A DNA stretch of 64,000 bases, from assembly GCA_951406725.2 (NCBI GenBank), contig OX597823.1, forward strand, positions 88,102,001 through 88,166,000, read 5' to 3'. This document shows, in pieces, positions 1 to 64,000 of this stretch; positions within the stretch are counted from its first letter, which is position 1, and each line of letters opens with the position of its first letter. A model generated the notes under the pieces. It ran no database searches. It was given only the letters and a program-made list of their open reading frames with translations, and was not told the DNA's origin. The DNA comes from Octopus vulgaris. Taxonomy: Eukaryota. Position numbers and translations under genes: made by a program.

Positions 1-58
1 TACCTCTGGTATTCGAGTACTATTTTTCCGCCTTGTTTCGCATTTATGTGATTACACT

Positions 59-64
59 GGTATA

Positions 65-95
<31 letters not shown>

Positions 96-212
96 GTGTG
101 TATGTATGTGTGTGTGTATGTGTGTATGTATGTATGTATGTATGTATGTGTGTATGTATGTATGTATGTATGTGTATATGTGTGTATGTGTGTGTGTGTA
201 TGTATGAATGTA

Positions 213-243
<31 letters not shown>

Positions 244-245
244 AT
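59..245. repeat. (TA)/(TATG)/(TG) compound microsatellite
   Basis: Visible tandem units; explains ORF 33..278. Confidence 0.95.
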
Positions 246-839
246 TTGATTAGGTTTTGTTTCGCTTCTGCATTTTAAATTCATTTATGGTTATTCCTAG
301 ATATTATGTTCCTAGTTTTACCTTCGAATAAAAATTATAATAAAAACAAATGTCAAAGCAAAATTGTAACTTTTCAATCTGCTACAAGCATCGGGAACAA
401 TTAGGCGTTTTTAAGCTCTTTGTCGAAACAGTGACCCAGACATATTCACTATCAAATAAACTCGGCTAATGTGATACTTTCCCAAAACCAGACAAGAGAC
501 ATTCGCTCACCACCAGCGGCTGTATCAGCTGTATCTTGCATTTCCATAGATTTCACACGACTACACGTCCGAACTGTTCTATAAATGTCAGCACGAAAAG
601 TGTGTATTTACTATTTCCCTTATTATATTAGTAAAACAACCGTTGAGCAGGTGCACAGTGCCCAAATTTGCCGGCGTCTCACATTGTTCTGAAATATTTT
701 TAGTTATACTTTCTTCTTTTGAAAGCATATGAAATCTATTCCGTTTTTCTGAAACTCAGAAGTATGATTCTTCGACGAATTCTTTGAGCAAAGAGAAACA
801 ATCCTTTATAACATACCTCTCCCTTGATCAATATTACAT

Positions 840-1221
840 TGGCCCAGTGGTTAGGGCAGCGGACTCGCGGTCATAGGATCGCGGTTTCAATTCCCAGACC
901 GGGCGTTGTGAGTGTTTATTGAGCGAAAACACCTAAAAGCTCCACGAGGCTCCGGCAGGGGATGGTGGTGATCCCTGCTGTACTCTTTCACCACAACTTT
1001 CTCTCACTCTTACTTCTTGTTTCTGTTGTACCTGTATTTCAAGGGGCTGGCCTTGTCACTCTCTGTGTCACGCTGAATATCCCCGAGAACTACGTTAAGG
1101 GTACACGTGTCTGTGGAGTGCTCAGCCACTTACACGTTAATTTCACGAGCAGGCTGTTCCGTTGATTCGGATCAACCGGAACCCTCATCGTCGTAACCGA
1201 CGGAGTGCTTCCACCACCTCC
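840..1221 (+). mobile_element. tRNA-derived SINE with target-site duplication
   Basis: Pol III A-box-like tggcccagtggtta and B-box-like ggtttcaattccc; (cca)n-like tail; ATTACATTG direct repeat at 833-841 and 1222-1230. Confidence 0.8.
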
Positions 1222-1734
1222 ATTACATTGAACAGCACGCTTTGACTTGCAATTCTAGAGAAATTACTGCTTCTGCTCTCACTATTAACATCATTTGACG
1301 ATCCTTTTTATCACATCGTAAAGCGTAAACGTCTGAAGTGTCTTCTTGTTTAATTGCGTTCATTTTCCTCTCTATGTTCGCGTGTTTTTCTTTTATCTCA
1401 AAAGTAAAACTTTAATTATTTCTCTCAAAACCATTTTTATTCGTGGGAGTAAACGGCATTGCCCCGTTTCTTGCTTGCACATGTTTCTTTGCCTCGCAAT
1501 ATGCCACATTACATTACTAATAAACAGCTTCTAATTTTATTTAATTTTATTTCATTTCATTCATTTTTTTTTTTTAGAATAAAGTAAATATCTAAACGAC
1601 CAAAGAAAAAAATATTATTTTCTTCCAGGTAATAAAGAAGATGTCCAAACATGTTGAATCCCTTGATTACAAATACAGAGAAAACTTTTCCTTTATCAAA
1701 TGAATTAAATTTCTCGTGGAGCTACTTCGAAGTG

Positions 1735-1768
1735 ATGATGACTACGACGACGAAGACGACGCAAATGA

Positions 1769-1802
<34 letters not shown>

Positions 1803-1836
1803 GATGTTGGTGATGAGGATGATGATGATAATAATA

Positions 1837-1878
<42 letters not shown>

Positions 1879-1880
1879 TT
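1735..1880. repeat. (GAC/GAT/GGT/AAT)n compound trinucleotide tract
   Basis: Visible; produces the poly-M/V/I and poly-D/G/N pseudo-ORFs. Confidence 0.95.
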
Positions 1881-3042
1881 AACTTGAGAAATAGCTTAAA
1901 TAATAACTGGAAATAATGAAAGAATACGCGCTTATTGAATTTTTAACGTGTCGTTAGACTTTTATACTCCCCTTTCATTATTGTATCTTTAAAATGTCTG
2001 CTATAAAAATATTTTAGTCTAATTGTGTCGCAAAAATATTATTATTACTGTATGATATAATCAAATGATAGCTTTTAATGAAGTGAAGCCTCAAAGTAAG
2101 TTGGCAAAATAAAAATATCTAAATTTACGACTTGATTAAAGAGAATTATATTCCCATCCTTGTGAATTTAGTTTAACACCGCAGTGTTGTTATTTCCGTC
2201 AATCAAATAGCTTGATGCATACGTCATAACGAGATTTTATTGGTTTGCTTGTTTGCTTTTTAACTTGCGTGCGCTGCTTCTATTGTTTTAGTTCTTGTTT
2301 TTCGTTTTGTTTTAAAAAATAAACGAATAATTAAATAAATAATTCAATACCTAAATAAACAAATACAAAGAAATAAATAAACAAATAACGGAAAATTATT
2401 TCCTTTGAGTTTGTTGAAGATTACAAAATATTGGTTTGTCAGATTTTTAATGCCTGCTATTGAAGTCGGAAACGCTTCATCTTCATATCAAACGAAAATG
2501 ACATTCTATGAGAACGAATTACAAATGAATTCTTTTGACTTAAGCACAGAGAAGTAATTTACGGGGGAAGATGCTTTAGGTGGGAAGCAGCACAACAACC
2601 TCAGCGTATTACGGATTTCTTTATTATAATCAGTAGAGGACTAATGTGGTTTTGGTAGAAGGGGCCGTGTAAAGTTGATTAAATTGACTGTATTTTGGAA
2701 CAGCAGGTAATTAATTTAACAGTCCTGAAGGGATGAAATTAAATGTCAATTCTTGTATTATTTGAAAAATTATTTGAAGAGTAAAGGGCAAAACGAAAAT
2801 CTCTAAATTAGAAACTGCGAAATTCTACACCCTATTTTTTGAAAAAATAAAATCCAAGTATCATTATCATCTACACAAAGACAGCTAATGCCAATACAAT
2901 CTTGCTATGATCATAATCACCACCATCGCGAGGACTACAACGGTGAGCGCAACTATGGCCCGCCACCACCACAAATACTATCACAACCACAACACCATCA
3001 CAGCTGCTGCTGCTGTTACTACTACTGCTACTTTAAACAATA

Positions 3043-3419
3043 ATCCTTTCTACGAAAGGCACAAAGCCTGGGATTTTCGGGGCGGGGACTAGCCGATTAC
3101 ATCGACCCCAGCGTTTAACTGGTACTCAATTTGTCGATCCCCAAATGGATGAAAAACAAAGTCGACTTCGGCTGAGTTTGAACTCAGAGCGTGAAGAAGG
3201 ACGGGAAACCGCTAAGCATTTTGCCCGACGTGCTAACGATTCTAACAGCTCACCGCCTTAATAATAATAACAATAATAATAATAATAATAATAATAATCA
3301 TCCTTTCGGCTTGAAATTTTGGGGGAGGGTCTAATTGATTACATCGCCCCCCAGTTAGTAACTGGTACTTAATTTATCGATCCTGAAAGGATTAAAGGCA
3401 AAGTCGACCTCGGCGGAAT
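3043..3419 (-). mobile_element. Two copies of the Meta-core-like SINE (family B) separated by (AAT)n
   Basis: Reverse complement of head ggcggtgagctg and core gaggtcgactttgcctttcatcctttcggggtcgataaattaagtaccag; second copy truncated at 3419. Confidence 0.8.
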
Positions 3420-3420
3420 G

Positions 3421-3825
3421 CACGGATAGGTGACAAAATTGTTGTCGTAACTGGGGATATCCGCGTAGGTTACAAAGAGCTAGAAAATGTGGGAAAATAC
3501 AAATTACTAAAAGACGAAATTGCAAGAATGTAGGCAGTGAAGAGAATAACTTTTATCACAGTAGTTAGAGTGATACACGGAGTACTAACAGCCAAGTTCG
3601 TAAAATATGTCGGAACAATTGGAATTGATATTAGGGGAGAGTATGCCCCAGACCTGCCCTATTGGGGACAGGGAAGGGATGAGACTGGTGTTTGTGTACT
3701 TAACACCTAAGTACCAGGTCTTACAATTCGTGGAAAGAGGCGTTTTGAGACCTCTGACAACAGCGCGCTCTCCGCTCTCACAGAATTAACCAGAGGATGT
3801 AAGATCGAGAGCTCTGTGACGTAAA

Positions 3826-3890
<65 letters not shown>
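3421..3890 (+). mobile_element. R4/Dong-clade non-LTR retrotransposon 3' end (restriction-like endonuclease relic) with (AAT)n tail
   Basis: Translates as TGDIRVGYKELENVGKYKLLKDEIARM*AVKRITFITVV..IGID, matching the R4/Dong C-terminal pattern PGDxRVxxKExEKxxKYxxLKxEIxRMW; 3' UTR is similar to 54960-55050; (AAT)n from about 3829. Confidence 0.75.
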
Positions 3891-3891
<1 letters not shown>

Positions 3892-3965
3892 TAGCTGCAA
3901 TAATAAGGATAATAATAACACAATGAGGTAGCGAAAGTGTTACGTTGGAAACTGTGTGAAAAGTA

Positions 3966-4230
3966 GGGGTTCAGTTCCACTGTGTGGCACCTTGGGCAAG
4001 TGTCTTCTTTTTGTGCTTGTGTTTGTGTGTCTGTGTTTGTCCCCTCAAAATCGCTTGGCAATCGATGGTGGTGTGCTTACGTCCCCGTAACTTAACGGTT
4101 CTGCAAAAGAGACCGATAGAATAAGTACTAGGCTTACAAAGAATAAGTTCTGGGGTCGATTTGCTCGACTAAAAGACAGTGCTCTAGCATGGCCACAGTC
4201 AAATGACTGAAACAAGTAAAAGAATAAAAG
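3966..4230 (+). mobile_element. SINE family A, truncated and internally deleted copy
   Basis: Shares gtggcaccttgggcaagtgtcttc and ccgatagaataagtactaggcttacaaagaataag...gactgaaacaagtaaaag with the full copies at 6555-6983 and 29119-29551. Confidence 0.85.
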
Positions 4231-4233
4231 CGT

Positions 4234-4269
<36 letters not shown>

Positions 4270-4270
<1 letters not shown>

Positions 4271-4990
4271 GATGACAAGACTAAAACGAAACACTGTAGT
4301 AAGAACAGGAAAATAATTTCTATTTGCTTGTTTCTATAAAAGCAAATAAGAAAGCCAGAATAAAAGTTTGCGGCGACGCCATAGCTAGCAACAAAACATA
4401 TGAACAACATCGATTTACATGCATCGACATAAACACCTGTCGGAATTGTACAAAACGAAGGGAGTCAATGAAAGAATAAATAAACATTGTAAGGTCCTTC
4501 AAGTAATTCTGTCCATTGAGAAAAAACTATGCGAATATCGATCGCCCGATTGATCTGAACTATTGTGTAAGCAATGATAGTATCAAGAGATGCTGTGTTA
4601 ATTCCGCGCTGAAGCATATTCTTAAAACAGAAAGAAAATATATTTCAGAACATTGAGGATAAAAGATGAGATATCTCAGAGAAATCCAACAGAGACGAGA
4701 AAAAGGTGCAACAAATAGAAAAAAGTCTAATATCAGTAAAAAACCCCTCTGGAAATGCAAGAATAAAGTGACCCGAAAGATTATTGTAGACAGTAAAACG
4801 AGGAAAATAAATTTCATCATGGCCTCGATTGATTATGGTAAAACGTTTGATTGTGCTACCCATTCGTCGCCACTAGGGAATCAATACATAAATGAATCAA
4901 TCCTGATACTAAGAAAAATCGTTAATGCTCACAAATCAAAAATCACCAAATGTTGGTCTGAGATTCTGCACTTTGAGTACAAGTCACAGA
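4270..4990 (+). pseudogene. Decayed R4/Dong reverse-transcriptase fragment
   Basis: ORF 4666..5160 contains IIVDSKTRKINFIMASIDYGKTFDCATHS, resembling the R4/Dong RT motif xxDxKxRKxNLxMAWIDYKKAYDxVPHS; surrounded by stops and frameshifts. Confidence 0.65.
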
Positions 4991-5934
4991 ATAGTTTGCT
5001 ATTTGTATTTTCGGAGTCTATAAATAAAGGACTAGATAAGTTGTGCGGTCGATTTTTCGCTTTTCTTCCACTTACTCTCTCTCTCATTTCTCTCCTTATC
5101 ATTCTTTCCCTCCTGCCCCCTCTCTCTCTCTCTCCTAGGATATATTACGTTACTCTGTGAGATGGTTTGTAGGAGACTAGAAATTGATGAGTGGTGAAAG
5201 ACGGGCTACCAAATTGCCGCCCAGAAAGAAAACTATATTCAACTGCAGTGTTGGGGTTAGTCGGATGTGCTGGAAGGTACAGCTTAGAGCGGGAATGAAG
5301 AAAAAAGAAGACTAATAAAATATTGTAACTATGTCACATAAAAATGGAAAAAGAAATCATTCCAAAGCAAAGAGCAGATAATTTAATCCAAGTTGTACTT
5401 ATGTAAGAAAATACATTTTCCCAGATGACTTATGTTTTTCTTATTTTTGAAGTGAGAAACCCAACAATGTCTCAGAAATGGGTTTGGTTTTAATGGCTAG
5501 TGGTAAGTATAATATATACAAGCAGTAGAATACAAGGGATCACAATATTTCCTCTGGCTTCTTAGTCTTTTTCATGTCTAATTTTATTGCGAAACACGAT
5601 TATCTTAGAAAAGATATCCAACGGAAAATATGTTGACTATTCAATGCAAAAACGGTTGGAAAAGTCTATAAAAATGAACGAAATACGGTGCGGATACAAC
5701 CTCGATATTATTGAATTAGAAAAGAAATATGCATTTCAACACGAAATCTAAACCCCTGCAATTAATTTTTCTTACAGCTTGCAGACTGTAGCAGCACTTT
5801 CCACTTCATGTATATTAGGCAAAAAATAAATGAAAAAATAAAATTCAAATTAATTAAAAACGGAGAAAAATAATCGCTGCACAAAACAATTCGTCCAAGA
5901 TCCACGCTCGGCAATCTGGTGTAATCTTATAAAA

Positions 5935-6077
5935 GCATTTAGGCTATTGCAATATAAATTGTGCGGATGGGCAATTGGATTAAACAGACGTTTATATAAA
6001 CGGAAACAATAACCAAAATTAAAGATCTGGAAATTGAGATTAGCAGAATGCCGGAATTGAATATAGGAGCAGTTTCA

Positions 6078-6117
<40 letters not shown>

Positions 6118-6345
6118 AAATAATAATAATAATGAAAATAATAATAATAATAAATTTTTTTTTTTAAATTTTATTTTTATGTATTAGACATTCACTAGTA
6201 CAACACAAACCCCCCACCCCAAATATATGGCACAGAACTTCCAACTTGTTGTCTCTTGAGGTCTCTGGGTGAGACTTGGAGCCAACTTGTACAGACATAA
6301 AGCGAAAGTCAAACATAGAATAATAATAATAATAATAATAATATA
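5935..6345 (+). mobile_element. R4/Dong 3' relic split by an (AAT)n tract
   Basis: aaagatctggaaattgagattagcagaatg = KDLEIEISRM (compare KYKDLEIEISRMW); 3' UTR-like segment at about 6215-6320 ends in (AAT)n. Confidence 0.55.
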
Positions 6346-6554
6346 CAAATACCAGTCATACAGTGAATAGAAAATGGCACAGCTTTACACGTACCGCATT
6401 GGATAATATTTAAAACTTTTTGTCGTGGAATACGATGACAGGCATTAATATATGATACCAGGAAATCAATAATAACATGGACTAAGCATAACTGAAGGAA
6501 ATTCACATTAAAGACTACAAATTAACTGTAGTAAAATAAAATAGTTTTAATTAT

Positions 6555-6744
6555 TACTCTTTTACTCTTTTACTTGTTTCAGTCATTTGACTGTGGCCAT
6601 GCTGGAGCACCGCCTTTAGTCGAGCAAGGACTTATTTTTTGTAAGCCTAGTACTTATTCTATAGGTGTCTTTTGCCGAACCGCTAAGTTACGGGGACGTA
6701 AACACACCAGCATCGGTTGTCAAGCGATGCTGGGAGGACAAACG

Positions 6745-6791
<47 letters not shown>

Positions 6792-6983
6792 ACACACAGA
6801 TACATATATATACATATATACGACGGTCTTCTTTCAGTTTCCGTCCACCAAATCCACTCACAAGGATTTGGTCGGCCCGAGGCTATAGTAGAAGACACTT
6901 GCCCAAGGTGCCACGCAGTGGGACTGAACCCAGAACCATGTGGTTGGTAAGCAAGCTACTTACCACACAGCCACTCCTACGCC
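6555..6983 (-). mobile_element. SINE family A, full length
   Basis: Head ggcgtaggagtggctgtgtggtaag with B-box-like ggttcagtcc, central (TA)/(TG) tract, (gtaaaaga)n tail; many copies in the window. Confidence 0.9.
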
Positions 6984-7697
6984 TATTGTTTATGAATTTG
7001 TGACATCACACCGTCAATATATCACTAAGCTGTCTACGATGAAATCCCCCACAGGTTACTCGAAAGAAAAGCTTTGTTCATTACTTGGAACAACGCAATA
7101 TGCGTAAAATTAAAATCAGATACCAGAATCTATTTACGAAAAATATATAATACTATAACTGCTAGTCTCGAAAACCGCCTGGCTGCTCAGTTAGTAAAAG
7201 ATGTATTCTAAGCGTAATTGCTGAAGTTGCCCGGAAACAGGTGCATGATTGTAATTAACAGTTATTGCTGAAGCGAAACGTTACGGAAAACTGCATGAAA
7301 ATAACAGGCATTGAATATAGCATGGATTGTTTAGTGAATGCAGTTGATTGCATATTACACCTATGCATTTTTGAAATTATTTATATAAAGGTAGTTCAAC
7401 CTGAAACTAAAGCAATTTATCAGTCATGCAATAATAAAGTGGGAAACTGCAGTATGGCTATGTTTATGAGCAGATTCTAAACAGTAGTGGTATTCACAGG
7501 GGAGAAGACATTGGAAACGAACAAAGCAATTCGAATCAAGGCCTTCAAGGGAGATAACTGTTTTTTTCTACTCGACTTACGATGAATACAAACACCAGTC
7601 TTTCTAAACGGGGAATATATACAGTATTTTCACTCTATGGAAAATTGGTAACTATTTAACAAAAAAGGCAACAAATAACTTAAAACTCGTACGCGAA

Positions 7698-8097
7698 TAC
7701 TCTTTACTCTTTTACTTGTTTCAGTCATTTGACTGCGGCCATGCTGGAGCATGGCCTTTAGTCGACCAAATCGACCCTGGGACTTATTCTTTGTAAGCCC
7801 AGTAATTATTCTATCGGTGTCTTTTGCCGAACCGCTAAGTGACGGGGACGTAAACACACCAGCATCGGTTGTCAAGCAATGCTAGGGGGACAAACACAGA
7901 CACACAAACATATACACACACACTTATATATATATACATATATACGACGGGCTTCTTTCAGTTTCCGTCTACCAAATCCACTCACAAGGCATTGGTCGGC
8001 CCGAGGCTATAGCAGAAGACACTTGCCCAAGATGCCACGCAGTGGGACTGAACCCGGAACCATGTGGTTGTTTAGCAAGTTACTTACCACACAGCCA
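7698..8097 (-). mobile_element. SINE family A, near full length
   Basis: High similarity to 6555-6983. Confidence 0.9.
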
Positions 8098-8559
8098 AAA
8101 TTTGAAAAAAATACTTGAATAGTATTTCAATTTATCACTTAAAGTGATGAAAAGCAAAGTTGACATAGATGGGATTAGAACTGAGTTGTGAAGTCTGGAA
8201 ACAAATAACGGTAAACGATTTCTATGATGTTGTAACGATTCTGCCAGGTCACTGTACTAAATAATCTCTGATTTAGGTACCATGCCAGAAGTGTCAATGG
8301 ATACCATACCATCGAAGCCAGATCTACAATATTTTATGGAAACCAGTTGTACATTTTTTTATCGAAGCCAGTTCTACATTATTTAATCGAAGCCAATTCT
8401 ATATTATTTTATCGATCTCGTATAGATGAAATGCAAAGTTAACGTTTAGTGAGATTTGAAACTAGGATTTAAAGAACATAAATATATACCATAAGACATT
8501 TCTCCGACTAACGATTTATCTAGGTTGACATCTTAACAACAAAAGCAATAGCAATAGTT

Positions 8560-9490
8560 TTAGCATTAGGCTAGCAGTTTTGAGGAGAGGATGCAGGTCG
8601 ATAACATCAACTCCGGTGCTAAACGGATACTTATCCTATTGACCTGAAAGCATGAAAGTCAAAATCGACCTCAGCAGAATTTGAATTCACATTGTAAAGA
8701 TCTCGAAGCAATGCCGCTGAGCATTTTGCGCAAAATGCAAAAGATTAATATTTCTTATTTCTTTACTGCCCACAAAGGGCTAAACATAGAGGGGACAAAC
8801 AAGGACAGACAGACGGATTAACTCGATTATATCGACCCCAGTGTGTAATTGGTGCTTATTTAATCGATCCCGAAAGGATGAAAGGCAAATTCGATCTCGA
8901 CAGAATTTGAACTCAGGACGTAGCGGCAGACGAAATACCACTAAGCATTTCGCCCGGTGTGCTAACGATTCTGCCAGTGCGGCGTCTTTAATGGTTTTAA
9001 AATTTGGTACAAGGCCGGAAAATTTAGGGAGACGGTATAATCGCGAAAGAATGAAACACAAAGTAAATTGACATCGGTGTAATTTGTAACCAGAACGTAA
9101 AAAACGGATGAAATCCGATTAAGCATTTCGCCTCGCGTGCTAACGATTCTTTTCTACTCTAGGCACAAGACCTGAAATTTTGAGGGAGGGGTCAGTCGAT
9201 TAGATCGACCTCAGTACGCAGCTGGTACTTAATTTATCGAAACCGAAAGGATGAAAGGCTAAGTGGTTCTCGGCGGAATTTGAATATTGTTTTCTACTCT
9301 AGGCAAAACGTCCGAAATTTTTGCGAAGGGGGCCAGTCAATTACGTCGAACCCAGTACGTAAACTGGTACTTAATTTATCGACACCGAAACGATGAAAAG
9401 CAAAGTCGCCCTCGACGGTATTTGAACTCAGGACATAAAGACAAACGAAATACTGCTAACCATTTCGCCCGGCGTGCAAACGATTCTCTT
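8560..9490 (-). mobile_element. Cluster of SINE family B copies of different ages
   Basis: Repeated atcgaccccag..ggtacttaatttatcga..gaaaggatgaaaggcaaagtcgacctcggcggaatttgaactcag motifs. Confidence 0.8.
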
Positions 9491-9657
9491 AAATAATAAT
9501 AATAATAATAAAAATAATAATAAAAATAACAATAATAACAACAACAATAACAACAATAATAACAATAATAACAACAACAATAACAACAATAATAACAGTA
9601 ACAATAATAATAATAATAATAATAATGCTACTACTATTAATAATAATAATAATAATT
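9491..9657. repeat. (AAT)/(AAC) microsatellite
   Basis: Visible; gives the poly-N pseudo-ORF. Confidence 0.95.
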
Positions 9658-10332
9658 ACGTGACGTTGTTTTATTTGTTGTAAACATCGAGAAATTAAAA
9701 GTTAAAATTCATTGACTGAAACAATATCAAACAGCAGCAGTCATCAAAGGTATTTGTTGTTTTTAAACTATAACACTTTCAAGAATATTATCCGATTATC
9801 ACAAATGGCATCAGTTATTCTGTTGCCGTCATGTAAACATACACCACGTACACATAAGTTTAGCACTATTAGAAACATGTCTAAGTTAGAAAACACATGA
9901 AAATATGAAAAAAAATATTACTGAAATCGAGAAAAAAAATATATCTACTCAGTCGTGTTAGATTAAGTCGAGAATGAGTATTTTAAAGTTGATAAACAAA
10001 ATGCGGTATCTCAACACATTGAAAAATAAATTTAGTAAATGTTATTCATTTCAAAAGAGGCTTCATTAAGCGGAACTTGATAATCACTCGTCAATTACAG
10101 GAAAACAAAGAGATAAAACAAGTTGGCGTATTAAAGTGAAAGAAGCTGCATCGCGTTATTGTTTGTTGGTAGTAAATTATTAACCAGAGTTTCCAAAATA
10201 AATTTATAGAAATATACATGTAGATGAAAATAAAATGTAGATTTGACAGAGTATTACGTATATACCAGTGTCTCTAAATTAAGATACACACACACAAACA
10301 CACATAAATATATATATATATAAATATATATA

Positions 10333-10522
10333 TAGGGAGAGTGTACGAAAAAACAAAAAACGAAGACAGGTGGTGTACACAACAAAAGGTTGGATTAGTA
10401 TAACGCTCAGGAATAGAAAAAGTCTTTTACGTTTCGAGCCTACGCTCTTCTACAGAAAGTGACACAGAGAAAACAAGGAGAGAAACAATGTGTGTAGTGG
10501 CTAACGATCTATCATGGTGACA
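10333..10522 (-). mobile_element. Short element in (TA)n with a hammerhead-like motif, probably Penelope-derived
   Basis: Minus strand 10455-10428 reads CTGTAGA-A-GAGC-gtag-GCTC-GAAA-C-GTA; TA repeats on both flanks. Confidence 0.5.
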
Positions 10523-10659
10523 TATATATATTTATATATATATGTCCTATATTTATTTCTCGTTCAGGCATTTTGCTTAAGCATGAAGCGAATATGTCTT
10601 CTAAATATCTTATGCCTCTAGTGTAGTTTTAAGAACCATGATACTAATTAGAATTAGAT

Positions 10660-11560
10660 CGACCATAAATGACAAAATACAATCAAAGGAATATTGCCGG
10701 TAAATAGTTCAACCTGTTTAGAGCTATACGATAACAGAGGGTCTTTAACAGATTGGTCAGGATCAACTGGAAAACAGGTTAACAAACGCTGCAGTTCTAG
10801 ACAAGCTAGAAGTTCAAATCCACAAAGCTATCATATTTTGGAATTAGAAAGAACCATATTTCATGTCCAAGATCTTCCTGACAGGAAGTGTGAAGGGCTG
10901 AGAGACAGAGGACTTGAAAGGTGTTTTGGGGCCCGCAGTAGCAAAAAATGGAGTGGAAACTATAATTTTCAATGTCTCGTTTTCTTCCTTGACAGTGCAG
11001 GGTATTGAGATAATTTATGTGCTTCTGAGATAACTTAGATGCTACCTCAGTTGAAAACCCCCAAAGGCTTACCAAGTGTTTCGTAAACCATCTCAAATGC
11101 GTATATAAAGAGATAATTAGAAGAAATTTAGATGAAAATATTACAGAAATTCCGTAACCATATTGCCTTAAGTGTTACCTTAATACCTGGCTAACATTGT
11201 GTGCAACCATGGAGGTAAAAGTGGGGCAGATGCTCTACTAATTGCTCTAAACAGAGTAACCAAGGATGTATTTAATCTAATGTTGCGTCACCTTGTAATA
11301 TATTTCATTTGTTATCAGTGCGTTGTTCATTTCTGTAACAACGAAGACTTGACCTCATATATATACACAATATCCAAACACTTGCTCACAGACGTCTAGA
11401 AGTAGATTTTCCAAGAAGATAGAATCTATTTATGATGGCAAGACACAGCATAATTAGACAGTTAAATACACTGGCGATGACAGGATGTTAACTATCGACT
11501 CCTCAGCAGGTAAACCGGCAATCTATCATCCTGCAGAAATGCAGTAATCGTAAATAGAAT
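10660..11560 (+). pseudogene. Heavily decayed non-LTR RT relic (R4/Dong-like)
   Basis: GGKSGADALLIALNRVTKD (about 11210) and IFQEDR (about 11405) fall in the order expected for the RT motifs GxxDxLLI and GIFQGD; many stops. Confidence 0.45.
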
Positions 11561-11784
11561 ACCAGCTGTGAGTATTAAAGAGACTAATAGATTGATACTG
11601 AAAGCATTATTGGATGTCATGTTGAGAGCTATGACATAGGCTGTTGATAGATTGTTATGACTATGGAACTTGTCAATGGTTCTGTGATTCATTAGACAAT
11701 TCCGTCATAACAACTTTGCTTTTCTTTTGTCGCTATTGCTTCTTGACTTGATAACATGACTCACATTTACAGACACGATAGTGT

Positions 11785-11997
11785 ATGAATACATACATAC
11801 ATACATACATACATGTTATATATATGCATTTATATATATGTGCGTATGTTATATATATAATTATAAACGTATATTTATATATATGTATATATATATACAT
11901 ATATATATGTACATATATATATATGTACATATATATATATATAAACACATACATATATATATATATATACATATATATATACATATATATATGTATG

Positions 11998-12030
<33 letters not shown>

Positions 12031-12062
12031 GTATACACACATACATATGTGTGTGTGAGTGT
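11785..12062. repeat. (TA)/(CATA) microsatellite field
   Basis: Visible. Confidence 0.95.
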
Positions 12063-12444
12063 GTTCAATATAGAATATGACATATGAAGTTTGTATCGAA
12101 AGTAATACAAACGTGGGCATAAGTTTTATATTATTTGACGCAGGTTGTTCGACTTGCACGGTAGCGAATCTGTTCGCGTATAGTAAACTCTACGTTCTGT
12201 TCTTTTTCATTGCAGGCAAATAACATATTTCAATCAATGTCAACGTAACGGCAGTGAGTTCCTGGGGGAGAGCAATTTGAGGACTATCTGCTATCAAGAG
12301 AGGGCTACAGATATTTACATAGAATATACCGACAAGAGAAAGTCGTCTAAAGAAACCTTGTCGGCGCGTAGACAGTCACTGTGGTGCATTATCTGTGCAT
12401 TAGCCACCACCTGTGGGCTTATGTCGAAGAGCTGCAGTCGCATG

Positions 12445-13015
12445 TATTGGCTCGTCCGGAAAGTTCATACCGATGTAATAGTAGCTTACATTTCGACTTA
12501 TTTTAGAACATGGTTGAATCCATAAAATAGGATTTGACTACATCTCCATTTAGAGCACAGCTTAAGCTATCTTTTCGTGGAAGAAGTTTTATGTTGCTAT
12601 AACCTGTGTTAATTCTGTAACCCTTTAAAATGGAAGATAAGTTCATTTTCGGCACTTGATGCTTTGGAAACCAGACAAAAATTGCTGCAGCTCGGCTGGG
12701 ATGTGTTACCCCACCCTCCATATTCACCAGATATTGCTTCTTCGGATTTCCACTTATTCTGCAGGTCTCTGCAGAATAGTCTTAATGGTAAAACTTTCAA
12801 TATCTTGGATGACGTCTAAAGATACTTTGATTAATTTTTTTACCATGAAACCACCTCAATTCTAAGAATAGGATATTTTCAAGTTAAGGGAAAAAGGGAG
12901 ACGCATTGTGTAACAGAATTGTTCATATTTAGTTGATTAAAAATGTAATGGCAAGTATTTATTGACCTTTTTCTTTCCTTTAAATATCGGCACGAACATT
13001 CCGGATAACCCAATA
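12445..13015 (+). mobile_element. Internally deleted mariner transposon with both TIRs
   Basis: Left end TATTGGctcgTCCGGAAaGTTCaTaCCGAT matches the reverse complement of the right end, TATTGGgttaTCCGGAAtGTTCgTgCCGAT. N-terminal MEDK..FRHLML is fused to TRQKLLQLGWDVLPHPPYSPDIASSDFHLF (mariner YSPDLAP motif). Confidence 0.9.
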
Positions 13016-13059
13016 ATTCATCGAATGCACAGTGAGGTTCCCGCGCCCCACCTTTTTTT

Positions 13060-13400
13060 AACATGGAAAGGAGGCAAAACTTCCTCGGCTTGGTGGAATG
13101 AAAGAGGTTCTATGGTGAGTTAATCTGAAGGTTTTGAAGGAGAATATGCCTATCTGAACAACGTATTCAAATACGAGTTGAAAAGGAAGATAAGAACAGA
13201 TAGGGAGGTTCTGATTTCTAGCAAATGAATTGAATGATGGATGAGATTAGGAGAATTGGTGTGTCTGATTGAGTCTGTCCTATGTGTCCTTTTCTAAGAA
13301 AGAGAAAAGAAACTTTGTGCTCCGTTCTTCTAGGGATTGAATTCTTAGTGAAATTATATTGGTATTTCGTCTCTAAGTTTTGTTATATCATTTGTTAATG
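13060..13400 (+). mobile_element. Possible Tx1/L1-clade LINE 3' relic
   Basis: NVFKYELKRKIRTDREVL..W resembles Tx1-like C-termini; decayed. Confidence 0.4.
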
Positions 13401-13539
13401 TTCTTGTGATTGATAGAAACCTCACTAATTGTGTATTGCATTCGCTTTTTCAAGTCGTTGTCAGACTCTACTGGCTACTATCATTATCACGATAAACATT
13501 ACTATTATCATCCTGATCACCATTATTATCAATAGCACT

Positions 13540-13753
13540 AAGGCGGTGAGGTGACAAAATCGTTAGCACACCGAACAAAATGCTTAGCGGCATTTCATTC
13601 GCATTTACTTTCTGAGATCAAATTCAACCCGGGTCGACTTTGAATTCCATCCTATCGGGATCGATTAAATAAGTACCAGTTAAACACTGGGATCGATACA
13701 ATCAACTGAGCCCCATTCTCCAAATTTCAGGTCTTGTGCCTTTAGTAGAAAGG

Positions 13754-13813
<60 letters not shown>
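13540..13813 (+). mobile_element. SINE family B (second tail type) followed by (ACT)n
   Basis: Head aaggcggtgag, Meta-like core, tail aaatttcaggtcttgtgcctttagtagaaagg, then (ACT)n. Confidence 0.85.
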
Positions 13814-14227
13814 GCAGACTCTCGTAATGTGAGGACATCTTTTATTATTCTCTTTTTCAGAAAATGTCTGTCTTGAAGTATTACCAAATGGAAATTTCTC
13901 CCGAGTAATTGTAAAAAGAACTACAATTGTGGGAGAAGGGCGGTCCTCGATACACATGGCAAACGGCTGCAAGACCTTTTGTTTCACAAACATGTTAAAT
14001 AATATTTTAGAATATTATATTTTCACATTGAAAATAGCTACCTCACTTAATTATATGACACAGCAAAGAAGCAGACGAAGCGAACATCTAAAAGTATTAG
14101 AAGAATTAAAAAAAGAATTGGACAGTATAGCGTACAATTGACAGAAGAATATATCCCAAATACTCAAATATTGAATTCAAATTTTGGCTCAAGGCCAGCA
14201 ATTTAGGATGAGCTAATAAGTAGATTA

Positions 14228-14484
14228 GTGGAGGCTCGTAGCTTAGTGGTTAGAGAGTCAGCATCATGATCGTAAGATTGTGGCTTCGATTCCGGGACCG
14301 GGCGACGCGTTGTGTTCTTGAGCAAAACGCTTCATTTCACATTGCTCCAGTTCACTCAGCTGGCAAAAATGAGTAACGCTGCGATGGACTGGCGTCCCAT
14401 CCAGCTGGGGAACACATACGCCATTGAAACCGGAAAGCCGGGCCCATGAGTCTGGCTAGGCTTTAAAAGGGCGTATTTATTTTT
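14228..14484 (+). mobile_element. tRNA-derived SINE with V-domain-like core, nested in a family B SINE
   Basis: A/B-box-like tagcttagtggtta and cttcgattcc; gcgatggactggcgtcccatccag core; gatgagctaa repeated on both flanks. Confidence 0.7.
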
Positions 14485-16229
14485 AAGATGAGCTAAAGTC
14501 GATTAGAACAACCCCAGTGTTCAGTTAGTGTTTATTTTATGGACCCTGAAAGTTGAGCTTCGAACGCGAAGACGAACTAATGATGAGCTAATAAGTAGAG
14601 GGCACTAAGCATTATGCCCTCTCGCCACCTTACAAAAACTCAAATATCAAACTGAAAGTCAGTGATTAATAACAACATATGTAGCAATTCTCCCATAATT
14701 CCAAATAATACGGCAGATTTGTTAATAACTTCTATTGCACAATGGGTAACATGATGGAGCAATTAATTATAAAATAAAACTAGCCGAGGTTCTGATGAGA
14801 ATCGAGAGGATATACTCAAATCATTCCCATAATTAGATTACTTAATAATTTTAAGCCAGTGCGGACAATATGTGCAGTTGTAGATGGACATGGCTGTTCA
14901 ATAGATGGAGAAGTATCCAGTATAGTAACCGTACTGCTGGAGTTGAAATTCCCTTGGCATTACATTCTATTTTCATTAGTGTTAATAATGTTAAAATCTA
15001 AGGCTGACACACTTGCATTTTTAGCCAGAATAAATATTTATACTATGACTCATTCCTATTCTCTAATTCTTTAATGTGTATAGATTTATTAATCATAGTG
15101 TTTCGGCTCGCGAAGTATGCTGGCGCCTTTTAATATCAACTGTCGATATAACAGATATCTTTAGAAATATTAGTTCAGTTATTCGTTTAAAATATGAAAC
15201 ATGTACTGTTCAGTCTCGTAGAACATATACTCTCTAGTCATTTCAAGAGTTGTATTAACGGGTAATCTATCTTCGTTGAAGAGGCTCAATCATCATCAGA
15301 GTGGACAACGTACACTTAGAGATCAGAATCACATTACGCAGTTTTGTATAACTAATTTTAATTAATTTAAATTCCGACACTCTTACCCTGTCATTCCGAC
15401 AAGAAATATATGTGCATATAATATAATCTTTTCTTTACTTAATGTGCTGTTTTAATTAATTATCTTTTTATCCATTACATGAGATACGATAACATCCATT
15501 TCCGGATGGACCACTTGCCTATCAGTCGAATACTACATTGAACCAAAATATACTTATGATTAATCAGTGAGTGAGGAGGAGTAAAGCTGAGAGATAATAA
15601 TCCACATAAATTTTTTTAATTCAGAATTGAGATATTTTTCTCAATTTCTCGAGACGTTTATTATCCTTAGAAGTAGAAGTACATGGTACAGCGACTTTAC
15701 GGGCTCTCCGAGACAAGGTTGAGAAAGTGAGCTTGAGACAAGCAATATGGTCCGTGTGTATGTCTCAATATTATCTCTATAACTGTAATTTTTATCATCC
15801 TTTATGATTCTCAATCTTTGTAACGATCCATGACTTGTTCTTACATATTTTGGAAGCCAGGAATGTATAGGGAATTGTTTCGAAGCAAATTACATGAATG
15901 CTAGTTTAAGGAAGTTCCTAATTTCAAGAATAAAAAAAGCGAAGAAAAGGGAAGCGACTATTGTTGAACTCCATACATCCATATAGACCGTACAAGATGA
16001 TGGCTGCAACAGGATTTCGAGCATTAAACAATAATATACGAAAGCGTATATTGTTGTTAAATGCCCGAAATACGAGACTAGAGAAACAGACAACAGCTGA
16101 TGAAGGCTCGTTCTTTATGTTTGTTTTGTTTTCCACTTGTGTCTTTTGTCGTTCGAAAGAATAGTCCATGTTCCATGTACTCGTGCTTCGTACTTTTTTG
16201 TTGTACACTTTTCATGACTCCCTGTGCCC

Positions 16230-16298
16230 ACATATACACACACACATATATATATATATATATACGTATAGATGTATGTACATATACGCATGCATATA

Positions 16299-16342
<44 letters not shown>

Positions 16343-16530
16343 TATATATATATATATTATTTATATTACTATATATATATGCATATATATATATACGCAT
16401 GTATATATACATATATATATATATTATTTATATTACTATATATATATATGCATATATATGCATATATACATATATGAATATAAATATATATACATGTATA
16501 TATATACAGAGAGAGAGAGAGAGAGAGAGA
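16230..16530. repeat. (TA)n-rich field with internal duplication, then (GA)n
   Basis: Visible; attatttatattactata occurs twice. Confidence 0.95.
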
Positions 16531-16566
16531 GTTGAATCAGGTACTTAAATTAAGAAACCTACTCAT

Positions 16567-16604
<38 letters not shown>

Positions 16605-16760
16605 GTAAATATTAGAGAGCCAACTTTGAATATGTTAACTCTAGTGCTAGAAATAGCTCCAACCGGTATAGTCGCCAACGATATTGCGCTAGGTCGCTTG
16701 GTGTTAAAATAAGGGTATTATTGAATTAATATCTATAATTTTATTCACCCTCATTATTGA

Positions 16761-16795
<35 letters not shown>

Positions 16796-16973
16796 ACTAT
16801 TAGAGCATCGACCAGACCATCTGATGGCGTTATACGCCGCAGTCACAATGTGCTTCCAATTATATCTTAATTGCACCATTCTTTTCCATTTTGACACAAA
16901 ATGCTTCACTAGATGTCTTCACATCTATACATACATACATAAAGACACACAGACACACACACACACACACACA

Positions 16974-17006
<33 letters not shown>

Positions 17007-17427
17007 TGATGCGTGTTGAGTGACAAACGTAGTTTTCCGTGTCGGTCAGATCATGAGCTGAAGTTAGACCTGCGGATAACGAGCAGTGGATCTCCTTCTA
17101 AAATCGCGGACAAGACTCTTACAGACAATCATGAAAGAACACTGTACATGTTGCGCCTTTCATTCTGTTTGAAACAACGCAACTTATTTTCGATCAATAA
17201 GGAACATCATAGCAATATATAAGTATGTCTGATAAACAAATATCTCTAAGCATTAAAATGATATTATTTTTCTCACATTTTAGTTCAGTACGAAGCGAAT
17301 AGTGTACACGTTTATAACAAGAAGATAAATAACTTCGAGAAATATAAATCGGAAAATTGCAGGAAGGAAGTTGTAGCGGAAAAACAAGACAGAAACAAAT
17401 GGCAGAAGATAAATTCGTGTTGCTTAC

Positions 17428-17625
17428 TTGGACATCAAATGGGAAATCATTCAACTCCAAGTTCTCCATGAAAGTTCCTTTAATCACCCGTTTCTCAACG
17501 ATGTAAGCTTCACCTTTATCATTGAAGTTCACTCTGTGCCGTATATTTTCTTTTGGATCACCTAGTGTGTTTTCAATGTAAAGTTTTGGACTCCAGTATT
17601 TCTTAATATCAATACCTTCCAGTGC
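17428..17625 (-). CDS. Internal coding exon (66 aa) of a pentameric ligand-gated ion channel subunit, extracellular domain, Cys-less (Pro-loop) type
   Basis: Minus strand: polypyrimidine tract and acceptor (ttttcttttatactttacAG) before 17625; donor CAA|GTAAGC after 17428; 198 nt, phase 0-0. Translation ALEGIDIKKYWSPKLYIENTLGDPKENIRHRVNFNDKGEAYIVEKRVIKGTFMENLELNDFPFDVQ has the loop A WxPxxxxxN motif and the LxLxxFPFDxQ Pro-loop motif. The ORF-track 17194-17772 ORF merely extends into intron on both sides. Confidence 0.88.
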
Positions 17626-18216
17626 CTGTAAAGTATAAAAAGAAAAAAGAGAAAAAAAGAAAGATATCAGATCAGTAAACAAAATGTTATAAATAAAGAA
17701 GCTGAGAAAACAAATGAAAATAAATCGGAATGGTTCGTATTTTAGTATGACTAATTCTGTATTAGTTTCCATTCTATTTGGTTATACACTGCATTACACA
17801 AACACAGAAACACACGTACGCAAACATATATTAACATACACGTAAAGGTATATATACATATATATATATACATGCCATAAAAATGTATGCTTAGATATAT
17901 GTCTTCGAATAGGTATATATGCGTATGTGTATTTGTGTGAGTATGTGTGTGTGTGTGTATGTAGGTATGTACACATATACGCAGACATATATATATGTAT
18001 ATATTTTATAAAATATATATACATACATGTATGCATATATGTATATACACATATACAAATACATATATATGTGTGTGTATGTGTAAATAGACAAACACTC
18101 TATACATATATTTGCATAGAGATATATATGTATCTAACTATCTATCTGTCTCCCCTTCTTTGTCTTTCTTTCGCTCGCTCCTCTCTCTGTACACACACAA
18201 ACACATATATGCTCCT

Positions 18217-18249
<33 letters not shown>

Positions 18250-18604
18250 CATATATGTACACACAGAGACAGCCACACGAACACACATACGCACAAACAC
18301 AAACACACATGTGCTACTGTGGAACGCATCTAAAAACAAAATACAGCAAAAAAAATATCTATAAATTTTATAGGATTTAGAAATCAAATCACGGAAAGGA
18401 AACTGAAGGAATTTCAGTTCAGTAGTTTGATTTAAGTTATTCTTCTTCTTCCTACGACATCGGAATTGTCTGAAATATGTGTGGTTATTCGGTTCTTGGG
18501 CAACAAGCTGTTAACTGAGGGAAAAAAAAACACAGGGAAACGATTTTTTGTTTCCTTATTTTATCGTCAAATACGGAATGCCCCCTGGAAATAATCTTGT
18601 TGTT

Positions 18605-18686
18605 TGTTTGATGATATGCATACATGTATGTGTGTGTATGTGTGTATATATATATATATATTTGATGATATGCATACACCTATGTG

Positions 18687-18724
<38 letters not shown>

Positions 18725-18849
18725 ATGCATACACCTATGTGTATGTATATATATATATATATTTGATGATATGCATACACCTATGTGTATGTATGTATAT
18801 ATATATATATATATATTTGATGATATGCATACACCTATGTCTATGTATG

Positions 18850-18893
<44 letters not shown>

Positions 18894-18902
18894 CATGTAT
18901 AC

Positions 18903-18954
<52 letters not shown>

Positions 18955-19045
18955 ATACCTATATATATTTACATATATGTAAATATATATGTGTATATTT
19001 GTGTATACATATATATATTTGTGTATACATTATATATATATATGC
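18605..19045. repeat. Minisatellite of five units (tttg)atgatatgcatacacctatgtg + variable (TA)n, running into a (TA)n field
   Basis: Units start near 18607, 18661, 18720, 18762 and 18817. Confidence 0.9.
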
Positions 19046-19192
19046 GAAGTGAAATCCACAACACCATCTCTTCGGTTATATATTATAGATGTATGGTGTT
19101 GTGGATTTATCGGCATCTGAAACTATATATATTTACATTATATAGATAATTTCTTCTATTTACATAATATTGAGGTCTCTTTCTTTCTTTTG

Positions 19193-19243
<51 letters not shown>

Positions 19244-19861
19244 TATATGTATATATATATGTATGCATGTATGTATGTATGTATGTGTGTGCATATATAT
19301 GCGTTTCTGTGTATGTTTGAATATTTAGGATTACAAAAATAAAATCGTTTATACGACAGACACGCATTTGACCTCAAATCAGTATAAATGTATTTTAGGT
19401 GCACTTGAGACAGATTACATGCGCATGTGCCCGTGTGTGTTTGTATGTCTGTGCGTGTGTGTATTTGTGTGTATTTGTGTGTGAGTGTTTGTGAGTGAAA
19501 ATGTGTACCGACTGTGTTTTGCATCATAGGTTATCTGGAAAATTGAGCAATAATTCTTTGGTACGTATTCGCCGAAGGCTATATATATGAATGTATGTAT
19601 GGATGTATGTATATATTATTGTATGTATGTATTATTATATGTATGTATAAAAATTGATATATATGCATGTATGTATACGCGCAGATATGTATATGGGTAT
19701 CTATCTATCTATCTATCTAATTATCAGCATATATAGACGTACCGCACACACACACACGCATACAAACATACATACATAAATACATACATTCATACATACA
19801 TATATATATATACACATACATATATATACATACATATACAGACATACATATATACATATAC

Positions 19862-19894
<33 letters not shown>

Positions 19895-19907
19895 AACACA
19901 CACACAT

Positions 19908-20131
19908 TTTATTCTTTTACTTGTCTTAGTCATCTAACTGCGGCTATACTGGGGTAGCGCCTTTAGTCGAATAAATCGACCCCAAAACTTATTCTTTGTA
20001 AGCCCAGTACTTATTCTATCGGATTGCTTTCTGCCGATCCGCTAGCTTATGGGAACGTAAACACCAACATTGATTGTCAAGCGATGATGGGGGGACAAAC
20101 ACAGACAAAAACACACACACACACACACACA
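19908..20131 (-). mobile_element. SINE family A, 3' half
   Basis: Matches the family A tail and central TG tract. Confidence 0.8.
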
Positions 20132-20228
20132 TAAAAGTAGACATTACGGGTAATTTCGCCGACTAAAATCCTTTTGCGACATTGTTTTAGCATGTAGAAA
20201 CAAATAGGCACTCATACACACACACACG

Positions 20229-20820
20229 TTTATTTCTTTATTGCCCACACGGAGCAAAGCTTAGAGGAGACAAACAAGGGCAGACAAAGGGACTAAGACG
20301 ACTACATCGACCCCAGTGCGTAACTGGTACTTATATAATCGACCTCAGAACGTGACGGCAGAAGAAATACCGCTAAGCCTTTCGCTCGGCATGCTAACGA
20401 TAATTATTTCTTTACTGCCCACAAGGGGCTACACACAAAGAGGACAAACAAGGACAGACAAACGGATTAAGTCGATTATGTCGACCCCAGTGCGTAAATG
20501 GTACTTATTTAATCGATCCCGAAAGGATGAAAGGCAAAGTCAAACTGAGCGGAATTTGAGCTCAGAACGTAGTGGCAGACGAAATACCTATTTCTTTACT
20601 ACCCACACGGGGCTAAACACAGACTGGACAAACAATGACAGACAAATAAATTAAGTCGATTATATCGACCCCAGTGCGTAACTGGTACTTATGTAATCGA
20701 CTCCGAAAGGATGAAAAGCAAAGTCGATCTAGGTGGAATTTGAACTCAGAACGTAGCGGCAGACGAAATACCTCTAAGGATTTAGCTCGGCGTGCTAACA
20801 TTTCTGCCAGCTCACCGCCC
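20229..20820 (-). mobile_element. SINE family B multimer
   Basis: Head-to-tail units of about 184 bp; one 5' head at about 20770-20820. Confidence 0.88.
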
Positions 20821-21786
20821 TCACACACATTCACACACATTTTAATATAATATATTGCAATATTATTTATATATCTTTCAAATCGCGAAAGTACGGGAGA
20901 TGATAGGACTTTGATATTTGGAGGACGAATCAATATTGACGGATCGATTTTAACATTCTCAATCACCAACTTAAGGTTTCTGAGAGTTAGCTCGAAACAC
21001 CCCAGAACAAGCTTATACTAACTTCTCCTTTCATTGAGAGAACTCGCGAGTTGCAATTTCTAAAAATATAACACTTGTTTCCATCAATAAACTTAAAACG
21101 GATTCACAGAGAAATCGGCCCTTTAACATAACTTGAACTTGGTTTTGTGAGATGAGGCGAGACAAAATACTGTCTGGCATTTATTTAATTTAATACTTAT
21201 TGTTCCCTGACTCATTATAACAAAGAAATGCTACACTGGATTATAACAATGAAGTCTATCCTTGTAGCAATAGGACATAGATTAGTTCCATTACATTCCG
21301 AAAATTTCTCATTAAGATCTTATTTATTCAAAATCTAATTTTTCTACCTATTTCACAGCACTTGACTTATCTAATAACAAAGTCTCTTTGCTACTGGCTC
21401 CATCAAATTCTGAACCAAAAAGAGGTAAAAAAAAAATTACACAAAAGACAAAAAGATTTCGATCGTCATAAAGAAAAGCGAGATAAAAATGCAGCACAAT
21501 TTTCCAAAAATATATATAAATAAAACACATTCAAAGAATAGTAAACGAGATACGGAATGAAGAAGAAACAAACTTCTAGCGACTTACTAATGCCAAAGAG
21601 ACACTGAGAAACTAATTTCTAAAGATTCGATTTCTCAAAGAACTATTACCTTTTCAGTGTTCTTCAGAATCCAATCGATTTTACGAAGTGTCTCTCAGTG
21701 TAACTGCCCTCTGACACATATGTGTATGTATATGTAGAGATATGTATGTACATTCCTTGCGACATATCTTATTTCTTCCCATATCC

Positions 21787-21824
<38 letters not shown>

Positions 21825-22124
21825 CATACATACAAACATGGTACGTAGTTGCAAAACACACACACATACGCACAAACATGCACACACAAGGAGACAGAGG
21901 TGCATACATATATAAACACATGCTCACACACACACATAGAAAATACACAAACACGGACATGCAACCACATGTATATGCAGAATACATACATACATATATA
22001 CATATGCATACACACACACACATGCATACACACATACATACGTACTTGTATGCATGCATAGGCACACACACACACTATCCCACACACATGCGCACAAACA
22101 AACAAAAAGGAACGCAGTGTAAAT

Positions 22125-22326
22125 AACGTCAGTGTCAAGACTATTGAAAAGGTTGCAAGACGCAACGAAAATTTAAGAAAATAAAAATAAGAAATAAGTG
22201 AAAATTTTACCGGTAAGTGTGTTACGTTATAAGGTACAAGAAGAAATTGACTCTCCCCAGACACAACAGAATATGCTTCAACACACGAACTCATATAAAG
22301 AATCTTGCAAACCAAATCCAAAAACG

Positions 22327-22330
<4 letters not shown>
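22125..22330 (+). mobile_element. Penelope-like pseudo-LTR fragment with degenerate hammerhead motif
   Basis: TTGAAAA-G-GTTGC-aagac-GCAAC-GAAA at 22144-22170; tail ttcaacacacg..aagaatcttgcaaa is shared with 56230-56285 and 60200-60250. Confidence 0.5.
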
Positions 22331-22364
<34 letters not shown>

Positions 22365-22544
22365 GTACAGGTATACATTCTTACACACATATACATATAC
22401 TTGTATATGCATATATAAACATGCACGTATTGATGTGTTTTGCATGCAAAATACATGATACGCTTGAATGTATATACACCTTATATTTAATGACATTTTT
22501 AAATGAAATCAAGCTGTATATGTTCGTTTCAAATATTGGCTTCA

Positions 22545-24185
22545 AATATTGGAATAAGGCCAGCCATTTCGGAGAAGGAGAATTCGTCAATTATATCGAC
22601 CCCAATACTCAGCTGGTACTTACTTTATCTACACCAAAAGGATGAAAGGCAAAGTGGACTTCGGTGGAATTTGAACTCAGACCTTACAGACGGACGGAAT
22701 GCCACTAAGTATTTTGTACGGTAGCGTTAACGTTTCTGCCACCTCTACGCCTTGCAAGAAGTATATATTAATATCGATGCATACATAATCTATATAAGTT
22801 TTCAGGACATGAATTGAGGTTTGTAATGGAGGCGGGAAGACAAATTATATATACCCATCAGACTAACATCAACAAATATAGAGAAAGCAGTACCTGGTAG
22901 GATTTTTAAATCCTTCGTCACGCTAATTAGAATCAATATCGAGGGAGATACTCACGAATTAAAGCGCGACCCTAAATATTGGGTTCAATGCCAGTAGGTT
23001 TGGCAAGAGGGGAAAGTCGATTATGTTGACCCCCGTGCTCAAGTGTTAGTTATTTTATCGACCCCGGAAAGATGAAAAGTAAATTCGACATTGGTGGAGT
23101 TTGAACACAGAACCTAAGGACATACAAAATGCCACCAAGCACTTTCACCGACATGCTAACGATCCCGCTACCTCGCCGTCCTTTATTACATAGATATTCT
23201 TTTCTACTCTAGGCACAAGGTCCGAAAATTTGGGGGAGGGGGCCGGTCGATTAGATCAATCCAAGTACGGAACCAGTACTTAATTTATCGACCCCGAAAT
23301 GAGGAAACGCAAAGTCGACCTCAGCGGAATTTGAACTCAGAACATAAAAGACAGACGAAATACCTATTTCTTTACTACCCACAAGAGGCTAAACACAGAA
23401 GGGACAAACAAGGACAGACAAACTGAATAAGCCGATTATATCGACCCCAGGGCGTAACTGGTACTTATTTAATCGACCCCGAAAGGATGAAAGGCAAAGT
23501 CGACCTCGGCGGAGTTTGAACTCAGAACGTAACGGCAGACGAAATACCGCTAAGCATTTCACCTGGTGTGCTAACGTTTCTGCCAGCTCACCACCCTCTC
23601 ATTACATAAATATTCATTTGTTTATTGCATCAGGCGGTTAAACATAGAGGGGGCAAACAAGGACAGACAAAGGGATTAAGTCGATTACATCGACCCCAGT
23701 GAGTAACTGGTGTTTATTTAATCGACGCCGAAACGATGAGAGGTAAAACCGACCTCGGCGTAAAAACATACGAAATACCTATTTCTTTACTACCCACAAC
23801 AGAGAGAGGACAAACAAGGACAGACACACGGATTAAGTCAATTATATCGACCCCAGTGCGTAACTGGTACTTATTTAATCGACCACGAAAGGTTGAAAGG
23901 CAAAGTCGACCTCGGCGGAATTTGAACTCAGAACATTAGCGGCAGACGAAATACCTATTTCTTTACTACCCACAAGGGGCTACACACAGAGGGACAAGCA
24001 AGGACGGACAAACGGATTAAGTCGATTATATCGACCCCAGTGCGTAACTGGTACTTATTCAATCGGCCCCGAAAGGATGACAGACAAAGACGACCTCGGC
24101 GGAATTTGAACTCAGAACGTAGCGGCAGATGAAATACCGCTAAGCATTTCGCCCGGCGTGCTAACGTTTCTGCCAGCTCGCCGCT
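22545..24185 (-). mobile_element. Large cluster of SINE family B monomers and multimers
   Basis: At least seven cores; the spacer cattacata(a/g)atatt recurs near 23185, 23600 and 24190. Confidence 0.88.
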
Positions 24186-24461
24186 CTTTCATTACATAAG
24201 TATTGATAATACCATTCTCCACCTTTAGATTTTCGTTTCAAATCTTAAAACTAATAAATAATAGCAATAGAATATACAGAATATCGAATATGTAACATAA
24301 TACGGAATATATAATACATTATAGAATATAGAAAACATAGATCCTAAGTTTGACGAGAACATTTTTGCATCTTTGTCGTACAAAGTTTTCAAACGAAACA
24401 TGGGATCGATATATCAGCGTTTTGGAACAATATAATGGATTCTGATATTAGGTACATGGAA

Positions 24462-24662
24462 GCCGGTGAGCTGGCAGAATCGTTAGCACGCTGGGTAGAT
24501 TTCTTGGTGGCATTTCGTCTGTCTTTACATTCTGAGTTCAAATACCACCGAGGTCGACTTTGATTTTCACCCTTTTCAGAGATGGTGGGGAAAATGCTTC
24601 GGTCGATATAATCGACTTATACACTTCCTCGAAATTGCTGGCCTTCTGCCAAAATTTGAAAA
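24462..24662 (+). mobile_element. SINE family B copy
   Basis: Head ggtgagctggcagaatcgttagcacg; tattaggtaca repeated on both flanks (about 24446 and 24666). Confidence 0.75.
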
Positions 24663-24876
24663 CTATATTAGGTACACGGGCAGCACTATTGAAGGTTTGG
24701 AATTAATGGATACAATGGAATCCACTTCGTAACTAATACCACATTTTATCGACAGCAAAATGATGAAAGGCAAATTCGACCTCAGCGAAATTAAAACTCC
24801 TCAGAATGTGAATCTTTGTGTGTGTCTGTCTCTCTCTTTATTTATATATATATATATAAAGAGAGAGACAGACACG

Positions 24877-24933
<57 letters not shown>

Positions 24934-24953
24934 CCACCCAACTAATCCCCCCC

Positions 24954-24998
<45 letters not shown>

Positions 24999-26179
24999 CT
25001 GTAAGAAGAATTTAAGATAAGTATTTATTTATCGGTTGCTTCTTGTTTGGGATTTCATGATGAATCTCCTTTTTCTCAAAATATAAAATCTGTACACCAC
25101 TTCAAGCAATCTACGCACACACGTACACACACACATAAGCGCATACACACACACACACACACACACACACGCATAGACGTGTTTGTGTGTATGTAGAAAG
25201 AGAGAGTGTGTGAGAGAGAGATTGCGTGTCTACACGCATTCGAACGCATTGTCTCAGTTTTTATTTCTCTAACTCAAGCTACAGTCTACTAAGCTACGAC
25301 GGTGTAATTCCTCTAAAGAACCATCGCACACCCTGTGTCTAGATATTTTTGTAATGCTGTGGTTCATAACGTTTCTACCATATTTATTAAAATCGTTTTG
25401 ATGTGAAAACGACATATTGCAAGAACTGACTTAGCACTGAAATTAGTTTCTACAGAATTTTCTCATTTATTTCTACTAGTTTCTGATTTCAAAGACATTT
25501 AAATTTCACATTACCTTTTATTCAACAAATGCTTTTCCTATGTTCAACTATAATGTTCATATCGGTTCCAAAGGTTACATATTATCTATGAATACATTAG
25601 GCATGCTTTTATTTAGGAGACATGACTACGGTCACTTTTGTTCAAATCTGCTTGAGTAGTCATAAAGTGAATTCATTGCTAAACGGATGAAGATTATCAA
25701 CATAAAGGTACTGCCCACTAGATATACGCAAAGATAATCCACACGACTGGATCTCATTTCCGCTTGAGTTGACTTTAAGGAAATGGAAAATAAATTTCCT
25801 TAATAAGAAAACGGTCTATTGCAGCAAAGTTTTCGTGTGGGAGTAAAGTAAATACACATTAGGAATCAACGAATGGCTTATCAAGTTTACATTTCTGATA
25901 CTGTTTTCGGTAGCAAAGAAACGTACAAGTGTGTTTAACGCTGACAAGGCTGAGTGCTACAGTCACCAGAATACGGGATCAACGTAATGTCAGTTATACA
26001 ACGCAAAAACCCATTTGTTCTTAAATAGAATGTTGCGGCGCAATGGTGCGCCGGAAGTGCTACTTAAGTGAATCGCATATATTTTTCTGCCTCTAAATAG
26101 AATTTAAATTTAAGAAAATCCATACAATTACTCATGCGCCTACAGTCATAATATACGCTAGCATACAATATTGTATTTA

Positions 26180-26373
26180 CGATTCCCGGACAGTGCTGTG
26201 TGCTGTGTTCTTGAGCAAGACACTTTATTTCCCGTTGTTCCAGTTCAGTCAGCTGTAGAAATTATTTACGACGTCACTGGTCCCAAGTTGTATTGGACTT
26301 TGTCTTTCCCTTGGATAACATCGGTGGCATAGAGAGGGGAGAATGTTATGAATGGGCGACAACAGGTTTTCCA
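26180..26373 (+). mobile_element. 5' part of a tRNA-derived SINE interrupted by the LINE; 3' part resumes at about 27451-27535
   Basis: cgattcccggac..tgtgttcttgagcaagacactttatttc..gttccagttcagtcagctg is similar to the 14290-14360 SINE head. Confidence 0.6.
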
Positions 26374-27451
26374 TATTGTACGATGGGATGGTGCCTTCCT
26401 CTCAGATCGCTCCTTCCAAGTCCAAGTTAATGGTTCGCGGTCCGACGTCTCCAGTGCGAGCAGTGGCGTGCCTCAAGGTTCAGTGCTTGGGCCCTTATTG
26501 TTCGTGGTCTTCATAAATGACTTGCCCGACGACCTCACGCAACACACCCTTCTATTTGCCGACGATGTCAAACTGGTCGCTCCTCGCGGTGATATAGAGG
26601 ATCTTCGTCGATGCCTCCACCAAATTTGGAGATGGTCTAACGAATGGGACCTGTGTCTGAACGTGTCAAAGTGCTGTCATCTGCCTGTTGGCTCTCCTCC
26701 TGCAACTCAACTTGATTTCGAGCCGGGTCGGCTGCTGCTGGAGAGGACCGATCAGGTAAAGGACCTGGGTATCTTGGTGGATTCCTCCTTTTCGCCTTCG
26801 GCCCAGTGCGTCCATGCTGCCAACAAAGCACGCGGAGTTCTGTTCATGATTCGACGGTCATTCGGAATGCCCACAGCAGCCATATTCCTACCGCTCTATG
26901 TCACGCTGGTGAGACCCATATTGGAGTACGGGATTCAAGCCTCTTCTCCTTATATCCTCAAAGACATACAGCATCTCGAAAGAGTCCAGAAGCTGGCTAC
27001 CCGCAATGTTCTTGGTCTCAAAAAATTGTCTTATGAAGAAAGGCTTAAGACGCTCGACCTTTATTCTCTAGAAAAACGACGACGCCGTAGAGATCTCATT
27101 CTTGCTCACAACATCATAAGCGGAAAGTGTAACCTCTCGAAAGAGCTGTTCTTCGCTCCTGCTCCAGAGCGTCGGCTGCGGGGTCCTTCCGAAAAGCTCT
27201 ATCTGCGACGATTTCATCTCAATCGAAGGAGAGGGGCTTTCTCCGTCCGGGTTGCGGATCCGTGGAATAAGCTGCCGGACTAGATGGGGAAGATGCCGAC
27301 GACCGCTCGGTTCAAAGTCTCCCTTGACCTCAAGTGTCCTGAACTCTTTACATGAACACCACACTGTACATAACTCCATGTCCCCCTACATGGCCTTGCT
27401 TTTTGCTTTTTGAGCCAAAAAATTAACTAACTAACTAACTAACTAACTAAC
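26374..27451 (+). mobile_element. 5'-truncated CR1/L2-group LINE: RT C-terminal half, 3' UTR and (TAAC)n tail
   Basis: GVPQGSVLGPLLF, FADD, KDLGI, VRPILEY, LERVQ and RRRRRDLI motifs in ORF 26348..27283. The frame continues past TAG 27281-27283 (MGKMPTTARFKVSLD..) to TGA 27353-27355. The ATG at 26348 lies in the host SINE. Confidence 0.95.
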
Positions 27452-29118
27452 TTGCTCGGACTTGAGCCTCGGAGTGACACTTTGTACATGCAATCCCCTT
27501 GTCATTCGTGACCGAAAGTGGTCTTTAACCTTTACCCGAGCTTACGAATCTTTTTTTCTGAGGATTCGATTTTAAAGCATATTATGTGTTGAAATACCCA
27601 TGCAAAATGTTAGTTTTGTTTTACTGCCCATATGAAGGGCGCCAGTGTAGCTTTACTTTCTCTGTAGTACCATATGGAGTCAAAACTATTTTAAAACACT
27701 ACACTAGTAATTCAATACTGATTATAGTTAAGAAGAGGAAAGGACTTTTAAAAATTGTGGGATACGTTTCTATTATATTAACCAATTTATGAAACACCGA
27801 AATTAATTTATGCTTACTTAATTACAATACAATATGAGTGCTATACAATATTATTGCTACACAATATAGGAAAATAATGATTTTCTACAAATTCCATATA
27901 ATATTCAATATATTATATAGTAGTGGGATTTTTAGAGTTATATCAACTCTGTTGAGGCAGACATCGATTAAGTGTGATTCAGCCTTGACCATCCTATGGT
28001 ATGTTCTATCTAGAGTGCTCTGTTTTTCTCATGATTAATAATAAAGAAAAAAATTCCAGGATATGAAGAGGATATCGTGACTGAAAGATCATTCGTAGTT
28101 GTGACCAAATATTTAATTATTACGGTTTACAAACAAGTGAGATAACGAAGTTCTTAAATTTCAAATCGTAGAAAAGAATAAAATTGTTGTGTAATTAGTA
28201 ACAAAAAAAAAAAAAAATGATTTTAATAATTGACTTGGTTGATTTCAGACGAAACGTTTATCAATAGGAGCCTTATACTTCCGAATATTACGGTTGCAAA
28301 TTTTTCCAGAATTATTCTCACACTTAGTATCTAACATAGCTTTAAAATTTTGTTACTTAATCCGCAACAGGATGTCAGTGGTTTTAATATTTCTCTCGGT
28401 AATTTATAGAAGAAATGAAACTAAAATAAAAAACAAATATTGAATGACTATTAGAAGCCTCTAAAGAAACATACCGAAGTAGCATTTGTTTGTATTCTCC
28501 ACAACTTTGTTTTCAAAATTAAAAATTAAAAACATATATTTTTTAAAGTGATTAAATATTTCCAAATATGCTTTTAAAACCTGTCAGAAATAATTTTACT
28601 TGCAATCGTATTTTATTATTAAAAGGTCATTTATATCTTGACAAAGAATTCGAAAAATTTTCCGTGTAATTTAAATTCGGAAATATTTCAATTAGAATTT
28701 TGGAAGTACACAAAGAATTATCATTAATATTATTCCATTAATATGAATAACGACGAAGAATATTCCAGAATTTCTAATCTGATCTTATTTCAATTTTGTC
28801 ATTCGCCTACACTATCCATCTTTCATATGAGACTTTTGCTCATTATCTTCGTTAGATCTGGACAAGCAGAAATTCTAATTATGTCAATGCTTAATAAATA
28901 ACTTATACGCTCTCCTAAATTTCATACATGACAGACTACGGCAATATTTTATGACTAATAAACACTTTGTTGAAGGTATAAGACAAGGTGGATGAGATGT
29001 TCGCTTCCTAACTCATTCGATGTCGATTACTTCAATGCAGATGCTCACGCGCGCGCACACACACAAAAACATACACACACCCATTACTATTCATTTTTAT
29101 TTCAAGCTATATATAATA

Positions 29119-29551
29119 GGCGCGTGAGTGGCTGCGTGGTAAGCATAGGCGCAGGAGTGGCTGTGTGTTCAGTAGCTTGCTTAGCAACCACATGGTTCCG
29201 GGTTCAGTCCTACTGCGTGACAAATTGGGCAAGTGTCTTCTGCTATAGCCTCGGGCCAACCAAAGTCTTGTGAGTGGATTTGGTAGACGGAAACTGAAAG
29301 AAGCCCGTCGTATATATGTATATGTATGTGTGTATATATGTTTGTGTGTCTGTTCCCCCAACATCGCCTGACAACCGACGCTTGTGTGTTTACGTCCCCG
29401 TAACTTAGCGGTTCGGCAAAAGAGACCGATAGAACAAGTACTAGGCTTACAATGAATAAGTCTTTGGGTCAATTTTCTCGACTACAGGCGTAGCTCCAAC
29501 AAGGCCACAGTCAAATGACTGAAAGAGTAAAATGTAAAAGAGTAAAGAGTA
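29119..29551 (+). mobile_element. SINE family A, full length with duplicated 5' head
   Basis: ggcgcgtgagtggctgcgtggtaag directly followed by ggcgcaggagtggctgtgtg; family A body and tail. Confidence 0.9.
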
Positions 29552-30019
29552 TAAAAGCAAATTAGAATTAATCTGAAGTATTACTCTATATTTTTTAGTT
29601 GAGTGCATATTTAATAAATTTTTATAAGAAGGTTGGCTGCGAGCGCAAAGTTTCGACTTGCTAACTTTTGTCAGACTGTGAGCGTGTTAATATATGTATG
29701 TATATATGTGTGCGTGTATGTGTACCTGTGAGTATGTGAATGTGTATTTATCTATCTATCTATCGTATATATATTCATATACACAAACACACACATGTAT
29801 ATAACATTTAAAGTCAACAAAGTTGAGTACATTTGGACTTAACACTGAGATGTGGAAACATCTGCGCTGCGCTGTCTCGGTAGAGAAATTCTTTTCAGAT
29901 GCAATGTCTCGATGAAAAGAATTTCTCTTCGCATTCATCTGCGCAGCGAATGCCTTTCCTCGTTTCGGTGTACATGAAACCGTTATGTAAACAAATTTAT
30001 TGTAATCACTACTGATTAG

Positions 30020-30700
30020 CGTTTCCCAAATTCCTGTTTAACAAAGCCTTGAAGAAGCCAGAAAAGAATTATTATTTGCTGGTTGGCGTATATCCTACCA
30101 GCAACGGAAGAATTTTGTTGGCTGTGAAATGGATATAGTATTTACCAACTTCTTAGCCACGTAGCCAAGACTGCGTTGGTTATGTGACAACAGCCACATT
30201 TCTCATGTCCTTTGGTTATAAAAAAATATCATTATATTGTATTGGATATGTCATAGATAAAAGCAATCAACCAGAACACCATTCGAAGGCATTACACTCT
30301 AATTGCATATTGCATAAATTATTACTTTAGTTCTCAGAATATATTGGCTGTGATAATATAAGATACATTTGTACCATAACGTATCCTGATTGACTGACAT
30401 TTGTCGGGAACAACATCTATGAGATTCGTATTCTGGAACAAATTTTTCCGGGTACAGTTCCATCCATCCCTGTACTGCTTCAGTGCTTATATAGTGATGA
30501 AAAAGTGAACAAAATGTCAACAGTTACGTCATAGCCTGTGTGTGTAACTTTGTTGCAATGTGTAACTGGGATCAAAGATCTTGTGCTTCTGGGTTTTTAT
30601 AAAAACGTGTCACATCACTTGCAAAAATCTCTGCCAACACAAGGCGTCTTTGATGGGGAAATTATTCTCCTAACAGTTTGGTATCAGGTAGGGAGCTAAA
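30020..30700 (+). pseudogene. Possible decayed Mutator/MULE-like transposase
   Basis: Frame-shifted peptides YSIYQLLSHVAKT / CVGYVTTATF and FVGNNIYEIRILEQIFPG are in the order of MULE motifs PLFFxxVKTNVGYxxxAxF and FMxDxxxxEIxxLxxxFP; weak similarity judged by eye. Confidence 0.35.
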
Positions 30701-31676
30701 CGAAATTCTGGTTCACTATGACCTCCCTGCATTTAAATATTTATTTTATCTAATGAAATAGTAATTCTCTAGGAGAAAGTCAAGAAGGTTACAATTCTTC
30801 GTGTGGCATATCCACGAAGGAAAGGCTCACTATATTTAGTTATAAAGAATACTTCTGTTTGATGTAAGTCTATAGCGAATAACACAGGGCAAAAGTTATT
30901 CAGTAGAGCTGTATCAGATTATGCGAGTTGGATTAGATTTCCCGATGAAGTATTGCACATCACACTACTTATATTACTCATGTAGACATGCATAAACGAC
31001 ACCGCGTCCTATATTTTCCTATCGTAAAATATTTTTAGTTGTTGACTTGCTATATGTACGAAACAAAATCACATCTTAGCTTACACATATTCTCTCCCTT
31101 TTTATTCGCTTATGCAATACTATTTACAACAACAACACCGACAACAATATAAAAGCAAGCCGCATACCAGCAGCGATAGAATAAAATATCAGTTATAAAG
31201 TATCAAAAGAAATAATCAATCCAAATATATGAAAATACAAAACCAACAAAGAATGATTTTCCCTTTGATAACATTTCCCAGTTATCTTTAAACAAACCTA
31301 TATGTTATTGTGTTTTCTGCCAAGCAAGTTTATTGATTTAGCTAATCGATAAAAACTAAAACAAAAATAATCAATACAATTTCTAAGAACTTTTATACCA
31401 TTTCATCTAGAAGATCACAGGTAATGTAACAATAGTTATCAAATATGATTTTAGCAAATAATTGATTTGAGATCAACTTGAAAACAATATAGTTCAGTTG
31501 ATTTTTCGTTAAATATAAATGAATTTAATGGACTAAAATTAACTTGAGATTATCGACGACTACTATATTACTTCCATTGATGTTATTGTTGTTGAGGAGT
31601 CCTAGTGACTTCTCATCGATATGACATCAAAATAACCAATCAAATTCTTCCTATAAAATCACTGATCTCGAATTCC

Positions 31677-32100
31677 GGATCTTTTCGGTTTGAACGGCAG
31701 TTTTTAGCATAATTTCTAGGTAACTAAAAAATGTTAAACTTCTTATACTGGTAGAATGTGTTTATAAAACATCTTTTTCTCTTGGCTTTATTGAGAAAAT
31801 TCTATAGTGAGTAAGATATTTGTTTTTTTTCTTCAATTTTTGCAATTTCAACCAATCAATGCCGTCCATTGAGGTAAACAACCTTCTGTGCCGTATGAAT
31901 ATGTCCCTCGTTTAAGAAACAAATTGGGTTTATTTACATTTGTGAAGGGAAAAAGATACCCTTCTCCCCACCCCTAACCCTAACTAACCCTAACCCTAAA
32001 ACAGATTGAAATGCAATAGATCGATACTAGGATCATAATTATGGGTGACAATTTCATATGATACCGCTACAAAAAACTGCCGTTCAAACCGAGAAGATCC
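31677..32100. mobile_element. 424-bp MITE-like element with about 29-bp TIRs and internal CCCTAA repeats
   Basis: Left GGATCTTtTCGGTTTGAACGGCAGTTTTT; right AAAAACTGCCGTTCAAACCGAgAAGATCC; ccctaaccctaactaaccctaaccctaa at about 31971-31998. Confidence 0.85.
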
Positions 32101-32604
32101 CCAGTGACTTCTCATCGATAGGTAGTATGACATCAAAGTAACCAATCAAATTCTTTCTGTAAAATCACCGATCTTGAATTCCTAACTAGCAATAGATTTG
32201 TAAGTTTGAGGTTTAGCTTATTGTCAATTTGAAACGTACCCTCTTCCGAGCAAGTTATCCAGTCATGACAATAATGTATCTTTTCGTCCTGCTTTGTTTA
32301 TCTGTAATCACGTTAGCCAAAGATTCATCACATGTTCAAAGCGTTGCAGGTAAAATTGAAGTATATTTGCAAATTTATCTCTTCACCCGCTCAAGTAACT
32401 TCCTCGCTTACTCAAGTACAAATATGTCAAATATTCTTGCGCACATGGAATTATTCTCTTATCAATACTTTGGAAATTATTGGGAAATGTATACACAATT
32501 GAAAAGTTTAAGAATTTGAAAATGTGTTCATTGTCTCTCAAAGTAAGGCAAGAAATTTTAGGGTTAGTGGAATAATCCATTAAGTATACCCCAGTAATTA
32601 ATTA

Positions 32605-32913
32605 TTGTTGTTGTTTGTTCCTTCTCGAGCCACACCTGGCTCATAAGGGCCGGTTTCCTGATTTCCTTGGCGTATACGTTCCCCACCTGGACAGGACGCC
32701 GGTCCATCGCAAGTGAGCTGCAAGATGCTGGAGGAAAGAGTGAGAGGAAGTTGTGGCTACAGAGTCAGCAAAAGTTCGCCATTACCTTCTGTCGGATCCG
32801 CGTGGAGCTTAGGTGTTACGTTCATAAACACACACATCGCCTGGTCTGAGATTCGAACCCACGATCCTTCGACCGCGAATCCGCTGCTCTAACCACTAAT
32901 TCACGTGCCTCCA
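32605..32913 (-). mobile_element. tRNA-derived SINE with V-domain-like core and (AAC)n tail
   Basis: Minus strand tggaggcacgtg..agtggttagagcagcgg..gggttcgaatctc; gcgatggaccggcgtcctgtccagg core; related to 14228-14484. Confidence 0.75.
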
Positions 32914-33295
32914 TCAGTAATTAATTAATACATTTTTTTTCCGACCTCAAAGCGATGAAAGGCAAAGTCAGCCCGAGTGAGATCTGGACTCATAACGAAA
33001 AGAGCCGGAAGAAATACCGCTAAGCATTTTGTCCAACATTTCTGTCAGCTTTCCACCTTCTCAAGTAAATAGAATATTAGTTATTGAGCAAATGCTACGA
33101 GTAATTGCAATTTGACATTTGAATGTTCTCAGATAACCGTATTAGATTTATTCTGGTGATGCTTCTTTATATGCTAAATGATCTAATCATTTCAAATCGG
33201 TATAAAATATTCGAGTCTTCCGAGTAAGCTTGAAGTAGCAAGATAATTTTACACTAAGTTATCGCTAGCATTTTTTGAGGTTAATATTTCTGGTA

Positions 33296-34502
33296 AGGCG
33301 GTAAGCTGGCAGACACGTTAGCAACCCGAGCTAAATGCGTAGCCATATTTCGTCTGCAGTTACGTTCTGATTTCAAATTTGCTTTTCATCCTTTCGGGGT
33401 CGATTAAAGTCGGCATAATCGACTTAATCCGTTTGTCTCTCCTTGTTTGTCCTCTCTGTGTTTAGCCCCTTGTGGGTAGTAAAGAAATAGGTATTTCGTC
33501 TGCCCTTACGTTCTGAGTTCAAATTCCTCCAAGGTCGACTTTGCCTTTCATACTTTCGGGGTCGATAAATTAAGTACCAGTTATGCTGTTGGGTCGATGT
33601 AATCAAGTTAATTTCTTTGTTTGCCCCCTCTATGTTTAGCCCCATGTGGGCAATAAAGAAATAAGAATCCACATTAATACCGTCGAGGTCGACTTTGCCT
33701 TTCATCCGTTCGGGGTTGATAAATTAAGGACGAGTTACGCACTGGGGTCGATATAATCGACTTAATCCGTTTGCCTGTCCTTGTTTGTCCTCTCTGTGTT
33801 TAGCCGCTTGTGGGTAGTAAAGAAATAGGTATTTCGTCTGCCGTTACGTTCTTAGTTAAAATTCCGCTGAGGGCGACTTTGCCTTTCATCTTTTCGTGGT
33901 CGATAAATTAATTACCAGTTACGCACTGGGGTCGATGTAATTGACTTAATCCCTGTATCTGTCTTTGATTGTCCCCTCCATGTTTAGCCCCTTGTAGGGC
34001 GGTGGGCTGGCGGAATCGTTAGCACGTTTGGGAAAATGACAAGTGGCATTTCTTCCGTCTTTCCGTCTTTGAGTTCAAATTCCGCCATGGTCAACATTGC
34101 TTTGCATAATTTCGAAGTTGATAAAATAAGATCCACTTGAGCACTGGGGTCAATATAATCGATATACACCTCCCCAGAAATTTCAGGCTTTGTGCCAACA
34201 TTTGAAACTAATATTCCTGGTAAGGTATGGAGCTGGCAGAATCGTTAGCACTTCGAGCAAAATTCTTAGCGGCATTTCGTCTGTCTCTGAGTTCAAAATC
34301 CGCCAAGACCAAATTTGCCTTTCATCATTTCGCCCCCTTTGAGTTCAAATTCCGTTTTGAGTTCTGAGCTCAAATTCTGCCGAGGTCTACTTTGCCTTTC
34401 ATGCTTTCGGGATTGATGAGATAAACAACACTGGAGCACTGGGGTCGATGTTATCGACTTAACTCCTGCCCAAAAGTTGCTGACATCGTGTCAAAATTTG
34501 AA
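33296..34502 (+). mobile_element. SINE family B array
   Basis: Multiple head-to-tail cores; junction aaagaaatag|gtatttcg at about 33490 and 33828. Confidence 0.88.
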
Positions 34503-34702
34503 GACATGTTAAACAAAAAGATCAACTTTATTTACAGTGTAAGTTCTAACACGAGAGAGAATTGCTAGCTATTTCAATCAGGTCCACAGACAGTACGAAT
34601 ATAATACTGGTTAACTTTGGAGATGCTAATAACTGAAATATGTTGAGATATGGTATGCCTTCATCACTGGCTGTCAAGCAATTTCTTTACTTCCAAGTAA
34701 CT

Positions 34703-35150
34703 TTCTACTATAGGCATAAGGCCTGAAATTTTTGGGGAGAGGATAAGTCGATTACATCGACCCCAGTGCTCAGCTGTCACAGAGGTCAGTTTATCGACCC
34801 GCAATGGATGAAAGGTAAAGTCAACCACGGTGAGATTTGAAATCAGAACGTAAAGATGAACGAAATGCCGTTAAGCATTTTGCTCATCGTGCTAACAACA
34901 ATTGTGCCAGCTCACTGCCTTAAAAATAATTTTAATCATACTTTCTACTACAGGAACAATACCTGAAATTTGGTGGAGGGTGATAGTCATGGACATCGGC
35001 CCCAGTACTCAGTTGGTATTTAATTTATCGACCCCCCAAAAGATGAAAGACAAAGCTGAGCTCGGCCGAATTTGAACTCAGAACGTAGCGGCAGACGAAA
35101 TACCTAAGCATTTCGCCCGGCGTGCTGACGTTTCTGCCAGCACGGTGCCT
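34703..35150 (-). mobile_element. Two SINE family B copies (second tail type)
   Basis: ctttctacta..ggcctgaaattt tails and Meta-like cores. Confidence 0.8.
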
Positions 35151-35910
35151 TGAAGATATCTTTAATACTGATAAAACAACTGGGTTTTGAGCACAATAGA
35201 AAGATACCCCGATCAAGGAAATACTGTTGTGCAATAGATAAGCGCAGTGGAAATGAAGCTGAAATCTTTTATCCATTTAAATTGACATGGACGTTAACTG
35301 ATTTTCAAAAATTTTGACACCTTTAAAATCAATTTCTCCGCCATTATATTACAGACAAAATTTAATTTACAGAGCTATTAATTATAGATCTGGGAAATGT
35401 AAAATTCTGAAACTTCAATTGTTGGTTTCTTAACTATTTAGAAGCAGATTATATTGTTGTTGTTATTTTAATCGATAATATTCGTTTTTAGTAAAGATCT
35501 ATATTGATTGAAAACTGTAAGAGAGAACATTAATGAAATATGTTGCATATATTGAAAATATTATATGCTGTATAACAGTAGCATGAAGAAAAATATTCAA
35601 GTAAACATTTAAAAAGTTAAACAAGTATAGAAGCATATAATAACGAGCAGGCATATCTACACGCACGTACACACACACAAACACACATACGCGTTTCTAT
35701 CCCGACGGGGTAGAAATATGGAAAAAAGTAGTTGGAAAGTCACTAGGATTCTAGTAGATGGTGTATTTTAAAGGCTTAACCGGTTTCACAGATTTTTCAG
35801 ACTGTAAAAACAGCCAAACCGTTGAAAACAAACCTTCTAAACGACTCTCAATACAATTTCAACTTTTTTTCTATGTATCTACTCACGTGGAATAAAATAA
35901 CGTCCGTATT

Positions 35911-35943
<33 letters not shown>

Positions 35944-35945
35944 TA

Positions 35946-36612
35946 TAATGGCTGCCCCTTCGTTATCGAGTATGGCCATTGCACGAAGCTTAACTGTTAT
36001 TGGTGCTGAGATCGAATGTGACTTTTATTTGCTTTTTAAGGCTACAGCCAGCCATTCAGTTGAGACTCACAGCACTATCAACAATCATGGACAATGTTGC
36101 TATCGTGCAATGCCTGTGCAAGAAGATTTTTTTTTTAAGTGAGGAAAGGCTGTGCACTGAGTCAATCCCACTCACTAAGCAACAGCAGCCATAATCCGAA
36201 AAGAAGAACAAGTCAACATCATCGGTAACCACTGAGCCGCAGGTTTTATGTCGGAGTTATCCCAGTTACCTGATTTACCTTCTCCTAGAAGGATGCCCTA
36301 ACAAAGGCTAGGAGTCCTTCACTCCCAATGGTTTAACCGCGCGATCGGGTATTCAGTCCGATTATTTCTATGTCCCCGCGCATGATTCAGCCTTAAGCCT
36401 TAAAAGAAAAAATACACATTTATTGGATGGCCGTTGACTGTCAAGAGTTCCTCCGCCCTTTGACGGATTTTGTTTTTCATGCCGCAGGGTGTCCAATAAA
36501 CACCCTCCTCACCAAGCAAGCTTGGTGGGGTTGCCGGCTTAGAAGCCGACGGCCCGACTATGCAACAGGTTGTACTGGGTTACATGTTACCAGTAGCACA
36601 CGAAAGTGACCT

Positions 36613-36615
<3 letters not shown>
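35946..36615 (-). mobile_element. RTE-related non-autonomous retroelement inserted in (TA)n
   Basis: GC-richer island between TA tracts; ccttctcctagaaggatgccctaacaaaggctag motif like RTE 5' regions; minus-strand end cgataacgaaggggcagccat followed by TA; no long ORF. Confidence 0.5.
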
Positions 36616-36650
<35 letters not shown>

Positions 36651-36652
36651 TA

Positions 36653-36694
<42 letters not shown>

Positions 36695-36700
36695 TATAAT

Positions 36701-36740
<40 letters not shown>

Positions 36741-38351
36741 TATAATTACATATATATGTGTGTGTGTGTGTGTGGCATACATATATGTATATTATTTGTC
36801 CTCAACATGAGGACAAATATCCATCAAATGCAAATAATGCAAATAATGTACATAATTCCTCATCTCGTAAATATAGCACTATGTAAGTTAATACGTCTAC
36901 TTGCTGACAATGTTCTCAAAAAGTATGACTTTGCTTCAATACTGAGCTCTCATTTCAAATTCCGACCAGATTATCTCTTCCTTAATCTTTACTGCATTGA
37001 GAATTAAAGTACCTATCCGAAATCGAAACGACTTGCAAATCTGTCACCTAATTTATCATTACTATCTAATCCTCGGCTGTTTTTAACAGAGCTCAATCAT
37101 TTACAAGAGACAAGTGAGAAGTTTGAGCATAATTTCCACCCACCTCTCTTGTGCATAGATGTTCTTCACCGGTCTTCCCGCCCAACTAAACGTTAAAAAG
37201 AAAGAAAATGAATGGTTTTATTGACTTGAAGACTATGATATCGTTACAGTTTTGTCTCTTAAATAACAGAAGAGAAGTTTAAAAATGTTATAAAATATTG
37301 CTTATTAGGAGAATAGGGTTGAAGAAAAGTATAACTGATAATAGACAAGGAATGTACGAGTAAGGGAACTCTTGGGAGAGTCAAACAAAAGAGATGTGGA
37401 AAAAAAACGGAAAAAATACAATAATATATTTTAAAATAACTGTTGATGAAAGAAATATCAGATATTTCTTTCAGTGGTTTAGAAACATAATATAATTTCA
37501 TAGATATTCTGTATAGAAAGGAAAACAAGACACTTTATACACACACACACACACATATGCACAACAAACACATTCTCTATTTCTCACATATATATGTCTG
37601 CGTGTCCGTGTGTGTCAAATGCTTTAAAAATGTCGAAAATAGAAAAAACATTCTTCACACATCTAATGATATCATTATAACTTAGAACAGCTCTTGAGTG
37701 TTCGATACCTTGCGTTTGAGACCGATTTTAATGCCATTGAAGTAAGGGCTGTCTTTATTTTATACTTTCACTACATTTTTTGCATAAATCATGTAAGTAT
37801 TGTTACACTATCACTTCCATCTTCGAGGGATAAATCTGAGATAAAAAAGCTCTGAATATTTAAAGATAATGATTTCCTTCAGAAACAACAGAATTTAATT
37901 TCACCGAAAAACAATCCGCTTTCAAGCAAGACACGTATGCATCACTATTCACTATACAGTGCTGTTCTTCACTGCCCCTTCTGAGTTTATTCCTTGTCTT
38001 ACATACAAAACACTGCGAACGCTAAGAACTGTCATCAACTGTTTGTTAAATAACAAACTTTATATAAAACTCTTGCTCCCACCAACCTCTCCGATTATCA
38101 CAAGAATATTAACATACCATTAACGATCTGAGAATTTCTTTTATCATAACATTTTATGAATATTTCACATCTTTTATCACAAATTCTTTTTATATGTCTG
38201 TGTTTGATCGTCTTTCTCTACATATTTCTAGAAAGCGAAGTAAATATATTCAAAGAGTAAATAACCTCCATCTTCTCTCTCTCTCTCCTTCTTTCTAAAG
38301 TGCCATCTCTTTACTAAAGACTCGCTTGATTTTTCCGTTCATATTTTGGTG

Positions 38352-38510
38352 GAGGCATGACTATCTAGTTAAGAAGATCACTTTCTAATCGCCTGGTTTC
38401 GTGTTCAATCCCACTACGTGATACCTTGCTAAAGTGCCTTCTACTAACGCTTCGAGCCGATTAAGGTCCTATTTGAGAATTCGACATACTGGAGGTTTAT
38501 ACAAGACCGT

Positions 38511-38563
<53 letters not shown>

Positions 38564-38810
38564 ATCCTGAAGCATTGTAGTCCAGTAGATCAACAAATGA
38601 AATGAGCAAAGCTTCTAACAATGCAGGGATGAGAGGTGAAATACTTTCATATATTTTGGGTGCAAAAGCTCAGCTTCATTTTGGCATCCCTACGTAGACC
38701 CGCATATAACTCAGAGTACCGGGATCGGTTTCTTCAACTAAACCCCTTCAAGTCGGTACCACAAAACAGCCGCAGTCTAACGGCTGAAACAAGTAATAGA
38801 CAAAGGGTAA
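38352..38810 (+). mobile_element. Old SINE family A copy interrupted after its central (TA)n
   Basis: Degenerate head at 38352-38515 and degenerate tail at about 38700-38810. Confidence 0.55.
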
Positions 38811-39992
38811 CTGTCTTTTTATTATTCAATGATTACATTTTCCTCTCAACAATAACAAATTTCAAAGTTTTAAACGTTCCCCTATACAACTCATTACAAA
38901 ACTGGTTGCGGCAAATATTTCCCCTTCATCAAGTTCCGTCTGAGGTATTTACTTTTCTAATTCTCTGCCGCAACTTTTCATTCCTGTTTATTAAGTGATT
39001 CTAGTTCCATGTCTCTCATTTTTTTCTAATAAATCGAGAGGAAAATGCTTTATAAATATACAGGTACATTATCCGTACAAGCCACAAGCCACTCTGAGTT
39101 CTCTAACTAGCTGATTTATGATTATATATTATTTAACAAAGTATTCTAAATGATGTTATCTCTTGCTTTATCTACTTTGAGTCTCACAGCTGGAAAAATT
39201 ATTTTGTATCTCTTGAAGATTAAAATAAATAAAATCTTGCAACGAAAGCAACATGGTTTTATCGCCGGTAAAAACAAAGTGTCTAAACGGAGAGGAAAAC
39301 GGCATTCTTTTGTAAAATCATTAATAAACATGACATATATACAGAAGGTTTGACTTCAAGTCGCACAGGCATTATTAGAGAGTTTGTTTTTCTCTTCTAA
39401 GGGATTTTTATCTAATATTCTACATGTAGAATTTATAATTTATCTAATAGAGTTTCATATTTGAAACGGACCACTTACATCTTTCGAAGACTCTAACAAG
39501 AATATAAAAATTTCTTATGATTAAGCAATATATATATATATATATATATATGCACATGTGTGCCTGTGTGTGTGTCTATGTGTGTATATCATATACACAT
39601 ATATATATATATATATATATATGATGGACTCTTCCACCGAAGTCGACGTATGAAGGTTCAGCTTTTTGCTGAATAACCTGCGTAAATGATCTGTTTCTAG
39701 TAATCAAATGTTCGTGCCGGACGTTAAATCATTCTCTCCAGCAAATCGATGTTCCCTGAGCAGGTGTACAGTGTACCACATGTTACATGTCGAAGTGTTC
39801 GCAGAGCAACGTGAGGTGAATTGTTCTGCACAAGAACACAATGAACCACCCAGACTAGGAATTGAAATCATGATCTCGCGACTACTAGTCTCGAAAATAA
39901 CAAACTTTAACGTATACATACACGCATACATACATACACACATATATATATCTATGTGTATATATATATTTATATGTGTGTATGTATATATA

Positions 39993-40374
39993 TATTCTTT
40001 TATTCGTTTGCTCATTTCACTCATTTGTCTGCAGCCATGCTGGAGCACCGCCTTAAAGAGTGTTAGCCGAAGAAATCGACATCTAGACATCTATCGGTGT
40101 CTTTTGCTGAACCTCTAGTTTACGGGGACACTAACACACCATCGATTGTCTAGGGGTGGTGAAGAGGGAGACAGACACACACATACACAAATATATAGAT
40201 ATATAGATATACAACGGGCTTATTCTAGTTTCAGTCTTACAAATCTACTCACATGGCTTCGGTCGGCCCGAGGCTATATTAGAAGATAGTTGCCCAATGT
40301 GCCACGCCGTGGGACTGAACCCAGAACCATGTTGTTGGGAAGCAAGCGTCTTACCGCACAGCCATGCCTGTGCC
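39993..40374 (-). mobile_element. SINE family A
   Basis: Family A head and tail motifs. Confidence 0.85.
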
Positions 40375-40637
40375 AATATATATATATCTGTACACCACTT
40401 CAAACACACACACACTCTTTCTCTCACTCTCTTTATCTTTCTATATATATATGTGCACAAATAATAATACATAAGTAAAAATTTGATATATAAGCATATC
40501 AAATATTTACATCATATATACATATGTACACACACGGATACAAACACATATATGCATTATATATATGTTTACATGTATGTACATATCCCTGCACACATAT
40601 GAGTGTGTGTGCTTCTGTGTGTGCGTGTATATATATG

Positions 40638-40677
<40 letters not shown>

Positions 40678-41404
40678 TATATGAATAAAATTATGACATA
40701 CGTACATACACACGCAGATATATACATAGATATATACACGTGTGTGTGTTTTCACTGTTTGTACGTGTCTCTCTATAGATACGAATTCACATCTTGTTTT
40801 CATGTTAATCTTTATCTTATGTAATTTCTTCCATTAAACCAATATTTTTTGGCCCATATCACTGACATCATGTGAATGCTGACGCAAACATCAAAAACAC
40901 ATTTCTGAATAGAAAGTCATGCCGTGAATTGAATCGATCATTATTATATACATACAGCTTCCTGCACTATATTATATGCATTATATACATAAAGCTTCCT
41001 GCACTAAAATAATTTATCATAAAACAAATAATTATGCAAGTGACTGCTTATATGATTGTGTTCCATAATGTATTCTGTGTTAGTATGTGGCTTTGATTTT
41101 GAACTTGTTTAGAATCCTAGTTTTTGATAGTTACTTTTCACACTTGTATAATGCTTTCAGAAAGGTATAAAAAATATCGGCCGTGTATATTTCTAGTCGC
41201 TATCGATACATATCGTGATAACAAAGAAAATCGCGATAGGGAAGACTTTTTTGAATAGAAATTGTATTTTCAGTGACGTCTCGAATGACACACACACGCA
41301 CAGAAACAATAACACATACACACAAATATATATTTATAATGCATATACATATTAAAATATGTATATAATTATAAAGCGTTATGTATATGTAATTGTATAT
41401 ATAC

Positions 41405-41447
<43 letters not shown>

Positions 41448-41454
41448 TTTATAT

Positions 41455-42040
41455 ATACAAGATAAGAAAATGGAGAAATACATATAAATCAAATATCAAT
41501 TACCAGATAATACTCAATCACTTTATTAAACCACCACATAAGAAACTGTAGGGTTAAATATAAAAAGCAGAACAAATCAGTGTACATAAAGGAATGTACA
41601 TAAAAAAGTGTATATAAAAGAGTAATGTTGTATAATAATTAGAATATATATAAAAAAGAATATAAATACAAGTAAATATAAATATAAGTATAAATTAGAT
41701 CTTACAGCTGTTTCGGCCATGTCGATAATTATGTCTCTTTTTATATCTATGACCAACCATAAAGGGCTAATATTGGTAAAATGAGACATAATTATCGACA
41801 TGGCCGAAACAGCTGTAAGATCTAAGTTATACTTATATTTATATTTTCTTGTATTTATATTCTTTTTTATATATATTCTAATTATTATACAACATTACTC
41901 TTTTATGTACACTGATTTGGTTTGCTTTTTATATTTAACCCTACAGTGTCTTATGTGGTGGTTTAATAAAGTATGTGATTGAGTATTATCTGGTAATTGA
42001 TATTTGATTTAGATTATTTCTCCATTTTCTTATCTTGTAT
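41455..42040. repeat. Long inverted repeat (arms 41455-41737 and 41783-42040), Penelope-like inverted pseudo-LTR
   Basis: Arms are near-perfect reverse complements, e.g. agatcttacagctgtttcggccatgtcgataattatgtctc versus gagacataattatcgacatggccgaaacagctgtaagatct; 45-nt spacer. Confidence 0.92.
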
Positions 42041-42209
42041 TAGTAATTTGTGGTAAAACATTTTACCTTTGCCCATATAATACAGTAAATGAATTGATTG
42101 CATCGCAATCATTAACATTTATGTATTAACATTGTTGGGTACTTCACTAGCAGTATATTGGATATACGTTATCCCATAGAGGGTTGCATTTACAACCCCT
42201 ATCTCAATT

Positions 42210-42770
<561 letters not shown>

Positions 42771-42972
42771 AAGCTCACTCCCGCCATCAGATCGACATTA
42801 CCTGTACAGGTGCAACGGGTGACAGATGTCAGATGCCAAAATGATCGCAGAGCAACGAGAAATGAAGTTCTTTGCTCAAAAACCCAACGCACCGCACGGC
42901 TTGGGAAATCGAACCGATGATCTCGCAATCGTGAGTGCAACACCTTAAACACTGCGCCAATCGCCTTCTCCA
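42771..42972 (-). mobile_element. tRNA-derived SINE 5' fragment
   Basis: Minus strand tggagaaggcgattggcgcagtgtttaagg..ggttcgatttccc..gttgggtttttgagcaaag. Confidence 0.6.
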
Positions 42973-43007
42973 TTTATAATTTTTTCAAACTGTCTTGTCC
43001 GCCTACA

Positions 43008-43401
43008 TCTTTATATATAAAAGTGAAGTTCTGTGTCTGTCTACTCCGATTTAGATTCCTAACTACTCCCACATTTTGCGGTGCAGTTTAACCAAAACCG
43101 AGTATCGTATTGTCGTGATTCATATGAAGCCCTTCTGGGTATTAGCGCGCGTCTACGATGAGTCTACGATTTTAAAAATAACTTACCATTATTTTTTTCC
43201 ATTTTAATGCATATTTTTTTTTAATATAAGGGAAGTAACTCTCTAAAAATGTCTACGATGAGTCAACGATTTAAAAAAAAATTACTATAATTTTTTTCCC
43301 ATTTTTAATGCATTTTTTGCTATCTTTTGGCTATAACTCTCTAAAAATGCTTTATAGTTATTTCCCTTACAAACCCGAGCAACGCCGAGCGATACTGTTC
43401 G
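43008..43401 (+). mobile_element. Non-autonomous Helitron
   Basis: A|TCtttatatataaaag 5' end; 3' GC hairpin cccgagcaacgccgagcg followed by atactgTTCG|T (degenerate CTAG); no TSD; internal duplication gtctacgatgagtc..ttttaatgcat. Confidence 0.75.
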
Positions 43402-44094
43402 TCTATAAATAAGACTGTATATTTCGTGCTTTGGCGATTTGACATCTCTGCTCAGCAGATAAGGCCATTGCTTAGAGTGTCTCCTCTTTGTGTGTAATTT
43501 ATTCACACGTATATGTTATAAAACTATTTATGATCTACGAAGATTTTTCACGCATGCTGGCCACTGGTATAAATTTATTATTTTTAATAAGTTTTACCTT
43601 TTATATACATATATTTAGATATTTTAATTCCTGAGTCAGATATTCCCTGCTGCTTTATTCTGGCTTGGCACGTTTGGATGAGGACATTTGAATTGAATTC
43701 AGGATATAAAACGATAACACTTGATATACACGTGTGCCCTTTGGTATATGGTATGTATTTGAGTTTTATAACTTGACGCCCCAGTAGTTTCTACTAATGA
43801 TCTACACATAAGTAATTTATTTAATTACTAATGGTGAAACTTCGGGGTATAGAAATGACTGGTCTTTTTAATTTTTTTCAAATTGTTTTGCCCATCTACA
43901 TACGTGCTATAAATAAGAATGTATTCTTCGTGGTTTGGGGATTTGACATATCTTTTTAGCATGTAAAGAAACCACTACTTCTCTTTGTTCTTCTTTCTGT
44001 GTGTAATCTATACACACGTATAGACACCTGTATAATAATTTTTACCCTTTATATATTTATACTTAAATACATACGTAAAAATGTACACTTGCAT

Positions 44095-44139
44095 ATCTAT
44101 ATATATACACATACATTATATATATATATATATATACAT

Positions 44140-44176
<37 letters not shown>

Positions 44177-44310
44177 CATACACACACACACATATATATA
44201 CACACACACACACACACATATATATATACACAAACATATATATACACACACACATATATATATATATACACAAACATATATATACACATACACATATATA
44301 TATACACAAA

Positions 44311-44376
<66 letters not shown>

Positions 44377-44425
44377 CATATATACATATACATCTGTATG
44401 TGTTTGTGTATGTGTGTGTGTGTGT
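44095..44425. repeat. (TA)/(CA) compound microsatellite
   Basis: Visible. Confidence 0.95.
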
Positions 44426-44773
44426 GCGATTGTATGTGATGTGTGTCATTGTTTATTGTGCAGCACTTAGGGAATTTCCGACTTGACTTCTCAACTATTC
44501 AGTAATCTGAACTACCTTCACTTGCTCTAGGAATCGAGATTGAATCAAATATTAACGCTACCTCGAGCAGATGAAATGTGATATTGTTATGACAAGGCTA
44601 AATGACAGATATGATACATGCCGTTGTTTGCCGTATAGGTTCTTGGGTACTAAATGCCACACGCAAAGGTCTGTTCGATGCCTACTCGTAGTGATTGACA
44701 AGGGCAATTGAGGCCATATAGCGGTATCGGTCTTGAGATATCGTGGCTGCGAACGAAAGAACATATCTCACCA

Positions 44774-44776
<3 letters not shown>

Positions 44777-44823
<47 letters not shown>

Positions 44824-45080
44824 TGCATACATATATATATATATGCATGCATATATATATATATATGCATGCATGCATACATATATATATATATATCTAT
44901 ATATATATATTATAAAAATTAAATATATATATATATATTCATATCCATATATATGTATATATATTCATATATATATTATATAAATTAAATATATATATAT
45001 ATATATATTATAAAATTAAATATATATATATATATATATTATAAAAATTAAATATATATATATATATATATTATAAAAAT

Positions 45081-45112
<32 letters not shown>
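44777..45112. repeat. (TA)n field with repeated tataaaa(a)ttaaa units
   Basis: About five visible units. Confidence 0.9.
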
Positions 45113-45115
<3 letters not shown>

Positions 45116-45161
45116 GCTTGCATACATAAGCAGAGAAATACTCACGCATACATTTTTATGC

Positions 45162-45204
<43 letters not shown>

Positions 45205-45650
45205 GATAGAGAGGCAAACATACACATACGTACATATACCCTTGTGTGTGTGTTCGCGTGTACAAACATCAGCGAATGAAGAAAGAGATTAGAAGAGCAG
45301 AGGTGAGTCAGATGTTAGAAATAATAGCGCTGAATATATGACTCATAACACTATAATCTATCTCATTTGATCTGTAAGATATTAATATTGTTTTATGTAA
45401 ATATTCTGCCTCGATACTTCCTCGATTTTTACCTCTAAGTAAAAGTGAAACTTTTTTTTATGAACTTATGACATCCATCTATATGATAATCGAATCTATA
45501 ATCATACACCAAATATATCGATACGCACAATATATAGACGATGCTTTATTGTTTTCCAGCTACTCGATAAGCTTAGAAGTATTCAGGAGATCTAATTCTG
45601 ATGGATCGCATCAAATTTAGTGGACACATAAACAATAATAAGCGTAGTCA

Positions 45651-45868
45651 AGGCTGCGAGCTGGCAGAAACGTTAGCACGCCGGGCGAAATGCGTAGCCA
45701 TATTTCGTCTGCCGCTACGTTCTGAGTTCAAATTCCACCGAGGTCGACTTTGCCTTTCATCCTTTCAGGGTCGAATAAATACGTACCAGTTACGCATTGG
45801 TGTCAATATAATCGACTTAATCCATTTGTCGGCCCTTGTTTGTCTCCTCTCTGTGTAGTAGCCCCTTG
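45651..45868 (+). mobile_element. SINE family B monomer
   Basis: Full head, core and first tail type. Confidence 0.88.
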
Positions 45869-46184
45869 AGGGGCTTAGTTCACTTGTGATCTAAACGAGT
45901 AGGTACTCTGAGTAAGTACTATAGTTGGTCCAGCATTATGTTCCAAGATCACAGCTAAGGCTGGATCTAGGGATCCGTATTGGGGTTCCATTATAGCGGG
46001 TATAAATTATATTAGGGGAAAAATCAAATCCAAGGCAGAACATGTATGCCAAGTGATTTATAGTAATTTAATTTAAAGTCTTATAGTCATTTGCAGTCTT
46101 ACCCTAATTAAATTATTATAAATGTCTTCAGATACTACTGTCTTGGCTTTGATTTTCCTCTAATATTATATATGACAATACATA

Positions 46185-46225
<41 letters not shown>

Positions 46226-48781
46226 GTATGTATAGACATGCATGCATTTTTGTAAGCCCCAAAATATCTTTCCAATCTGGGTTGATGTATTTATATTCTT
46301 GTGATATAGTTACTAAAATACGTACTGGGATTGATAAATTCGACCTACTCCGCTAGACGGCGTGCCAACACGGCTGTAGTCTAATGATTGAAACATGTAG
46401 AAGAGTAGAAGAGAATCCCTGTATTTCTGTTCGTACTTACAATCAAGTATGGAACGTCGGCTTTAAGAGCAATGAATTTTACTTGAAGCTGCCACATGTA
46501 ATCGTGGTCCATTAGCTATGGCTTTTGTGTCTCCTAAATCATTAAAAAATAATAAGATCTATATATCTTTAAACCTCAGAGCTGTTACATTTGATTCTCT
46601 CTCTCATGGACCAAAGAACATAAGCAATTTTCATACCTTAAAATTAATGTGATAACATTTTGTTCCTCTTGATACATTTTTGGCCTTATAATAATTTCTG
46701 TTTACTTATCTATCGGCATGCATTTAATCACTTTTACTGTGCTCTCCTCTTAAAAGTATCAGATTTTACTTTGTATAACAATAGTTTTCTTCCGATTAAT
46801 GTTTGTGTTGTGTGGACAACCATAGACGATGAAGTAGACTAGCCCAATACGTAGATACAGAAGTAGCAGTCGTAGTAAACTAGAGCACAGCAGAGTAGCG
46901 GTGAGAGTTGAGTGGAAGGCATCCGAACATTGCGACATAACAGTGGCGACGAGGTTTCGTAGCTCACACAGCCACTGTGTAGTATTGCGACATAACAGTA
47001 TGGCAAACATTTTGAAAACCCTCTATTTCAGTTCTGTAACATTTAGCCTGTTAATTGTGCTCTTAGACCAGAATTATGGAAATGCTAGGGGCTCATTTCT
47101 TCAATAAGGTTATTATTAAAGAATACGTTGACTATGATGTCTTATCTAATATGCGTATCGTTTGCTTCTGTGCGTTATTTTACAGTCACGTTTTGTGATA
47201 TACTTCGACGTTCATATAGCTTGTATGGTTCCTGCCTATCTCACATAGTTTTCTGAATAAGCATATTATTTTCGCCTGATTTAGAACCTGTTTATTACTT
47301 GTTGTCTTGCTGTTAATAGGGATACATTTAACTTTAGTATTTCAAGTTGTGCATGTATATATATATAAGTATGTGTAAAGATAAATGATTAATGCAGCAT
47401 TTATTGTTTATTTAATTAGTTTTCCTTTTCGTCATTTTGCATATTCACACACCATATATCATATCACACAGATACACACACGCAAGCAAACACACATATA
47501 TAAGCATGCATATGTATATATTCATATGTCTATATGTATATATATATATAATGTGTGTGTGTGTGTGTATGAAATGGCATATGATATATGGTGTATGAAT
47601 AAGCAAAATGACGAAAAAGAACATCAGCTAAATATACAATCTATGGTGCATTAATCATATATATAGATAGATAGATATAGAGATATACACACATATATAT
47701 ACATACACACACACTTATATATATATATATATGTGGTACTAGGTTTTGTGAAAACTTTTCCAATATTTCAATATTGTAATGCTTATTATTTACAATATAT
47801 CTGGAAGCAAGTATCTGAATAGAGTAACTCAAACAACTGCTATATTCATATATTTTGTGTTTGTCATAACGTTTGTGGTTCATTGTTTTGATATTTATGA
47901 CAAATCTCAGTTATGGAAGTTGCAGAATAAGCTTAACATGACTAATATAGAAAGTTTTGTAGAGCATGGAGATAGCATTGTTAATTATACCATACAATGC
48001 ATTATACATGAAATTAGCAGATTTTCTCCCCAGTAGGCCAAGCTATTACAACAAGGAGCCATTGAAACATAATATTCTGCACAATGTAAATACTAGCTAT
48101 ATGGATTTCTATTCTTACTGTACTTATTATATTGAATGCTTCTGAAAACAAATTTGTTGAAGATCCATACAATATTATTAATATTCTGATTTTATTATAG
48201 CATAAATACTATCGCAACGAAAGGTATATATCCTTTATTAGATTGGTTAAATATCCATAGAGTACACATAGTACTCTATGGATATATTGCATATACTCAA
48301 CATATTGCATATACTTAACACATCAGCGATTGGTGGGGGCACACTCGCACTCACCCATATATAAACACGTACATTGTTGCGTGTATGGGTTTTTTTTAAC
48401 TGCCCCACTTAAGATTTTCTGTGTATTATTACCGGTTATTTCCTTTCTGGCAACGTAAATTCTAAAAATTATATTTTTTTAATTAAAGAACAAAAAAATA
48501 CAAAATGAGCATTCATTGTGTTCGTTAAATCAACCTTCGCTAATCCAGGTCTTCCCTATTACTTGTCCTCGCTGCGTTTCATAGATAACAAGTTATTCGG
48601 CATTTTGTTCATGCGTCAATGCGGATAAAACCGAATGAGTGCTTGATTTAATGGATGTCTAAATTTAACCTCAGAAATCACTGATTGTCTACTTTCGTTG
48701 GTATTTAATTTTACGACTTTAAACTTTAACATAACCCTCTGTGGGTGACAATAACAGAGCATGTTTTTATCGGCAATACAG

Positions 48782-48822
<41 letters not shown>

Positions 48823-50445
48823 GTATATTACTCCATGATGGTAGGATAGAAAAAGTACTCCATCTGGTGAGATATAAGTATTATTTGATAAACACAGTAT
48901 ATAGTTTTATGAGTTATTAATAGTCTCATGCTACGAAAAACAACTCAAAGAGCACATCTGGTGCTTTCATGCAATACTCAGGGTCCACTCACATGGCATA
49001 GCAAGCTAAACCAGGATGATAAGATGGCAGAAAATACTAGAAAAGGCGGGGAGGAAGTAGATGCAAAAGGTGGAAGGTTATAAACAACGGAAAATGAACA
49101 ATGGACATATATATATATGTATGTATATGTATGTATATATGTGTATATATATATGCGCGTGGGTAATCGTAGCAGGATAGCTCATTTCCTAAACGTGAAC
49201 ACACATTGCCCACAGACGTCACACAAAGAAGAATATGCTCCAATGACGAACTACCTCAGCACACAAATATAAGAACGCCACAAAAACAAAATGATGCAAA
49301 ATAATATATACAAATTTATCACTAAAAATTTATCACAGAAAATTCAATGGAGATAAATATCCAAAAGATACACTCAAGGATAACGGCCTTTGATTCATTG
49401 ATTCGTTGGTTTATTTACGCGAATTTACGGGAATTCCCCGTAATAAACACATTTTGTACTGAACGCAATTATAAAGATTTTATCCTATTTTTAATTTGTA
49501 AATTTAAGTGGAATATATTCAGTGTGGGATTTTATTCTGAATAAACACGTGTACCGAGATGCAATTCTAAAAGCCCGCCTTTTGCATAGATATATAAGTG
49601 TGAACAATTCTATGTACTATGTTGGATACATTTTGGTGTTCGTCTGGTATGTTGATTTTTTGTTCATTTTTATGTCTTCATGATGCATACACTGACGATT
49701 AAAAAGTGCATTTTGTGCACTAATTATGAAATCATATGATTTGCAGCTGAAAATGTTTTAAAAGACTTGCTTCGAGAGTTGCATTCTCTCGCGTTCGATA
49801 CAAAATGTGTTTATTATTGTAGTTTTGAGTTTAAGTGTTCCTCCTAGCGTAAGGTATTTATGTATAGTAATGCCCTTAATATAAATAAATATATTTAAAG
49901 GGAATAATTAATACATTTTTCCCTTATGAGGTTTTTCACGCTAACTACTTAATAACTTCTTATAAAGATTTTATCCTATTTTTAAATTATATATATATAT
50001 ATCAATAAATGCTGCTTCTTCAGTTAGGTTTGGTGAATATCTAGCACCTTATTATACATAACTGTATGACTAGCGGGTTCTAACTGAAAATCTGTAAATT
50101 TGTGTATTTAGTTACTTAAGGTAAATTAAAATGTTTCGATTTAATAATAAGTAATATATAATTACGTAGTATATTTAGCAGCGCAACTGAAACTCTGCAG
50201 TCGGCCCCTTTGCAGATGGCATAACATTTTATATGGATACTGCAGAGAAATATGGCAGTATGGACTGATGGATGCATTTACATAAATATTGTGTGAGATT
50301 TGAATATTAGTTATACAAAATTTGAACCTAATAAAATAACGTGCTTCCATATTACAATCACAGAGATAAAACCATTAATAACATCAACTACTTTCGTAGG
50401 TTTCGAAATGCTGGTAAATAAATAAATAATAAATAAAAGTGAATA

Positions 50446-51085
50446 GGCGTAGCTGTCCACAAGGTTCCGGGTTCGCTCCCATTGCGTGACACCTTGGGCA
50501 AGTGTCTTCTACTATAGTCTCGGGTCAACCATAGGCTTGTGAGTGGATTTTGTTGACAGAAACTGAAAGAAGCCCGTCGTATATATGTACTTTTATACTT
50601 TTATTTGTTTCTGCCATTTGACTGCGGCCATGCTGGAGCACCGCCTTTAGTCGAGCAAATCGACCCCAGGACTTATTCCTTGTCATTCTAGTACTTATTA
50701 TATCGGTTTTGTTTGCCGAACCGCTATGTTACGGGGACGTAAACATACCTACATCGATTGTCAAGCGATGTTGGGGGACAAACGCAGACACACAAACATT
50801 TACATACAAGGTGCCACGCAGTGGGTCTGAACCTGGAACCATGTGGTTGGTAAGCAAGCTACTTACCACACAGCTACTGATGTACATGTGTGTGTGTGTG
50901 TGTGTGTGTGTTTATGTCTGTTTGTCCCCTACCACCGCTTGATAACCGGTGTTGGTGTGTTTATACCTCCGTAACTTTGCGATTTGGCAAAGAACAGCAA
51001 CAGAACAATTCGGCTGCAAAATTCTTCAAGCTGGTGCCCCAGCATGGCCTGCAGTCTAATGACATAAAAAGTAAAAAATAAAAAG
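50446..51085. mobile_element. SINE family A (+) with a second family A copy (-) nested in its central microsatellite
   Basis: Plus head 50446-50585, minus copy about 50588-50876, plus tail about 50885-51085; ATGTAC on both sides of the insert. Confidence 0.8.
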
Positions 51086-52855
51086 ATGTATTATCTACGC
51101 TTATAGAAATCTTAACACTAACCCGCTTCTAAACCCTAGCCGGAACTAAGTTGCTTTGTCTTGATATTACATATATGCGCACTAACATCTGAGAGGGTGA
51201 CCCTGCATCGCAGAACTAAAGAGCGAAAACTGAGAGTTACAAAAAGTTGAGAAGTACCGATGTTAAGGATTTGCAACACATAACTCATTGAGATACAGTG
51301 CTAATGTAATATAATATTATTGATATTCATGGGATATTCAACGCGGCCATGGCAATTTATTACTCGTGTTAGTAAGGGAAAAATAAACGATTGAGTATTC
51401 ACATCAATATAAAGCGCGAGAAACTCTTCGCATCTCACAGTAATAAGTTAATACCTTTTTCTGTAGTCACTTGATGTTCCTGCTTTTCATACTCTTCTAT
51501 CATTCAATTATACTTGTATACTAGAAGCAGTATTAAACAATATATTGTATATTTCTCTCATAAACAAAATATTGTATAACTCCCGGCTTCTCACACCTGA
51601 AGCTAGGCGCTGCAGCCTTTGTGTTCCCAGCTTCAAACAATTTGAATATAAAATGTACTACCTGCTGTTATTTATGCATTTTGGATGCGGCATCTCTTGG
51701 AGAAGAAAAAGTTTTGGAAAACAGTTGATTCCAAAATAAAGAATAACAAGTATTATGTAGCTATAAACCATATCTGCTATAGATAAATGTATTATATATG
51801 TAAATCATATGTACAATAGACAATAAGAAAGTAACACAACGAGGAGTGAGGTGTGTATTACACTTGTATTGTTTGTCAGTAAACTATTCTACAATGCTTA
51901 TACAAATAATCCGAAGAATGAAAAGATAATCTCCCTACGCACGATGTATTCCCCAAAATAAATATCTTATAATAATATGAGTCATGCGAAACGGATATAC
52001 GAGAAAGTTAATGCTTATACAAATAACAAAAATCTGCTTCTGATGTTGGGCGTTATGCAGGTAAAAACGGATGAATCTCGTGTACAATTTGAAAGAATAT
52101 CACAAGTATTTCAACAAACAAATACTTTGGCTATCTCTCCTCCAAAGATATGTGCACCGAGTGCAAAGATATGTGCACTTAGGAAATGATGTGGAATCAT
52201 TTCATTAGTTCTGAGAAACACTCAAAAATAAACATAGATGAATTTTCATTTTATTCATTTTTTTTTAATGTTTTAGCTATAATGAATTCACAAACGTGTA
52301 TGCTTATAACCTGTTGCTATTTATTTTGTTTCAAGTACTTAGTCTCTCAAATTTTGTCACTCATCTGGTTCAACTCTAGAAATTTCATTATTGAAGGACA
52401 GATTGAAAACTGTCGATGAACAGGGAATTAGGAACCTTTATACAAATTTTAAATTTTCTATAATTTGAAAATGTGTTACAAATAGAAAACAAATTCCATC
52501 GCCAGTAACAATCATTTATGTGGTTATTCTTCCTGTAACGTATACTTTTTCATTATTACTAGTTGCAATGCAGTTAAATGCATTTAAAATGGTGTCATTT
52601 ACATTAGATTCAACCATTTAATGCAGGCTGTATTAAATATTTATATTAACATAATTGTATGGTGAGGTGAACGAAAGAATATGACCGTAGATTTTACAAC
52701 ACTTGATGAAATAGCGATGAAAGAAATAGAAAATAAATCTACAAGGACCTACACTGATGAGAATAGGAAAGAAACAGTTATTTAGAAATTGTAGCCTTTT
52801 TGATTTCATATTTTGCTGCGCTGTTTTTTTTTTATACTTATATACATTGTACTTC

Positions 52856-53278
52856 TTATTTCTTTATTGCCCACAAGGGACTAACTATAGAAGGGTCAAA
52901 CATGGATAGACAAAGGGATTAAGTCAATTGCATCGCCCCACCCCCAGTGCATAACTGGTACTTTATTTATCGACCCCGAAAGGATGAAAGGAAAAGTCGA
53001 CCTCGGCGAAATTTGAACTCAGAACATAACAGTAGATGAAATACCTATTTCTTTACTACCCACAAGGGGCTAAACACAGAGAGGACAAACAAGGAGAGGC
53101 AAACGGTTTAAGTCGATTATATCTACCCCAGTGCGTAACTGGTACTTATTTAATCGACCCCAAAAGGATGAAAGGCAAAGTCGACTTCGGCGGAATTTGA
53201 ACTCAGAACGGAGCGGCAGATGAAATACCCCAAAGCATTTCGCCCGGTGTGCTAACGTTTCTGCTAGCTCACCGCCTT
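52856..53278 (-). mobile_element. SINE family B dimer
   Basis: One head and two core-tail units; atatacatt(g/t)tactt on both flanks (about 52840 and 53282). Confidence 0.9.
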
Positions 53279-54479
53279 AAAATATACATTTTACTTTTGT
53301 AGATATCAATCGACAAATATTTCAATGTGTGATTTCTAATGATTTTAGATTAACGAGATTTAATTATGCATACAATTATCTTTATATTGTTCACATAACG
53401 ATGTATTTACTAAGTTTGATTTCTTATTGTTTTCTGTTTCTTGTAGTATATTTCATTTTCTTCAGCTGCGCTAACATTCAATACCCAAAGCGTTCTTTGT
53501 TGAAAATTAAATAAAAACTTTTACTAAAACAGAAGCTTCCTGTTAATCTTAACCCCACGATTATTGCAGTCCAGATCTGATTTGTATTATCAGCTTCAAT
53601 GATTACGTAATACGAGAGACGAGCCAATGAAAAGGAATAGACTAATAAAAATAGCAGCTAAATCTTCCACAAATCACAGAATACTTTCATAAAAGAGAAG
53701 TAGATACTGGAAATATATTTCCGGAAACTAATGCATGATCTTGGTTGAAATGAATAAAACATAGTTATGCTCGATCACGCCTGACTAGGATTTCATTAAG
53801 AACAATATAAAAAAAGAATCTAACTCTTTGATAAATGAATATGAAAATAGCATAATAATGTAGTATCCAAAATTACAATATTAATTATATTTGGTTCCAT
53901 TTTATCTTAATTTTCTTGAAAGACGCCTAATGTTTTTGCCTTGTTTTGTGACAGCATCAAAGTTCGGTCGTATTCATGCTCTGCACATTCTACCAAGACA
54001 TCATGTTCGTTGTCATACAGAAATTCCTCGTTTAGTCATGCAGTTACATGTTTCATCCCGTTTATATGAAGCACATTCTCATAAATATGGTGTGAATGGG
54101 TTTCTAAGCTCCATATCTCAATTGTATTGATATCACCTTTATTCTCCCCTTGGCTCTGTATCTTAGATGTCCAAAATCAACATGATTGAGCAAAGATCAC
54201 TTCATAAACCTTAAAGGAACGGAACGATATTAATAGCCAGTGGTAAATGGAAGCTTGTAACTAATTGCAATAATGACACGGTCTGAATTGCTTCCGATTT
54301 GCGAGGTAACCACAAGCAATATTAAGGTTCTCTCAGGTAACCAGATGAAACAAAACCGGCATTTAAACCATGTAACCGCACATCTTTTAATCCAATATTT
54401 GATATCAATAATTTCCTAACAGTGCTGAAAATCACCGAATTAATTACATTTCGTAACGTGTGTTAATGTATATTAATAC

Positions 54480-54517
<38 letters not shown>

Positions 54518-54757
54518 CATTAATAAATTCTAATGTATATTTTCTAAAATGCTGCATAACGATTTAAATCGACATCAACACTTGGTTTGTACTCATTTTA
54601 TCGAACCTAAATTGATGGACTTGAAAATTGACCCCGGTGACCTTTCATCTCATGGCCACAGTAAGATAATCCATAGATTTCGGTCTGACACTCTCCTCAG
54701 CTTATTATCTAAAACCGCAATACACTAACGATAATGAAATACTACTACTACTACTAC

Positions 54758-54795
<38 letters not shown>

Positions 54796-54837
54796 ATTAT
54801 TATTATTATCATTATTATGATAATTATAATAATGATT

Positions 54838-55096
54838 TCGGAGAAATTGGAATTGACTTTAGAGTATAGCAAGTTCAAAAGTCTGCCTTATTGGGAACAA
54901 CTAGGATTTTGAGATTACTGCTTGGTCTTCTACGATAATTTAATATCTAAGTACCAAAGCTTATTATTTGCGGAAAGAGACACTCTGAGATCTCTGGTTA
55001 CAGGTCGTTGTCCGCTCTCATAAAATCAACCAGAGTAAGACCGAGAGCTCTAATAATAATAACAATAAGAATAAGAATACTACTAATAATAATAAT
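54838..55096 (+). mobile_element. R4/Dong 3' terminal fragment in AAT/ACT repeats
   Basis: EIGIDFRV*QVQKSALLGTTRILRLLL (QKxALLGTARILR motif); 3' UTR homologous to 3700-3815; (AAT)n on both sides. Confidence 0.8.
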
Positions 55097-55915
55097 GAGG
55101 ATATTATGGTTTAATGGCCGATAGGTTTAAGGGGAAGGGAAGTAGCCAATTGCATCGATCCCAGTGATAAAGTAGTACTTAATTTATCGAATTGGAACCG
55201 ATAAAAAGGAAATTTTTCAAATTCCTCAGAGGAGTTTGAACACAAAACGTAAAGACGGACGCTTTGTTGTTAAATACTTTATCTGGATTGCTAACGACTC
55301 AGCCAGCTTGTTGTCTTTCCTTCCTGATTTTGTCACATCGAATAGTCGAACATTATTTTGTCGACTAGAATAACATTAAGTAGTGAATCTGCAGAAAATC
55401 TGTGATGCATAAAACCGGACAAGTAGAATTTTAAACTTATTTAGAACTTACAGACAACAGGCTGATGTAATTCTTTTAGCAACAGACAGTCTCTTTTAAA
55501 AGCCACTCTTAAATATCAACACCCATTAAATGACATCTTAGAGAATACACGAGGAGAGTCTTAGCTTCACAATGTATCAGTATCAATTGGTATAAGTGAA
55601 TTAGACTATTTCCTCTATTTCTAGAATAGTTAGCTATTAAAAATACGGGCTTAAATATGCGATGCAACGTTACGTCATTTCTAAGTTCACATAGAAGAGT
55701 GTAAGAAGAACTTTTTGAATATAGCATTGGCATAGGAAAGCCAGAAATACTATTCATGTGACATTTTCTGAAGATCTCATAACTTATTGAAACAGAAATG
55801 ATTACTACATGGATGATGTTGTTTAAAATATTGGAATCATTAAAACATTTTATATTCACTTCTTATCACATATCAGAATAGGATGGTTTAGAGACATACA
55901 AACTTCTTGTAATTA

Positions 55916-56298
55916 TAATTTTACGAATATTGTTGCATTTGGGGATGGTCATGTTGCCAATTTAGCCAATAAAAACACACGCACTATATATTTGGTGTTC
56001 ATTTGCTTCAGCTTTATTTTTTTACATTAATCGTATTTCGGCCATAGTTCTTTCGTCACACTTCTGTGACCTCGCCAGTGTTCCTTTGCTTTCTTCTTTC
56101 TTATTTGCGTGTTTTCCTTACTAACGATCAGCCAATAAAATAAAGCTGAAGCAAATTAACACCAAATATCTAGTGCGTGTGTTTTTATTGCCTAAACTGG
56201 CAACATGACCATCCCCAAATACAACAATATGTTTCAACACACGATTTCACATCAAGAATCTTGCAAAACGAATATATAAACGTAATTTTACGAATATT
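55916..56298. mobile_element. Penelope-like inverted element with hammerhead-like core and 16-bp flanking direct repeat
   Basis: Inverted arms about 55927-56020 and 56136-56230; minus strand CTGGCGA-G-GTCACA-gaag-TGTGAC-GAAA at 56078-56051; TAATTTTACGAATATT at 55916-55931 and 56283-56298. Confidence 0.7.
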
Positions 56299-56837
56299 AT
56301 CTTGAAACGTGAAAGCGGCTACACATTGAGTATACATGAATAGATAATATATCAATTAAGTAAATACTAGAAATATTTTAGAACTCTCTACTCGAAGACG
56401 AATGTGAGTTAACAGTAGTTAGTGATACACAAATTAACACGTCGTTTGTCCAAAATATTTCAGCATGAAATTTTATGCCAGATTTTGTCAGTTATAATAG
56501 AATATAAAACTATAAGCATAATCCTTTGTACGAAATTAGCTTATGCTCTGCAAAACCAGGTTCAACTCAGGATGTTCAAAGCATTTTCACTGCCCCCTCA
56601 AAAAAATCAAAAGCACAAAAATTAAGGGTCTGCTTCCACCCCTGAATCACTTCTGTCTGAGTTCATGATTATTAGTGTTTTTTTCTTTAACATGGTGACT
56701 AAATAAAAATTGACAATTCAACTTTCGTTTGAATGCCCTTCATCTTTACAAATAATGGTCTTCCTGAAGATTTAAATAACCAAGATTTTATTATTGACCC
56801 GTTATTCAACAAGCAGTAATATATTAAATTCATTTCA

Positions 56838-57030
56838 GGCAGCGAGCTGGTAGAATCGCTAGCACACCGGACAAAATGCTTTGCATTATTTTGTCCGACT
56901 TTAGGTTCTAAGTTCAAATGCTGCTGAGGTCGACTTTTTCTGCGTCGATAAAATAAGCAACAATCGAACACTGCGATCGATAAAATCGACCTAACAACTT
57001 CTTCGAAATTGCTGGTGTTGTGCCAAAAAA
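56838..57030 (+). mobile_element. SINE family B, diverged
   Basis: ggcagcgagctggtagaatcgctagcac head and core. Confidence 0.7.
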
Positions 57031-58715
57031 AACTTCTCTCCAAAAATTGTCGAATACATTTGAGAACATTTACTCCAGAATATTTCATTCGTGTAAAGCT
57101 GAAGTGTATATCAAAGTTATGTTGAACTATTGCCCAGCAAATTGTAAAATATTTGCTGCATTATTCAAAAGAAGTCAATGACAATTTGCCATGTGTATAA
57201 AGTAATTAGTGGAGAGCTTTTGATATATCTCTTAAGATAAGTTTTTCTGAATGCTGAACTTCATAAATTCCATGTCACAACGATGAACATCGTGAAAGCT
57301 ACAGCATCAAACAATATGCAATATTATGGCTGGAAATTCCATTCTGCAGTTTCTTTTATGCTTGCTAACTTTTAGCTGGCTAATAAAATAAAGTTGTCTG
57401 AGTTGCTACAAGAAAAGAAGCATATAGCATAATGTGCCATCTATGTTTCATGTGTGGTCTACTATTATATAGAGAAAAATAATATTCAGCTCGAGAACCT
57501 GCAGTATTGTGAACAGTATCTTCAGTAAATATATTAAAATATCCATAGAACTGAACACAATGTAATAAATTAACAATACAATTGAGCAGACTGGCAAGTC
57601 TAGCAGACACTTTGAATCTGTACAGTGAAGAAATAATACGGGTGATAGATAATTACGTATTCCATAAACATTGGAATGTTGCTGAGAACAAAGATTTGGT
57701 GAGAAATCTGTCTAAATAAGAGTGAGAAATGAATATATTGAGAAAATATAGTGAAAGAATAAAAAAAAAAAAAAATCTCATTTAAGCAAAAATATAATCT
57801 TTACGATTTATACATTTGGTCTCAAAGATAGCATCTATTTTTGTTGTTATATGTTGCAAATATAGTTACTATATGTCACAATGCTTGGACTGTTTGAAAG
57901 AAAATACCAGACTCTCTACGATATTGTTATTTTTGTCATGGAAATCTGAGAACATAAAGTGTCGGATGAATAATAAATGTCAAAGACCAGTTAAAGGAAG
58001 TTATCAATCACGATTATTATATTTTCTATCCAACTTGCAAAATGGTTAATACCTACAATTCTTTGAATCGGATGCTGAGAAACTAACTTATTCTACTGAT
58101 AGAAAAGCAATGTTTTGCCAAGAAACTAGATTATATTTCTAACAGGTATAATATAAGGCTTAATAAATATTTTAGTTGTTGTATTGTTTCAACATTCAAA
58201 ACTTATTTTAAATATGTCATCAGACTATGAGATTCTGAAAATTTATATCATCGGATGATGTTAGTGTTGGATTGGAAGTGAATACTGGAAGCGAATAGAA
58301 TACAAAACAATGAACAGAGAACCATTTCACTGAACCTAGTGGTCGTTAAAGACAACAGCAAAATGACATTAATAGGTACTACTCCAGAGCTATTGAACTA
58401 ATTAGACATTTAAAATAGCTTGATTTAGTTAACATAATATCTTATATATATACTCTCGAATTGCATTGCGTATATTATTGAACTGCTTTGCTATCCATTG
58501 TCAAAGTATTTACGACTATTGAGGAAAATGGTTTGTTGTTCATCGGCTGTCGTTTTTAGGTTTGACTTTGACATTTCACTTTCCGGTTGCTCTGACTGGA
58601 TCCTCTCAGCTGGAGAAGTGTCCTTCATATAGTCTTCAGTGAATATTTTATTGCATACACATGTTCTCCTTAATAGGCTTTTGATCTGATGTAATACAAC
58701 TCCTATTAATGAACA

Positions 58716-58885
58716 ATGGATTCCCTTCATAGCAGAATTAGTAGTCAAGTGTATTTAAGTATTTTATCTGATCAAATTCATCCTATGGTTGCGGAATTGT
58801 TTCCGGAGGGAAACAAAACCTTGCAGGATGAAAATGCACCAATTCATACAGCTAAAGTTGTTACTGAATGGCACGAGGAACTTTC
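58716..58885 (+). pseudogene. Tc1-type DDE transposase fragment
   Basis: YLSILSDQIHPMVAELFPEGNKTLQDENAPIHTAKVVTEWHEE matches the FQDDNAPIH motif. Confidence 0.8.
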
Positions 58886-59365
58886 CCAACAGGTTGAACG
58901 GTCGTATGAAAGTTTCCACTTTGGTTTGTTAAACATAATCGAGGAAATGCATTCTATACATGATTGAAGAAATGCATGTCTACAATTACTAACTCTTAGC
59001 CCTGTATTCATATTAGTCAACCACCAAGAAGAAAACTTTAACAAAATAATCAAGCCTCCAGTTGATTAGATACCTTTGTTTCTGATACTAAACTCGGACG
59101 CAAGTGCTATTGCCTCAATGTCTAGTTCCTACGAGATAATGTACATCTGAAGGTTACTTGCTACCAGGGAATGTACCTCTGATGGTTAGTTTTAAACTTA
59201 GATAACATTATTCATTGACGACTACTAACATATCACTTTCCTATTTAGTTACTAGAGATAACAGCTTGACAACTATAATGATGATATATTACAATCGGTC
59301 CCGTTAATGAGTCACACTCCATTTTCGCATTATCAATAACGATTAAGTGATCAGACAACAGATCA

Positions 59366-59409
<44 letters not shown>

Positions 59410-59974
59410 GTTACCTTCTACAAGAAGTTAGTGATGAGTTTGTTTATGTTTCTCTTCGTTGTTGCATCACGCAGTCTACTAAACACAAGAGACATTTAAC
59501 ACGGTGATACATAATTGATATTTCCTTACTTAATGAATCTGGAGACATTACATCACAGTGAGAGAATTTGAGATAAAAGAAATATTTTCATAATGTGAAG
59601 ATGTAGAGACTATTTAGTTGAAATCCAAAATTTCCAAAATCGAAAAAGGCTAAATGATGTTGGCAATAGGTTTGAATATGAAAAATTCTGCATATGGTCA
59701 CACACACACACAAATATTTCATAGAAATATTGTAACAATAACATCAGTACGTCACATCCTGCTCATTAAACATTATGAAATTAGAATTAATAGTTAATAT
59801 AAGAATTTTAAATAAAGATTATTTGCAAATATAACATGGCAATCCTGGTTTAGGACGAATGTTGCTGTAATTTAGCCCCAGGAGACATCGTCTCTAGCTG
59901 GCTATACGATACGATCTGTGTCCTTATATTTTCGAACAAGGGAATCTAGCACCCCAACTCAGCTCAGAACAATA

Positions 59975-60020
59975 TCTGTGTATCGTTGATTTCCGGGTTA
60001 TTTCCCGTCATCAGCAATTT
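59975..60020 (-). ncRNA. Hammerhead-ribozyme-like core (type I, minimal)
   Basis: CTGATGA (60014-60008), CGGG-aaataa-CCCG stem II, GAAA (59993-59990), TC-aac-GA stem III, TA site at 59982-59981; stem I only about 2 bp. Confidence 0.5.
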
Positions 60021-60262
60021 TCTAATTTATAGTTGTCACTTTGAGAACTATATACTTCGAACGAGAATTCGGCAACGCTACCTCTAGCCGAACAATTCAG
60101 CCAGATAAAATAGATATTAAGTAAAACTATATATAGTGTGTATTGTTACTTGGCAAAAATAGAGAAAAAAAAATGACCAACACGAAAATTAACAATATCT
60201 ATTTAGACACAGGATTTCACAGCAGGAATCTTGTAAATCAAATACGTAAAATAAAAATATAG

Positions 60263-60646
60263 CAGGCCATCTCATAAGTTCTGTCCGATTTTACCATTTT
60301 TAAAATTGAATGAAATTTTATAGTATTTTAGAATGTTTAATGGGATTAAAACTTATTTTTATGCATTTGTGTACGTTTAAACTAATTAAATATTATTTTA
60401 CTGAATAAAAAATAAAATTTCTTTGATTAACACCCTTTCTAACATGGAAGTGTCTAAAGAGCATTTGAGGCACATAATGCTTTATGAGTACAAAATGGAA
60501 ACTCTGCAGCGGGACCGACTCAAAACATACACTCAGTTTATGGGAAAGAATGCCTGAATGAGAGAACTTGCAGAAGATTGTTTGCAAAATTCAGAAGTGA
60601 AGATTTCAGCCTTGAAGATGAAGATCGAACAGAACGTCCAGTTTAG
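60263..60646 (+). mobile_element. Mariner 5' fragment (TIR-like end and HTH-coding region)
   Basis: ATG at 60444: MEVSKEHLRHIMLYEYK, frameshift, NSAAGPTQNIHSVYGKECLNERTCRRLFAKFRSEDFSLEDEDRTERP*. Confidence 0.85.
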
Positions 60647-60882
60647 CAGATATGCTTGCTGTCCAGATGTTTAGAACGTATTACAAGAGGGACGGCAGGT
60701 AACTTATCAGCTTTGTTTAAAAATTTTTGCCGTTAGGGAAGATCCCATCAACCTATGTGCAGCATAGTTATGGGCAGCATAGGGCATATTATCTTGCAAT
60801 TACTTTTATATATCATTAATATTAATAAATACATACAGTCATGTCACATGACATTTTCTATATTTTACATAACTTGATGTGG

Positions 60883-60933
<51 letters not shown>

Positions 60934-60969
60934 TTCATCATTATTATTATCATTATTGCCATTGTTGTT

Positions 60970-61625
60970 AAGGTGGCGAGCCCGGCAAAAACGTTAGCAA
61001 GCCGGGCGAAATGCTTAGCGGTATTTCGTCTGCCGCTACTTTCTGAGTTCAAATTCCGCTGAGGTCGACTTTGCCTTTCGTCCTTTCCGGGTCGATTAAA
61101 TAAGTACCAGTTACGCACTGGGGTCGATATAATCGACTCAATCCGTTTGTCTGTCCTTGTTTGTCCTCTCTGTCTTTAGCCCCTTGTGGGTAGTAAAGAA
61201 ATAGGTATTTCGTCTGTCGCTACGTTCTGAGTTCAAATTCCGCCGAGGTCAACTTTGCCTTTCATCCTTTCGAGAGTCGTTAAATTAAGTACCAGTTGCG
61301 TACTGGTGTAGTCCTAATCGACGGACGTCTTCCCCAAAATTTCAGGCCTTATGCATATAGGAGAAATAATAATAATTATTATTACTATTATTATTATTAT
61401 TATTAAGGCGGTAAGCTGACAAAATCGTTAGCACACTGGGCAAAATGATTCGCGGCATTTGGTCTGTCTTTACGTCCCGAGTTCAAATTCCACCGAGATC
61501 GACTTTGCCTTCCATTCTATCGAATCAAAAAATTAAGTATCAATTGCGTACTGCGATCAATCTAGCCGACTGCGCTCCCCCTTCCTCAAAATGTCAGGAC
61601 TTGTGACTATAGTAGAAAAAGATTA
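60970..61625 (+). mobile_element. SINE family B dimer plus monomer in (ATT)n tracts
   Basis: Head at 60970, junction aaagaaatag|gtatttcg at about 61204, second head at about 61405. Confidence 0.88.
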
Positions 61626-63026
61626 GTATTGTTGTTGTTGTTGTGGCTGTTGCTGCTGCTGCTGCTGCTGTTGTCATTTGCTACCTAAAAGGTAACAAAT
61701 TTCCCTTGGTGTAAGATATATCGACAATATTTGACATTTTAAAAGGATCACTCTTTGACAGGTGAAGTGACTATATGTCAAAGTGATACAAACATTTTAT
61801 TTTCCGTGCAATGATGACTTGTTCAAAATATTATTTTTTCCTGCACAGCTATTCTCAATCTCTAACTTCTGCATCGTGTTGTATGACATGTATTACTTTA
61901 GATTATATATATGAGACACTTAAGTGGGTTAATCTGTCAGATGGAATGTTACCTATTTGCAATATGCAATCTTAACATCTGCTTTTATTTTCCAGTTCTA
62001 CGGAGGTGTCGGAAGAAGAATCTATAAAATATATTTATGATTGCTATAACATCTTGGATTCTGTCTTATATAGAGTGTGTTCTGTTGAATCAATCTCTCA
62101 GTAAATATCCCTGTGCTACTTATAAGATGCTGTGACACCACTCCAGAATAAAAATATTGAAAAGCTTTGAATTCCAATGAAAATGCATACACAATTTCTG
62201 GATAGATACAGACATGCATTAATACATACCAACATATATACGTAGATCTGTCTGTCTCTGTGTGTGTATGTATGTATGTATGTATGTATGTATGTATGTA
62301 TGTGTATATGAATGTTTATGTAAACAAAAACAAGACATCGTTGGCTTCAAAATTCCAAAGTGGACTCATAGTAAATTATACCGTTATCTCAAGAGGCATT
62401 CTGAAGTTGGAAAGATAAAAGTTTTTATTAAGAAAAATCCATTTTTGTGTTAGCAAAAGTTTTCCAAAAGTAGTTATCATCTAATCGATCGGACACCAAA
62501 TTGTCAATACTACATAATCACATCTTCTAAATAATTTGAAATGTGTGATAAGCAATCTTCGTTTTCTATTTCTCATTGTGTCATGTAATGTAGTGGGCAA
62601 TTCGGAGTGTGAGGATCTACGAGGCAGATATCTATTGCAATAGATAGAAATATACTCTTAGATTTATCACAAATAATGATAGAATTATAATTTCATAGAA
62701 AATTCTGATTTTCTATCTGGTTTGGAAGAATGATATCATTGTACATGGGACGATCATTACGCCAATAATATACACACGCACTGGCTCTCTTTCACAATTA
62801 TTATTGTTGATCAAACATTCAACCATTTAATAAATTATCTAATTGTTTGATTAATACTTTCGTTCTCTCCACTTTATGTGTACTTCAGGGGATTATCGGC
62901 TATTGCGTAAAAGTTAGCTAATAACAAAATTCCAAATCCCCAAGGGTTTAGCACTTTCAGTATTCTTATTAAAGTACACAGCGGGCTATTCTATTTACCG
63001 CATTGAAACAAAAACGAAATAAGTGC

Positions 63027-63122
63027 TGGCGTGGCTGTGTGGTAAGAGATTCGCTTTCTGACCACATAGTTCCGAATTTAGTCACATGACTAACACCTTG
63101 GACAAGTGTCTTCTACTATAGC
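63027..63122 (+). mobile_element. SINE family A head fragment
   Basis: gtggctgtgtggtaag..caccttggacaagtgtcttctactatagc. Confidence 0.65.
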
Positions 63123-64000
63123 TGATACATAATCATTTCTATGATTGTGTGTGTTTTGTGTATGCATAACATCAGTGGAAACGGAGCAGTGAAAGTGGTT
63201 GTGTGATTGCATCTACGTAGATCGAAAAAGAAATTCCATTCTAGATTGAGTAAAGGATTTCCATGAAAATATATAAATAATTCCATAAACAAAGAAGTCT
63301 AAATATTTAATGAATATTAAATGGTTGCCAAATAGAAATAGGACACGATGACATAGGGCGATGACAATAGGGACGATGACATATTAAAATCCCAAGCTGT
63401 TTCGAGCTCGGATGCTTGGGAAAAGGGAGAATCCTTTATATTTTGAGTATAACGTAACTTATTTTCTTATTGGTGAAGTTTTATTGAATTTTATTATTTA
63501 TTGATGCAGACAGTCACTAGTTTTCTGGAGTTAAATAATGATTGTATTGAGTACAACTAAGTCTAGGAACATATAAAACAGATCTCAAGGAATTGAATTT
63601 CGCCAGAAAAAAAATTGATTAAAAACTAAGTGGATAATACAAGAGAGATTTCTTGAATTTATGTCTCCTGTATTGCAAGATGCCTTTGGTTATTATGGCG
63701 ATTTTTATTTTGTTTTTGTAATGGCTCATATTAGCGAAGCATTTTACCATTCACAGAGGATTCGGTATTGAAAGTAAAATGGAAAAACAAAAATCACTTT
63801 GTAAGCAACGAAGAAAACACACGAGAAAATTGGCTAAGTTAATCAAGTGTGTAAAAATCCAATCGGAAAATTTGTAATTTTTCTTTCATATCGTATGTAC
63901 TTTTTTCCTTTTTTAGTGAATTAACATTCTTTTGTGATGAATCACTTGGGGCTAAGCTTATTTCTTCGCATCAGACTTTAATCAAATTTTGAATTTGATG

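Follow-up and report, generated by a model that had tools for sequence, protein, structure and literature searches.

The exon, its splicing and its gene

The window, i.e., the whole stretch of 64,000 nucleotides analyzed here (G000:C10:88,102,001-88,166,000), lies within a gene on the minus strand that codes for a subunit of a pentameric ion channel of the ligand-gated type (pLGIC). The gene features concerned are as follows.

17428..17625, minus strand: 66-aa coding exon of phase 0/0 that corresponds to residues 71-136 of P0005, the ortholog from O. bimaculoides; it covers the loop A region, the strands as far as beta6 and the tip of the Pro-loop
17464..17466, minus strand: Glu codon at the position of the first Cys-loop cysteine (Glu in 74/84 diverse clade members)
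17434..17445, minus strand: F-P-F-D, the Pro-loop signature
17626..17667, minus strand: polypyrimidine tract and AG acceptor; contigs end at 17625/17627
17422..17427, minus strand: GTAAGC splice donor; the loose contig ends in 4/4 runs are the start of the next exon
37144..37185, minus strand: in-frame cassette exon that belongs to the same gene (42 nt, 14 aa), found in some O. sinensis isoforms and absent from the initial annotation

On the plus strand, the window also holds an intronic reverse-transcriptase fragment (26333-27280, PF00078). A broken stretch at about 12600-12860 (plus strand), whose tested frame has no Pfam match, is presumably mariner-transposase-like, judged by motif.

Exon 17428..17625 is genuine, spliced and coding. 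Read from 17625 to 17428, its 198 nt give 66 stop-free codons between an upstream polypyrimidine tract ending in tttacag and a downstream gtaagc. Annotated proteins of Octopus vulgaris, O. sinensis, O. bimaculoides and Argonauta hians contain the peptide with 100% identity, and the remaining 41 of 45 matches show 59-98% identity; Pfam gave no match for the 66-aa exon alone. Contigs in four of four sequencing runs, from four studies, cover the exon, end at the donor and resume in the next exon; these runs come with no tissue labels, and their RNA nature is an automatic guess and not on record. One low-depth contig (run X9) runs across the donor into the intron. At the acceptor, five contigs span the exon or its 5' end, and the lengths of four of them are informative, with ends at 17625 or 17627 and 130-173 extra letters in three; this joint is supported by ends and lengths and was not read directly. 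Protein identity and spliced contigs rule out intron noise as the source of the exon. The clean splice sites and the probable cephalopod origin proposed in the initial annotation are borne out by these data.

The GAG codon at 17466-17464, seven codons ahead of F-P-F-D (17445-17434), places Glu at the first loop cysteine position, as had been read before. The next exon (G000:C10, about 88,070,579-88,070,321) opens with D-L, and hence the second position is Leu, i.e., likewise not a cysteine.

Inclusion of the cassette exon adds 14 residues, one of them Cys, between strand 2 and exon 17428..17625. On the upstream side, the contig of run X1 exceeds that of run X11 by 40 letters, and its match extends 2 letters more, as cassette inclusion predicts; apparently, the cassette is included in one of four runs.

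Exons matching P0005, on which all protein-level analysis was done, extend along the minus strand of G000:C10 from 88,188,392 to about 87,883,670, i.e., over more than 300 kb. The exon or exons for residues 223-274, the pore helix, were found neither by a genome search with a 55-residue query nor in the 95 kb between the flanking exons. Two public O. vulgaris gene models and one older O. bimaculoides model also stop ahead of the pore. One might thus suppose that the gene is truncated in this genome and yields a soluble or one-helix product, but we regard this as very improbable. The 95-kb interval contains a 100-N assembly gap, the M3-M4, post-M4 and last exons downstream are intact and identical to the ortholog, and full-length models are known from O. 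sinensis, O. bimaculoides and Argonauta as well as from transcript-derived, decapodiform-like sequences. Given these full-length models in related species, we take the missing pore exon to reflect a gap in the assembly; gaps of this kind may also have produced, as artefacts, the public models that end before the pore. The 100-N gaps, at G000:C10:88,054,863 and 88,220,916, fall in those introns from which the pore exon and, possibly, 5' exons are absent. A search of about 200 kb upstream, a stretch with a 100-N gap, did not yield the first exons annotated for O. sinensis and O. bimaculoides isoforms, and of the 5' exons only the two of one O. vulgaris model mapped to this region. At the other end, alternative splicing affects the C-terminal tail, whose last exon is used in two frames (G000:C10, about 87,883,670-87,957,900; L006, L009, L010); in the same region, one exon that is coding in an O. 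bimaculoides model carries stops in G000.

A genome search with four queries of different subclades found no second Cys-less locus; since this search scores only the best candidates, the single locus is a lower bound. The copy number of the Cys-less subunit in octopus seems to be one, with about 70% identity across molluscs.

Family membership and fold

A quick maximum-likelihood tree was calculated from 58 rows, made up of 27 Cys-less, 10 anionic, 9 nicotinic, 5 chemotactile-like and 7 bacterial sequences; the nicotinic rows are mostly partial exons, and one motif-less anionic candidate was left out. In this tree, the Cys-less rows fall into a single clade (SH-aLRT 100) that is separate from the anionic (100) and cationic (99) ones and not nested inside a canonical Cys-loop clade. 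Clade partners of the octopus gene are lophotrochozoan, flatworm, echinoderm and amphioxus Cys-less channels, and the octopus sequence groups with a Schistosoma member. The clade also takes in 12 environmental rows (SH-aLRT 95, long branches), whose Atlas neighbors include diatom and chlorophyte clusters. Cys-less and chemotactile-like rows as one group were rejected (p-AU 1.6e-5), where the labels "chemotactile-like" and "nicotinic" for loci of this genome were assigned here from the intronless cluster and from motifs; this rules out identity with a chemotactile receptor. A sister position to the anionic clade was not rejected (p-AU 0.22). The separate clade, together with clade-wide cysteine loss (Cys at the first loop position in 1/84 and at the second in 0/84 members), also rules out a lone substitution in a canonical receptor.

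Tree and residue pattern place the gene in the eukaryotic primary Cys-less (Pro-loop) clade described by Jaiteh, Taly and Henin in 2016 (PMC4795631), which in the available part of that paper lists bivalves and gastropods among its members. Schistosome members were treated by Johnson et al. 2023 (PMC9874803), who give the function of the clade as unknown, report its absence from vertebrates and propose it as a schistosome drug target; planarian homologs, as cited there, occur in mechanosensory neurons, with seizure-like effects on knock-down. The sensory or neural role that the initial annotation suggested as possible would rest on these planarian homologs. Octopus and published members have in common the no-Cys loop with a polar first and a hydrophobic second position, F-P-x-D and four transmembrane helices, and no family-level difference was seen. 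Cephalopod preprints use the clade only as root or outgroup in the portions available (10.1101/2025.04.02.646353, 10.1101/2025.06.15.659772); the former screened 41 octopus channels with 18 bath ligands. A molluscan survey, accessible in part, names a 231-sequence "Cys-less" clade (PMC13174522); as this one is defined by a YXCC motif and called anion-type, it may differ from the clade discussed here. The initial annotation had proposed a Cys-less pLGIC of an orphan lineage separate from nicotinic and chemotactile receptors. Class and separateness hold, with Glu and Leu at the loop positions and the tree test above; the lineage, however, had already been described (PMC9874803 and the available part of PMC4795631), and annotations of the gene exist in several octopus genomes. 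Gene and clade are thus known, and the predicted topology is what we add.

Octopus chemotactile and nicotinic receptors share superfamily and genome with the Cys-less gene. They keep C-x13-C and signal peptides, whereas the Cys-less gene has neither, and chemotactile-like genes are intronless in contrast to its span of more than 300 kb. As a control set we used the Cys-loop genes clustered at G000:C15:56.9-57.4 Mb, which number more than 20, have signal peptides, mostly lack introns and probably represent the chemotactile receptor array. Bacterial scans gave few homologs (5 loci; 1/17 and 8/401 genomes). A viral scan returned only two loci, both canonical Cys-loop: L089:1-2364 and L090:157-2911, from IMG/VR giant-virus bins with possible bin contamination, carry tandem pairs of nicotinic-like genes with signal peptides and vicinal loop C cysteines.

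In the predicted model, the ortholog has the pLGIC (Pro-loop) fold. At a pLDDT of 83, P0005 shows a beta-sandwich (residues 28-209) and four helices, as the initial annotation had expected, and no confident helix before strand 1. Structural comparison placed GABA-A and glycine receptors at the top (Foldseek E 1.3e-20; Z 23.1, rmsd 3.1 over 310 residues), whereas ELIC was the best sequence match among solved structures (E 1.3e-18). The Pfam score was 30.1 bits for PF02931 (cut-off 26) and, just below the cut-off of 28.1, 27.2 for PF02932. P0005 keeps the superfamily residues F131-P132-x-D134 ([FY]PxD), W174 in beta9, R209 before M1 and P266 between M2 and M3, and has no second cysteine loop.

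Conservation was counted over 84 core-covering sequences out of 150 representatives at 50% identity, with one triple-tandem protein excluded. Residues of gate and coupling are nearly invariant: L9' is found in 83/84 and R0', P132, R209, P266 and D275 in 84/84, and the coupling residue D134 is also conserved. In contrast, the M1 proline, given for 77% of the superfamily in the available part of PMC4795631, occurs in 5/84. The loop B aromatic, a position mapped by alignment to ELIC, is replaced (E 28, D 14, K 8 of 84), and loop C is variable across the clade, with no conserved aromatic in octopus. An acidic residue at M2 -1' or -2' was reported as frequent in the clade (PMC9874803). Among the representatives, -1' is N in 33 and D in 16, and -2' is Q in 34 and E in 10; with Q-N-R, octopus lacks it, and the acidic residue is a tendency of the clade and not a defining trait. 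The octopus M2 carries neither PAR nor GEK, the M1-M2 loop is of anionic-type length, and M2 15' is K or R in 83/84. Acidic residues stand at positions 41, 43, 47, 170 and 173 in 74, 74, 52, 64 and 70 of 84. Aligned through a sTeLIC/DeCLIC-like protein, these positions fall on the DeCLIC and ELIC divalent sites, built from the beta1-beta2 loop and loop F according to the accessible part of PMC9897478; acidic residues in both elements are common in canonical receptors too.

Likenesses to other pLGICs are split. ELIC (Dickeya), GLIC, sTeLIC and DeCLIC also lack an N-terminal helix and have a short M3-M4 loop, and the ELIC M2 is very similar to that of octopus (Q2', T6', L9', A13'). However, ELIC has Glu at -1', aromatic loop B and C residues and the M1 proline, all missing in the octopus protein, and bacterial homologs (7/7 dereplicated) differ in that they carry a signal peptide, their M3-M4 loop is basic and their tail has 2 residues. 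Similar to octopus in M1-M2 loop length as well as in fold, GABA-A, glycine and GluCl receptors depart from it by their disulfide and signal peptide, by glycosylation of the domain, by an M3-M4 loop that is long and basic and by the PAR motif, and their own clade (SH-aLRT 100) contains no Cys-less rows. Some members depart from the usual architecture. In the flatworm proteins P0088, P0098-P0104, P0107 and P0116, the M3-M4 loop is 100-134 residues long and carries 2-5 N-glycosylation sequons. P0356 (Logan) strings three tandem Cys-less subunits into one chain of 1160 residues, a natural concatemer with three similar records in its cluster.

Cues to membrane orientation

Signal peptides are nearly missing from the clade. 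Of 124 homologs, 113 cover the core and 96 of these start with Met; a simple hydropathy rule, with hand-set helix borders, scored an N-terminal stretch as signal-peptide-like in 3/96, in contrast to 45/76 anionic and 12/16 chemotactile-like controls. For 50%-identity representatives with a usable N-terminus the counts were 3/70 versus 19/23 anionic, 12/15 chemotactile-like and 7/7 bacterial sequences; relatedness among members makes such counts overstate independence. None of 24 cephalopod isoforms or models with a measurable N-terminus was signal-peptide-like (maximum 2.07, in an alanine run). Metagenomes contributed 80 loci with 34 near-complete ORFs, 32 of them with an in-frame upstream stop, which in some possibly genomic contigs might be intronic; any hydrophobic stretch ahead of strand 1 was present in 3/32. 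Clade N-termini are instead long and hydrophilic, with a median of 75 residues. Their sequons are at chance (67 vs 71), and PKA-type motifs (18 vs 11.5 shuffled; 21 of 500) are too weak to use.

Glycosylation sequons show the reverse distribution to that of the controls. In the N-terminal domain, 33 clade members have 14 sequons versus 28.7 after shuffling, whereas 39 anionic controls have 118 versus 67.9; the excess in the chemotactile-like control is not significant (264 of 2000). At least one domain sequon is found in 42/84 diverse representatives (0.71 observed, 0.93 expected), and these sites do not sit at conserved places (at most 8/84). In the long M3-M4 loops of eight clade members, mostly flatworm, we counted 19 sequons versus 10.0 shuffled (4 of 2000 shuffles), as opposed to 25 versus 19.1 (170 of 2000) in 43 anionic controls, whose loops were also above shuffles before dereplication (8 of 2000). 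The flatworm loop sequons are a positive cue that suggests inversion of the subunit in the membrane, which may extend to animals with nervous systems.

The density of K and R is greater on the sensor-domain side in 74/84 clade members versus 0/24 anionic and 1/7 bacterial sequences. The sensor side is also more basic in 12/15 of the chemotactile-like control, which has signal peptides, and about even with a wider window; because this control failed, the charge test alone does not discriminate. Beyond M4, the clade has a basic helix (3.5 K+R in 10 residues vs 0.5, 0.2 and 0.0 in controls) and a C-terminal tail with a median of 47 residues vs 8, 4 and 2. No fused cytosolic domain was found in 58 long members, and no informative extracellular one either; CUB and DDE fusions among them look like chimeric gene models.

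Orientation, gating and significance

From these cues, all of them sequence statistics, we consider it probable that the subunit is inverted in the membrane, with the beta-sandwich sensor domain and both termini in the cytosol. Without a signal peptide, the 180-residue domain would fold in the cytosol, and M1 would act as signal anchor. Basic residues before M1, at the end of M2-M3 and after M4 would stay cytosolic, and the short M3-M4 loop would face the lumen or the outside. The loss of the cysteines would thereby be explained, because the reducing cytosol allows neither disulfide nor glycan on the sensor domain. Likewise, a sensor domain facing the cell interior would account for the lack of a known activating molecule. 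As no paralog was found, the channel might, as a weaker inference, be a homopentamer gated from the cell interior.

The initial annotation took an ordinary extracellular ligand site for granted, whereas a sensor domain in the cytosol, which ligand and pH screens from the bath would miss, is what the sequence cues suggest. An orphan channel in canonical orientation would have its domain outside without a classical, or recognized, signal peptide, and would respond to an unknown external ligand or, like GLIC and ELIC, to protons or cations. In eukaryotes, N-terminal domains of 200-300 residues are rarely translocated without a signal sequence, which counts against this orientation, as do the long hydrophilic N-termini with upstream stops and no hydrophobic core, the mirror-imaged sequon pattern and the basic helix after M4. 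It would, on the other hand, agree with a fold and domain-interface residues that are fully canonical, with the external domain of every solved relative and with the failure of the charge test on the chemotactile-like control. Published analyses also take the domain as extracellular (PMC9874803 and the available part of PMC4795631). Taken together, we find canonical orientation unlikely. A literature search whose reach excluded most subscription papers found none that treats an inverted orientation of the clade or its lack of signal peptides. In the accessible parts of their text, PMC4795631 has no match for "signal peptide", and neither it nor PMC9874803 mentions orientation or the absence of signal peptides.

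It is somewhat doubtful, too, that the subunit, inverted or not, works without gating by a soluble ligand, be it as a leak channel, as one sensitive to lipid, voltage or force, or as a nonconducting scaffold, possibly organellar. The scarcity of the M1 proline and the missing conserved aromatic box would fit here, the basic M2 15' residue could touch lipid, and planarian homologs are reported in mechanosensory neurons, as cited in PMC9874803. However, the nearly invariant L9' and R0' and the retained coupling residues P132, D134, R209 and P266 are what domain-to-pore coupling leads one to expect. Such a mode of action does not conflict with inversion; the stimulus alone sets it apart.

For an inverted channel, Ca2+ or protons acting at the acidic interface of beta1-beta2 and loop F are the foremost gating candidates, which by analogy with DeCLIC and ELIC we put forward tentatively. 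An amine transmitter is unlikely as ligand because the aromatic box is missing. Cues to ion selectivity are mixed, with an ELIC-like M2, Q-N-R at the selectivity position, a loop of anionic-type length and the near-invariant K/R at 15'; based on the ELIC-like pore helix, we lean slightly toward cations. On balance, we favor, with less assurance than the orientation itself, an ancient third pLGIC branch that was kept in animals, octopus among them, and inserted upside-down, and that may serve as a cytosolic sensor for a signal like Ca2+ or protons, i.e., as a second-messenger-gated neuronal channel with the fold of the neurotransmitter receptors.

Cys-less animal channels have been orphans since 2016, and the papers found give no ligand, selectivity or structure. 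If the inverted orientation is true, the lost disulfide is explained, ligand screens by bath application cannot work, and the search would have to turn to signals from within the cell and to inside-out patches. Such an inversion would also be the first orientation reversal in the superfamily found in print. With a single copy that is about 70% identical across molluscs, octopus offers a clean test case. For this known orphan clade, the predicted topology is thus well-supported by sequence and would change the route to deorphanizing its members.
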